Assembly (NCBI GenBank): GCA_034226945.1
Contig: CP120457.1
Location: 682,001 to 746,000, forward strand
Reading direction: 5' to 3'
Source of the DNA: Picochlorum sp. SENEW3
Lineage: Eukaryota
DNA length: 64,000 nucleotides
Shown: positions 1-64,000 of the stretch, in pieces
How the letters are laid out: each line of letters begins with the position of its first letter
Numbering within the stretch: the first letter of the stretch is position 1
Translations under genes and position numbers: made by a program
The notes under the pieces: model-generated
Seen by the model: the letters and a program-made list of their open reading frames with translations, nothing else
The model's database searches: none
What the model was told of the DNA's origin: nothing

Positions 1-85
1 GAAATGTTTGATGGGGCGAGCCACGCGCTTTTAATACCAAGGTGATTATGTTCAACTCATCGATGCTTCTTTTTGTATTTTGCAG

Positions 86-793
86 CGCCCAGTTGCCAAC
101 ACCTCTTCCAGAAGAAACGTATCTGCCAAGGCTGAGAGCCGCCCAATCTGGTACCCAGGAAACGAGGCTGAGGTCCCAGAGTACCTTGATGGAACCCTTG
201 CTGGAGATTTCGGATTTGATCCTCTAGGATTGGGATCTTCTCCAGAGCAGCTCGCATGGAATGTCCAGGCTGAATTGATCCATGGACGCCTTGCTATGAC
301 TGCTGTTGCCGGTATTTTGTACACCTCTGTCGCTCACTCTGCTGGAGCTGATGTGCCAGAGTGGTATGAGGCCGGAAAGGTCTACATGGACAAGAACCCA
401 GAGGTTTCCTTCGGAGCTCTTGTGTGGACCACTATCGCTCTCTCTGGATGGGTTGAGTTCAAGCGTCTTCAGGACATCAGAAACCCAGGATCTCAGGGAG
501 ATGGATCCTTCTTGGGAATCACCGATGACTTCAAGGGTGTGTCCAACGGATACCCAGGAGGAAAGTACTTTGATCCAATGGGACTCTCCCGTGGAGACGA
601 AGCTAAATACGCCGAATACAAGGAGAAGGAGGTTAAGAACGGACGCCTTGCCATGGTTGCTTTCCTCGGATTCGCCGCCCAGTATGCCGCCACAGGAAAG
701 GGACCAATTGACAACTTGGCTGCCCACTTGGCTGACCCAGCCCACGCCAACTTTGTCCACAACGGTATCTCCGTGCCATTTATTTCCAACTAA
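86..793 (+). CDS. LHCA7: Photosystem I light-harvesting chlorophyll a/b protein (LHCA7-like), 5'-partial; first exon lies upstream of the window
   Basis: Motifs GDFGFDPLGL, ELIHGRLAM, NPGSQGDGSFLG, YPGGKYFDPMGLSRGD and KEVKNGRLAM closely match chlorophyte LHCA7 as I recall it. Acceptor ttttgcag ends at 85. Confidence 0.9.
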   Translation, partial: RPVANTSSRRNVSAKAESRPIWYPGNEAEVPEYLDGTLAGDFGFDPLGLGSSPEQLAWNVQAELIHGRLAMTAVAGILYTSVAHSAGADVPEWYEAGKVYMDKNPEVSFGALVWTTIALSGWVEFKRLQDIRNPGSQGDGSFLGITDDFKGVSNGYPGGKYFDPMGLSRGDEAKYAEYKEKEVKNGRLAMVAFLGFAAQYAATGKGPIDNLAAHLADPAHANFVHNGISVPFISN

Positions 794-855
794 TTGCTCA
801 TCAACGTATTCGAATGATTACATGGGTATAGTGTAAACAAAATTAGTATCGAGAA

Positions 856-1842
856 TCACTGCCCGATGGACCCCATCTCTCTAGCATGTTCATCAAAAAG
901 ATTTGTTGCTGCCTCTGTCAACGGATCAGACACCAGTTGCTGTGCAACCTCTGGACTAATGGTAAACGTGTTACACCCCTGCGTCGCCAGTTGTGCAATC
1001 TCATCCGCACTTCGAATAGACGCAACAAGCAATCTCACCTCCCCGGAACACTCCGTGGACATGTCAATAATCCCCTGCATGGCTGCAACATCACTCACAG
1101 CATCCTTCCCAGCATCCCCCATCCTTCCAAAATACGGAGCCACATAATGTGCTCCCACCGACAGCGCTGTAATAACCTGATGTACACTATATACCGCCGT
1201 AAATGTCACTGGCACACCGTCATTCACCAATCGCTTTGCAGTCTGAATTCCTTCCATCGTAATGGGCACTTTGACAACAACTCGGGTATCCAACTCTGCC
1301 AAATCCAACGCACACGAATACATCTCCGCAACAGTATCCCCCCATGCCTGCAATTGAAGCTCTTGTATATCCAATTCAAACGCGTGCCGCGTCAACTGCC
1401 TGATCGACGGCAGCGTGCAGTGCACCCCACTGCGTTTCAGCAGTGTTGGGTTTGTTGTACACCCATAAAACATCCCCGTATCAGCCCACTTTTTCATCTC
1501 CTGAATATCAGCACTATCGAGATACAGTCTCATACTTGGATCATTCTCCCCCTCCACAAGCTCATCCCCATCAAACACATATGTTGCAAACTCATCCTCA
1601 TCCTCATCTTCCTGCTCATCTTCTCCAAACTCTTCCCCATCCATGGACGACCGCATCATCGTCAACGTCTGCCTTCTGAGGCCATCCGTGTACCTTGTAC
1701 TACCGTATATCCTTCCCAGAATACCACACCCCGTCGATACGACGTGCTTCTCTGGTACTACCAAGGACGAAGCATGTAGATTCTTTGACAGTCTCAGAGG
1801 CACCCTTGTTGATGGAACAGCAACAGAGGGTATCATTGCCAT
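856..1842 (-). CDS. Transaldolase-family protein with fructose-6-phosphate aldolase (FSA)-type signature, N-terminal transit peptide and acidic linker
   Basis: MRLYLDSAD, GCTTNPT, VVKVP (Schiff-base Lys), TAVY, VAPYFGR and ASIRS; about 100 aa N-terminal extension. Confidence 0.88.
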   Translation of the reverse strand: MAMIPSVAVPSTRVPLRLSKNLHASSLVVPEKHVVSTGCGILGRIYGSTRYTDGLRRQTLTMMRSSMDGEEFGEDEQEDEDEDEFATYVFDGDELVEGENDPSMRLYLDSADIQEMKKWADTGMFYGCTTNPTLLKRSGVHCTLPSIRQLTRHAFELDIQELQLQAWGDTVAEMYSCALDLAELDTRVVVKVPITMEGIQTAKRLVNDGVPVTFTAVYSVHQVITALSVGAHYVAPYFGRMGDAGKDAVSDVAAMQGIIDMSTECSGEVRLLVASIRSADEIAQLATQGCNTFTISPEVAQQLVSDPLTEAATNLFDEHAREMGSIGQ

Positions 1843-2361
1843 GTACTACGATGGTACTTTTTTTATCTTCTTAAACGTTCTATATCTATTGTTGTGCGAG
1901 ACAACTGTATCCTGCTGTATCCTTTTGCTTGGTTCTTCCTCTCCATAGCAGAGATGCATGTTCTTTCTAATGTTTTATTTACAGACATTGATGCATTTTG
2001 AATTTCGCAGTACCGGTACTGCGAATACGAACGAGGCGAGCGACAGACCATCATGGCCTGACCCAAACAAGACTGAGGATCTGATACCCTACGCATATAA
2101 AATAAACATATTACTGTATGTTATAAGCAATGATTGACGTGTATAATGCGAAAGGGTCATTGTATGCGTGCAACGTTGTCGCGAGTGTAACTGCCATCGA
2201 TCGGGAGAGCAGAAATCACCCCGTTCTGTAGATTTTCTGAATTTTCTGAATTTATAATACCACATTAGTACTAGTAGAGCGACGTGGTAGTCATACGAAG
2301 AGTTTGATTGACAGAGGCCAGGTGCAATTCTTGTCACACAATCCCATTGAATTCGTCTGCA

Positions 2362-4593
2362 ATGTCTCATCACACCACGATGAATAGGAGGAACACGAGT
2401 GATTTAGGTTCTTTGATGCCTAATGCGTTGGGAGGACCACAGGTGAGGGACTCTCCTGCCGGGACGACTGAGATTCGTCAGTATATGAATGTACGTTTGT
2501 GTGACAGTGATCTCTTGTCGAGTTGTGTTGAGCATGATGTGCTGTTGCAGGCGGCGTATGTGCCGAGTTCGAGGAGGCCCTCGATTGCTGGGGGTGTGGG
2601 GAGGCGTCACAGTATCTTTGATATGGCCACCCCATCTGGCAAGGTGGTGAGTAAACGGCTGAGCATGTCTATGAACAAGGTGATGAATGAAGAGACGCCT
2701 TTGACGATGAGGGGACCGGCGAAGAAGTTTTGTATCAGAATTAAGAAGCAGCATGCACCAACACCTGCTGCGTTGAGAGAGTCACAGCTTGATCCCGAAG
2801 AGTTGAAGGATGCGTTGCTGCAGCAGGCTGTGGCTCAGCGACGATCGTTGGTGAACAAGTGCCTGAGAAAGGGGACGGGTCGAGGGATCAAAAAGCGCAA
2901 GTATGATTTGAAGGTGAAAGTGGATGTGCCAAAGATGCGCCAGCCTGAGATTGCCTCAAGCCAGCAGGCTATGGCAAATTCACTTTTTACGTTTGGCCCT
3001 GCAAAGGAACTTAGTCCCATGGAAGGGGTGCCGGAGAGGCTGGCACCAAGCAAGCAGGTGACGATACAGCCACCAGTGTGGAAGGCACCTGAGGGAGCCA
3101 TGGATAATGGGAGCCTGAGTCCAATGGAAGGTATTCCAGAATTCCATGCTCTTGCTCCACCGCCAAAAAAGCATCATTCACCAATCCGCGGAGTGATGCA
3201 CGAGGCTGCTGAATTGACAGATATGCCGCCGCCTCCTCCTGTTGCTATGACGCATGATGTCAATGATGACTATGAAGACCTTGGAGGAGGCATGGATTAC
3301 GATGACTATGGGGGACCTGATGATATGGATTATGGAGGATGGAATGAACCACTTCCAGGAAGGCCGTCTGCACAGACCATTGCCCCAAAGAGAAAGAGAA
3401 TAGTGCTTAATCCTGGAATACGGTTGAGGAATGAGCTTCCAAGGAAATCCCTTGCCGTGGATATCACTATTGGACGTCAGGAAATTGCTCCTGGGCTGCG
3501 AAGAAGTACACGAAGAGCACAGGAACCTTTGCGATGGTGGTTGGGAGAGAAGAAACAATTCGATCGAGTCAGACACAAGACCATGCCGACTATTTCGTCC
3601 GTGATGATTGCAGATCCGTCTTCTCCATGGAAGACGGTGGATGATCCTCTTGGAGCAAGACAGGATAAGTACAAGGAGAAGAAGCACAAGATGATTGCCA
3701 AGAAGGAGGATGTCCCCAAAAAGAAGACTACCCGTCGACGCCGAGCGAAAAAGCCTGTCGTCAAGGATGATGCAAGTGATGATGATGAGACTGTTCTCAT
3801 TGGATCACCACAAAAGCTCGAGGCTGATGAAGAAGGTGTTGAACAGCTTCCTGCAGTTGAAGAAGAGATTGTAATAGCCAAGCAAGTTGAACAAGAGACA
3901 GCGGGTGGAGAGAAAGAAAAGGTAGATGAAGAAGAGGAGACGTTGCTAATTAATCAAGGCACGCCAAAGGCAGTCTCACCCACGCCATCCCAGTCATGTC
4001 GCAGAGATTCTAGGGCCCACTCGGTGGATCCATCTGATGTTACAGTCCCTCTCGTGCAGAAAAATGCTGGATCTACGCCAGCAAGTAAAAGAATGGGCAT
4101 CATTATAGAAGCAGATGGAAGTTGTGGGTCTGCTGATAACACGGATGAGATTGCAGGAGATGAAGCAGATGATGATGAAATCATCATCTCAGCCCGGGCG
4201 GCAACGCCACAGAATGCGTCCAAGGCACCAGGTGTATCTGAAACAATTGTTCTTCCTCCTATATCACAGCCAACACCTCCATCTATCAATAAAAAAGAGT
4301 TGCCAGAATCTGATGGTGCTCCAGAACCAACACTGAATCCACCAGAATCTGAAAAAGATGATGGAGACACTGTGGTGCTTGGAAACGATGATGTAGAAAA
4401 AGAAGACAAGGAAGAGTTATTAAATCAGGGTGAGAAAGCACCCGAGGAAAAGGAAAATGTACCGACAATGGATGCCGAGGTGACATCTCCAAAAAAGCCA
4501 ACTGGTAGCGCCAAAAAGACCCCTCCTCCTCCAGAGGTGACAACGCGGAGGTCAACAAGGACTAGAAATCAAAAGAAAGTTCTCGATGTATAG
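2362..4593 (+). CDS. CENP-C: Centromere protein C homolog; probable intron 2491-2550
   Basis: RKSLA...GLRRSTRRAQEPLRWWLGEK matches the plant-type CENP-C motif (RKSLA...RRSTR...PLEYWRGER) in an otherwise disordered protein. Start ATG (2362 or 2380) is uncertain. Confidence 0.75.
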   Translation: MSHHTTMNRRNTSDLGSLMPNALGGPQVRDSPAGTTEIRQYMNVRLCDSDLLSSCVEHDVLLQAAYVPSSRRPSIAGGVGRRHSIFDMATPSGKVVSKRLSMSMNKVMNEETPLTMRGPAKKFCIRIKKQHAPTPAALRESQLDPEELKDALLQQAVAQRRSLVNKCLRKGTGRGIKKRKYDLKVKVDVPKMRQPEIASSQQAMANSLFTFGPAKELSPMEGVPERLAPSKQVTIQPPVWKAPEGAMDNGSLSPMEGIPEFHALAPPPKKHHSPIRGVMHEAAELTDMPPPPPVAMTHDVNDDYEDLGGGMDYDDYGGPDDMDYGGWNEPLPGRPSAQTIAPKRKRIVLNPGIRLRNELPRKSLAVDITIGRQEIAPGLRRSTRRAQEPLRWWLGEKKQFDRVRHKTMPTISSVMIADPSSPWKTVDDPLGARQDKYKEKKHKMIAKKEDVPKKKTTRRRRAKKPVVKDDASDDDETVLIGSPQKLEADEEGVEQLPAVEEEIVIAKQVEQETAGGEKEKVDEEEETLLINQGTPKAVSPTPSQSCRRDSRAHSVDPSDVTVPLVQKNAGSTPASKRMGIIIEADGSCGSADNTDEIAGDEADDDEIIISARAATPQNASKAPGVSETIVLPPISQPTPPSINKKELPESDGAPEPTLNPPESEKDDGDTVVLGNDDVEKEDKEELLNQGEKAPEEKENVPTMDAEVTSPKKPTGSAKKTPPPPEVTTRRSTRTRNQKKVLDV

Positions 4594-4633
4594 CATGACA
4601 AAAATTGATTGTAAGTTACAGTATACAGAAACA

Positions 4634-5745
4634 TTATCGACGTCCAGCTTGCCTGGCACGCCCCTTGACCTCTGACTCTGCAGGTGCATGTAACAAAATA
4701 TGGTTCTTTGCTGTAGTAGGGTTGTGCTCCGCTGCTCCTCTCGACCAATCATATGACACCGCATACCCATAAATAGAACCATCGCGATTGAAGGATCCAC
4801 ATGGAATGGGAGCATTGGCTTTGGCCATTGCTTTGAGCCGCTGCTTACTATCCTTGTCCCAAAAATTGTATGCTCCATCCGAACCAGCCGTCACAAAAGT
4901 ATGATGCTGTGGATGAAATGACATGGAATTCACTGCATACACATCGCTTCCGTCTCTATGGCACTTGAATGTAAAATTCTTTGACTGCAAGCTATCATCA
5001 ACATGCTGCACAGCAACCCTCCCTTCAATACTGCCAATCAAATACCCCGTCGCATCAGGGAAGCAACTGACAGACCGAGTCTGATATTTGAGAGGAGACT
5101 TGATCTGCTTGAATACTTGCTGTGGATTTGCTAAATTAAACACCAAAATATCCCTATCTGCTGTACCAACCACAAGCAAAGGATGTGTACAGTCCATCGC
5201 ATACACCCTCTCTGCAAGCTGCTGCGTGTGCACTGGATTTGGAGATCGTAAATCCCAATACTTTAACGTCTTATCCCACGACCCCGTCACGAGCATGTTC
5301 ATCTGAGAAATGTAGGCACAATGGCGGATGGGAGCATCATGCTGGGCAACCTGCTGCTGTTGGTTCGTCGCCAAATTCCACATTTTGATTCCATTGTCAC
5401 ATCCACCCGCAAACACCGCACTTCCATCACCATTCCACGCTGAGCACAGCACAGGCTTGTCCAGTGTGATGCCTGCTTTTGGAATGACCTGACCACTTTG
5501 TTGAACATCCCAGCACAGGACTTGTCCGCTCCACGACGACGCGACCAGAAAATTTGCCGTTGGACTAAAACTCAAAGAACTTATTCCATCAGTAGCTGCA
5601 ACAGTATCGTTCGCAAATATGAGAATACGGATTGTTCATTCGAATAAAGAAACACAACTCAATTCACACACGTACGTGGCTGAGGAACTTCAATGTCTTT
5701 ATTTGGATTGTGATTTGCAGCGGATCCAAATCCACCGAATGACAT
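4634..5745 (-). CDS. RAE1: mRNA export factor Rae1/Gle2 (WD40); exons 5676-5745 and 4634-5595
   Basis: Spliced N-terminus HNPNKDIEVPQPPTDGISSLSFS; TGSWDKTLKYWD, GSIEGRVA, FTFKCHR, YDWSRG. Confidence 0.95.
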
Positions 5746-5903
5746 TGTATCAAAAACGAACTGTCTGTTTCAATGCAAGGAAATTCGTCTCTTTTTTATG
5801 GTTAGAATGACACGTATCTACGCTTTCTAATCAATTCATAGACATATAAACATTTACTATAGTTTAGAATAGCCGCCTGATGAATCAGAGGAATCCAATA
5901 TCC

Positions 5904-8372
5904 TTACAACAATTGTCGGTCGGATTCGCCATGGTCCTCTCCTGTTGTTGCCATGAGCTCCTGCAGGATGGCTCCAAGTGCGTACAGGATACCCAAGAGA
6001 ATGGGTCCGAAAAGACATCCTAGAAATGGGTTGGGGTAGAATGCCATACCTCCGAGAATTGACATGGACATGAGTGTCCCTTGGAATGGTTGTCCTCCAG
6101 CTTCTTCAATGATGGAATCATCACCAAAACTTGCAGCTGCAACATGCAATGCAAAAAGCAGCAGGCCGCTCACAATTCTTCCTTGAATTGCCAATGCTAT
6201 CACGGATGGAATCACAACCATGTATGGAGAAATCAGCGGCAGGAGAGAGAAGAACGCAGAGACTGTGCTCGAGGTGTATATCAGGGGGGCTCCAAATGCC
6301 TTGAATGTGACCCAGGTGAACAAGCCATGAATGAGACCGAGCTTGATCAGCGTCACAAACACACCGCCGAGTGATTTATTCAAAGCATCTGCTGCTTTGG
6401 TCCTCGCTTTTGGTGGGAATGGTAAGAACTGAATAACCTGTACCACTGGGTCATTCTCTGCTGACAAGAGAGCAAACAAGAGTGAAAGAAACAAGAGTGA
6501 CTGCATACCAAATTCCAGCACACCAGCACCAAGGCGGAAGAGACTTGCACTTCCCGCCAAAGCCGCGGATGTTGTGCTTTCAAATGACATGAATACAGCT
6601 TTTCCAATAGTCACGAGGGGACCCATTGCTGCAACAGCCATGGACTGTAAACTGTCCAAGTGAACCAGCCCTCCGTTAGTTGGGGACCCACCTTGAGCAA
6701 CAACGGTACTATTCTCGTGCAGTACGCTATTCCACACGTCGTGAAACCCAGATATAATTTCCTGAATCCCACCGTAGAAATCCCAATCGGTAGCAATTTT
6801 TCGATATCCGCTATGTAACACTGATCCGACATCAGTCAACAGAGTATTCTCCTCCTCATGGTGCATGCCATCACGCAGATGGATACTGTCGACACACAAG
6901 GACAGCCGTTGCTCTGCAACCACTTTTGCTCGTAATGTTTTCGCAACCGTCGATGTAACAGTCGCATGCGTATCCTGCGTTTCTCGTAGCAATGCTTCGC
7001 TTTCCACCACTCGCTGATGATCAACAGTAGTAAAATCTGCATTTTTATATTGTGCCAGTGCATCCAAGTAGGCCCCCTGACTCGCTGTTACATCTTCCAA
7101 GACGTGATTTTCTTCTTCCACTGCAAGGTTGTATTTGTACGTAGCCTTGGAAAGAGCCACAAATAACTTGTCTTTTTCATCCTCTGAACAGACCCGAGGA
7201 CCTCTCATGTATTCCATCAAATATCTACCTTCCATGGCAGCTTCGGTCAAATTGTGTGACTCTAAAACACGATCACTTTTCTCTTCAATCCACTCAAATA
7301 TTGCGGGGAACGATCCCTGCACAAATTCAGATAACTGAACTCTGTATGTGGAGAGCCATGATAGATTCTGCAACATATGGGCAGTATGCAATGTTTGATT
7401 GAACTTCACGCCCTCTCCAAAACTCCATGGATCCGACACAGTGTTCTTTAGCATGATGACTGTGCTTCGTCCCTCTCCAACGATTTGAAAACCCAAGAAT
7501 GCAGCTGATATGGCCGTGCCAACCACCAGGCTCAGCACCAAAAATGCAGACACCAACGAGTGAGCATTGGCGCGTATCAACTTTTTGATGCGACCATCAA
7601 CAGTATCAATAGGAACCATGAATGTCTCAAACAATCGTCGACCACGGCTCATCGTCGACTCCCCCTGTGATTGTTGTTCGACAGATGGTGATTGTGATGT
7701 GTCAACAGGACCACCACCATGCTTCTTTTTGGTCTTCTTCTGGGGCGATTTTCTCGGAGATAGTGGACCATACGGCACATCAAACGTGGAAAAGTACTCG
7801 ATACATGATATAACAATCGTTCCCACCAGCCCGAGCGACAGCAATGCCACAAGGATAACTTGAGACATTTTGCTCCACGTATCTCGAATCCACTCATATC
7901 CCACCTGTGCCACACAGACATAAAACAACAACCATAATAACTTGTTGCTCAGCTTTCCAGATCCCTCTCGGCGCATGTTCTTGGACGATTTCTTGTCCTT
8001 GGAAGAGATCCGGGCCAACGCAATCAACCACCCAGACCTCCTCTTCCCATCTGCTGGGCATGTCACATCCCTCAACACCCGTCTCCCACCTTTCCATACC
8101 TGTACAATCATCTCAAATGGCTTCACAAACAGGAGTCGAAAAGGCAAGAACATGATTCTGGTCTCACTCATCGCAAGAGACTCCAAACCCTTGACAACAC
8201 TATCCTTTGGAAGCCTCAGTGCAATAGAACTCAACAACGCATACACCATGGGATCTCTAAATTCCGCCATGACTGTATTTATTTGATATAAAACTAGTAT
8301 AAGGAGTAGAGAGAGTATATTACCAGCCACATACATGGCAATATTGGAATACATGACGCTGTTCCCTGCCAT
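5904..8372 (-). CDS. TMEM245: TMEM245-like multi-pass membrane protein (AI-2E superfamily)
   Basis: 822 aa intronless ORF with many TM segments; N-terminal 'PMVYALLSSIALR..K' and C-terminal 'KLGLIHGLFTW...G.LFGPILL' patterns. Confidence 0.75.
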   Translation of the reverse strand: MAGNSVMYSNIAMYVAGNILSLLLILVLYQINTVMAEFRDPMVYALLSSIALRLPKDSVVKGLESLAMSETRIMFLPFRLLFVKPFEMIVQVWKGGRRVLRDVTCPADGKRRSGWLIALARISSKDKKSSKNMRREGSGKLSNKLLWLLFYVCVAQVGYEWIRDTWSKMSQVILVALLSLGLVGTIVISCIEYFSTFDVPYGPLSPRKSPQKKTKKKHGGGPVDTSQSPSVEQQSQGESTMSRGRRLFETFMVPIDTVDGRIKKLIRANAHSLVSAFLVLSLVVGTAISAAFLGFQIVGEGRSTVIMLKNTVSDPWSFGEGVKFNQTLHTAHMLQNLSWLSTYRVQLSEFVQGSFPAIFEWIEEKSDRVLESHNLTEAAMEGRYLMEYMRGPRVCSEDEKDKLFVALSKATYKYNLAVEEENHVLEDVTASQGAYLDALAQYKNADFTTVDHQRVVESEALLRETQDTHATVTSTVAKTLRAKVVAEQRLSLCVDSIHLRDGMHHEEENTLLTDVGSVLHSGYRKIATDWDFYGGIQEIISGFHDVWNSVLHENSTVVAQGGSPTNGGLVHLDSLQSMAVAAMGPLVTIGKAVFMSFESTTSAALAGSASLFRLGAGVLEFGMQSLLFLSLLFALLSAENDPVVQVIQFLPFPPKARTKAADALNKSLGGVFVTLIKLGLIHGLFTWVTFKAFGAPLIYTSSTVSAFFSLLPLISPYMVVIPSVIALAIQGRIVSGLLLFALHVAAASFGDDSIIEEAGGQPFQGTLMSMSILGGMAFYPNPFLGCLFGPILLGILYALGAILQELMATTGEDHGESDRQLL

Positions 8373-8660
8373 TGTCAGAGACGTTTTCCTGACCGATTTC
8401 CTGATTTGTTCTAGCCTACATGCTATTGGTAGTATTACAGATACATATAGAAATAGACAGTAGGTTTAAAACAGATTAAAAATGAGTCTCCGAGTCGCTC
8501 CGTAAAGAAAAGAAAACTGTGTCATCACGAATGTGTCTGGTCATCACTGTCATATCCTCGAGATTCGACAAGTGTCAGTATGCTTTGCTGCTCATCTGCA
8601 ATATGATTGGAAGGATTCGTCATCCCAGTCCCAGGAAGAAGAAGGCAGGTCTTCATAATA

Positions 8661-9570
8661 TCATGTGCCTCTTCTTTTCCTTCTCCTTCCTCCTTCTTCT
8701 TCCTCTTCCTCTTCTTCTTTCTCTTCCTCCTTCTCGTCGCCTTCGATATCCAAGATAGTGGTCGTCTTCTTCTTCTTCTTGCTCGTCTTCTTTTTGACCT
8801 CACCCTCTGGGCCCTTGTTACCCCGGAACCATGCATCACCCAACTCCATATCCAACCTGGCTGCTCGTGCAGGTGTCATACCACCCAACTTTGTCGTATT
8901 TCCTTTGAGCATATTCCTCAGGTATCGCCGCTGCTCCACCAGCCACAGATATACTTTCTCTTCTTCCTCCCCCGAAGACAACGTCGGCCATCGATTTGGA
9001 TGACGCTCTCGCCACTCCACTGCCTTTTGAAGGCTGTCTTCCCATGGAATTTTAGAGCTAAATCGCTTTTTCGCCTTCCATGTGCCCCTCCATCCCGGCA
9101 CGCGAGTGTCCAAAATCTGTATACGCTCGTCAGTCATACCCTTGAGCCTCTTTGGATCGGTACCAGCCTCCATGCTCTTCATGTATGACCGTTGATTTGA
9201 GAGCCACTTAGCGAGTGCCCGTTCGTGAGAGTCCTTCGACAGCGTTTTCGGCCACGCACTTTTCTGCTCCTTCCATTCCACCAACTTTTGTAGCATTGTG
9301 GACCATGGAAGCCGTTTCAATTCCTTTTGGCGGGATTCCCCCTCGGTCTCGGACTCGGTGTCCGCGCTGGATCCCAGTTGAATCTCTTTTGCGTTCCCCT
9401 CAGTCTCACTCCCCGACGAACCAAAAAGCGAGGCCGCTCGTTTTCCAACTTGTTCCTACATTCATATGGAAAGAAAACAAACAGTAGTTGAGTATTATTT
9501 AGCGACAGTGTAGTGATGCAGCAGTACGGCATACCTCAACTTTTACGTCAGTAGCTTTGTCACCTGCCAT
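8661..9570 (-). CDS. Protein with two helicase-associated (HA) domains and an acidic tail; exon 1 9535-9570, intron 9456-9534
   Basis: Two repeats of W..L.....W......WP....L..W...QR.........M...R...LD....W. Spliced start MAGDKATDVKVE|EQVGKR uses gtatgc/tgtag. Confidence 0.7.
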
Positions 9571-9869
9571 GCTGTTATAGTGCTTATGCCTGATATATGT
9601 ATATAAAATAAATTAATAAAATGTTACGTACAGTGTAACGCGTTTAGGGCGACATGGAGACGTGCATTCCACTTGTCATGAAAGAATTCCTTAATATAAG
9701 AGATTAAATGCTTAAAACAAAACATTGTAGTATCCAGCACGCAGCGCATCTCTTGTTCCTCCAACCTTCTTATATTGGATTATTGTTCTTTAGTTTTATT
9801 TTTTTATACAGTAGTTGGTTGAAACGAGTGCCATATAGAGGAGACTGTTGGATTTCTGTCACTCTGACC

Positions 9870-10907
9870 ATGTCCACAACAGCGTTCTCGTCCAAAGCAG
9901 GGTCTTTTCAAACCCAAGCCCACCGTCTCTTTGGAAGTGTCAAACGTCACTATGGGAATTCATATGTACGATACAAGAAAGCCTCGGGGAATGTTGTGCG
10001 AGCGTCGCAGGCTGGAGGATATCCAGAAGGGGCGGGTGCGGGTGCTCGAGGGGCTGAAGGGGAGGGGACGAAAGGGTCCCCTGTGCCAAAATTGGGATTT
10101 GTGGATAAATCAATGGAGTTTGTTACATTACTGCTGGATGGATATAATTCAGCTCTGAAAAAGCACCCTGTGACGACGAAAGCCTTTACGAGTCTGGTAG
10201 GGTTTGCCATTGGGGATAGAATTGCTCAGAGCATGGGAGGGGCAGGGAGTTTTGATACGCTCCGCTTTCTCCGGATGAGCCTGTATGGTGTGTTGATTGA
10301 TGGACCAGTGGGGCACTATTTTTATAGATTTCTTGATACGAAGGTATACCCAGAAGCTCCAAAATCTAATGCTGCCGTGTTGGCAAAGACAGCTGTGGAC
10401 CAGTTGGTGTGGGCACCGATTATGACATGTGTTTTCCTGGCATTCCTGACAACGTTAGAGGGTCATCCAGAGGCTATTATGGAAGTGATTCAGAGGAAGC
10501 TGGGCCCAATATTTCTGGCAAATTTGACAGTATGGCCTGTTGCGCACTTGATCAATTTTAGGTTTGTACCTCCAGAGCAGAGAATATTGTTCAATAATAT
10601 CGTGGCGATTGCATGGACAACGTACCTTTCATATACATGTGGTGCGTCTACGGTATCAGGAGGGCACAGCGGGACGCCACGAGATGCCCTTGCAGCTGGC
10701 ATTCCATGTGTGGCTGCTGCAACATCTACAGCATTGCAGAGCCCTCATGCTGTGGATATTGTTCGCCAGACATCAGCACTCCAGTCCATGTTGGTAGGAT
10801 GGGGTGTGGATGGCCTACCGACGAATACTGACGCTGGGACGGAATTGTTGATCAACTACTTTCAGTTGAAGGCAGAAGTTCTGAGCACTGTCTGTCATGT
10901 AGAGTAA
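9870..10907 (+). CDS. Mpv17/PMP22 family membrane protein with N-terminal targeting peptide
   Basis: YNSALKKHPVTTKAFTS..GDRIAQ, GPVGHYFY..LD, KTAVDQLVWAP, VWPVAHLINFRFVP, WTTYLS. Confidence 0.9.
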   Translation: MSTTAFSSKAGSFQTQAHRLFGSVKRHYGNSYVRYKKASGNVVRASQAGGYPEGAGAGARGAEGEGTKGSPVPKLGFVDKSMEFVTLLLDGYNSALKKHPVTTKAFTSLVGFAIGDRIAQSMGGAGSFDTLRFLRMSLYGVLIDGPVGHYFYRFLDTKVYPEAPKSNAAVLAKTAVDQLVWAPIMTCVFLAFLTTLEGHPEAIMEVIQRKLGPIFLANLTVWPVAHLINFRFVPPEQRILFNNIVAIAWTTYLSYTCGASTVSGGHSGTPRDALAAGIPCVAAATSTALQSPHAVDIVRQTSALQSMLVGWGVDGLPTNTDAGTELLINYFQLKAEVLSTVCHVE

Positions 10908-10993
10908 TGCATCGAATAAAACGTAATAATGAATACACCGTGTACAGTAGAATTTTCATGTGGTTGAAACGAATAATATGTAAAGCATCAGTC

Positions 10994-12124
10994 TTATCCA
11001 GCTAACGATACGATGTATTGTTTGTAATTGCTCATGAACTTGGCAACAAATGCTTCCAGATGGAAGATTGCCTTTGATCCTAGTTGCAATCTGTGCTCAA
11101 AATAGGCTGCGCTCTGCGCTGTGCTCCTTTTCAATTCATCATCAACCTTTCGCATGAGTTCTTTGGATAGCTGTCTGAGAATAATTTCAGGAGGAATACA
11201 ATTCACGATGAGCTCATAGAGTTTTCCACGAACCAGGAAGAGTCCCTTGGCAGTCTGTTCCCTCAAAATATCTCCTGCAATCTCAGCCACATACATCTCC
11301 CAGTCCGGTAATGACACTGGCTGCGTATCTGTCATAGGATTTTGTGATATATGACACGATTCCATAAATAGTAATGCCCGCCTCATATTCCTATTGCTGG
11401 TTTGCACAATCATACTCATCAGACCAGGGGGCACGGAAATACCTTCCTTATGAGCAACAGATGTGAGAAGGGTGCTGATTGCATCATGGTTTGGAGCAGC
11501 AATTCTAACACAAAGGCATCTACTTCTGACCGGATCAATCACTTTTGATATATTCGTGCAGCAAAGTACCAGCCGACAGGCAGAACTGTATTTTTCCATT
11601 GTTCGACGGAGGGAATGCTGAGCCTCTTTTGAAAGCTTGTCTACCTCATTCAGGATCAATACCTTGAATGTCTTCTCTCCATGTATTCCAATAGGTCGAT
11701 TCCGTGCCATATCTTTAATGATTTCCTGAACAACATACCGGTCATTGTTTCCAACATCTGATGGATTCAGTTCCAAATGGTATGCACTTGATACCGTGGC
11801 AAACTCCACCTCGAGCACTCTAGAAGGTAACTGAATCTTCCATGGTTTAACTTCAACGTGAATTTTGTGCGCTCCTTCCCCGAAGAGTTCTTTGAGCATG
11901 GCTAGAATCATAGTCTTCTTCCCAGCTCCTGGGGGCCCATAGAAGAGCGTGTGGGGACAGTCGCCCTTGGCGACCAGCTTTTGTAAATTATGCGCTACAT
12001 CATTGTGAATCTCAAAATCGTGGAGATCTTTAGGGCGATACTGCGTTCAGTTTGAAAGTGAGAGTGACAATCAGTAAAACAAGACAGAAGGGCGTCACAG
12101 ACATACCTTGTCGACAAACAGCAT
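10994..12124 (-). CDS. RFC3: Replication factor C small subunit (human RFC3 / yeast Rfc5 type); exon 1 12107-12124, intron 12041-12106
   Basis: MLFVDK|YRP, YGPPGAGKKT, AQHSLRRTMEKYS, RSRCL, GSKAIFHLEAFVAKFM. Confidence 0.95.
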
Positions 12125-12676
12125 GGTATTACGTTAGACGAATACGTACAAAAGGTATCAAGAGTGTAGAATCCAGAGAGATGACGGCCGTCTACCTGTA
12201 CTCGCCCGTGCCATATTTGAAATTGGTTTTAATGTTTTAATGTAGGAGTTTTAAAGGCGCGTTGTTCGAGTGGTCAACCACGGTTGACTGAGTCTCTGAC
12301 GTCAGCAGCGGTGCATCTCATGATGTTTGGGGCCGACTTTGGAGCTTTCATGGCTTCATGTACACATGTGCGCATGAAGTATAAAATTGGGTACCCGTCC
12401 TTCCTGCGAGAAACGGCAGTGCAGTGCTCTGTAACAATGCAAACCACAGTGCACATGCAAACAGCACTCATCACAGAACACATCAGCTGCTTCAGATGCC
12501 GCCAGAATGAAATTTTCATTTATAACGGTGTATGGATGCAGCATACAGTGGTTATGATGGCCATCGCGCCTCCTCCGGTGGACAGAAAAATTTTCTTAAT
12601 TCGGAATCGTTGAGAATCAGGCGCTGCGTCAGTCGCCCCGGGAGGGGGGCCTACGCAAACATGCAGCCGGCAGGGA

Positions 12677-12774
12677 TTTTCCGCGGCCACATGTTCATAT
12701 CTTACTTGACTATTATTATAGAGTATTATGGACACCTCATGCGCCCCTGCTATCAAAGAAACCCCTTTTCGCGC
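12677..12774. promoter_or_regulatory. Candidate E2F sites in the RFC3 / F-box-cyclin divergent promoter
   Basis: TTTTCCGCGG at 12677 and TTTTCGCGC at 12766. Confidence 0.4.
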
Positions 12775-13190
12775 TTGCCTCGATCCGATCGCCCAAGTGA
12801 AATCGACATATTCAGACCATCACAGCCTTATGTTGATGGTACACTTCTCTCGATCGAGTGTTTTGAATTGTTGGACTGGGCAATCCCTCCACTCGTACAA
12901 GCACACGTGAACAAAACGCTACCCGAGGTATTCATATTTTCTCGTTTTCCTTGGTAAAGTAGTTTTGGAGTATCAATAGGCAAAGAAAAGGATAGATAGG
13001 CGAGTGCTGTGTCTACTCTTCGCTTGAACCCCCTCGACCGCTACTGCATCCGCACGGCGTCAGGAGACCTATTTGACTCTCTTGAGTGCATCCAAGTGAC
13101 TTCAGAAACATAATTAGGACCATAGCTGTGTAGCATAGTGTATATAAGGGGTTAATACGTGTATATCGTTGTACTACCAAGTAGCCCTCC

Positions 13191-14840
13191 ATGATGGACT
13201 CTCCGGTAGGGTTGAAGGGTACCCAATCAGCAGGCAGTGATAGAGATGCCAGAAACAATGCTAGTAAATCAAGTTTGGCTGGTAGAGGGGATGATGAGCA
13301 GGATTTTGATCATGTCCCGACGCCCTCTATGGAGGCAGGCTGCACTGCCCAGCGCGGAGCAACTGGGCCGAAACGTCGGAGGAAGAGATTTGATAGGCGC
13401 CTAGACGTGTCGGAATTGGTTGAAGGAGGACATTCGATCATGGAAGGGATCCAGTATGGGGAAGATGGCGCGTCGGTTCCAGGTGCAGTGAATCAGCAGG
13501 GCAGGCAAGATGGGTACCATTTAAGGAAACGAAGGAGTGGTCGTGCTCTGTGCACCAGTGATTTGGATGGTGCTGAAAAAGATGAGACATCTAGTATGGT
13601 GAATGATGGCGTGATGACTCGTGGGATGAAACGGAGGAGCGAGGATTGGTTGTCGGCTCTTCCTGAAGAAATCTGGGGGTATATCCTATCGCACCTGGAG
13701 TACAATGATATTGGGAAGGCATTGTGCGCCTGTCAAACGTTTAACAAGCTTACTACAGAAGTTTGGAGGCATGCTTGTGAAATATCATGGCCGCAGTGGA
13801 CTGCAGTGGTAGGAGATGTTCCGGATAATATGTTTTCGTATCCAGAACAGCGATGGAGAAAGTGCTACGAGATGTTGAGTTTGCGCGCTGCTGAGTCGGA
13901 AAATGTCTCTCCCTGGGGTGATACTTTTGGTGGGCTACAGAAGCAGGTTACTCAAAAACACAGGGCTGTGCTCGTGGAGTGGTTGTTGGAGGTATCCTTG
14001 GATTTTAAACTCGAGTCCTCCGTCATCTTTCAGGCTGTTCGCTTTCTGGATTACTATCTGAGAGAAAAAAGCGTTGAACGTATTTTCAAGTTTCAGGCGT
14101 TGGGAATTACAACATTGAGGTTTGCTGTCAAATGCTTGAAGGATCATATGCCAAAGGTTTCTGCAGAGCGGTACAAGTGTCTCATGGATCCATCCAGATA
14201 TGCAGATGTTTGTGCTGGGGCAGCTACTGTGAAGGATATTGTAGATATGACCAAGCATATGGAACGAGTGATACCCAAGCATATTCAGATGGCGCCAAAC
14301 GCAAAGATGTATCTGAGATGCTTGTGGTACACAGTCACAAAGGGGTCCATCGAGCATTTTACCTGCGAGCACATGCATGTGTACGTTTTGGCTGCGTTTC
14401 TCCTTGATCTCAGTCAGATAGATATTGAATGCTCAACGTTTACGCATTCATCCTTGGCGGCAGCTGCCTTGTCTCTTGCCTTTGAGATTTATGGCAAAGA
14501 GCCTTGGCCCATGTCGCTTCGAGCATTCAGCTCATATTCCCTTGACTGCTTGGAAAAGCAGCGCAAGTTGTTGGCAAGAAGACAAGCTGTTTCTATGGCG
14601 GTAAACGCTAGACAGAATTGGAAATTTTATTACGCAGCTCATAATTATCAACGATTCACTAATGAATGGGAAGTAGCACTGGATATCATGGGATCCAGAT
14701 CAGATGCCTTTTTGCGTATGGCATGGGGTGAGAACTCCACAGTGCCATGCATGTGGGAGAAAATGAAGCTGGCTACAGAGGAAACAGGTTCCTATGCCGG
14801 TGATTTAGAGAAGATTGCAATAGACGTATTGTATGATTGA
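13191..14840 (+). CDS. F-box plus cyclin-box protein (cyclin F-like architecture)
   Basis: F-box LSALPEEIWGYILSHL..DIGKALCAC; cyclin N box HRAVLVEWLLEVS..FKL....FQAVRFLDYYL...FQALG; cyclin C-like FLLDLS...SSLAAAAL. Confidence 0.85.
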   Translation: MMDSPVGLKGTQSAGSDRDARNNASKSSLAGRGDDEQDFDHVPTPSMEAGCTAQRGATGPKRRRKRFDRRLDVSELVEGGHSIMEGIQYGEDGASVPGAVNQQGRQDGYHLRKRRSGRALCTSDLDGAEKDETSSMVNDGVMTRGMKRRSEDWLSALPEEIWGYILSHLEYNDIGKALCACQTFNKLTTEVWRHACEISWPQWTAVVGDVPDNMFSYPEQRWRKCYEMLSLRAAESENVSPWGDTFGGLQKQVTQKHRAVLVEWLLEVSLDFKLESSVIFQAVRFLDYYLREKSVERIFKFQALGITTLRFAVKCLKDHMPKVSAERYKCLMDPSRYADVCAGAATVKDIVDMTKHMERVIPKHIQMAPNAKMYLRCLWYTVTKGSIEHFTCEHMHVYVLAAFLLDLSQIDIECSTFTHSSLAAAALSLAFEIYGKEPWPMSLRAFSSYSLDCLEKQRKLLARRQAVSMAVNARQNWKFYYAAHNYQRFTNEWEVALDIMGSRSDAFLRMAWGENSTVPCMWEKMKLATEETGSYAGDLEKIAIDVLYD

Positions 14841-14900
14841 TTTGCACAGAGAGATTGCCACATTGAATATATTGATGCCGATGTAAACATATTGTCTCGT

Positions 14901-15917
14901 TTACTTTTTCTTTCGTCTCTTTCTACCGCCCTCTGCTCGTGTTCGCAAAGGCTGTTTTTCCCCTGGCTTGATTTTCTTCTTTTGCACTCCCTTACTCCTA
15001 AGTGGCTTACCACCACCCATTTTGCTACCATTCACCTTGCCCTTTGCTGGTCTCTGACGCTGCTGACTATATTCTTTTCTAGATTTCTTTACCTCCCGTC
15101 GTCGATCCACAACAACCTCCACTTTCTTTTTGGAAGGCTGCATCCTATCCTCCAAATCCTCACTCTCACTTGATAGTATGTCACTATCAGGTGAACCCTG
15201 ATCTTCCACGGATACATCATCATCACTGCCTGAACTCTGCGCAAAAAAGTCATCATTCATAAGATCATCCTCTCCCGTGCCCTGGATGACTTCGTCATCC
15301 TCTCTGCGATCTGCCTCCTCGTGCTCCACCAAACCTTCCTTCCTGACACCTTCGTCAGGTTCGTTGACAATAGCGTCATCGCGAAGTTTCTGTTTCACTA
15401 TTTCCCTCAGTCTCTTTCTCTCAGATTCAAGATGAGCCTGAGCTTCAGCTGTGTCAGCATCTCTCAGCAAAGAAACATACTTTTCTCCCTTTGGAAAATG
15501 CAGCACATACTCCAAGTCCTCTTGCACTGCAGCAAGCCTCTTGAGCAGATTTTCCTTCTCCTCTTCGCTGGAAGCATGCTTTATCCCTTTCTTGATCTTC
15601 GATAGACGTCTCTCAATCTTAATTCGCTCGAAGAATCGAATCTTATGGTACCGAACAGCAAACTTTCTCTCCAGGTATTTCTTCCTATTCTCTTCAGACT
15701 CCTCCAGGAGATCACGCAATCTCTTCTCCATCACCTGACGTAGTTTATCATCCAAAGTATCCTGCATACGTGTTGCATAATCCTCATGAAATACACCACA
15801 TGCATGTTCCACATGTTTTTTTCTTACCTTTGCAAGTAAACGCTTCACATCGCGAATGCGCTTTGTCATGGATGGAGTTTTCTTTTTCTTCTTCATTTTT
15901 TTAGTATCTAAAGCCAT
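14901..15917 (-). CDS. EFG1: rRNA-processing protein EFG1; probable intron 15762-15827
   Basis: KRIRDVKRLL, RYHKIRFFERIKIERRL, DLEYVLHFPKGEKYVSL and an acidic/basic tail. Confidence 0.9.
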   Translation of the reverse strand: MALDTKKMKKKKKTPSMTKRIRDVKRLLAKVRKKHVEHACGVFHEDYATRMQDTLDDKLRQVMEKRLRDLLEESEENRKKYLERKFAVRYHKIRFFERIKIERRLSKIKKGIKHASSEEEKENLLKRLAAVQEDLEYVLHFPKGEKYVSLLRDADTAEAQAHLESERKRLREIVKQKLRDDAIVNEPDEGVRKEGLVEHEEADRREDDEVIQGTGEDDLMNDDFFAQSSGSDDDVSVEDQGSPDSDILSSESEDLEDRMQPSKKKVEVVVDRRREVKKSRKEYSQQRQRPAKGKVNGSKMGGGKPLRSKGVQKKKIKPGEKQPLRTRAEGGRKRRKKK

Positions 15918-16032
15918 TGTTCCTCCAAATCAACGTCCTCTGCAGAATTTGGACTACGCCATGCAATGCCAACACTCTGTGTGTGCGAAATGGGAGTATT
16001 TTACGCAATTAATTAAATACTATGTATTATTA

Positions 16033-18166
16033 TTAGAAAAGTCTCAATTCAATCATCCCTTCTTTTCGCTTCGGAGTCCACCAGATTGCCAGACGAGCAG
16101 CACCTTCAGTCCCAGGGAGCAGGACATCCCCTCCAAACATGCTTTCTAATAGGCAGGGTCGCATGCTCATTGCCGTTTGTGCGATGCCCTTTAACGTACT
16201 ACGTTCTCCTTGATTTTGTGGCGTATTTGTCGGATCCAGTGCAAATCTGAAATCTGCTCGTCCTCTCACAGGTCCAAAGATTTGCTGGGAAAGTGACAGG
16301 CTGCAGCAGTGCCAGATACCCTTGCCCTCCAATGCAAATGCCCTATGCTTGTCTGGTCTCGTTCCTACGTCAATAGCAGATGGTGCCCCCGTGATTGGAA
16401 GATTTCCGACAACATGTTGTGAGTTTAACCCAAAGTCGAGCTTGAGATCGAGAGATGAGTAGTCCAGTAGGGGTTTTGTGAAACTTCCAATCTGAGCTCC
16501 AATGCCAATTGATGAGAACACGCGCAACGCTGTTTTCCTGCATGGAAAAAACACAATACACTCACATACACGGTAGATCATATATAATACACATAATGAT
16601 GCGGGCGTACTTTAGATAGGGTTCCCATGCCTCTGCAAGCTGTGATGACAAGCTTGTCTTGGACACAAGGCTTGTCGTAGAGGCATTCTGATTTCTCCTC
16701 AAGCTGGGCAAGAATTGAACATTTTCGCTTTCAGATAAATCATCACCTCCTAAAATACCGAATTTATTTGGTAATGGCATCCTCACAAGGCACCCTAGCG
16801 ATGCTGCAAGCTTCACATGTGGCTGTGAGAGAAGAAACGAGTATGGGCGGACCCGTCGTGATTTTCTATTCCTGGCCCCAGAAGCAAATTTCTGAAGAGA
16901 TCCTTCCTGAACCTCATCCGTAATACGCAGAACATTTTTTCTAATATCTTCTAACGCAACAAAGGATTCGGAAATCAGATTTGAAATCGATTCAGATGTC
17001 ACAGGTAAGAGTCTCTGTGTGGTCTGATCACCAGTCACACGCAAGCTTGTCCCAACTGGTTCGTCGAGTCCCTTGACATAACCATATATATCGTTTGAAA
17101 TGTTTGCCTCGGCATGCAGAATATCTGTTGCTCGGTTTCCTTCAGACCCAGACATCTCCTCATCCTGCACCACCTGCTCCTTCTCTTCAACATCCCCAGT
17201 ATCATCCTCGGCAGGAGTTGGCGCCACAGAGGTATTGTTCTCTAGTGCACCGCTCGCCGATGTCACACTCACCCCACTCTGTCGCTGCTGCTGCTGCTCC
17301 TTGCGACCAGACTTTCCCTTCCACACATACGCTTCACCCTCAACCGCAACAGCCCCTTGCGCATGCAGAGCAGTACGCATCGAATACTCTTGCGCGCCTT
17401 CCAAAGAAGGCGCAGACACCTGATACATCCCCACTCTATACTGCAGCCCATCCTGTCTATTGTGAGTAGAAAAATCAATTGATGCTGCCTGTGGCACCCG
17501 TGCATAGTCCCCACTACACTCAACAGTATCCATATTCGTCGAATATCTCCCACATATACTATGCCCATGTACCTGTATCCGCACAGACGAATGCGTCGCC
17601 CCATGCCGTATCATATTCCCCAGTGAGGGCATCCCACTCAAATCTGACACCTCTGCCACATTATCAAACGTCATCCACGGACCAGCCTTCACCTTTGTCC
17701 TCGAACACAATGCATAATTCTTCAGGTTCTTCAACGCATCCAATCGACTCGCAGAAGTCAACGTCTCTGTGTACATTTGCTGAGCTTTGACTCTACAGTT
17801 GAGCACACTCCACCAACTGGCTCCACCAACTTTTGCCACAGACCGATCCAAAACCTGCACAATGCCCCTCTCTGTCGTCATATACAAACATGTTAAATAC
17901 AAGAAACCAATACAACCTACCAGACCCCCACTATGCTGATCATACGAAGGTACCACTGGAATTCCAATCGAATGCGCTGCAATCAACTGTTGAGACCGTG
18001 ATACCCCCGATGACGCATTTAATATCATTGATGAAGGTTCACATGGTAGTTTCCATGCTATTCCATCGATATATCTACTCGAGTGTTCCTTTGTCTCCCA
18101 GAATTGAGAATGCAAGGCAGACCGACTTCCTCGTCTCGCGTTATTCTTCTCCGGGATAATCGGCAT
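16033..18166 (-). CDS. TGD4: Trigalactosyldiacylglycerol 4 (plastid outer-envelope lipid transfer); introns 17855-17920 and 16538-16610
   Basis: N-terminal FW....IDG.A...P.EP......S...SR.QQ and C-terminal WWTPKRKEGMIELRLF. Two ORFs join in frame via a gtacgc/tgcag intron. Confidence 0.82.
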
Positions 18167-18204
18167 AATGCTTTTTACAACAGCATAGTATTCAAAAATC
18201 CAAA

Positions 18205-19056
18205 TTATAAGAGATGTTTGGCATGAAATTCAATATGGTTCTTGATAAAGGAAGCAATGAAGTAGTAGGAGTGATCATAGCCTTGCCTCATTGTTGACTC
18301 GAGATGAATATTTGGTACTGCTTTGGCAGCATTTTCAAATACATGTGGATGCAGCTGTTCTTCTAAAAACTCATCTGATGTTCCTGTGTCAATCAGTATG
18401 TCCAGTGGGCCACCAGAGTACGTTCCTACAAGCTCAGAGGCATCATACTGGTTCCAAACACGCTCATCTGATCCTAGGTATCCCTCGAATGCTTTGATGC
18501 CCCATGGCACCTTGCTTGGATTACAAATAGGTGAGAATGCAGAGACGCTTTTATACATGCCAGGGTTTCTGAGGGCTAGCACGAGAGCTCCGTGACCACC
18601 CATGCTGTGACCACAGATGCTCACCCTGGTGGTATCCAGCTCTGGAAGAGATTGTGCCAGCACAGATGGCAACTCCTTGACGACATAGTCCTCCATTCTG
18701 TACTTTTCCCAAGGACTTTTGATTGCATTCAGATAGAACCCTGCACCTGTCCCAAAATCATAGGAATCGTTTTCCCCAGGGATGTCCAACCCTCGAGGAC
18801 TGGTGTCTGGTGCCACCACAGCAATGCCATGCTCTGCCGCATACTGCTGCACACCCGACTTGAACATGACGTTATCATCGGTACATGTAAGACCAGACAG
18901 ATAGATGACGTATGGGACGCTGGCATCCTTGCTGCAATTGGGTGGTAGATACACACTGAGAGACATGGAACAGGAAAGCACAGAGCTCTGGTGGGTGTAT
19001 TTATTCACAAAGCCCCCAAAGCATTTATTCGATTTCATCAATGACAATGCAGCCAT
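18205..19056 (-). CDS. SFGH: S-formylglutathione hydrolase (esterase D)
   Basis: YLSGLTCT, APDTSPRG, DFGTGAGFY, GHSMGGHGAL, GYDHSYYFI. Confidence 0.97.
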   Translation of the reverse strand: MAALSLMKSNKCFGGFVNKYTHQSSVLSCSMSLSVYLPPNCSKDASVPYVIYLSGLTCTDDNVMFKSGVQQYAAEHGIAVVAPDTSPRGLDIPGENDSYDFGTGAGFYLNAIKSPWEKYRMEDYVVKELPSVLAQSLPELDTTRVSICGHSMGGHGALVLALRNPGMYKSVSAFSPICNPSKVPWGIKAFEGYLGSDERVWNQYDASELVGTYSGGPLDILIDTGTSDEFLEEQLHPHVFENAAKAVPNIHLESTMRQGYDHSYYFIASFIKNHIEFHAKHLL

Positions 19057-19340
19057 GACTTTGTAATGAAGGATAAATAAACAGAGAAAAAAATGTGTCT
19101 CTTGTGGGTCTTCGACAACGTGCGTGTGACTCTCTCACATGCCTGCAAGCCCGGTTGTCCAAGGTTTCGGGAATTCTGACTTTCCAATTGTGAAATTCAA
19201 AATTCGAATTTTGGTGACATGTGGATGCAGCCTGATTGAGTGTGTATACATGTATTATTCATTGAAAGAATATCTCAAATATTATATTCTGATACTACCA
19301 GGTATCATTTATCCCGAGTCTGGGTGATCGAGTTGACGCC

Positions 19341-21688
19341 ATGAGTCGAGGGGATTTGTATCGCAGTGAAAAAGGTATGGATGGTGGCCTTGAATGCTAT
19401 CTACTGTGTATCTGATACCTACTTTAAAATTATTGTACTGTGGTGCAGTGGCGTTGGAGGATTTCCTTCAGAACTTTTTAGAGACGGGTGAGGATGGACA
19501 GGCCAAGACCAAATACGTGGCTCAATTGGTACGGTGTATGACGTATGACATGGGTTGTGATCTCTCACTGAATCGCCTTATGGGATGTTGGGTGCAGCAA
19601 GAGATTGCGAATCGGAAGAGAGAGTCATTGGTGGTGAGCTTGGATGATTTGGAGGAGTACACCACCGAGCCAGAATTGGTGGCGAATATTGAGATGAACA
19701 CACATCAGTATTTGAGTTTGATTGCCGATGCAGCGGATGATGTGATGCCTGCACCGACAGATTTGGAGCTTTCGGAGGATGTGTTTGATATTATGATGGA
19801 ACAGAGGATGCGTAATCAGGAGAGCTTGGAAACGCAGGCTGCTGAGGAAGGTATTGCTCGTCATCCTCACAATACGATTCCTGCGAGTTTGAAGAGGCGT
19901 TATGAAGTGTTGATCATTCCTCGTACGCATATGGAGCGGATGAAGATGAGAGCGATTTCATCTCCTCAGATTGGAGGGTTGGTGACGTTTCGAGGTATTG
20001 TTACTCAGGTGACGGATGTCAGGCCTTTGATGACTGTGGCAACGTATTTGAATGATGAGGATGGTAAAGAATATTTCCAGGAGGTGAATGGAAAATCGTT
20101 TAATCCTATTGTGACGATGCCAGAGGCGACGCCAGGAGCCAATGCAAAGATGGACCTGCAGATGCAGATTCGTGGATCCAAGTTTGTCAAGTATCAAGAG
20201 GCACGCATTCAGGAGAATCCAGATGAGGTGCCACATGGATCGACACCAAGAACAATGACTGTTCAGCTGAAAGGGCCTCTGGCTCGTGTTATCAAAGCTG
20301 GTGATGCTGTGACAATCTCTGGTATATTCTTGCCTCAGCCGTTGACTGGCAAGCGTGCTGTGCTCAAGTCATCTTTGTTAACTTCAACATATTTACATGC
20401 GACACATGTGGTTCAAAGCAAGATGAGCTATCAGGAGATGGCGCTGAATGATGATCAGCGCGAGGCTATCGAAGCGTTGACTGAGGAAGGGGATATTTAC
20501 ACCAGGCTTGCATCGTCGATTGCACCAGAGATTTACGGGCATGAGGATGTCAAGAAGGCTCTGCTGCTTGCCATGGTTGGTGGAACGACAAGGGCGTTGC
20601 CAGATGGTATGAAACTGAGAGGAGATATACATGCATGTTTGATGGGAGATCCTGGAGTTGCTAAATCGCAGCTGCTTCGATATGTTGCATACGTCTCCCC
20701 AAGGGCTGTGTATACATCAGGAAAGGGATCGTCTGGTGTCGGTTTGACAGCAGCCGTCATCAAGGATCCCACCACGAACGAAATGTGCTTGGAGGGAGGT
20801 GCATTGGTCATGGCAGATAAAGGTATTTGCTGTATTGATGAGTTTGACAAGATGGAAGAGAGTGATCGCACTGCCATCCATGAAGTCATGGAACAGCAAA
20901 CAGTCTCCATAGCCAAGGCAGGAATTACTACAACACTGAATACACGAACAACCGTGTTGGCGGCAGCAAATCCTGCATTTGGTCGATACGATATCCGTAG
21001 ATCACCTGCCGAGAACATCAATCTCCCAGCTGCTCTTCTGTCCCGTTTTGATTTGTTATGGCTGATTTTGGACCGTCCGAGCATGGAGGCAGATTTGTCA
21101 CTCGCACAGCATGTGTTATCAGTTCACAGGGAAGGTCGAGCTCCAGTGCGAGAGACTGCTGTACAGCCTTTGAGTGCTGATATGCTTCGCGCATACATTG
21201 CAGCAGCGAAACAGTACAGTCCATTTGTGCCTTCTGCATTGTCAGAATATGTTGCCTCAGTGTATGCAGAACTCAGAGCAGAAGAGGCTGCTGCAGAGGT
21301 CCCACACACCTATACAACCGCCAGAACACTTCTTTCTATTTTGCGACTGTCGCAAGCACTTGCGCGCCTTAGGTTTTCCGATGAAGTAGAACAGAGTGAT
21401 GTGGATGAGGCCCTTCGACTCATGAAAATGAGCAAAGCATCTTTATATGATGAAGGCGAGACAGACAGAGCACCAGACCCTGTGTCTCAAATCTTCTCCA
21501 GGATTAGAGTACATGCAGAAAGAACGCGACGATCCGCGTATTCATGGGCTGACCTGATGGACCTCCTTGGCACATCGTTCAAACCAGATCAAATCAAGCA
21601 ATGTTTACAAGACTATGCATCTATCAATGTCTGGCAACTTGAAGGTGGAACAGAAGACAACCCTGGCATCCGTTTAACAGTTTCTTAA
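19341..21688 (+). CDS. MCM7: DNA replication licensing factor MCM7; introns 19375-19448 and 19529-19597
   Basis: SIAPEIYGHEDVKKALLL, GDPGVAKSQLL, IDEFDKM, NINLPAALLSRFDL, TTARTLLSILRLS. Confidence 0.96.
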
Positions 21689-21748
21689 TTGACGTCATTG
21701 TGTAATAGAGAATAAAAAAAAAAAAAGCTACATGTATTCCAAAACGTG

Positions 21749-22939
21749 TTATGATGATTCAAACAAGTCCTGCAACAAGAGACCTTGTATATCATTCCAA
21801 TCATCCACGACACTCTGATCATGGCTCTGGCGTCTCTCCTGCCCAAAATGACCTGTAATCAAATCCGATCGACATATAGGACATGTGCACGAATATCCAT
21901 TACATTCCTGCACCCACCCAAGCAAGCACTGTACATGGAAGACATGCCCACACCCCAACTTCCGAGCAACCTTGATATCTTCCATGCAAATAGGACACGT
22001 ATGAGCATCCCCCTCATCCACATATATCACTCGAGGTAAACTCTTAATCACATATTGCGATCGTTGATGCAACGTTGTATATGTGGCAAGCCTCTTTTTG
22101 GAATGTGCTATCAGGTACCGAATATCCAAGAGAATTGCCAGATCAACCACATGAATGAATATTCCATCTCGAAACATATACAGTGCAAAGTACTCCAATA
22201 AACAAGTGAAATAAAAGCAAATCTCGAGCAATGCATCCACGAGACCATTCATCTCTGTACAGAATGCCATTTCAGCTGCTGGCCTCCTTCGCAGTGCCAC
22301 ACTAGCCACACCTGCCCCCTCCGTACGCTTCACCCGCACATTCAAAATCACCGCTATAGCTTTAATACAATACCTCATGATCCCTCGACTACTCAGCGTC
22401 ATCAATCCCAGCGCATCCAAACTACATATCAACCCAAAACTAGAAAACCCCCACGATGACAGACACGCTCGTGTTGCAATAGCACCCGCTCCAAACGTCA
22501 CGAAAGAAAAAGACACATGCTTCGCATACAACCCACACGATGTACAGTCATTCTGAATCTGAATCGACATCCTCCTATTCGTCACAAACTGAGACACATA
22601 CACCAGCAGAAACACCACCACCTGCCCAACTCCAGCAAACGCCCGTTCCCACGTAAACCCATACGTTAACGTCATCCCAGCATATACTATCGATTTATTC
22701 ATTATAATGCGCAGCATGACATACACGACAGTGGAAATATCGTTACATGTGAGCCCCTGAGAAATCTCCATGCAACACAAGAGCGATAAAAGACACAGGC
22801 TCGCCTGACCCCATCCGTACAGCCTTGGAACATCAATAACACTATTTGATGGCACGTATCCCAGCCATTGCGCTATGTATTGATTTTCTGCCAGTGTCGG
22901 AGTCACATTCTCCGAAACAAACCTAGTCAAATATTCCAT
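21749..22939 (-). CDS. Membrane-anchored RING-H2 E3 ubiquitin ligase (HRD1/AMFR-like layout)
   Basis: Multiple TM segments followed by CPIC...CGHVFH..C...W......CPICR. Confidence 0.85.
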   Translation of the reverse strand: MEYLTRFVSENVTPTLAENQYIAQWLGYVPSNSVIDVPRLYGWGQASLCLLSLLCCMEISQGLTCNDISTVVYVMLRIIMNKSIVYAGMTLTYGFTWERAFAGVGQVVVFLLVYVSQFVTNRRMSIQIQNDCTSCGLYAKHVSFSFVTFGAGAIATRACLSSWGFSSFGLICSLDALGLMTLSSRGIMRYCIKAIAVILNVRVKRTEGAGVASVALRRRPAAEMAFCTEMNGLVDALLEICFYFTCLLEYFALYMFRDGIFIHVVDLAILLDIRYLIAHSKKRLATYTTLHQRSQYVIKSLPRVIYVDEGDAHTCPICMEDIKVARKLGCGHVFHVQCLLGWVQECNGYSCTCPICRSDLITGHFGQERRQSHDQSVVDDWNDIQGLLLQDLFESS

Positions 22940-23404
22940 TCTTCACGCCCTCTCATGATACGCAGACTTGAATATACATGACACAAGAAAAACATGTATA
23001 TTTTTTTTAAAGAATAATACTACTACTGGGGAATGAGCGATGGAAGAGGTGGTGGCTACCCACCACCTGCCTTGATGGTGGGTTCTAGGTTTTTTACAAC
23101 AACAACCTGTGCCCATCATGGGCAACAAGAGCACCTATACCACATTGTCGCCTGCATACACCATGATGCATTCTTGTGCTATCAGGGGATTAGAAAAGGC
23201 TGGATCATCCATCCCAGCACCCGAGGATGTGGGTGATTATGAGTCGCCTTGTAGTTCCATAAAGAATACTCGGTCAAAGGCATCTTTTGAGCGAAGCATA
23301 TGGCTGAGATCAGTCCATGTTATCCAGATGAGCATCATTGCAGGTGTTGAGAGGGGTACTACGTAGATGCCAATTTTATTCCTGTATACATTTATAAAGT
23401 CAGA

Positions 23405-24394
23405 ATGTCGGTATATTCTGCATCGATAATGTCGATTCGGTGCCAATTCGGGGTGAGGGGGGGTCTCACACACCACGCTTCTGTGAGACTTCAGAAACCA
23501 TCGTTCGCATTGACCTCAGCACGCAAGGAATCTAGAGGAAATGATACTATAGGTATTGGTCGTAGGTATTCAGTCGTGGTTGGTGCGGCAGAGGCAGAGG
23601 CCACCTGTTTGTCTCCCAGTGGGAGTGAGACAGCTCGAACGATTGTGGATTTGGCGGCATATGGCACATTATCGACACTAGGAGAAAATGGTATTCCATT
23701 GGGGACATATGTGACGTATGTGTTGGATCAAGTTGGTCAGCCAATCCTGCGATTGAGGAAGGATGCTGTTCATACAGCAAATGTGCTGAGGGAGAACAGA
23801 TGCAGTTTGTTTGTTCAGCCTGCAGAGTATCCAGCGCACATGTTGGCGCGAGTGACATTGATTGGATGTGTTGAGCCTGTGTCTGAAGAGATTGCTGCAT
23901 CTGCAGCAGAGTTGCATAGGACTCTGCATTCTGGAGGGGTTGGTGTGGATGAACCCAAAGATGATGACTTGTACTACCGTTTGGTGGTTGACGAATGCTT
24001 TTATGTTGGCCAATTAGCTGGTAACTCGGCAGCAGAGGTATTGTCGGGGGATGAATACAGGAATGCATGTGCTGATCCAACAAGAACATTTGCTGCATCG
24101 CTTGTCAAGTCAATGAATACTGATAGATTTGAAGATGTCGTGCGCATTTGTTCCCAAAAGATGCAGGTTGATATGGATGAGATTGTTCGGGCTGAAATGG
24201 CATGGATTGATAAGCAAGGTGTGTATATGAAGGTGAGTGCTGGTGGTCCCTTGCAGACAATCAGGGTTCCTTTTGAAAGACCGATTGAGGATGAACGAGA
24301 TGCACGATCTGCACTGACCATGATGGCACAGATTGCATGGGAGACGGATAGACCGTACGCTCCTGTGCCTGCTGTTACTGCTTCGTCTGAATAA
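23405..24394 (+). CDS. GluTRBP: Glutamyl-tRNA reductase-binding protein (split barrel + DUF2470), plastid
   Basis: ETARTI......GTLSTL..NG.PLG, HTAN.....RCSLFV, RVPF.RPIEDERDARSALTMMAQIAWE. Confidence 0.8.
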   Translation: MSVYSASIMSIRCQFGVRGGLTHHASVRLQKPSFALTSARKESRGNDTIGIGRRYSVVVGAAEAEATCLSPSGSETARTIVDLAAYGTLSTLGENGIPLGTYVTYVLDQVGQPILRLRKDAVHTANVLRENRCSLFVQPAEYPAHMLARVTLIGCVEPVSEEIAASAAELHRTLHSGGVGVDEPKDDDLYYRLVVDECFYVGQLAGNSAAEVLSGDEYRNACADPTRTFAASLVKSMNTDRFEDVVRICSQKMQVDMDEIVRAEMAWIDKQGVYMKVSAGGPLQTIRVPFERPIEDERDARSALTMMAQIAWETDRPYAPVPAVTASSE

Positions 24395-24417
24395 AATGTA
24401 AATACCATATGATACTA

Positions 24418-25522
24418 TTATGATTGGTCTGGGTTGAGACGCGCCTTTTGATCTCGCACTGCTTCTATCAACGTGTCCATGTCCCATGCGTCCTTCACGG
24501 AATATTCACCAATACACTCTCGCCGTAATTCAGTCAAATGAGCTCCACAGCCCACCTGCTGACCTAAATCATGTGCTAAACTCCTCACATAGGTCCCCTT
24601 ACCACATGTGACCCAGAATGCAACGAATGGACTCGTCTCGTCATGGCGTGTGAGGTCAAACGTCTGAACATGGACTTTTCTAGATTTTCTATCCACCTCT
24701 TTTCCCTGCCTTGCAGATTCATAGAGCCGTTTCCCATCGACCCGTATGGCAGAAAACATTGGTGGAACTTGCTCAATATCTCCAAGGAAATGTTCATCTC
24801 TGCTTTTGTACAACTCCTCATCTGCACCATGTTTTCAAAAAGAAAATTACTTGGTTATCGGCATCAAGGTTTAGGTTGGTAAATATTGCATGATGATGTC
24901 ACATACTTGTGATGCTCTGCCAGGAAGAATCCTCCTTTAAAAGACTCCCATCGGCATCGTACGAATCCGTCACCTGACCCAATCGAAAGACGCCGCTATA
25001 CTCTTTTGTCATGGATACGAATGAATCAATTGATTTGGTTCCTTTACCCACGCATACAATGAGTAAACCAGTTGCCATGGGATCCAGGGTCCCAGCATGC
25101 CCAACCTTGATCTTTTTTGGCTTGACTTTCAATGCCCTGGCCAATTCCCCTCTCAGTTTCCCACACACATCAAAAGACGTCCATGTCTTTGGTTTATCAA
25201 TCAACAGAACCGCATTTTCCCAGATCGATGCATCTGCCGCCAACACCCCAACAGTCACAGGAGTTGGTGGGACAAGAACCTTCTTCTTCTTCTTCTTTGC
25301 CTCCTTCACACCAGAAGAAGAGACATCACTGCTATTATCTACTGTATTCGTATCAGATTCTGACGCGTGAGGTCTCTTCATGTCTCGTGCATCCTTCTTC
25401 ATGCAACGAATTTGGCAAATGCCCGTCCAATTCTCAATCCTCCCCAATGGCTGGTTGAGAACTCTACTATCATATGATTTTACTATGAATCTGTGGGGAA
25501 TGCATGTAATCAATCGATTCAT
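24418..25522 (-). CDS. TRUB: tRNA pseudouridine(55) synthase TruB, organellar; intron 24822-24906
   Basis: IDKPKTWTSFDV, KVGHAGTLDPMATGLL, QVPPMFSAI, CGKGTYVRSLAHDLG. Confidence 0.95.
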
Positions 25523-25677
25523 GGGTCAAATTTTTTGCATTTTGGCCTCAGGAGGCCTTTTGCTCTTGACCCACCGACCCATTCGGCATTCCAATTTTTT
25601 ATTTAAAAATGCCGTGACCAATGCAAGCCCCGTAGTGGAATTCATAGTAGCAGTATAAATGATGTTTTGATGAGAGA

Positions 25678-26559
25678 ATGTCGACTCCTTTGGAATTACG
25701 CAACTGGCGGAAAGGCGCTCAGGTGAGAGGAGTTGTCTTTGTCTTTTGCTTTTTCAATTGTTGCAGTATCGTCTGCATTGATGATGAGTATGCGTCACTT
25801 TATTGTTGTGCAGAGATCTCTGAGGTTGTTATTTAATGGCATGGTCAAGGCGTTGGGTGAATGGAAGGTGGGCTGAGCAGGCATTTTATGTGCCTGTATT
25901 CCTGTGCTCCTGTCTCATCAATATAACAATAATATCATCTGTGCAGGCTGGCGTGGCGCAAGGAAAGATATTGACGACAGATATCGCCAATCTTATTCTC
26001 GAATATCGGTATGACATCATACCTATTGGAGCACCAGGACGGAAACAAGCGACGATACTGTATGGATGTGTGCAGGTGTATTGAGAAGGATGCGGCGCTC
26101 ATGGATTCATTACCTTTGGATGCACGATCGATATTCCAGTCAAGGTATACGATGAAGCTGCAGCGAAAGCTAGATTCTTTAAGGATGATTGTTGAGGCGT
26201 TGGCTAATGCGTGTGCGTCCATGTCAAAGGCACTAGAGGATTTTAAAACCATCCTCCTGTGTGATGATGAATCAGATACGCATCTGGGGGATCCCCGCCT
26301 CGACATGGCTATTTGTACGAGTCTGACGTTTCGACAGATTTCTCTTCTATTTGATGATATCGTGGAAAAGTATCAGAGAGAGCTTGGCATCAAGCAAAAG
26401 ATTTTGGATGATTTTTGTAATGATGGCCAGCATGATGAGGCATTTTATCAGGTGCATATCACTGCCTGGATGACGGATGTGGAAATAGATTCAAACCGTG
26501 TACAACATGTGATGAGAGACGTTGCATTAGATGCTGGGATGCCATATAATAATGAATAG
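25678..26559 (+). CDS. Uncharacterised helical protein, 4 exons (possibly C1orf109/AIRIM-like)
   Basis: Three GT-AG introns splice into one frame: MSTPLELRNWRKGAQ|RSLR..EWK|AGVAQ..EYR|CIEKD...AWMTD. The family assignment is a weak recollection. Confidence 0.65.
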
Positions 26560-26614
26560 AATAAGATTATTATTATTGAATTGTGCTGAGCGTGACTGTA
26601 CCCTCGCTGTAAGG
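26407..26614 (+). repeat. Direct repeat, copy 1 (~208 bp)
   Basis: Identical to 28887-29102 except T5 vs T10, one G/C substitution and one ATT unit. Confidence 0.97.
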
Positions 26615-26739
26615 CATTGCTAGTTGACTGAAAAACAGAGATCACCACAGTAGATGCAAAAACTGAGATTCAACAATGCTGTCTGAAGGTAACCAGTAGA
26701 TGGTCACTTGAAAGGATGGATATAAACTTTATGCTAGGC

Positions 26740-26904
26740 TTACAGTTGAGTTACCTTGAAGCCACTGACATATGTTGTGCCACCATCATTGTCTGCAGCA
26801 ATCCCGCAGTAGTGGTTTCCTGAGAAAGATTCAGCCAAGGTTATATCTGATAGTACCGTTCCTTCCTGATCCCAATCATTTTGTCCCAGTGCAGATACAT
26901 CATC
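26740..26904 (-). pseudogene. Relic C-terminal coding fragment of a probable secreted protein
   Basis: Reads DDVSALGQNDWDQEGTVLSDITLAESFSGNHYCGIAADNDGGTTYVSGFKVTQL*, with an in-frame TAA immediately upstream and no start codon. Confidence 0.4.
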
Positions 26905-27205
26905 TTATCCTTTGCGTGTGGATGCGGGGACTACCTGTTCCAAATGTCCTCATCCTTGTTTGTTGACTGCTCCGATGCCGGCATTGGTCTCTGGTCCCTC
27001 TCTCTCGATAGCACGTGGCCTTGAACTTGGGGTGAGTATTCTAATAGGATTGCAGCACAGAATAACTGCCTAACTCCATATATATACGGGCAGAGTTCAA
27101 ACGTGGATGGTAGCCAACTCTCTGCATCTGACTCTACATGGATAATGATGCGTGTATTCCACAGGCCAAGCTCTAGCAATACTCAGTATAAGATAACACT
27201 TGAGT

Positions 27206-28410
27206 CTATTGGAACGTCAGGTCCACAAGGCCACTCGTACCACTGGAGTATGACGAAATAATGACGTAGTAATCGGTATCTTGGGTCACAGTCACATCAA
27301 GCTTACTCTGATAACCGCAAGAATCGTCGTTCTCTGTGCATGAGCAAGTGCTCGTCCCAGATGTGCATGATACGATGAACAAGTACGTGTCCCACGTCGT
27401 GCTAGGCATGTCGCATGTGTTCACACTTACGGTCTGTTCAATTGGTAGATTCATCACCCGTCTCACAATCTTGTAGTACGAGCTGTCGCTTAGCCTGTAA
27501 TTTGAACAGGCAGAGACAAATGCTTGAGGAAGCCCACCGGTGACTCCATCACTCAATTCAAATGTCTGCGACGTGAATGGCAAGTTACCAATCGTCAATT
27601 GCTCAATCACTTCCGAGAATGGTGGCGGTGGCGGTGGGCTTGGTGGTGGAGGTGGAGGTGGCGGGCTTGGTGGAGGCGGTGGCGGACTTGGTGGTGGTGG
27701 GCTCGGTGGGGGAGGTGGACTGCGCCTGCTAACCACCCCTTCTGCCCAATCATCTACGCTGCTCATATCTTCGCATATGAGTTTGCCGGACCAAAAGTTG
27801 CTGCTCCGAGTAAGCCTCAGAGACTGACGAGCAGACAACAAAGTACAGACACTTGTCAGCCGGTTAAACATGAATGCCTCGCACTTTCTATCTGCAACGA
27901 GTATTCCTGATGTCATGGGGCAATGGCTGTTTATATCTAGAGAGCAATCTGTGTCCAGAGCTTGTCGCGTGTCATCCGTCAACCTCCAATTTAAGAGACA
28001 GGCATCCGCACATCCAGCCAGACTTCCATGCCCTGGCCTGTCCAGCTTGTACACAGCAATTATGTCACCATCTCGATACATGCTGCAGAGAACCAAACAC
28101 CCGAATGATACCATGAGCCATGAATATATATAATTATACACAGAGCAAATCATCCACCCTCGACACACCTCTTCCTCTGGTTGTATTTAACAATTTGTCT
28201 CCGAAGATTTCGGAGAGCTGGTTGGTCAGAGACTGTGCTGTCAAAGCACATCCCACCCAGCGTTGACTCTCTCTCTACGGATTCCAAAGATGTAGCATGT
28301 GTTCCTATCACGAAATGTGCCCATACTAGGAGAAGGATTGGAAACAGAAGAGCGCTCTTTGGGGACAACAACCAGTGACAGGCAATGCTCGTGCTCATTT
28401 GTATGCGCAT
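27206..28410 (-). CDS. Secreted protein: signal/TM segment, PAN/apple-like domain, Ser-Pro repeat stalk, C-terminal beta-rich domain; intron 28083-28168
   Basis: ALLFPILLLVWAHFVIG; GDI...CADAC...CEAFMF....CTL; (SPPPP)n; TC...WDTYL...NDDSC. Start ATG is uncertain (28458, 28410 or 28398). Confidence 0.75.
27620..27720. repeat. Coding (GGT/GGC/GGA)n repeat encoding SPPPP units
   Basis: Visible G-rich triplet repeat on the + strand. Confidence 0.9.
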
Positions 28411-28886
28411 ACTATAGTACATGGCCTCGTTATCAAACGACCCAATGGGTATACCCAATGGGTATACTTAGCGATTTTACTCGAATAAATGGTGTTTGCA
28501 CGTCGGGTGGCTTTCCAAGGAGAAGATTCTCTTCTTACCGCTATTACGAGTCCGTCACGTAATAGCGCTACATAATCCTTGCCTATGCGCGGACCTTTCT
28601 CCTCTTGCAATAGCGCGAGACCAATGGCATCAAATTGAACGAATACTTAAAGGATATTTTTATCAAGAGAACGTATCGATTAAATATGAAGGTTGCCAAT
28701 GTCTGCACTGAGCAGTGATCCATCGCGAGCAGGGAGTTTCATTGAAAACAGACAGTCGGCCCTCCACTACTTGTTTTTTATTTTTAAATCCTAGTTCGGT
28801 ATGAATATGTCATACTATATAACATTCTACTTAGTACTATGTAGTATACACAATGTCCCGCCAATGGGCGCACACACATGAATGCT

Positions 28887-29102
28887 GATGATTTTTTTTT
28901 TGTAATGATGGCCAGCATGATGAGGCATTTTATCAGGTGCATATCACTGCCTGGATGACCGATGTGGAAATAGATTCAAACCGTGTACAACATGTGATGA
29001 GAGACGTTGCATTAGATGCTGGGATGCCATATAATAATGAATAGAATAAGATTATTATTATTATTGAATTGTGCTGAGCGTGACTGTACCCTCGCTGTAA
29101 GG
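28887..29102 (+). repeat. Direct repeat, copy 2 (~216 bp)
   Basis: Matches 26407-26614. It holds an orphan copy of the upstream gene's 3' end and the true 3' end of RsfS. Confidence 0.97.
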
Positions 29103-30287
29103 AATCGCCACCTTGGTGACATTTGAACTCTCCTCGTCGCTCCAAAGACTCTCCAAGTCGTATTCAGACCTCACATCTTCATGGAATACATGGACAACAA
29201 CGGATCCTGCATCAATCACAAGCCAATCTGGGTTGGCATCATCTCTTCCCTCAATGCTTGGAGCAACACCTGGAGCCACCTCCTGGCATCGCTTTTTCAA
29301 CTCATGCAACACAGCCGATGCAAGCATATATACCATTTGATGCGAGCGACCTGATGCAATGATCATGTAATCTGTAAAAGAGCACTGCTGTCGAACATCA
29401 ATGATCATGACATTGCCAGCTCTGGCATCTACAAGCAGTTGTGCAACTTCATGTGGGCTGGAAAACACTTCAGAGAAGATACTACGAGGCAACGTCGCTT
29501 CTTCCTGCGACTGTCGCAACACCTCGTCCGTGACTGGCGTCTGAATACCACCACTCTGAATGTCTTTTAATTTGCCAAACTTGACAATCTGCTTTCTTTC
29601 AGCAACCCCATGCCCCAAATTGGAGGCCACCTCTGCCACATTTTTATTTTCCTCTTCTTTTCTAATATCATCTAAAATCCGACTCACCAATGCGGCCTTA
29701 TTTCCCCGACTGTCAGAACCAGAAACCTCCAGAATATCCCGCAATCCCTTCACTTTCAATTTCATCAAGGCAGTTTTCGTGATATTAACATGCTCTTTCC
29801 CATGCACACTCTGCAATTCCTCTTCCACAAGACTCTTAATACTAGTATCAGCTGCGTCCCTACAGAACACACAAACAGTCGTCATTCACAACCCCATGTG
29901 TATCTTTTCCCCTCAACCAACCCACCTCTGCAATCTTTCGTGCATCTCCATGATCGCCGCCATCTCAGGATTCACTCGTTTCATATACTCGATACTTGTA
30001 TCATTCAAATGACTGGTTCCGACCTTGGTCGTCATACCCACTGGACCGGATTCCTGCTCAGAGGCAGGCTTCTCCTCCTCCTGTTGGGACAATCCACGGA
30101 CAGAGAACGGGACCCGAGGCTCTATTCCATGAGTCGTTCGTAATTTTATCCCATAATCTTTCCTCTTAATGAGTTGTTGGGGTGTACTGGTCCTGTTAGA
30201 GACAGAGAAGCACTCGGAGGATTCCAACCGCAACCAACTTTGGATGGTTCGCCGGAACAGCGACCCTTCTCTTGCTATTCTCTTCAT
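29061..30287 (-). CDS. RSFS: Ribosome silencing factor RsfS/Iojap (mitochondrial-type) with a SAP domain; intron 29860-29925
   Basis: IDVRQQCSFTDYMIIASGRS, WLVIDAGSVVVHVF...R..YDLESLW; SAP-like LMKLKVKGLRDIL...G....GNKAALVSRI. Confidence 0.9.
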
Positions 30288-30428
30288 CTTGAACTACTAG
30301 TAATAAAAAATTATGTATGCCTTTGCTGTGACGGATTCTTTCCATACTGCATTGAATCGAATTCCGAACGCTTGCGGCATCATCAAGCCTTTTCTTCTGA
30401 ATGTGCGAATTTCTTCTTTACACGATGA

Positions 30429-33210
30429 CTATGCTTGCTGAATGATATTATGGATGCAATCACACATGGATGGATCTTCTGCACGAACAGCGAGTCTCAT
30501 CGCCACATTGTGCTGGGCATCCATACCAAACTGCAGTTTTACCAGGACCTGTGCATCTCCAACAACTGTACCAGTCATGGAGACGGTGTGGCTGCGTGCA
30601 TTTGGAGGTACCATGTCTGTTCCATCGCAGACGGTCATTCCCATGAGTTCAATCACTGTCTCTACCGCTTCCTGGACATTTTCACGTTCGCCGAGTGCAT
30701 ACGAGTCGGCTACTTCATTGGCTTCATCCATGGCATCCCATGCTTCTGTGAAATTAGGGACACTTGTGGCTTTGACATAGTCTGCTGGAGACACGTCCAA
30801 ATCCTCCAGTTGATATTCGTCGTCGAAACCCTCTTCTTCTGCCTCTCCAGTTGATGGATCAATTTCCTTGACTTTGAACTTGAGTATGCATGGCATGGAG
30901 GCTGCTGTGGGCCCATCGCATGTTCTCCTCAAGACGACGTACGCTTGGCCAGCCCCCTCGGTTGGCGCTACTGCAAGCGACACTGTCGCTTCTTCTTCAA
31001 AGTCAGGGGCATCTGCCAAGTCGAAGAGTACGCTAACATCTTCCAGCACTTGCTCAGGAACTGTATTTGTAATGTGGAATTGGAATACATCATGAGACTC
31101 CAACACATGGTGGACAAAAAAGACATTGTATTCTGTTTCCTCCTCTGTAAGCTGTGAAGGAGCGCACGTCTTAAACACAGGTCCAAGGGCAGCCACTTCT
31201 GGAACAGAAACCATTTGCTCTGCATACTCTGCATATCGTTCCTCTGCAGTCGCACCAGATGCCCCTTCAATAACAGCTGCTGCAAGTCCATGGGGCTTGT
31301 GAGCTGAGGGTGATGGTGGGGCCTTCTTTGTTACTGTGGACAAGTCGAAAGGCTGAGTCAAATCTCCGGATGCAAGATACTCCTCCAAACTAGAGATGAC
31401 ATTTTTGGCAGGGTACATCCATTCTGGTGCAATCAAGTTGCGAGCAGTCTCAACATCATTGGACGCTCCAAGCTGAGCCAAGTACAGTGTGGCGCGATCC
31501 CTGACTTCATCATCCGAGTCATACAATGCTCTTTTCAGCAGAACAATGATATTCGGGCGCAAGTCATCACACTCCAATGCAAATCTCGCAAGGGCAGAAA
31601 CTGCAGCTGCTCTCACAGTAGCATTCTCTAAAATGACACGGTTGTAAATAACTCTAATATGCCGTGCAGGATCCTTTGTTTTGGGTCCTTCTTCACCAAG
31701 AAGATGCAGAATTTCCACACTCAAATACGTAAATTCGCAGTCCTCAATGAATTCTGAGAGTTGGCTCAATGCTACATCTTTTGATTCAGGCACATGCTGA
31801 ATGATTGCCAAAATAGCGTCAACAATAGCTCGTTTATATGTAAATCCACCATCTTCTCTCAAACACATGGCCAAAAAGTTCAACATTCCTCTATGCTTTG
31901 CTGGGAATTTAATGCTCAGAGCTCGAATTGCTTCAACAACAGCAATCTTGAACTCATCTGCCAATTCTCCAATGAAACCACCAATCTGCTTCATCAATCT
32001 GTCGATAGAACTCTCATTTCCAGTCTTCAACAAAGTTGTAATAGCCAACGTGGCGATTGACCTGTTGCTATCAGCAATCAAAGATTCCATTTCAATATTG
32101 CAATTTGCCACCAACGAGGGGTGATTCACAGCAATTTTATTCAGTGTTCTGACAGCAGCAAATCGAGTCACCGGCTTGGAAGAAGATAAGAAGAGCTGAA
32201 GAACAGTGACTGCTGGACTCAATTCCTTGGCAGTAACATCCTTCATGCTTGCAATGGCGCGAGCAGCTTCAAAAATAACAAGTTCACTTCTGTGCCTCAG
32301 ACAACTCTCCAAATAGTCGTAGAAAGGACGCACAGCTCCTCCAGCTCCCGGAGCAGTCTCAGCAATTACCTGTGCCACATATCTCACCAGCAAAAGCTGG
32401 GCGTATGGTGACCTCACATTACCTCGAGTCAACTGCGTCACAAGCTTGCTAATCGCCAGACGATCTTTTGATCGCAGTGCGTGCTGGAGAGCGACAGCAT
32501 GAAACTGCACCATTGGATGTCTTGACGTCAATGCCTCCTGAACTTCACTGTTCCACCGCTTCACCACCTCTGGATTCTCAGATGCCAACTGCACAGCACC
32601 AGCAAGCACGGCAGCAGCCACAACAGGGCTCTTGTCCACAATGGCCTGCTTCAAATAACGCTCAATTTGCAACAGCATCTGACCATCAATGATCTTACAC
32701 AACACTCTGATAGCATTCGCCCTGAACAAGTCGTGGGGATTATTCATATCCTTCATCAAACTACTTGTGATGATAATAACCTCTTCTGAAGAAGGAATAA
32801 ACTCCTTGATACACAAATACACCATCCTTCTCAGATGAAAATCCTTGTGCTGAAACAACTTTGTCACACTAAAAAACACATCGGATGCTTCAGACTTTGT
32901 GAAAGATTCTCCCTGCGTGAGCAAGTAGAGCAACTTTGTAATCACTTGCTGACATTTCCTCGGGTCCACGTGAGCTTCGTTGAACACGCGAGTTTCTTGC
33001 AACACAAGGCCCTTTTCAATCCCATAAAATGGAGAAAATTCAACTGCAATACGCATGAGAAGAAACGAAACATTAGAAAAAAGCGTCTCTCTTCTTGATG
33101 AGGGATCAACAACAAACACCAAACGCCAACATACGTTCATCTTCGTATTCATCATCTTTTTTCTCATCCCCTCGCAAGGGTTCCATAGGATTCTGTGCAG
33201 TCGCAGCCAT
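30429..33210 (-). CDS. COPG: Coatomer subunit gamma; exon 1 33135-33210, intron 33044-33134
   Basis: KKDDEYEDEL|EFSPFYGIEKGLVLQETRVFN, IIITSSLMKDM, FIEDCEF, IYNRVILEN, LTEEETEY. Confidence 0.96.
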
Positions 33211-33561
33211 CGTGTCCGATTGTAGCGAGACTGACAAAAATCTTCACTGTCCGTCCAGGGATCACGGATAACCACGACGGTTCACGCTTCTCTCGGCAGC
33301 AAAAGACAACGTGAATAAATTATTATAGGTGTGGGAGGCTATGTAAAACTTTTTCAGTTGATTGCTCCTTGTCGCCCATGGACCGTTATCGACACGGACG
33401 AATGCCTGTCTCAATATGTATTGACGGTCAAAAGGGATGCGTGATGGGCTGGAGCCATGGGGACCAACGGGCATCCAGTCTTGTCTTGATGGGCCACTTG
33501 GAGGAGATATGACACTGGCAAAAATCAAGAAAATTCATGCAGAGTGAGAATATGATATGAA

Positions 33562-34806
33562 ATGAGGAGAATTATTGGGATGATGACGGAGATCCGATCG
33601 ACATGGAGTCCTGTGAGGGTAGCAGCAGTAGCAGTACCCTGCAGAAAACCATTCAACACATCTATGATGCATGGATGCCGTATGACAGGGAGCCGTAATG
33701 ATAGAATGCGGACCATATGTACAATTGGGGCTGGGATAGAGAGGAGCATGCACATTGTGAGGGCCTTGGGTGGGGAGCAGGAGAGACGGAAAAAAGTTGT
33801 TTTTCTGGGTACACCTGAGGTTGCTGCGGGGGTGTTGGAGGATTTGATTCAAGCTTCACGCACGGGCTCGTTTGATATTGCTGCTGTGGTGACACAGCCT
33901 GGTCGACCGAAGGGTAGGAGGAATAAAGGTGTGCCTCAGCCATCTCCTGTGCAGGTGTGTGCATTGGAGCATGGGATTCATGAGGATGCAATCTTCTGCC
34001 CTGTGAAAGCGTCAGAAAAGGAATTTATTTCTGCAATGAAGGATCTTTCCCCCGATTTGTGTGTCACGGCGGCGTATGGGAACTATCTTCCAACGTCATT
34101 TTTAGATATACCTGTTCATGGGACATTGAATATTCATCCGTCATTGTTGCCATTGTACAGAGGGGCGGCTCCTGTACAGCGATCGCTCGAAGACGGTGTG
34201 ACAACGACAGGTGTTAGCGTTTTATTTACGGTCAAGGCGATGGATGCAGGGCCTATACTTGCACAGAGGGAATACAGTGTTGCTGATGATGTACAAGCTC
34301 CAGAGTTGTTGGATACATTGTTTAGGATTGGAACGGAAACGCTCGTCGAATGTTTGCCATCTGTATGGAGCGGAGATGCTGAAAGATTGTGCGTGGCACA
34401 GGATGAGTCCAAAGCGACGCATGCAGCTAAATTAGAACGCAGTGAGGCACAGTTGGATTTTTCAGCATCGGCCCGGGTATGCCATAATAAAGTGAGAGGG
34501 TTTGCTGGGTGGCCAGGAACGCACCACCCTTTCAGGGTTGTAAAGATAGATTCTGGAGTAGAAGATGTTGCGGATATAAAAGTGCTGAGAACCCGCATTC
34601 GGGCAGAGCCTGTGGCAGAGGATATCCATCAACAACTTGAACAAGGCAAGGTAGTATTCAATGGGTCTGATGCCATGATGGTCATGTGTGGACAGGGAGA
34701 GATTTTGGAGATTTTAGAATTACAGAATCCTGGTAAAAAAGCAACGAACGCGCAGGCATTTCAAAATGGATTGGCCGGAAAAGCATTGTATGTTCGAAAG
34801 GAATGA
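33562..34806 (+). CDS. FMT: Methionyl-tRNA formyltransferase, organellar
   Basis: VFLGTPE, VVTQP, TAAYG, NIHPSLLPLYRGAAPVQR, MDAGPI. Start codon uncertain. Confidence 0.95.
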   Translation: MRRIIGMMTEIRSTWSPVRVAAVAVPCRKPFNTSMMHGCRMTGSRNDRMRTICTIGAGIERSMHIVRALGGEQERRKKVVFLGTPEVAAGVLEDLIQASRTGSFDIAAVVTQPGRPKGRRNKGVPQPSPVQVCALEHGIHEDAIFCPVKASEKEFISAMKDLSPDLCVTAAYGNYLPTSFLDIPVHGTLNIHPSLLPLYRGAAPVQRSLEDGVTTTGVSVLFTVKAMDAGPILAQREYSVADDVQAPELLDTLFRIGTETLVECLPSVWSGDAERLCVAQDESKATHAAKLERSEAQLDFSASARVCHNKVRGFAGWPGTHHPFRVVKIDSGVEDVADIKVLRTRIRAEPVAEDIHQQLEQGKVVFNGSDAMMVMCGQGEILEILELQNPGKKATNAQAFQNGLAGKALYVRKE

Positions 34807-34862
34807 ATTGAAAATACATCTAGTTGTGTTATTTCCATGGTATTCATCGTCTACCTGTGTAA

Positions 34863-36002
34863 CTACATTTCAACATCAACAAGCCTGGCCATCTCTTCTT
34901 CCATGGCAAGGAATTGTTTTTCAATCTCATCATAGTCAGATGAGATGCACTCGGAGACTTCGTAGTCTGTCTCAGAGCATGAAGATGGTATCTCGTCAAA
35001 GGAAAAGAGATCACAGACATCTTCTTGGCCGTCAGATGAAGCAAACATGTATGCGTATGAATCAAATATTCCCATCCTTTTCAAAACACTTTCCAAACAG
35101 TTATTCTGAGAAACAGGAAATCTTGCTGCTGCTGAGAAAGCTTCATTACTTTCCTCATCTGAAGACATTTCATTTCCAATTTCCTCAATGGTGCAGGTTG
35201 TGTTTGGTACAACATCATAGTGGTCTGATCTCCTTGGCTTCCTCTGTGGCAAAGTTGGCTTGAATTCTCTCTTTGTTGATGGCTCGTGATTGGCCTTGTG
35301 ATGCATACACAGAAGCGCACATGGTTTTTCAATTGAAGGAAGAGCAGGCTGTTTGACCTTGGTGGATACTGTTACCAAAGCCATTTCATTGTTTTTTTCC
35401 AAAGCTTTTTGCTTGGCTTCAGCCCTGCGTTTCATCAGAGATTTCGGGACCCAAGCCTTTTTGTGACCTTCAAAACGTACTCGTACAGTGCGTGAAGGCG
35501 TATCTGGTTTCCTCAAGCAGGATTTTGTAGGCTCCTTCAGGAAAGCCTTTTTGGCGATGCTGACATAGTCAAAGTACGCGCATTCGTCATCATTTGTACT
35601 CAAATCTGTGTACATATCATTTGATGCCAGTTTCTCGCCGGCTCTGAAGCTCTTGAGAGGTGGGTCACTCGGTCCTCCACAAGACATTCGCCTGGAACGA
35701 ATCGAAGAAACCAAATTTCGAATGCGTCGACCTGGGCGCACATGGCGAACTGCAAAAATTGTTTTAAATCATTTAATACGACTGGAATGCATCCATGATG
35801 GAAATATTTGCCGGAACACCCGCCTGGTTCTGCCCCGTTGTTGCCACCCAACTGTGAACCACCCCCAACAGAAAACAGATCCAATGCGAACAATTATAGT
35901 CTCCCAACCCCTCAAATAATTATTAATATTTAAAATAGAGCGAATGGACCACATACCTGCACCAATGATGGCTGCAGCGAGTAGAATGTTTTTTCCGTTC
36001 AT
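34863..36002 (-). CDS. Uncharacterised protein with candidate PP1-docking motifs; main exon 34863-35749, likely first exon 35957-36002
   Basis: 292-codon ORF lacking an ATG start. Upstream MNGKNILLAAAIIGA|gtatgt can splice in frame to the tttgcag acceptor at 35750. The 5' structure is uncertain. Confidence 0.6.
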
Positions 36003-36158
36003 GGCGATCGTACAACGAGCAAGTGTCAAATAACGTCGCTTTAAAGCACAAATTGTGTGTAATAAGTGTAAAGATTGATATTTTTGTATAATATGATAAT
36101 ACAGTACGCATTAGGCTCAATGTGCCAACGTTTTGGGCATGGGCCATCTGTGAGAAAA

Positions 36159-36204
36159 TTTGAATTCGTGAAAAAAGGCGCGAAAACCTTAAATCGCGCC
36201 CAAA
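36159..36204. promoter_or_regulatory. Candidate E2F / CHR-like promoter module
   Basis: TTTGAA at 36159, GGCGCGAAAA (reverse TTTTCGCGCC) at 36177-36186, and TCGCGCCCAAA at 36194-36204. Confidence 0.45.
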
Positions 36205-38197
36205 TTAACCCTTGTGCCCCTGCAACCATTCCAACAATACGGTGCTTGGGATCACTATTCGCCCTTCTTTTCGTAAAATAGGTTGTAATTCTTCTGCTTC
36301 ATCCTCCGTGTCATCCAGATTGAAACGGAGAAGATCAACAAGCATGCTCCTGACCACAGACCCAAGCACAGGTTTGTTGTCCTCAGAATGCCCGCCTCTG
36401 CCAACAATTATTGTCAGTGGGCCCGGTGCTTTGTTCCTTTGTCGATACTCTGTGACAATCATACCAAGGACGCATAATACAGCTGCTCGAGCTTCATAGC
36501 GAGATGTTCCGTGGAGGTCAATCGTTGAAAGAGAGGATATTCGACACAACTGGGCAACTTCCTGTTGCAGGTGCGCATCACCGGAAGAAAATGCGGTTTC
36601 AGCGGCAGCTGAAATCAATTTCTGGAATTCAATATTATTTGGAGCAAACTTCGCTTTTCTCATAGCGGTATAGATCTGCAATGCCTCTGGCACGTGACAC
36701 CTTTCTCGAAGTTCTTTTGCCAAAGTTCTGTATGTTGCTCCAGTGGGCTTTAACGTAGCTGGTCCCCATATCATCTTCCTGAACAACGACATCGCTTCAT
36801 CCACCATACCACCTCTAATATACGCCTTCATGAGGCTCGTGCTTATGATGACATTCGGCCTAATATTGTCGAGAACCATGGATTTATGAAGCCATGATGC
36901 TATTTGTCCCTGCTCTGCATCAGCAGATATCTCAAAAAGTTGCCCATACGTAAACTGATCCAAGCATACATTTTTCACTTTCATCTCGGAAAATATGTTT
37001 ATGGCGTTAATGAGGTCGATTGGCCGAGACCGTTTGCCAGGTTGGGCTCTACATGCACTCAGTGCAAGATTGTATGCCTTGACAGTGGGGACCAATCCAT
37101 GTTCCTTCATTTCATCCAACAGCTCCAACGATCGCTCTCCATGAGAAGCTTGATTGCATGATATCATCATAGATTCGTATAATGGTAGTGGCATGGGCTC
37201 ATTCCCTCTAGCCCTCTTGATATCTCTCCAAATCATCAATGCTGTATCATGCTGACATGCGCTGCCACAGGCCACCAAAAGATTGCTCAGCACCTCATCT
37301 GTTGGAGTAAATCCATTGATATCCATCAAATCCATCACATAGAGAACCCCATCAAAATTGTTACCGTACGAAAATATCTTAATCAGGGTGGAATATGATA
37401 TCCCATCTGGCTGCTGCCTCTGTTCACTCATCCAAGACAGCACCATTTTTGCACGCCGCGTGTCTCCTTCCTTCATACAAGATTTCAAAAGCACATTAAA
37501 AGATCCTGTGTCTAACACCGCCCCTTCTTGCATAAACTGCCTAAAACGAACAAACAATCTTTGCGTATCCGAATGCAGTGCATGCAAAAATTGATTCGTA
37601 TATATCACATCTTTCTCTCCCCCAAACCACCTCCCAGTGGTACGTGCAAACTTGAAGCATCTTGATACAGAATTCAATCGCCCCAATCTACCATACGCAG
37701 CAATCAAAGCAAACCACAGGTCCACCCCAGAGCCCCTGTCACATCCAAGCACATCCATCTTTCGAGCCAATGATTCCACTCCTCGAACACCCTTGACACT
37801 TCTTTTGGACACAAACTCATCCAAAGCTATCCGCAAATCCCCTGCATCATGAATCAAATCCCCCAACTGTGCTAGAGCTTGTTCACTCTTCTTGGACCGG
37901 ACTGTTTCCCGAATCCTACTACTAGTGTCAGATGGGAATATAGAATCATCTAGTACTGCATTATATCGTTCTAGACGAGAATGTGTCACCCCTGCAAACG
38001 TGCGTGCGAACTTGCCAGTCAATACACAAAGTACCCATATCTCCCATAAAAGCGCAAATGCATCATGGATAATACGTACATGTATCTATAGTACGGTTTA
38101 TTCCACTCGGATAATGGTGCTGGGCCGAGCACTGACGAGTCGAACGGAAACCACATGTCCGTGCGGCATGTCTTGGCCTCGCAGCAATAAAACTCAT
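36205..38197 (-). CDS. Pentatricopeptide repeat protein with C-terminal Smr domain (PPR-SMR); intron 37992-38079
   Basis: Tandem ~35 aa repeats (SFNVLLKSC, YSTLIKIF, AYNLALSAC, STSLMKAY); IDLHG...IIVGRGGHS; Arg/Ser-rich spliced transit peptide. Confidence 0.9.
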
Positions 38198-38534
38198 TCC
38201 ACGTTCATTACCATTGCCCTAGTAGTATCAGAGATAGTATTATTTAAATAACTGATGAATATTAATGATAACGGAGGTACTTATTCCTCGTGTGCTTTTC
38301 AATGACACAGCATGCTGCTACAGAGACAATGATAACAAGCTTTATAGCTAGCAAGCGCTTGCTCGATGAAGATCGAGTACTTCTCCTCGCGTCCCACCGT
38401 ATTACATGAAAGGCGTTGTATATATGATGACCAAAACGAGCAAAATTGCATACAAAGGGTGAAGTGGAAAAAAACACTACTGCTCTTGAGAAGAAACGAA
38501 ATGGGGGAAAAAAGCGCTAACGACAAAAATGGTA

Positions 38535-40324
38535 TCATGATGGTGGTATGCTATCAGCATCATCAACATCTCTTTCAAACACTCGTAATGCCCCGTACCC
38601 AGCTCTATACTGTTTGAATGTCTTTTTCAGCAACCAGAACGATAGCAATGTAGACACCAAACCGAGCAGGGACACAATCAGAAATGCACTCCTGAAACAA
38701 TCACTCCCTATACATGTATTACCTGGATCCCCGTGCCGTTTGCCAACAGCATCATAGGTCCCACCAAGCAAATACGCGCCAAGAAGATACCCCGCAATAG
38801 CTGGAGCCATCTGCAGAATAGTATAAATAGAGGCAAAATTCTCCAGGCCAAAGAGTTCTGATGCCAAACTAGGAAGCAAACTCCAATGCCCACCAAACCA
38901 CAACCCAGCAAGCAATGACAATGGATATAACAACAAAGGATTGGCAAACGCTGTCGCAGCATACGTCAAGCACCCACAACCTGCAGCAAACACCAAGAAG
39001 AAGGGCCTTGGGAGACCATGCTTGTGTAGCATCTGCTCTGGAATAGCACCAAAAAGCAACCTCCCAGCACAACTTGCCACACCAAAAAACGTCACAAGGA
39101 TACTTTTCATTGCCGATGATCCCCCTAATGATGTCACAAGCTGCGAAGAGTTATTCAAAAAGGCAAGACCACTACCAATTCCTATGCCGCATACAAATGC
39201 CATGATCCAAAAATCAGTGTTCACAAAACACTCTGCTATAGAAAGTGATGGAAAGATGTGCTCCATACTCTTGTCACGAGTAATCAACGGTGAATCGTCA
39301 TCCATCACATCCGTCCCATCGACACTCACATCACAATCATGAGCACCCCCCTGTGTGTGATGAGGAAGCCTCGTCTCAGACGACAAGAGGTATTCTTCCC
39401 CCTCCTCCTCCTCGTCATAAAATAGGGAAGCCTTTTCCGCATATAGACCCCCAGAATCATATGAAATAGCTACTACGGGGATCATCAACATGATTGCCCC
39501 GATCGCAAACCACACCTTCATGTGATGACTCACATCCGTCAGCCCAGATACGAGTGCGGTAATCATCAAATACACAGACAACGCCGCTATGATACGAAGC
39601 GCCACATAAAACCTCTGATCCGTCGTAAACGTCTTGTGTGTTTCAGAGCTCTGCACATAGTGAACATAATTCACCAGGGGAAGCAGCACGAGCGCCACCG
39701 TGGATGGAGCCCATGCCAAAAACAACAGAAATGGCCCTGCATGTCCTCCAAAGAACCCTTCAAAAGCCTCCGTATACAGAGAAGACGACAATCCTATACA
39801 AGATTTTATAATACCCACGACAATCCCTCGTGACGCAGGGAAATTCCTCAGATTCGTTGCCAATGGAGACGTGTCATACCACGTTCCACCATTCCCCGCC
39901 ACCATGGCCAGAAGAATCATCTGCCACAGCGCCACCTCAATTCTCTTGGTCACAGCAGCCCATAGCATCGAAAACCCCACACAATTCATCAGAGCTCCAA
40001 TCAGCAAGGACAGCCGAGGACCCACATGATGCCGATGCTCCAAAGAATCATACAAAATACCAGATATAAAACTCGAATACGCCCCTAAATTGTGCGCCGC
40101 AGCAACCAGTCCAAGAGACCCCTGACTCAAGTTATAATTCGCCTTGAGCAATGGACTCCATAGACCAAAGCAATAGCCAACACCGCCTGCGCACAACAAC
40201 CACCTCTCGAAACGCCAGCACACCAAATCATCCTCAAAAACTCGCACGTACCAGACAGAGCGATGGGCAATGACGCCGCAAACGTCACAAATTTATTAAC
40301 TTTGGGTAGGTAATACCTAGGCAT
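38535..40324 (-). CDS. Nodulin-like / NFD4-like major facilitator superfamily transporter; intron 40187-40251
   Basis: YCFGLWSPLLK, NLRNFPASRG.VVG..K...GLS, SELFGLENF, CIGSDCF. Confidence 0.9.
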
Positions 40325-40780
40325 TATCCTACGACTCTATCAGTGTATCTTTTCCGTTTCTTTTAATTCCATTCCATCCAAACAATGTGGCAGTTCGGGC
40401 AAGAAAGCGAAACCTCTAGAGAACTGATTTGCCTTCTTCTTCTTTTTCCTCTGATTAGATACGATACTGTTGAATACCTAACATCCCCCTACTGTAGAAT
40501 AAAATTGGTCACACCGAAGTAGTATCGGCACGATACAACGTGGCACCCATGCGGAGATTTTGGCTCTTGGCCATGCGTCGATCGATCTCCCATACAGGCC
40601 TAGGTGGGATGGGACACTCTCACCTCGATAGATGCATCCATGCTCTAGCACCCATCTTTCCCATCATAGGACTGGCTGCACCGAACAATCTCAATGAGAG
40701 AGCGTAGGATATAGACCATTGTGTGGGACATGTAGATGCGATACCCCATTCTGGCCCAATTAGTATCTAAAATATTAAAA

Positions 40781-41344
40781 ATGCAGGCTAGTTGTGGTAC
40801 GTGACAATGTGTGTGGGGAATTCTTGAGTGGTTGAGTGGCTTGGTCCACTCGGTCGATCGTTTCAAGAAATGCGTATTCTCTCAGCAACTAATTGGTGTA
40901 TCAGTACCGATTTAACGATATACACATGTTTCAGGTGTAATTAGACGAGAAGGAGTAGCAGGGAGGGGAGTGGATCTGAGGAGAGGTCCATCCCACGCCT
41001 GTGTGGTCGTGGGTGCACGTGGGCGTGTCCTGGTGTCTCCGTGCCATGCCAGCAGCAGTAGCGATAGTGCACCACGTGCAGACTCTTCTCCTTCTTCTGT
41101 GACAGTGGAGTATCAGCGACAGCAGGCAAAGGCGATGCAGGCGTACCTGAGGGAGAAGTCTTTGGAGAAGACAATTGCTGATGCGCAGGTGTTTGGGTGG
41201 ACCAGAAAGAATGAGATTAATAACGGAAGGTGGGTGATGATGGGCCTTGCCGTGGGGTTGTTGACAGAGTACGCAACTGGTGTGGACTTTATTGATCAGG
41301 TGAGGTTGATGGTGTCGTACTTGGGTATTATTGATGTGGAGTAG
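40781..41344 (+). CDS. OHP2: One-helix protein 2 (LHC-like); exon 1 40781-40796, intron 40797-40934
   Basis: KNEINNGRWVMMGLAVGLLTEYATGVDFIDQV. Exon 1 is inferred from an A-rich ATG context and a GTACGT donor. Confidence 0.85.
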
Positions 41345-41453
41345 TTTCTGTTTGGGAGAAAGAGCGTGGCGTCTGGTAACATGAATATCAGTAGGTATAG
41401 CAATGGTGATAGAACTGTAACATACATGCGTAATGTATCTTTTATTATCATTA

Positions 41454-41903
41454 TTATTCATGGTCATGGCAGTGATGACAATGGTCATTGTCACCCTCAG
41501 AGTCTGTGTCACTCCAGTCTCCAAACTGCCTTGGTTTGTGGTATATACAGCATTTTTTCGATTTCTTCTTCCCCATGTGCTCATTATCTATCGTGTCGTC
41601 TGTCCATCGCACAGCGTGCGGACGATGAGGATGGGCCATCCGAAGTGTGACTGTGGATTGATGATGATGAGAACTGCCCTCTTCTTGCTGTCCTTCTCCT
41701 TCTTCTTCTTCTTCTTCTTCTTCTTCTTCTTCTTCTTCTACTCTACCACCATGGCCCGCTCGATCGTCTATTTGGGCCGTGCGATCTCTTCCTTCTTCTT
41801 CTTCCTCTTCGCACACAACCACCGTAGAAGATAGCGCTGTTCTACCGTATGTACCGTTTCCACCACCTCTACCAACAAGGTGAAGCTCTCCTCCCCTAGG
41901 CAT
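41454..41903 (-). CDS. YPI1: Protein phosphatase 1 inhibitor 3 (Ypi1/PPP1R11)
   Basis: [29 protein letters not shown]. Start codon uncertain. Confidence 0.92.
41699..41739. repeat. (CTT)n / (GAA)n microsatellite encoding poly-Glu in YPI1
   Basis: About 13 perfect triplets. Confidence 0.95.
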
Positions 41904-42254
41904 TATCTTGTCGTTGCTCTCTCTATGCGTGTCCCATTCACCATGACTGATACTAAAAATGTATACATAAAGGATGAGTAGCACCTTGCACATGCGTTAT
42001 CAAATGAATTGGAATGCTTTTTATATTCTAAATGTCGGAATTTTCCCTTCATTCAGTCTAGCCGTATTCGCCATGATATACGTATTCATGGTATCAATAT
42101 AATTATTGAAATAACAATTATGATGCTGACCTTCAGAACGAGAGAGAGAGAGAGGAAGGCAGGAGTAAAATTGACAGTCGAGATCGTTCGACGTTCATTA
42201 ATTTGAATTCTTTTGCCTGTGAGGCTGACAACAGCGAATATCAACCCACTACAT

Positions 42255-45088
42255 ATGAGTGAGGGATTTGATGATCCCTCGTTTGACTCTGTGGAGTATA
42301 TCAATGGGAGATTTCCGAATGGTATGGTTACTTGACTACTGAGTGTTATGAATCCCCTCACTGTTGTGTGTGCTTTTCTTGTCATTCTTGACTGCGTTTG
42401 TGATATGTTGCAGAGGAATCTTTGGAATCTCTTGATCGTTGCATAGAATCGTTACATGTCGAGGTGAGTCTTGAGTGACTGGAGGGAAGACTGCCATGGT
42501 TCTTTGTTTTGTTTTCAAAATTTTTGGCAATGTATACATGACACATATGTTTGTGTGTGTAGATTCGGCATGTCGATGCGGAGATATTGGATGCGGTTCG
42601 ACGGCAGAGTCAATCTGGTCGTGATGCGAGGGAGGCATTGCATGCGGCTCATGTGACAATACACGAGGCTATGGAGCAGATTGTGGCAATGAAGCAGATG
42701 TCTGCGGAGAGCCAGGGGATGGTGGAGGAGGTTTGCAAGGATATTCGGCAGTTGGACACCGCGAAGAAGAATTTATCTGTGGCTATTGCTGCGTTGAGGC
42801 GATTGGCAATGCTTGTGGATGCGGTGGATCAGTTGCAGGTTGCTGCAGAGCAAAGGGATTTTAGAAATGCTGGGAATCTCATGGGGGCGGTGAAGCAGTT
42901 GTACGGGTATTTTGAATCCTATACGAATATAGCAAAAATAGCAGAGTTGAGGGGACGGATATATGCGTTAGAAAAGTCTTTGAGGACGGCGTCGTTGAGG
43001 GAGTTTGAGCTTTTGGGTGAGGATGTGCCACCGCCACAGGTGCTCGAGAGTCTCAAAGCGTGTTGTGTGGTTACCGGAGCGATTGGGAATAGTGCGAGAG
43101 ATGAGTTGATAGATATCATATGTCGTCGTGAGATGAGTATGTATACGCAGATATTCGGGACAGTTGGGGAGACGGCCAAGTTGGAGAGGACAGTGAATAG
43201 GTTCAAGTGGTTTATTCGGCGTTTGGATGGTCGGCGGGCTATTTGGGGGATTTTCCCGGAGGAGTGGAGGGTGACGCAGTTGTTGGCTGTGACTTTTTGT
43301 TCGATAACTAAATCAGAATTGGCAGAGATTTTAGGAGGGATGGAAGGGAGAATTGATGTAGAAGGGCTGCTCAAGGCTGTTGAGGCGACGCATGTGTTTG
43401 AAGAGGAAATGGCACGGAGGTTTGATACGTTGGACGAGTATCAGGAAGAGGAAGAGGAGGATGACCAAGAAGGAAACTCATTTTTGACGAGTGAGGAGAA
43501 TGAAAGGATCAAGAGACATAGTAAGACGAGTACTGACGCAATACGAAAAAAGTATGCGAGTCATGTGACAAATCAAGAGAGGAAACGAGCGCTGATGGAG
43601 GATGCGGCGGCGGCAGCTGTGAAGCATGCTGTGTTTAAGAATTCGATTTCTCCGGTATTTCAGCCGTATATGTATGCTTATATAGATGATATTACTGAGA
43701 CGTTGTCCAAGCGTTTGGAATCTTTTGTTGGGTCAGAGACATGGATGCAAATGTCTGATGATCAGCCAATTTTCAGGTCAAGCGATAGTATCACAAGCAT
43801 GGTTCGTGAGGAACTTAAACATTGCTCCGCGAAATTATCACGAGGTGAAACGTTGGTTGAACTTGGTAAAACGTTCAGGAAGATGTATCAGTCGTACGCT
43901 GACATGCTCATGGCAAAATTACCAAAGACTGCCAATGGTGCCACAGCTGCAGTAGCTGTGGTGGGGAATACATCATGGCATATCACCCTCACCGAAGAGA
44001 GTATCAGACTGATCTGTTTGATGATTAGTACATGTGACCATTGTATCTTGATGATTCAGCAATTGGAAAATGCCTTGGTGAAAAGACTGGATCCAGAGTT
44101 TAAGGATTCTGTAGATTTTTCGGAAGCAGAGGATGCATTCAACAATGTCATCACGCAGTCATTGTCTGTAATGCTTCTTGGCATTGAAACTCAAATGGAC
44201 GTCACTTTGGCAACTTTGATGAGGAAGAATTGGCAAGCATTTGACATGACTGGAGATCAAAGTGATTTTGCACAGACAGCATGTTCTGTTCTTCGCAATC
44301 TTGGTCCACAGATTTGGCCTCCACGGCTGAGTCAGCTCTATTTCAACTTCTTTTGCGACAAGCTGATTCGCTCGTTTGCACCAAGACTTTTTGATGCAGT
44401 GTTCAAGTGTGGTCCAATCAGTCAGGCTGGTGGCCAACAGCTTCGTTTAGATTTGGAAGCATTGAGAAGTGCATTCATTACGTTGGCAAAAGAAGGGTCA
44501 GTAACGCAGGCAGCTCACCAGGATATAGAAGATTATATGGAAGGTGTGACAGGAAAATCAAAACAATCATCTCATAAGGCAAAATCTTGGGTCGAGGGAT
44601 TTGTGATGGATGTCACAACAGCTCTTGGTACGACTGAAGCTGTTCTAAAAGTGGTTGTTTCACCAATTGATACGGTTGTGGATACATTCGTGGAGATCAT
44701 GCCAGGTGCATCACAGGTGGATTTGCAGCATATACTAGAACTCATGGGAGTACGAAAATCAGACATGGTAAATGTATTGGAGGATTTTGCCAAAAAAACT
44801 TCATCAAGGCAGGATCAGTCTTCCCAACCTGTTATTAAACCGCTTCCAGCACCGACATTTGGTCAGCAAACTCCAACATCTAGTCCATTTTCTTTGCCCC
44901 CTGGTGCAGCAGCAAAGGCATCGGCAGCTGCTCAAGATATGGCTTCCCATATATCTAGGATTAGATCCACCGCAAATGCCCGATTCAGTGCTGTCGCTGC
45001 TTCTGACAGTATGAGAGAGACTATGGGTCGCACATTGGGTGCAATGAAAAGTTTGAGATTCAATAGCACACCAAATCAAAAGGAGTAA
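42255..45088 (+). CDS. VPS53: GARP/EARP complex subunit VPS53; introns 42322-42413 and 42464-42562
   Basis: Spliced N-terminus FDSVEYINGRFPN|EESL; DIRQLDTAKKNL..AI.ALRRL.ML; FPEEW; GDQS; GQQLRLD. Confidence 0.93.
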
Positions 45089-45139
45089 TCGATTACCTGT
45101 AAACTAATATGTATAGGAGATGTAAATGTGAAAAAATAT

Positions 45140-48046
45140 CTAGCTCTGCGGCTGTTGCTCGAAAATATTTGTTTGCAACGTGCTTCTTCCTCCTCGAGAG
45201 GAGTCGCCTTGCCTTTGTTGGTTCCATCCATCAAAATTCAGGTCTGTGCTTCGCTTGGTTTCTGGCCATGTGAATTGGATATTGTTTTCGGTCAATACCC
45301 TGCAAAAAGCCTCATACATCCAAGATCTAGCACATGCTGTTCGGTGGAAATTTATTCCCTGGTGTGAGTATTCATAAACCATTTCTATGCCAACCTTGTA
45401 TGGCATTGCAGCAGCAGCAAACTTGACACGGAACCCAGGTCCATATTCATCTGCCTTCTCTTGCCTGACTCTTGCACACTCACTTTCGATTTTATCCAGA
45501 ATTATCGGATCCGTATCAATATCCACATAGACATAGATAACCTCCCACTTGGTTCCAGAGGTGGTAAGATTCACAAAGAGATTACTCTGCAGCTGCTGAT
45601 TGGGAAACCACACTCTGAGATTGTACCCACTCATGCAGCACGTAAAATTTATTGTGATCTCATCAATGGTGAGATACTGATCGTTTATCAACAAAGTGTC
45701 CCCAATATCATACGGATGGACGCCAAACAAAAAGATGATGTTCTCAAACACATTTGAGACTGTTGTGGCAAAAATGAAGGATAAAGAGACCAAGAGACCA
45801 GTGAACCCGACCCATATCTCAGTAACCTTTGCTCGGAAAACAAGCAGATATAGGAAAAAGAATATTGTGTGAATAACGCCACCTACCAGTTTTTCCAAGA
45901 CCCTCGTGATTGCCTTTGTATCTCTCAGTGTAGATGCCAAGTTGCACCTCTCATGATAAATCTTCTCAACTGCTGATATACAATCCTGCTTTGATATTTT
46001 TCCATCCATATTCGCATCTAACATGGAAAATGCCATGTTCAAATCCTCCTCATTTTTTATGAAGAACGCAATGTCGTCGCGAGTCAAGTAATGTGCATCA
46101 ACATCATGCTTGATGTTCCAGAACAAAAATGTCGCCAACTTCTTCACAGACCTATGGTCTATTGTTGAACTCTCTTTAACTTCATTGAGCTGATCTCTGA
46201 AAGTGACTTTTAGCTGTGTTTTTCGCATGTATTTCTCAAGTCGATTCAAACGCTCGAGCTGCTGCGCTCTCGTCAAAGGATCTGTGCGTTTTCTAGATGA
46301 ATTCCCAGGGTCCTGCTCTTCGTCATCATCTCGAGATTTTTTGCTTCCAAACATCCCAAATGCAGCAGCCATTGGAGACTTTACTTTAGCACTCTTTGCT
46401 TTCGTAACATTTCCGGGAGACACGCTAACAGGCTCATTACTATCTGAAGGAACATCTTCCTTGTCAATCTGAATCTTCACCTGGGGAAGTGATAGCTCAT
46501 CTAAAGTCTCCAGCTGTGCAGATTCGTCAATATTACCAAGGCTGGTGGGTAGTACACTCGTACTCTTTGCCCTCTGCCCATAATCCATCTTGCCATGATG
46601 CATCCCTGTGGTATCAGATGTGGTGCCAGCCCTCATTGTATCCAGTTCATGCTTCTTCTTCCTGAAATTCATGATACTGCCCAATCCTTTTTCAACTACC
46701 AGGTTCTCTTCCGATTTGGGCCGTGGTCCCATCAAGTCAGACAAAAGTTTTTCTTGCTTCAATGCAACTTCCATTTTTGACTTTTGGTTCGATCCAGTGA
46801 ATGTCACAGACATCATCTTTGCAATCAATCTCTTCAACAGATTTGCCAGCAAAAACAAAGTGATGCATCCCATAACCTTCAATATATAATCATAAATTGT
46901 ATTCACTGCACTACTCTGATCCTCAGTGTCAATGAGCATCATGCACGCCCATAGAACCAAAACGAGAATAGAACATAGCAGCCACTTCACCTGTTTCCTG
47001 ATTGCATAGGTAAAGTACAGCACATTTGGATACGTTAACAAGAATTTCTCCACAGACCTGATCAATAACCACGTTAAAAAAGTGCCAAATACCCACGTGT
47101 ACGGAAGAAATGCAAAGAAATAGCACAGTCTCCACACTTGAAAGCCTGCATTTGCGCCATTCCCCAGGACCATGTGGGCTGTACCGGCAGCAATCAACAG
47201 TAGCTGGCCAATAGTAATCAGAGTCCACAAATATATCCACTTTTTTTTGTACCATCTAATTTTATTTTGTTTCTTTATTTCTCTGTCTTCTGCCTCATCG
47301 TCCGAGCCCCACAAAAGCTCCTCTTCATCTGGCATCTGCACATACAGTTTAAATTCCATAGAGCCAAAAAGCCAGAGATTGATAGTTTATTTGTCCAATA
47401 TTTCAAAACGTACCGATAACAAATCCGCCGCAACCTCATCATCACTCGAGTCATCCCATTCACTATCCCAAGCATTGTCATGATGATGATGGTGAGTCAT
47501 TGTTGCTTTCCGAGCACTCGGTCGCAACAACCTCGTGTTCTCTTTATTCTGGCTTGCTCCCAAAAAGTCAAACATTTTGGTCGTAAAATCCACAGGTTCC
47601 TTTTCTTCATTCAAGCTATCCTCCTGCTTTTTCTTCGGAGATGCCAAATCCCCCGCCATTGGTGCATGACTGGCCCCTGTGCTCTCAAGAGTGGGTTTTG
47701 GTTTCCTATTCCTCAACCACGACGAATCGGTCCGAGCCTCCCCCATCATATCAGACGAATACGGAGACATTGCATTCAAAGATTCCATACGCTCATCATG
47801 AGATTCAACGCTCTGTGTCCCTGCATTCCGAGCCTGCTCATACTGCAGAAGAGCAGGTTCAGTTGCAACAGGAGCAGACATATGCCTGTCCATTGGCCCA
47901 CCATCATATGAACCATCATCACTCAAATCTTCAATCTCTCGTATCACTTCACCATTGAATCGAACAACAGGCTTTGATCTCTCCGCCCTGGTAGCCTCCT
48001 CAGAGCCTTTACCTGAGTCGCGGGTAGAGTCCCCTGAAACATCCAT
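45140..48046 (-). CDS. MscS-like mechanosensitive channel (MSL) with EF-hand; intron 47336-47413
   Basis: IFLFGVHPYDIGD, WFPN..L, ERCNLASTLRDTK; EF-hand DANMDGKISKQD. Two ORFs join by a phase-0 intron. Confidence 0.92.
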
Positions 48047-48729
48047 GTTCTATCGTTCCGCCAAAACGATAATGTAAAAAGTAAATTTCTGACTAATACA
48101 ATTTCACTGCATCGATGGATGGACTATACCCCCTCACAAAAACACGGTTCAGCCGAAAAAGAAGTGCCTTGAAACACGAATCAAACCACGCCCGTGTCTT
48201 GTCCTCGTCACCACATTACACCGACACATTCATAAAGAAGACCAATTCATTATTAAAAAACGCTGAGAACATGTGGAGGATGGTTGAATTGTAGGAGGGT
48301 CAATCGTTGATCCTGCTGGACCACCACTGCCAATTGGCAGTCTGCCATGTTTCCATCCACCTGTGGCATACTACTATGTAGAGCAGGCTCTCTTGATCAT
48401 TGCAGCATGTAACATCCACCTAGGATTCGTCTATTCGCCATCATTATGAGATATCGGTTGAATCTGTCGAGGCGATATGTGCATGAGAACCATGCAATGG
48501 GTTCTCCTGATGACTCATTGAGATGGTGATGTATCCCCGGTCCAGGGTGGCGTTTCGTTGGACATTCTAGTATGCTCTGCATGGAGATGAACAAAAAACC
48601 TGTAGTATCTGCCGTGGATGTCAACGTCAACAGTAATTTGATTTGGTTTGTCAAGAAACGTGTTGTGGTGTCAAAGTATCCTAAAGATTGACGTGCACGC
48701 CCCTGGAGGATACTAACGCCTGAACAGGT

Positions 48730-49485
48730 ATGGGTCCACGGAAGAGGCCTACTCGCAGTGCTGGTCACAACGGAGACCAACCACGAAGAATTTCTGGTAC
48801 AAATAAGGAGCATAGTTCGATGGAGAAGGTGGCGAAACGTCCAGGAAGGCCACCTGGTTCGGGGAAGAGACGAGGAAGGCCTCGGAGAAGTACCTCGAGT
48901 GTGCGTTCGAAATCGCACGAGTACTACTATTTTGATGCTTCCAATTCGGACCAAATACTATCAGAGGAGCGCGTTGAGACACTTGTGGGCCGAAGAATCG
49001 CGTGTTTTTGGCAAGATGAAGGGCAATTTTATTTTGGGACTGTTTGCTCATTTGATCGGTCAAAGGGCAAGGCGTTTTGTCATTTCGATGATGGAGATGA
49101 GGTTGTACTAGATTTGAAAAAGGAAAGGTGGGTCTTGGTTGATGTTCCTGGGCAGTTGGTGGAGCAAGAGGGTGAGCTGGTGGAGCAGCCTCCTCTGGAG
49201 ACTGAGATAGATCCTGTGATGGAAACGGAAGACTATGTGGTATTTCCGACATCATCTGGAGAATATGGGTTTGAGATATTTATAAACCGTTCACATGGAA
49301 ATTACTATCTCAGCCCGCGTGTTCGTTGCAATACAAGTGGGTATGTCCGAGTGGAGGAGAGGTTGGGTGAGGACAAAGAGCCTCGGGTCACAGAGATTCA
49401 GCTTCCTCAGCAAATACAACCCGAGTCAGCCACGTGCCTTTGCTCAGACTCGAATCAAGTGTATATTCGTGTTTCGGTTCTTTAA
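48730..49485 (+). CDS. Chromatin protein: AT-hooks, Tudor domain, probable alpha-crystallin-like domain; may have an upstream exon (about 48581-48632)
   Basis: RPGRP, RGRPR; LVGRRI..FW.....YFGTV..FD......CHFDDGD....DL..ERW. Branch point TACTAAC at 48711 and acceptor ending at 48727. Confidence 0.75.
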   Translation: MGPRKRPTRSAGHNGDQPRRISGTNKEHSSMEKVAKRPGRPPGSGKRRGRPRRSTSSVRSKSHEYYYFDASNSDQILSEERVETLVGRRIACFWQDEGQFYFGTVCSFDRSKGKAFCHFDDGDEVVLDLKKERWVLVDVPGQLVEQEGELVEQPPLETEIDPVMETEDYVVFPTSSGEYGFEIFINRSHGNYYLSPRVRCNTSGYVRVEERLGEDKEPRVTEIQLPQQIQPESATCLCSDSNQVYIRVSVL

Positions 49486-49508
49486 CATTTGATACAATGT
49501 GATATATG

Positions 49509-51930
49509 TTACTTGTCGCCAGAAAATGTTTGAGACATGGGGAAAGAGGCAGAAGCTGGGGATATTCCCCAAAGTGGAGAGCCATTTCCTGTTGACGGAG
49601 AGCCATGAAGGATTGGAATGTCACCGGTTGGTGAGCCACCGAGCCCTCCGTGGGCGAGCAACGAGGCTTTGAGAGCTCCCGGGAGTTTTCTGCTGAGATA
49701 TCGTCGACCTCCGCTGCTAACAGATGAATCAGGCATGCTGCCGAAGCGAGTTCTCTTCAGATCGTCAGATTCTGAGGACGATGACAACAATGACGAATCA
49801 TCATCACTATGGGACTTACTAACTCCACTTAATACCTCGTCATCGCTACTAGAGCCTCCAAGAACCACCTGCCTGTCTTCATAGTCATCATCAGGGATAA
49901 TGGCAGCAGGGTGGCCTTTCCTCCACCTCACATAGTTTCTTGCCAAATCCAACGGTTCAGCTGATCGCCTCAAGAGATATGGGTCGAAAGGAAAGAATAT
50001 TTCTAATGGCCTTGAATGCTTCTGTGCATCCACTGATTTGACTCTTCTCTCCCAACTGATGCAAATATTTGCTACAGCATAGTAACCTAAAGACTGTACC
50101 TGTCGAGCAAATTCTGTAACCACCGACCTAGCACATGATGATAAAGGATCCAAAGAGTGGTTTAAAATATTTGGTATCACATCATTGAAAAGGCGATGGA
50201 TCGAGCCGACACATTTTTCCCTCAGTGATGTCTCGTCGCCATCCAAGGACATGGCCATTTGGCTGGGGGCTGAATCACGCTGCTCCTCCTCTTGATTCTG
50301 ACGATGACAGAGCGGCTCCATGTGATAACATAGCGCATACATCAAAGCTTGACATGCGGCATAATACGATGAGTGTCTAGTTGCAACATCTTGATTCGGT
50401 CCCAGTGCTCCTGCAGAGGGTATTGGTGGAAGACCTCCTCTCCTATCCTCTTCCCGTGCATACCGCACACACCAATCAGCAAGTTTCTGGAACGTCTCGA
50501 TCACTATAACTTCGGGAATGAAAGCCGCTCTAGCTAGAAAAGATCCTATATACGCCGCACAAGCACTCCTGACAATGAGAGCTTGGTTTTTATCTGCCAG
50601 CTTGTTGAGGAGCACCTGAATGAGACTCCTTGAGCAGTACACAGGAGATGTACTCGCCACATAAAATACTAAGAATTGCGTAAATTTAGACCTATGCGTC
50701 TGTAAAACAATTCCCTCAAAAGCATCCAGCAGTGATCTCCACACCATCTGAATCTCTCCCTTGGAGATTCTACGCTTCAAATGAGATACAACCAATTCCA
50801 TCAGTGAGTCCATCTTGTCTGCCATCTCATCTACCTGAATCGAAACATTGCTCATCGCACTATGTTCCTTTTTGGCAGGAATCGGATTAATAACCTCCGA
50901 TTCACCGCATCCTTCCCACCCTCCTCTCGGCTCATGACTTGCCAGACATGCTTCTCCTTCACTCATCCCCTCTAGATCAAAGATATCTGGTTCATCAAAT
51001 TGGCGAGGAGATTCCCCTTTTACTTCTTCTTTAGCTTCTTCGGTCATCACCTCCACAATATCCTCCCATTTAATATCTACATCTACATCTATTAAATGCG
51101 CCACTACCGCAGATAGGAGCCCGTCGCTAAGGCCAGATCCATGCTGACTCTCAGCAATCAAAAAGCACCCTTGAAGGTAGAGGCAATGTATCTGTCGATC
51201 CCTGACTTTATGCGGTAAATTCGACACCAATATGGGCAATAAACGAGATACCGCCGTGGGAACAAGTTCTAAAACCCTCTTTGCGGCAGACACGACGGCA
51301 TTCTGAACCCCTACTTCTTCCACAGATGGACTCCACGAGTGCCCAGGACACGGATCCGGCACTGGGGCAGATGGAGGAGGAACCAACGAGTACACAAGAA
51401 TGTGTAGCGCTGAATGTACAAATGAACCATTCACGGTAACAGACTGACATATAAAAGCTAATACAGCATTCCTGACCTCCCCAGAAACCTGCCATAGCTT
51501 GATATTCAGGATTTCTGTCACCAAAACCTCATGGTGTTCTTCCTTCACAAGTGCTAAACAACGCGAGACTCCCCGCAGCAACGCGACAAGCTGCTTATCA
51601 CTCGACTGATCGATATTTTGGTCTTCACATACATGCTTCAGCCGAACGAGTTCTTGAACGAGCCTGCAAAGAATTGCAAAAAAAAGTATGAGCAAAACAC
51701 ACAACCTTGCTCTGCTGAATCACATGACAACGTACTGGTCATACAGCTTTGATCCTCCTCCCGAAGACTTCAATATCAAAGAGTCTTGAACATACTGTTT
51801 CAATAGTTCTTCAGATTCCTCTGCGCCTACAAGAACATGCAACTCCATCAGGACATATCCGGTCAAGACCATTTCTGCCCATGGCATGCTCAAAATACCA
51901 TCGAACCATACCTCTCGTATCACCATTCAT
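49509..51930 (-). CDS. RRN3: RNA polymerase I initiation factor RRN3; two 5' introns
   Basis: LIDVDVDI, ADKMDSLM, THRSKFTQFLVFY, AAYIGSFLARA, ACQALMY, FFPFDPYLL. Confidence 0.93.
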
Positions 51931-52296
51931 CCTGAGGAAAATTTATATGACACTTAAGTACAATAATGAATTCAGCCAAGCTAAATCCTTTCTCAGTCGT
52001 TCTTGTGCTATTGATTACGCTGCATGTCGCTCAAAGCGACTCTATACACTCCTGTACACATCCATTCCACGTTTTCTGGGTCAATACTGATCTTAACTTG
52101 TATTAAATAAAATATGACATAGAAATGCGTGCGAGAGTTTGAGCAAAACACAAGACACAACCGAACCTTCCTTGTTTAGAACAAACAAAAACCCATGAAC
52201 CATCCCATTGTTTCCATAGCTTGTGTACGATGACCCAGCGGTAGTCGGCAAAAATCTGTATACTTGTATAGTACAGAATCATATACAGGTGTAGTC

Positions 52297-53415
52297 ATGG
52301 CCACCGAGGCTGGAGATTTCCCTCCTCCATTGGAGAACAGCGGTGTTTTGGTTTCTGAAAGTTCCAAACAACAACAACAAGAGGAGGACAAAGTGCTGGA
52401 ATCTTCAATAAAAAGAAATACCTCTGATACTGACAAAAGGAAGAGGCGGAGAGAGGAATGGGAAAAGTTGAAGGAAGAAACGGAGCGTTTTGAGTCTCAC
52501 AGAGGACTGGGAAACATTCTCAGAAGGGCCGAGGATTTGTTGTCTGAGACGGATGCGTTAGCAAAGCGATTGCATGTACCAATACCTACAGAGGCGGAGG
52601 TTCCACTCGTAGAAAAGATTCAGCTGAAGAAGGCACACGAGAAGAGGCTTACAGACATGCTGAGCACTGTGTGCAAGAAGATTTTGACATTCATCATGTC
52701 CAATAAATGGGCGTTGCCCTTCAATGCGCCTGTCAACACAAATATATACGGTGATTATTTAGAAAAGATTAAAACTCCGATGGATTTTGGTACTATCAAG
52801 AGAAAACTAGATGGTGGTATCTACAAGCATCCAGAGCAATTTGTTGAAGATGTCCGGCTAGTATTTAACAATGCGAGAACGTATAATAAACCTGGGTCGG
52901 ATGTGCATGTTATGGCAAGCACGTTGCAAGAGAAATTCGAAGATAGATATGCAGCAAGCATTGTTCCAAGGCTTGTGGAAGAGGTGAAGAGAACAGATGC
53001 AGATATGATGGAATGCCGCCGGGGTATTGCAGAAAAGGCAGCTCTTGGAGGACGAGAGCGAGCCGATGGTGAATGTGCAGGACTCATTCAAGCTATAGAC
53101 TCGCTTATATCCGATATTGATATGGAAAAGTTGAAGGCAGCTGCTCGCTGTCAGCCAGTAGATAGAGCAAGTAAGGAGAGAATATGTGAGCAGCTCAAAG
53201 AATTACCAGAGGAAGACTTTGGCAAGGTTTTAGGAATTGTGACGCATCATTATCCGGGAGTGAAGACATCAAAGGAAGTGTCCTTTGATGTGGAAACCCT
53301 TGATGCTCTGTGTCTACGACAGATCATGGACTATGTTGAGTTTTTGAAACACAAAGGAACGAACGACACTTGGCCTCCACAGGCATTCACATCTTCTAGA
53401 AAAAAAAAGATTTAA
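52297..53415 (+). CDS. BET/GTE-type bromodomain + NET domain protein
   Basis: WALPFNAPV...DY...IKTPMDFGTIK.KL....Y...DVRLVFNNARTYN; C-terminal K..I...L..LP...V..I......FDVETLD. Confidence 0.92.
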   Translation: MATEAGDFPPPLENSGVLVSESSKQQQQEEDKVLESSIKRNTSDTDKRKRRREEWEKLKEETERFESHRGLGNILRRAEDLLSETDALAKRLHVPIPTEAEVPLVEKIQLKKAHEKRLTDMLSTVCKKILTFIMSNKWALPFNAPVNTNIYGDYLEKIKTPMDFGTIKRKLDGGIYKHPEQFVEDVRLVFNNARTYNKPGSDVHVMASTLQEKFEDRYAASIVPRLVEEVKRTDADMMECRRGIAEKAALGGRERADGECAGLIQAIDSLISDIDMEKLKAAARCQPVDRASKERICEQLKELPEEDFGKVLGIVTHHYPGVKTSKEVSFDVETLDALCLRQIMDYVEFLKHKGTNDTWPPQAFTSSRKKKI

Positions 53416-53450
53416 TTTTGTGATTCATGTAAGCAGAACAGAGTAATGAT

Positions 53451-54068
53451 ATGCTCCTAGTATGGTTTGCAGTGTCAGCAGTTCTGACATACTGCGTCTT
53501 TCTCGCTGCTCTACACCCTGAGGTTGGATTATTAGGGAATACAAACCATTCAATATATTATACAAGAGTGTGTGGATCTCCAGCAATCGATGGCTACGCG
53601 CATGTGAACGAAACCTGTCTGCGTCAGAGTCCAACTGCCACTGGCTATAAGAAAGGCATCGATCCCACAATCACCGCGAGAATCGACCGATTTGCAGACT
53701 ATGATGGGATTGCTGTGAAGTGGGGAATCGATAATAAGGTATCATCGGTGGAAGAGTGTGCGAAACAGTGCATGGCATTCAACAAAAAAATGGTTGAAGC
53801 AGATGGATTGCCATGCACAGCGTTTGTGTACTGCGATGCGCCGGTATGCTTTGAGCCAGACGCCCACCATCATACACAGGGAGATTGTTGGTTGAAGTTT
53901 AGCGAGGCGCCGGCGTCGCCTGAAGTGAATATGAGAGGCAGGCTCCCACCAGACATGAGAGCTAGACACCCAGAAGCACCCCTGGCATGCCCCTGGCATG
54001 CTGGCGTCCTCCTACCGAAGAATATTCCACTTACAAATGGTACATTTTCTCCTAGATCAGAATGGTAA
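53451..54068 (+). CDS. Signal-anchored PAN/apple-domain protein
   Basis: Hydrophobic N-terminus; DYDGIAVKWG.....S..EC...C...CTAFVYC...C...DCWLK...W.AG. Confidence 0.8.
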   Translation: MLLVWFAVSAVLTYCVFLAALHPEVGLLGNTNHSIYYTRVCGSPAIDGYAHVNETCLRQSPTATGYKKGIDPTITARIDRFADYDGIAVKWGIDNKVSSVEECAKQCMAFNKKMVEADGLPCTAFVYCDAPVCFEPDAHHHTQGDCWLKFSEAPASPEVNMRGRLPPDMRARHPEAPLACPWHAGVLLPKNIPLTNGTFSPRSEW

Positions 54069-54086
54069 TATATGAGATGTAACATC

Positions 54087-54557
<471 letters not shown>

Positions 54558-54911
54558 CTATGGAATCCGCTAGAGAGATATTTGTAAAGACCGGTGAGTT
54601 TGTTGATTTTGAAATGACGAGCCCTGTGTCTGTTCACCTCAAACCCCTGTGAGAAGTATTCCACTTCCGTATAGATACTATCAAAGTAAAATAAAGTATT
54701 CCAAATACCAGTACAACGGCGTTTTCTCCCACATGAGGGTTTCCATCGGGAACCGGGTGAAAAAGTGGACAGTCTTCGGTCAAAGAATAATTTCATAGGA
54801 GATCTCCATGTAGCTATATCCTGAACAGCATGGGATCATCTTGCCATCATATTCGGGAGAGATGTCCGTGCCTTGTTGTTTTTATATTACACAGACTGTA
54901 GGTTGAGCACA

Positions 54912-55940
54912 ATGCGGTCAATCCTATGGAGTGGGAGGGGAATACAGGGGAGCATCGGATTGAACAGCAGCGTGGCTCTGTCAGACTTTGGAGGGAGACG
55001 ACGATTGCATAGGCATGCCTCTCATGATGAATATAGGAATGAACAACAACAATATGATACAATGCAGGTGTCACTGCAGCAGCTTGGGTACGATGATGCC
55101 GTTCTGCCTGAGAGGGAGGAAGAGCACACCAACTCCAAGAGGGAGGAGGAGAAGTCTCCTCCTCCTCGTTCTATCAATCACGTGGCATGTCAGTTGAAAT
55201 TTGTAATTCCAAATGCTCTTACTGGGTGTATCATCGGGAAGAATGGGGCGAATTTGGAGCGAATACAGGCAGAGTCTGGGGCATTTATTCAAGCAAATGC
55301 TCCAGGATATGCAGTCATGTCAACTCGAGAGAGGTTCATTATTATAGCTGGGAATAGTATGGAGCAGTGCTTGCGAGGGCTTGAATTAGTATTTGTATCT
55401 ATAGTAGAAGCGAATAAAGAGTCGATCTTACGGAAGTCGATTGATGGGCGGTTGTATCTGCGGCAGGTTATACCTGGGCTGTGTGCTGGAAGTGTGATTG
55501 GGCTGCAGGGGGCAACAGTGGCCAAGATATCCGAGGGAGAAGGCTTGAGTGTTATTGTTGAACCAAAACCTATGAATGCGGCTATTACTCCGTTTAGAAT
55601 AGTGTCCTATGCCGGTGTGTCGGTGCAGGAGTTGCTGCGAGGGGTGAGGGCTGTTGCGCAGCTTATTGAATCAGATGTGTACAACGCAGAGATAAAAGGA
55701 ATCAAGTCTGTCGTTCTGAAATCTGTAGAAATACCTGCTGGTAGAGTTGGGGCGCTGATTGGGCCTAAAGGGGCTCATTTAAAAGCTTTAGAGGATATAC
55801 TGAAATGCAAACTTGTCATTACTCGGTCTGAGACTGATGATGGCAACAAGAAGCATTATCTGACAGTCTGGGGGCAGCCTGAGAGTGTCAAAGCCGCAAT
55901 TGCAGTTGCACAACTACATAGTAGAACGAAAACATCATGA
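54912..55940 (+). CDS. Triple KH-domain RNA-binding protein (Nova/PCBP-like layout)
   Basis: Three GxxG loops: GCIIGKNG, GSVIGLQG, GALIGPKG. The N-terminus resembles an organelle presequence. Confidence 0.88.
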   Translation: MRSILWSGRGIQGSIGLNSSVALSDFGGRRRLHRHASHDEYRNEQQQYDTMQVSLQQLGYDDAVLPEREEEHTNSKREEEKSPPPRSINHVACQLKFVIPNALTGCIIGKNGANLERIQAESGAFIQANAPGYAVMSTRERFIIIAGNSMEQCLRGLELVFVSIVEANKESILRKSIDGRLYLRQVIPGLCAGSVIGLQGATVAKISEGEGLSVIVEPKPMNAAITPFRIVSYAGVSVQELLRGVRAVAQLIESDVYNAEIKGIKSVVLKSVEIPAGRVGALIGPKGAHLKALEDILKCKLVITRSETDDGNKKHYLTVWGQPESVKAAIAVAQLHSRTKTS

Positions 55941-55966
55941 TATGAATAAATACTACGAAGAATGAA

Positions 55967-58529
55967 TTACATGGATTGTAACTTTGCTTGTAAGTCACTC
56001 AGCTGGCTTTTCATATCATTGAGGAAATTCGTGCCTAGTTCAGCAACCTTTTTTTCGTACGGAATTCGGACTTTTTTGGCCTTTTCAACTTCTTTCTTCG
56101 CTTTATCGATTGCCTTTCCTTCCAGGGGTTGTCCCTCTGCATTGTGTGTTGGGAAGCCATCAGCATCAAACTTGGCATATTTTGCACTGAGTGATTCCTG
56201 AAGGGATGGAAGGCTTTCAATCTTTGCAAACTTTTCAATCTCCCTCTTGAGATTCTCCCATTTATTGTTCAGTTTCTTCTTCTCGATCGCGGCCTGGGCT
56301 GCAATCTTTTCATCCCTTTCCTTCCTCAATGTGGCAGGATCATCGATTTTCCACACAGATGTACCATCTGCTTTATCTTCCAATCGAACACCAATTTCAA
56401 CAAGCGCATCATCACGAAGACAGTCGCAACATGTAAGATATTCTGCAGGATTTGATTTTGACTTTGCAAGGTTCCTAACCTTGTCCCTAAATTCTGACAA
56501 TGCATCCAGTATGGAATCAGTTCTCTTTGAGGCTTCTGAATCACCACTCCCCACGTTATCCATACCAAGCTGATCAGATGTGTATGGAGTGAGACCCATT
56601 ACAGAAAGGGTTCTGGTGACTAATGCTGCACACTGGCGCAACAGCATAGGTTGAGGGATCTGGCCATCTGAGCCTGATCTCGCAGACAGGTACACGTTTG
56701 TTGCTTTAATCAATTCAGACACAGCATCTAAGGCACCTCTCGTATTAATAGAATCTAAAAAGGATGTGTGGATAGAGGCAGCAGCAGATTTGTATGCCTC
56801 TGACAGAGTCATCTCCTCTTCAAACCATTTTTGAGGATGATTCACAGAATTTGTGGACTTTCTGATGACAACTTCCACATTGGAGAAGAAATTTTTCAGC
56901 TGTGCTTCTCTTGACTTGACCTCCTCTTGAACCTGAACTCCGTATGCCATTCTTCTGTCCCAAGGATTTAGAGCCATCATCAGTCGAAGCTGACGAGGGG
57001 TGAATGTAGTAAGAGCCTCTCTGCACAACACAAGGAGTATCATGTTTGGATTGACATTTTTCACCGTGCATCACTCTATGAATTAATGGAGAGACACGTA
57101 AATGTACCATCCTCCAGGCCGAAACACAATGTGCTGGCATGGATTGTTTCACTATTGCACAGAGAAACCTTTCCACAATCTTTCCTTGACATCACTTCTA
57201 TGACATACAAGGAGGCTACTTGTGCATTCAAACTCCATCAAATATCAAAACATACCTGATAGTAATGAAATTCTTTAGAGATTTGCTCATCTTGAGACCT
57301 TCAATGCCCAAGTGTCCACTGTGCAAGAAATAATTGACCCACTGATTGCACCCTTGGCAATGGTAGAACGCTTCAGCTTGAGCCAACTCATTATCATGAT
57401 GAGGAAATCGTAAATCCTCCCCACCGCTATGGATATCAACCACATCGCCAATAATCGCGCTGGCCATGGCACTGCATTCAATATGCCACCCTGGCCGCCC
57501 TCGTCCCCATGGGCTCTCCCATGTGGGCTCCCCTGGCTTTGCCGCCTTCCACAATGCAAAATCACACTGATGCCGTTTCTCTCCAGTATCTCCACCCTCT
57601 GCATTCAACGCTGATCCCACCGCCCAAGGATTTAACTTTCCATAGGTATGTCCAGAAGCCCTAAATGCCTGTGTATCAAAATACACAGACCCATTCGATT
57701 CATATGCCAAGTTATTATCCACAATAGTCGAAATGTATGACACAATTTCAGGAATATACTCCGACACACGTGTCATCACAGTAGGAGGACGAATGTTCAA
57801 AGACTGCATATCATCAGTAAACTCTTGCTCAAAACGTGCTGCATGGGCCCTGAAAATCTCAGGGTCAGACACAGTCGCCTTTCGCCCCTCATCCAAACGA
57901 GCTGCCAAAGCATCCCCCGCTGCATCCAAAATCTCATCACGAGATGTTGACACATCCATCCCCTTCAATCTGTCAACAGCATCAGACATCTTTCTATACA
58001 AAAGGCCCTCCTGCTCAGCTGCCTCCTTCAGATTTTCAATCCTCTTCTTTCCATCCGGAGTAGTAACGTCGCAACGCTCTACTTCTTCCTCTGCATTCTT
58101 AAGTTTTGCAAGCTGCTTCTGCTCGGCAACCGCGAGAGCCTCTGCCGCGTCTTTCAACAACCGCTCCGGATCAGACCCTTCCTGAGCAAGATACTCTGCC
58201 ATTAAATACTTCCTCCTAGCCCTCAAGATAATCTTATCCTCCACATCAGTGATATTCATAACATAAAGAATGGAATATCCAAAGTAATCTTCCAATACAC
58301 GCCTCACAATATCAAACGCCAAGTAATTTCTTGCATGTCCAACATGAGCAGAGTCATATACTGTGGGCCCACAGGTATACCAGGTGATATTCTTACTATC
58401 TTTACCAGATGCTGGTACAAATGGCACCTTCTTGTCGATTAAACTGTTCAGCAGCATGAGCTGACCACCTTGAGGAGACCCATCTGCCTCTTTTCCACCA
58501 GACACTGGTGCTATCCAAGCCCTCTCCAT
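55967..58529 (-). CDS. CARS: Cysteinyl-tRNA synthetase, cytosolic type; intron 57021-57255
   Basis: [54 protein letters not shown]. Confidence 0.96.
57100..57227 (-). ncRNA. Candidate intronic box H/ACA snoRNA
   Basis: Hairpin, AAACAA (ANANNA), hairpin, then ACAttt, inside an atypically long 235 nt intron. Confidence 0.5.
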
Positions 58530-58932
58530 GTTGATCTGACTCACGTGTATGACTGAATTTATTATGTATGCTGCTGAATGCATCAACCTTGCCACATCAA
58601 GCCATGACTAGGTGCCTGGCCGTCCTCCTCACAAGCATGTCCCATCGAGTGATTGGTTTGATCGAATACAGTCGTGTGTGCGAGGAACGGCTCGTTGTGA
58701 TTAGTTCAATTGCCAGCCTTGTACCCGGTTGGGCCATTAAATGTTCACAAATGCATCAGAAAAGTGCGTAGACATCGATATCGCAGGGTGAGACTGATCT
58801 GGTTTTGTGCCAGTTCAACGTCTAACGTTTGACACTGATTGAAGCAACCATTGTTGGCATACCCATCGATCTGGATATATATGAACGAATATAGAGCATA
58901 TTTAGGCGATATTAGAAGATAATTGCGACGCC

Positions 58933-59936
58933 ATGGCGATTGATGTTCTCCCATGGCTGTTGAAAGGGAAGGAGCGAGAGGAGTATGACCTTTTGAACGA
59001 CGTAGACAACATCGACATGTTTTCCATCAGAGAGGTAATCTACGTCATATGGTACGCGTACAGTGCATGAATGCATCAATATGAACAGATACTCATGGAT
59101 GAGGGTACACGTGCAGTTGTCTTCTCGGTATTATTGGAACGCGGGTAGCGTTTAATAGTATGATCTCTCCTTGGGCTGGGAAACAGGCTCGTGCTCGGAA
59201 TATTTCTCAGAGAGAGATGAATAAAGTGTTGGAAGAAATATGGGTGCTCATTGGAAACACTGTAACGCTATCGCTTGCGGTGTATGTAATGCTCTATGAA
59301 AATAATGGTTGCTGGTTTGGCAATACAGCGCCATGCCTTGTGGGATGGCCAAACCACTCAGTCAACCCTGCAGTACTGTTATATTATACTATAGAATTTG
59401 CTTGGTATATACATTTGCTTCTGAAAAAGCCGTTGGGATATGGGGAGCCGGACGGTAAGGATATGAAGATGCATCATGTTGCCTCCCTGTTGCTGCTCTT
59501 CTTGTCAAAAGCATTCAATCTGACACGGGGCGGCATTCTAGTCCTGACTTTGTTTTCAATCAGTAATCCAGCACTACACGCAGCAAAGATATGCAACCAA
59601 ATGGCGCCAGCAGTCCGTGTCCCCATGTTTATAGTGTTCAGTGCCCTCTTCATGGTGACACGAGTAATCATGGTTCCCTTCATCATCCTCCGCATGTCGA
59701 TTTTTGAATCAGTCAAGCTGATACCATATGCAGTGAAAGACTTCATGGTCCCATTCATTGCATTCAATGTGCTTCTAGTCCTCTTGTACGTCATGCAGAT
59801 TCAATGGATGTGGGCAATAATCAAGGTGCTGAAGAAATCAGCAGTAGAAGGGGCATCAGCTGCGGCAGAGCTATCCACAGAATTAGATCCATCAAAAAGG
59901 TTTGCATCAACCAATGAAGAGAAAAAACGAGAGTAA
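58933..59936 (+). CDS. TLC-domain protein, LAG1/ceramide synthase-like; intron 59052-59116
   Basis: K..EE.W, GWPNH, YY.IE..WY, KDMKMHHV, F..TR, WM..I.K. Confidence 0.82.
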
Positions 59937-59993
59937 AATATGATTCTTTTTTACAATGTGTCTTTTATTCAGTATCTGAGTGTCATCAGTATG

Positions 59994-60734
59994 TTAGTCA
60001 TCACTACCAGCAGCAGAGTCATCCACAAAATCAGGATGTGAAGATGCCGGGGCATCTTTGATGGTTGGAATGTCCTCCAAACTTAAACTACTCGTCAACG
60101 TCTCCCTCATCAACATAGAATTCTCCTCCGACACCAGCCCAAGATCCTCAATCCATTCCTTTGCAATTTGAGTCCTAATCTCCATAATCCTCTGGGCAAT
60201 ATTTCGCGGATCAACTATCAACGCACCAGTGCAATCAAACAACTGGTCAACTCCCACCTGCTTACCCCACTTTGTCTCTTCTATGGGCGTCAGGAGCAAC
60301 CCTCTAAGGAATGTTTCTCCGCTCACATCATCCCAACTACCATCCCTAGGAATCTTATTCTCCTTTAAATACTGTGAGAACCAGCCATACAAGGTCGGGT
60401 TCATCTCAAAGAAATAGTACAGCAGCGTCTTTGCAGCCCTCTCCGTGAGCAATCCCATCAATCGATCCCGATTCCCATCCCGAAGAGGAGTATCGTCTGG
60501 AGATCGCATGTGTGCAGGCCGTCCTCTCCGGCGTTTATCATTCGTATATGACTGTCCCTTCTCCGAGCGACGAGCATTATCACCATCATAAGATCTACCA
60601 CCTGATTCTTTCCGTGCCTGAACAATAACACCAATTCTGCATCCTGTGTTAGGTTTGGCACTGGAGCGATTGTGTTGACATGTCTTCACAGGTCGTATTT
60701 CACTCCAACGATGATGTGAATAGATTGCATTCAT
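59994..60734 (-). CDS. RBCX: RbcX-like Rubisco assembly chaperone, plastid
   Basis: LT.RA.KT.LYY..EMNP..Y.WF..Y...G..FLR.L...IAQRIMEIR..IA.EW..DL. Confidence 0.75.
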   Translation of the reverse strand: MNAIYSHHRWSEIRPVKTCQHNRSSAKPNTGCRIGVIVQARKESGGRSYDGDNARRSEKGQSYTNDKRRRGRPAHMRSPDDTPLRDGNRDRLMGLLTERAAKTLLYYFFEMNPTLYGWFSQYLKENKIPRDGSWDDVSGETFLRGLLLTPIEETKWGKQVGVDQLFDCTGALIVDPRNIAQRIMEIRTQIAKEWIEDLGLVSEENSMLMRETLTSSLSLEDIPTIKDAPASSHPDFVDDSAAGSDD

Positions 60735-60931
60735 GGTGTAATTATATTAATACAGAAAAAGTATGTATCAAGTGTCACCTTCACCTCGTTGTTGGCAACA
60801 TCTAAGGGGTACAAGGTTTTTGACTGCTCTAAATGTCAAAATAGGGAATTCTACCCCACGATGCCATTCATTCTTGGGCAACGACTACACACGTCCAGAG
60901 GGACTTGTAGTAATATCGTGTTAGTGATACC

Positions 60932-62020
60932 ATGGTGTATGCGATGCGTGGCAGTGTTGTTGGTGGTTGCGCTGTGTGCTACCACGCACCACAGTCCTTC
61001 TTCTCCAACCACAAAAGGGTCGTGTTTCGTGGTCACCGTACAATTGCCAGGGCAACGTCAGATATTGATACTGCGAAAGATGATGCGATACCTTTGGAAT
61101 TGGATAGTAGGGGAATTCAACGAATGGCGTATCGGAAGGAAGGATACAGTTCGTGGACATGGAATTCTCACAACATTAATTACGTTCAAGCTGGAGATTC
61201 TGGGCCTATTGTGTTGCTTATTCATGGATTTGGTGCGAGTGTGTACCATTGGCGGTATATAATTCCTGGCTTGTCTGAGAAATGCCGCGTGTATGCTCTT
61301 GACTGTTTGGGCTTTGGTTGGTCTGATAAAGCACTGGTGGATTACGAAGGATACGGTATCTGGACGAATCAGATATCGGATTTTATCAGGGATGTTATAC
61401 ATAGAGATCATCCAGGGGAAAAGGTGGTTTTGGCGGGGAATTCTTTGGGCGGATACAATTCCCTTGCAACTGCTGCTGTTCACCCTGATCTGGTGGAGAG
61501 TGTCATCCTCTTGAACGCTGCCGGTCGCTTTGATTTCAGTGATGCGGAGTCTGAGATAGAGCGTGAATTGGATGCAGTGTCTCGAGCTATGGAGACTGTG
61601 ATGGCTCGTATCAAGCGATGGGTGGTTGGTATTACCTTTTTGTTTTCAAAGCAGCCTGCTCGAGTGGTGTCTGTGTTGAAATCCGTATACCATAGCCACG
61701 ATAATGTCGATGAAGAGCTGATTCAGTCTATATTAGAGCCAGCTGATGATCCAAGGGCTAGTGAAGTATTTTATCGGGTGATTACGTCCAGAGGAAGGCC
61801 CATGAATCTCCTGTTGGATGCATTACAGGAGCATGACATGCCCTTGTTTCTGCTGTGGGGCTCTGAAGATCCTTGGTGTGTGCCAGCGAATGCAGCTAGA
61901 ATTGAATCGTATTATGGATCTGCGAAGAAGAAGCTCATTGTATCTGGACATTGTCCACATGACGACACGCCTGAGGTGGTGTTGAATGAAATGCTCGAGT
62001 ACCTGAATGTGAATGTGTGA
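60932..62020 (+). CDS. Plastid alpha/beta hydrolase (pheophytinase-like family)
   Basis: LIHGFGAS.YHWRY, D.LGFGWS.K, GNSLGG nucleophile elbow, WG..DPW, GHCPHDD. Confidence 0.9.
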   Translation: MVYAMRGSVVGGCAVCYHAPQSFFSNHKRVVFRGHRTIARATSDIDTAKDDAIPLELDSRGIQRMAYRKEGYSSWTWNSHNINYVQAGDSGPIVLLIHGFGASVYHWRYIIPGLSEKCRVYALDCLGFGWSDKALVDYEGYGIWTNQISDFIRDVIHRDHPGEKVVLAGNSLGGYNSLATAAVHPDLVESVILLNAAGRFDFSDAESEIERELDAVSRAMETVMARIKRWVVGITFLFSKQPARVVSVLKSVYHSHDNVDEELIQSILEPADDPRASEVFYRVITSRGRPMNLLLDALQEHDMPLFLLWGSEDPWCVPANAARIESYYGSAKKKLIVSGHCPHDDTPEVVLNEMLEYLNVNV

Positions 62021-62300
62021 TACGTAAACTCAAAGAAACAAGAACCATTGTTGTAAGAAACGAATTATAGTGGGCTGGCATGTGTATAATAATGATGCAC
62101 CAGCCTTGAGAACATGTACATGAGTGGGGTGCTGCATGAATACATGGGATGAGATGTCTCATGCATGAATAGTATCTTTGTTATATTCGGGTCTCGACCG
62201 CATTTTGCCGAAATAGAATAATCATTTATGAGTATTTAATAATACGTATTATATAGATACGTACATCTTGTCAGCTGCGTGTAAGACAAGGGATTGAAGC

Positions 62301-63476
62301 ATGCGCCTTCTCGGGCCGGTATCAACGGTCACCCACGCTCTTCTGCTCCTCTGCATATTCTCAATAGCACATGGTATTCAGACGCATTTTAATGAAAATA
62401 TTGATGGATCGAATGAGAAGGGGAGCGAGAAGAAGCATTATTCATCGCACTTTTTACTATACGGGTACGACCACGGTGATATGTTGAATGCAATCGACCT
62501 TGCTGTATCTCATCAACACGAACGTGTGTATTGTAGTATGGTTACATTCAGCACATCTGATGGTTCTTTGGACGGGTTTGACAATATGTCGCAGGCGAAT
62601 GCTTGTGTTCATGTTGGGGCCCGTGTTGAGCCCATGCACTTGCATGAGGATTATGGTGATTCGCACATCGTTGCTCAGACTGACGGTGTAGACGAACGAT
62701 ATATTATCTATGGTGATCATTCTGTTGGAGCCGTGTCTGTTTGCGTCACATTTATTCCGCAGATGAATCGGGGACCTAGCAAACCATACCTCATGGAGAT
62801 GAGATACAATCATACCAGCATCAAGGATGACGTGTCGCTTCTGCTTCATATGCATGCTATTCAATACATCTTTAGAAGCAATGAGACGCTAGCCACATGT
62901 GTCGCTAGGCAAAAGTTTCTCCTGTCTGCAAATAGGCAGAGGTTGACCATGGACGTTGATATGCAGAGAGACTCGTATCAATTCCAGGGTGGCTCTCAGA
63001 TACAGCTTTATAAAATGAGTATGAATGGTATGGACTTTGAGAGAATAACAGAGGCAGTTTCTGGATGCTACAATGAATCCATGATGATTGAGGATGTTAT
63101 GCTACCACATCAGGCAACATGGCCACACATGCCATGTTCTATGATGAAGAATCAGCGGGTGTTGGACACATCCAAATATCATTCCCTATCATTATCGACC
63201 AAGGATACCATCACAGGTGGGGTTATGGTGGCTTTATTGGTCATCACTGTACTGGTAACGCTATTATACATTCAACTCATTTGGAAGACATCGTCTCATA
63301 GAAGGGAGCATCAGTCTCAGGATCTGGTTGAGGACTCTGATACTATTCCAGCTATTCATAAAGACTGTCATCTTATTGATCGACGCAAAAGTACATGCAT
63401 AGCTACCAAAAATGCATGGAAAAGGGATCCATCAGAGGGAAGACTCTTTCGAGCATCCAAGCAGCGCTTGTCGTAA
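62301..63476 (+). CDS. Uncharacterised type I membrane protein
   Basis: 391 aa ORF with a signal peptide (ALLLLCIFSIAHG) and one TM helix near the C-terminus. No family recognised. Confidence 0.7.
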   Translation: MRLLGPVSTVTHALLLLCIFSIAHGIQTHFNENIDGSNEKGSEKKHYSSHFLLYGYDHGDMLNAIDLAVSHQHERVYCSMVTFSTSDGSLDGFDNMSQANACVHVGARVEPMHLHEDYGDSHIVAQTDGVDERYIIYGDHSVGAVSVCVTFIPQMNRGPSKPYLMEMRYNHTSIKDDVSLLLHMHAIQYIFRSNETLATCVARQKFLLSANRQRLTMDVDMQRDSYQFQGGSQIQLYKMSMNGMDFERITEAVSGCYNESMMIEDVMLPHQATWPHMPCSMMKNQRVLDTSKYHSLSLSTKDTITGGVMVALLVITVLVTLLYIQLIWKTSSHRREHQSQDLVEDSDTIPAIHKDCHLIDRRKSTCIATKNAWKRDPSEGRLFRASKQRLS

Positions 63477-64000
63477 TTAATTCGTATGCACTCATTACTT
63501 TGCATGGAGTTTTGTAAACATAGAGAGGATGAGTGTAAATGTAGCATCTACATTATAGACTCGAATCACGTGACGTGCCTCAATGTGGGCTACACTACTT
63601 CAGTGCACCTGTGTGTCAGCCACCTCTTTGAATACAATACAAATGGTGCAGTTTGCAAATATTAGGAAGCATTGTATCCCCCATCCTTATCGAAATTGCA
63701 AGATGGGTGAAAATAGATTATCAAAAAAGTCGAATTGACTCTCAGAATTTCGATCCATCCACCCATGCATAGGTATGCACCATAGATGGTCTGTACCGCT
63801 CTGTATTGTACCATCCAATATAGGATGGCCACGAAGATATCGTGGCCGCTGAGCAGATGCTGAAGAACTTCAGATTGCACAGGTTATTGACGTAGAAACC
63901 GTTAAAAAGGCGTAAAATCGTACTTGCATATATTTACACCTGTCGAATTCGCAAAACACAATGACATTGAAGATATTTATAGGGTTCTTCACTATCTGGC

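What the first reader, a model, noticed from the sequence alone, without database searches (positions are those of the whole stretch)
26407..29102. 2.3 kb gene-carrying insertion flanked by a ~210 bp direct repeat that leaves two convergent genes intact
Seen: 26407-26614 and 28887-29102 differ only by T5/T10, one SNP and one ATT unit. The repeat spans the last ~50 codons of the + strand gene and the last ~14 codons of RsfS, whose stops lie ~13-16 nt apart within each copy. Copy 1 completes the + gene and ends 2 nt after a TGTAA (26608-26612). Copy 2 completes RsfS. Inference: foreign DNA entered a locus with no free intergenic space and produced a very long target duplication, so each gene kept its 3' end. 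Typical TSDs are only about 2-20 bp, and no transposase, RT or TIR is visible. Repair-mediated capture, circle integration or an unrecognised non-autonomous element are all possible. The repeats could also allow clean recombinational excision, making the cargo an on/off cassette.
Basis: partly seen in the sequence, partly recalled or inferred. Interest (0 to 1): 0.85.

Follow-up and report, generated by a model that had tools for sequence, protein, structure and literature searches.

The report
Gene insertion with 208-bp target duplication
In a tiny green alga, one whole gene landed exactly where two tail-to-tail genes meet, and about 210 bases of the landing site were copied so that both neighbours stayed whole; this is a clean eukaryotic example of a rare but already described way of gaining a gene without a jumping-gene enzyme.

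Summary
26407-26614 and 28887-29102 are a ~99% identical direct repeat and the only long repeat in the 64-kb window. The window is nuclear DNA of a Picochlorum green alga. Its proteins are 100% identical to proteins named Picochlorum sp. SENEW3.

The repeat holds the last 50 codons of an orphan gene A (+) and the last 13 codons plus the stop of RsfS/iojap (-). A metagenome contig of a relative (L001, ~81-90% nt identity) carries the uninterrupted site. There, gene A and RsfS converge with 5 nt between their stops, and one stretch aligns to both copies.

Independent k-mer contigs from other runs carry the junctions. In one run the insert has flank depth and the repeat about 1.8x that depth.

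The 2,272-bp insert is one complete native gene unit, not foreign DNA. It encodes a signal peptide, a PAN-like module, a proline-rich linker and a PPC-like domain, and its GC matches the surroundings. It has no transposase, RT, terminal repeats, tRNA or poly(A) tail.

Best reading: insertion with long target duplication through break repair. This is known in prokaryotes, and this scan has noted it there repeatedly. The mechanism and the donor locus are not resolved.

The parts
25678..26559 (+). Gene A: an orphan gene of about 214 aa in several exons (last exon 26076-26559; the intron before it is 26009-26075). It has no Pfam family and is found only in close Picochlorum relatives.
   Evidence: tblastn of P0088 (named Picochlorum sp. 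SENEW3 hypothetical protein) is 100% identical over 26074-26556. There were 4 homologues among 21 candidates, and the C-terminus ...DAGMPYNNE is conserved. No Pfam hit. SNP-dense 26021-26057 in other strains fits an intron.
26407..26614 (.). Repeat copy 1 (possibly extending to 26620). It completes gene A (CDS end, stop, TGTAA) and carries a dead copy of the last 13 RsfS codons plus the stop.
26608..26612 (+). TGTAA, the candidate poly(A) signal of gene A, 49 nt after its stop. It lies antisense to the conserved Pro-Tyr codons of RsfS. That UGUAA is the green-algal poly(A) signal is recalled knowledge.
   Evidence: Motif scan. Conserved in L001 at 773-777. No RNA evidence.
26615..28886 (.). 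Inserted segment of 2,272 bp, GC 46.7%. It is one complete gene unit with its own upstream and downstream DNA.
   Evidence: Absent from L001. A single contig, 26585-28926, at 54.7x against flanks of 56.3x and 56.4x in X1. GC.
26615..27205 (-). 591 nt downstream of the cargo stop, probably its 3' UTR. A candidate poly(A) signal (TTACA on the + strand) lies at 26740-26744. A polymorphic inversion of about 283 nt (26892-27174) is seen in other strains.
   Evidence: Motif scan. ORFs here have no Pfam family. Joint 26891->27174 on opposite strands in X5 and X10.
27206..28082 (-). Cargo exon 2 including the stop: PAN-like cysteine module, proline-rich linker (27620-27727) and a C-terminal PPC-like domain.
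   Evidence: tblastn of P0001, P0003, P0004, P0008 and P0015. P0001 has a weak PAN_1 match, E 0.014. The C-terminal 137 aa have 334 representatives at E<=0.001, and 5 of the 9 tested carry PF04151 PPC.
28083..28168 (-). Cargo intron, 86 nt, GT...AG.
   Evidence: The homologue junction ...KYNQ[KR]K|SMYRDGD in P0004 and P0008. Splice sites checked.
28169..28398 (-). Cargo exon 1 with a hydrophobic, signal-peptide-like N-terminus. The start is probably the ATG at 28398; in-frame ATGs at 28410 and 28422 are also possible.
   Evidence: tblastn of P0004 residues 10-82 onto 28371-28153. ATGs checked. The signal peptide was judged by eye and not tested.
28399..28886 (-). 488 nt upstream of the cargo (GC 41.8%), the presumed promoter. 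It evolves fast among strains and holds a 13-nt tandem pair at 28440-28465.
   Evidence: Indels and a 77-nt replacement in X10 and X16 (tables 4 and 5).
28887..29102 (.). Repeat copy 2 (possibly extending to 29108). It completes RsfS (last 13 codons plus stop, and the 3' flank) and carries a dead copy of the last 50 codons of gene A.
   Evidence: A 206-nt contig at 99x in X1. tblastn of P0088 residues 167-214 onto 28898-29041.
29061..30287 (-). RsfS/iojap gene with a SAP domain. It has two exons (about 30287-29925 and about 29858-29061) and encodes about 385 aa.
   Evidence: Pfam RsfS 1.4e-26 and SAP 1e-4. P0090-P0093. tblastn.

Best explanation
This is a real, lineage-specific, DNA-level insertion of one complete native gene unit (2,272 bp: upstream region, two-exon gene for a secreted-looking PAN-like/proline-rich/PPC-like protein, and 3' region). 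It landed where two convergent genes abut: orphan gene A and the organellar ribosome-silencing factor RsfS/iojap. About 208-214 bp of the target was duplicated, so copy 1 keeps gene A whole and copy 2 keeps RsfS whole. I think the most likely route is repair of a staggered double-strand break. In that model, two nicks about 200 nt apart on opposite strands give long complementary overhangs. Both overhangs are filled in, and a free genomic fragment is captured by end joining. No element-encoded enzyme is involved. The unusual length of the duplication is best explained by survivorship. In the uninterrupted site only 5 nt separate the stops, and each gene's candidate poly(A) signal lies inside the other gene. 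An insertion that duplicated less would therefore have cut one gene. Shown: the repeat, its sharp boundaries, the junctions in independent data, the empty site in a relative, the intact cargo gene, and the lack of mobility genes. Inferred: the break geometry, the fill-in, the capture, and the selective filter.
For: Repeat and boundaries. Empty site: L001 was the 1 locus confirmed out of 260 pattern matches. It has gene A at 259..741 (+) and RsfS at 747..1604 (-). L001 136-740 aligns to window 25940-26548, and L001 604-1963 aligns to 28898-30290. The repeat corresponds to L001 598-779/785, which holds TTACA at 650 and TGTAA at 773. Not an assembly artefact: in X1 the insert contig 26585-28926 is at 54.7x, the flanks are at 56.3x and 56.4x, and the 206-nt repeat contig is at 99x. 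The right junction is bridged in 3 of 4 runs (X1 record 2, X10 record 15 at 28470-29655, X16 record 20 at 27705-28927). X10 links insert, copy 2 and RsfS in one contig. The window's cargo and RsfS sequences also stand together in one public protein model (P0090). Native cargo: N-terminal module 80-88% identical to Picochlorum paralogues, GC 46.7%, and 0 relatives confirmed in viral contigs. Not a transposon or retrocopy: 15 of the 17 ORFs of 50 aa or more that overlap the insert were scanned, and none hit a transposase, RT or integrase. None of the 9 inverted-repeat pairs lies at the insert ends. No tRNA and no Rfam match at E<=0.1. An 86-nt intron is retained. The insert termini are at single-copy depth in X1. 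Mechanistic precedent: paired nicks giving 46-nt overhangs yield tandem duplications by fill-in plus end joining in mouse ES cells (PMC5730883, passages read). Recombinase-free insertion with long target duplication, with repeats from 46 to about 420 bp, is documented in bacteria (PMC2853133, passages read). Suggestive only: in Picochlorum sp. BPE23 the RsfS and gene A proteins carry adjacent locus tags in two assemblies (M9435_000241/000242 and M9434_003025/003026), and RsfS there has its normal end. Contig lengths of 1,911 and 2,024 nt are shared between the gene A and RsfS cluster lists and are too short to hold the insert.
Against: Nothing shows the break geometry. The donor locus is unknown because no whole genome is held, so microhomology at the junctions cannot be scored. 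A 200-nt overhang is several times longer than the 46-nt overhangs studied in PMC5730883. Only one empty-site locus was actually read as DNA (L001). The BPE23 case and the short-contig cases rest on locus tags and contig lengths. An empty site could in principle be a clean secondary loss by recombination between the repeats. The left junction is carried by a listed contig in only 1 of 4 runs (X1), and with only 30 letters on the repeat side if the boundary is set at 26614 (36 if set at 26620). X1 may be the sample the window was assembled from, so it is not independent. Filled alleles in X10 and X16 differ from the window by roughly 2-4% in the insert. The two copies differ at only 3 sites, which needs either constraint or gene conversion.
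Confidence: 0.6

Rival explanations
1. Replicative template switching (MMBIR/FoSTeS type; mechanism recalled, no paper read). A nascent strand left the template at the right end of the repeat, copied 2.27 kb at another locus, and returned about 210 nt upstream, re-copying the repeat.
For: It gives exactly the same product, R-insert-R with sharp boundaries. The cargo belongs to a family whose N-terminal module stands at 2-4.5x depth in X1 (27710-28379). Related templates therefore exist in the genome.
Against: The insert's unique parts (26638-27575 and 28380-28781) are at single-copy depth in X1, 54.7x. No donor copy at >=90% identity remains in that sample. Contigs cannot exclude a diverged or lost donor.
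Confidence: 0.17
2. Two steps. First a simple tandem duplication of the ~210-bp overlap zone separated the two gene ends. Later a fragment was inserted between the two copies.
For: Tandem duplications are the common outcome of staggered breaks (PMC5730883). The junction between the copies would be the only dispensable spot.
Against: Both copies are full length, so the second event would have had to hit the junction exactly. No tandem allele was seen in L001 or in the 4 runs laid.
Confidence: 0.07
3. Homologous (Campbell-type, ends-in) integration of a circular or linear molecule that already carried the ~210-bp segment. One example is a cassette excised from another filled chromosome and re-integrated into an empty one.
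For: A single crossover of a circle holding R gives R-insert-R. The 208-bp repeats could release such a circle. An earlier scan note (e1-5012695) proposed this for a bacterial case.
Against: It does not explain the first origin of a molecule joining R to the cargo. No circle-specific evidence is available. The k-mer contigs cannot tell a circle from the integrated form, except that X10 links insert, R and RsfS.
Confidence: 0.05
5. Assembly or haplotype artefact: the true locus is single copy, and the insert was wrongly placed between two copies of a collapsed or duplicated allele.
For: In a k=31 graph an exact 206-nt repeat cannot be resolved. Two of the three differences between the copies are indels in simple runs, a type of difference that long-read assemblies can get wrong.
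Against: Both junction sequences exist in reads of X1. The right junction is also in X10 and X16. Repeat depth is about 1.8x and insert depth 1x. X10 has one contig running from the insert through copy 2 into RsfS.
Confidence: 0.03

Closest known systems
Insertion with long target duplication of restriction-modification gene complexes in bacteria (Furuta, Abe & Kobayashi 2010, PMC2853133, passages read; Nobusato et al. 2000 seen only as its reference 37 and in earlier scan notes)
   Same: A gene unit under 20 kb with no integrase or transposase is flanked by direct repeats far longer than transposon duplications (46 to about 420 bp there, 208-216 bp here). The repeats align to a single-copy stretch in a related genome without the insert. 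In some of their cases the target overlaps the 3' end of a gene.
   Different: Those cases are prokaryotic, involve RM systems, and occur mostly in naturally competent species. This case is in the nuclear genome of a eukaryotic alga. The cargo is a native spliced gene for a secreted-looking protein, and the enzymology is probably different (eukaryotic end joining).
Tandem duplications from repair of staggered breaks or paired nicks (Schimmel et al. 2017, PMC5730883, passages read; Vaughn & Bennetzen 2014 and Schiml et al. 2016 seen only as citations there; Pol alpha-primase/CST paper PMC8355091 seen as listing and abstract start only)
   Same: The sequence between two nicks on opposite strands ends up duplicated after fill-in and end joining. 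No element-encoded enzyme is involved.
   Different: The experimental overhangs were 46 nt and the products were small tandem duplications. Here the duplication is about 210 bp and a complete 2.27-kb gene lies between the copies.
Classical transposon or retroelement target-site duplication
   Same: Direct repeats of target sequence flank the inserted DNA.
   Different: There is no transposase or RT, no terminal repeats, no poly(A) tail, single-copy termini, and a duplication 10-100 times longer than usual.
Earlier notes of this scan on prokaryotic cassettes at convergent gene ends (e1-5012695 with 121 bp, e1-785184 with 84 bp, e1-5126922 with 437 bp, e1-2273728 with 59 bp)
   Same: The geometry is the same: a cargo of one or a few genes sits exactly at the overlapping 3' ends of two convergent genes, and the flanking duplication regenerates both gene ends.
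   Different: All of those are in bacteria or archaea and are AI notes that I did not check. This one is in a eukaryote.

Membership tests
Insertion with long target duplication (criteria of PMC2853133) | Direct repeats longer than 30 bp flank the insert | tested here: met
   208 and 216 nt at about 99% identity.
Insertion with long target duplication (criteria of PMC2853133) | Both repeats align to one single-copy stretch in a related genome that lacks the insert | tested here: met
   L001 598-785 aligns to both copies, and the flanks are collinear on either side. This rests on one locus read as DNA.
Insertion with long target duplication (criteria of PMC2853133) | Insert under 20 kb with no integrase, transposase or other mobile element | tested here: met
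   The insert is 2,272 bp. 15 of 17 ORFs of 50 aa or more were scanned and none hit a mobility family. No tRNA. No terminal inverted repeat.
Insertion with long target duplication (criteria of PMC2853133) | The repeat sequence occurs nowhere else in the genome | tested here: inconclusive
   It is the only long repeat in the 64-kb window, and the repeat contig is at about 1.8x flank depth in X1. No whole genome is held.
Insertion with long target duplication (criteria of PMC2853133) | Cargo is a restriction-modification system in a prokaryote | tested here: not met
   This is a eukaryotic nuclear locus with spliced genes, and the cargo is a PAN-like/Pro-rich/PPC-like protein.
Transposable element (DNA transposon, LTR or non-LTR retroelement) | Element-encoded transposase, integrase or RT, or multi-copy non-autonomous termini | tested here: not met
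   No such Pfam family. The termini are at 54.7x, equal to flank depth, in X1.
Transposable element (DNA transposon, LTR or non-LTR retroelement) | Terminal inverted repeats, long terminal repeats or a 3' poly(A) tail | tested here: not met
   None of the 9 inverted pairs lies at the insert ends. The T-run at 28892-28901 is part of the target (5 nt, CTTTA, in L001) and varies by slippage among strains.
Processed retrocopy | Intronless copy with a poly(A) tail and no promoter of its own | tested here: not met
   An 86-nt GT-AG intron is retained, and there are 488 nt of upstream DNA.
Staggered-break repair duplication with captured DNA | Direct duplication of the stretch between two nicks, with sharp junctions and no long homology to the captured DNA | tested here: inconclusive
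   The form fits: identity drops to 28 of 67 and 24 of 58 outside the repeat. The donor is unknown, so junction microhomology cannot be scored.
Staggered-break repair duplication with captured DNA | Dependence on end-joining and fill-in enzymes | not testable with these tools
   This needs genetics in Picochlorum.
Campbell-type (ends-in) homologous integration | A circular or linear donor that carries the ~210-bp segment | not testable with these tools
   The k-mer contigs cannot distinguish a circle.
RsfS/iojap (PF02410), right-hand neighbour gene | Pfam match above the curated cut-off | tested here: met
   93 bits against a cut-off of 21.6, E 1.4e-26.
PPC domain (PF04151), cargo C-terminus | Pfam match above the curated cut-off | tested here: not met
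   No direct hit even at E<=5. Of 9 homologues tested, 5 carry PPC. In P0110 and P0115 the PPC stretch overlaps the stretch matched to the cargo (947-1012 versus 934-998, and 515-578 versus 501-566). So the C-terminus is PPC-like, but membership is not shown.

The most novel reading that the evidence does not exclude
[quoted passage not shown] In this alga the breaks would arise at the transcription-termination zone shared by the two genes: in L001 the repeat spans from about 50 nt beyond the candidate RsfS poly(A) signal to just past that of gene A. The ~210-bp repeats would then make the cargo a reversible presence/absence cassette. That could explain why SENEW3-like strains carry it while the very close strain BPE23 seems not to.
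Probability: 0.15. Interest if true: 0.75.

Novelty: new member of a known kind. Interest (0 to 1): 0.5.

Why it matters
Picoalgal genomes have almost no spare DNA, and how they gain genes is rarely seen at base-pair resolution. This locus shows one gain event with both junctions, the untouched site in a relative, and an intact cargo. It also shows that the layout this scan keeps finding in prokaryotes (cargo at convergent gene ends with a duplication that regenerates both ends) occurs in a eukaryotic nucleus. That points to a common cause, namely staggered breaks plus selection against cutting neighbours, rather than a dedicated enzyme.

Two practical points follow. The public model of the neighbouring gene (721 aa, 'Iojap-related') is probably a false fusion of RsfS with the cargo. 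And the 208-bp repeats make this locus a natural test bed for recombinational gain and loss in a transformable alga.

Tried and rejected
- **Whole genome:** none is held. I therefore could not search for a donor locus or for other cargo segments between long repeats outside the window.
- **Earlier notes:** there are none on this genome, and none resemble the cargo sequence.
- **Structure:** the AlphaFold2 model of the cargo exon-2 product, built from a 21-row alignment, was unusable (mean pLDDT 40.5, pTM 0.22). No fold search was run.
- **Domain searches on the cargo:** Pfam found no family above threshold. The Atlas gave only weak leads (best 0.80 to unnamed clusters, 0.77 to PPC-bearing clusters).
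- **Viral contigs:** 2 pattern matches, 0 confirmed.
- **tRNA and Rfam:** nothing found.
- **Uncovered stretches in read laying:** X16 lacks 26504-27575, X10 lacks 26236-26637, and X5 lacks 28648-28781. These cannot be read as absence and I draw nothing from them. Likewise, the missing copy-1 variant (G at 26476, three ATT units) among the X1 contigs may be a popped bubble. It says nothing about whether the copies are identical there.
- **Runs not laid:** shares of 0.28-0.36 in several metagenome runs resemble what an empty allele would give. The one laid (X16) carried the right junction, so I make no claim for the others.
- **Gene conversion between the copies:** considered, but not resolvable with contigs.
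- **Retrocopy, transposon and virus-borne origin:** considered and rejected (see the membership tests).
- **Literature:** searches found no description of this locus and no eukaryotic gene insertion with a target duplication of 100 bp or more at convergent gene ends. These are word searches of an open-access library, not proof of absence.
- **Not used:** Complex prediction.


Full report
**1. The observation**

The two stretches 26407-26614 and 28887-29102 are a direct repeat.
- They differ only by T5 versus T10, one substitution (26476 G / 28960 C) and one ATT unit.
- Self-BLAST of the window gives this pair (206 nt, 98.06%, E 3.5e-98). It finds only one other non-self match, 51 nt at 86%, elsewhere.
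- Outside the repeat the two copies are unrelated: 28 of 67 identical on the left and 24 of 58 on the right. The boundaries are therefore sharp.
- The right boundary may lie 6 nt further on, at 26620/29108.

**2. The organism and the neighbouring genes**

This is eukaryotic nuclear DNA.
- The neighbours include a coatomer gamma subunit, a spliced TruB and an RsfS/iojap gene with a SAP domain.
- No whole genome is held for the window.
- Gene A, RsfS and the cargo translate to sequences 100% identical over the aligned exons to proteins named Picochlorum sp. SENEW3 in the protein collection.
- The window's GC is 45.9%. That strain's genome paper reports 46.3%, a compact genome that appears repeat-poor (the authors caution that the repeat count is likely under-represented), and at least diploidy (PMC11092101, passages).

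Gene A (+, 25678-26559, several exons) is an orphan.
- It had 4 homologues among 21 candidates, all close relatives, and no Pfam family.
- Its C-terminus ...DAGMPYNNE is conserved.

RsfS (-, 30287-29061) ends ...VAIPYSEGTVTLSTIQ, and this end is conserved among the 8 homologues aligned.

Both gene ends inside the repeat are therefore ancestral parts of their genes. Copy 1 completes gene A and copy 2 completes RsfS.

**3. The empty site**

A search of metagenome contigs with the gene A alignment gave 260 pattern matches, of which 1 was confirmed: L001, 2,875 nt.
- Gene A (259..741, +) and RsfS (747..1604, -) converge with only 5 nt between their stop codons.
- BLASTN aligns L001 136-740 to window 25940-26548, and L001 604-1963 to window 28898-30290. 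Positions 604-740 therefore match both copies.
- In a three-way alignment the relative follows the copy-1 left flank (58 of 67) and the copy-2 right flank (53 of 62). It matches the insert ends no better than chance (29 of 67 and 20 of 58).
- The repeat is about 85% identical to L001 but about 99% identical between its own copies. The duplication is therefore much younger than the split from that relative.
- L001 has C at the one substituted site, and a 5-nt stretch (CTTTA) where the window has T5 and T10.

Weaker, indirect support comes from the cluster listings.
- In Picochlorum sp. BPE23 (gene A about 96% identical), RsfS has its normal end. Gene A and RsfS carry adjacent locus tags in two assemblies.
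- Contig lengths of 1,911 and 2,024 nt appear in both the gene A and RsfS cluster listings. They are too short to hold the insert.
- I did not see the DNA of any of these.

**4. Is the filled structure real?**

Contigs of four runs were laid on 25700-29700. In X1, which may be the window's own source, the pattern is what a k=31 graph gives for an exact repeat present twice around a single-copy insert.

| X1 contig | Window span | Depth |
|---|---|---|
| Left flank | ends at 26441 | 56.3x |
| Insert (one contig) | 26585-28926 | 54.7x |
| Repeat (206 nt) | 28897-29102 | 99x |
| Right flank | starts at 29073 | 56.4x |

- Equal depth of insert and flanks argues against a common empty allele in that sample.
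- The right junction is also bridged in X10 and in X16. In X10 one contig runs from 28470 through copy 2 to 29655 in RsfS. In X16 the contig covers 27705-28927 and differs from the window by 43 letters plus 32 gap letters over 1,223 positions.
- The right junction is thus bridged in 3 of 4 runs from 3 studies.
- The left junction is carried by a listed contig only in X1. It has 30 letters on the repeat side if the boundary is 26614, and 36 if it is 26620.
- No contig joins 26614 to 29103 in any of the 4 runs.
- The T-run at copy 2 is one T shorter in X10 and six shorter in X16, so the T5/T10 difference is slippage and not junction filler.

**5. The insert**

The insert (26615-28886, 2,272 bp, GC 46.7% against 45.2-46.8% around it) is one gene unit on the minus strand.
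- **Upstream region:** 488 nt.
- **Exon 1:** about 28398-28169, with a hydrophobic, signal-peptide-like start. This was judged by eye.
- **Intron:** 86 nt, GT-AG, 28168-28083.
- **Exon 2:** 28082-27206.
- **Downstream region:** 591 nt, with a candidate poly(A) signal at 26744-26740.

The protein has three parts.
- A cysteine-bearing N-terminal module is 80-88% identical to many Picochlorum paralogues whose C-termini differ (DUF285, PA14, Hint). P0001 gives a weak PAN_1 match, E 0.014.
- A PPPPSPPPP-type linker follows.
- The 137-aa C-terminal domain has 334 representatives at E<=0.001. Of 9 tested, 5 carry Pfam PPC. In P0110 and P0115 the PPC stretch overlaps the stretch matched to the cargo. 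The cargo itself has no direct PPC hit.

The best full-length relative is only 63% identical (P0001). In X1 only 27710-28379 is at raised depth (101-251x). The rest of the insert is single copy.

The cargo is therefore a native, family-derived gene and not foreign DNA, and no donor copy at >=90% identity remains in that sample.

No mobility features were found.
- 15 of the 17 ORFs of 50 aa or more that overlap the insert were scanned. None matched a transposase, RT or integrase.
- The only hit at E<=0.01 is a sub-threshold TMEM106 match on 28784-28942.
- None of the 9 inverted-repeat pairs lies at the insert ends.
- There is no tRNA, no Rfam match and no relative in viral contigs.

**6. How it most likely happened**

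The product (target, insert, target, with sharp ends, no element features and a retained intron) rules out transposition and retroposition as known. It fits 'insertion with long target duplication'.
- That class is defined in bacteria by repeats over 30 bp that align to a single-copy site in a relative, with no mobility genes in the insert. Repeats there range from 46 to about 420 bp (PMC2853133, passages).
- This scan has noted the same geometry at convergent gene ends in many prokaryotes (AI notes, unchecked).

For a eukaryote the best-supported enzymology is repair of a staggered break.
- Paired nicks that leave 46-nt overhangs give duplications of the overhang after fill-in and end joining (PMC5730883, passages).
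- Here the nicks would lie about 200 nt apart, and a free 2.27-kb genomic fragment would have been ligated between the two filled-in ends.

I propose a survivorship argument for the length of the duplication.
- In L001 each gene's candidate poly(A) signal lies inside the other gene: TTACA at 650 within gene A, and TGTAA at 773 within RsfS.
- The repeat (598-779/785) just covers both signals.
- Any shorter duplication would have cut a coding end or a signal.
- That UGUAA is the green-algal poly(A) signal is recalled knowledge, and no RNA data were seen.

The rivals are template switching during replication, a tandem duplication followed by a second insertion, homologous integration of a molecule already carrying the repeat, an unrecognised element, and an artefact. 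They are weighed in the Rival explanations section. The data here cannot separate the first two from the favoured model, because the donor locus is unknown.

**7. What stays open**

- **Polarity:** this rests on one DNA-level empty site. A clean loss by recombination between the repeats would look the same.
- **Age:** the filled alleles in X10 and X16 differ from the window by a few percent, while the copies differ at three sites. Either constraint (each copy is now the 3' end of a live gene) or gene conversion keeps the copies alike. Contigs cannot tell which.
- **Excision:** whether the repeats ever excise the cargo is untested.

**8. Verdict**

This is a clear eukaryotic member of a known but mechanistically unsolved kind of gene gain. 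It is of moderate interest.

Noticed in passing
window 30287-27209 (-): The public protein P0090 (721 aa, named 'Protein Iojap-related', Picochlorum sp. SENEW3) joins RsfS residues 1-377 to the cargo. It does so through a predicted 764-nt GT-AG intron (29089-28326) that skips the last 9 RsfS codons, repeat copy 2 and the cargo's upstream region. Relatives have a normal 385-386 aa RsfS. This is probably a mis-merged gene model caused by the insertion, though read-through transcription is not excluded.
   Followed up: partly
window 26892-27174: Contigs of X5 (39.4x) and X10 (4.8x) join 26891 to 27174 on opposite strands. Other contigs of the same runs cross 27174/27175 as in the window. This looks like a polymorphic inversion of about 283 nt just downstream of the cargo stop codon.
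   Followed up: no
window 27705-28379: Only the N-terminal module of the cargo is at 2-4.5x depth in X1. Paralogue contigs break away at 27705, 28229, 28263 and 28271. The family looks module-shuffled, with one conserved N-terminal module on different C-terminal domains (DUF285, PA14, Hint, PPC-like).
   Followed up: partly
window 29040: One X10 contig matches from 29040 rightwards into RsfS but has 255 unlike, AT-rich letters to the left. This is a third arrangement next to the RsfS 3' end in that sample and is unexplained (table 7).
   Followed up: no
window 28440-28465: A 13-nt unit stands twice in tandem in the cargo's upstream region, and X16 lacks one unit. X10 replaces 28740-28816 (77 nt) with 33 other letters. 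The upstream region evolves fast.
   Followed up: no
window 27620-27727: The proline-rich coding repeat (6 overlapping copies of a 45-nt GGT/GGC-rich unit on the + strand) varies in length among runs: a 'goes back 34' joint in X5 and loose ends at 27620-27705.
   Followed up: no
L001 1-190: The relative's contig begins with a long (GA)n-type dinucleotide run that translates as SVSV.../RDRD... It lies upstream of gene A and has no counterpart in the BLAST alignment to the window.
   Followed up: no
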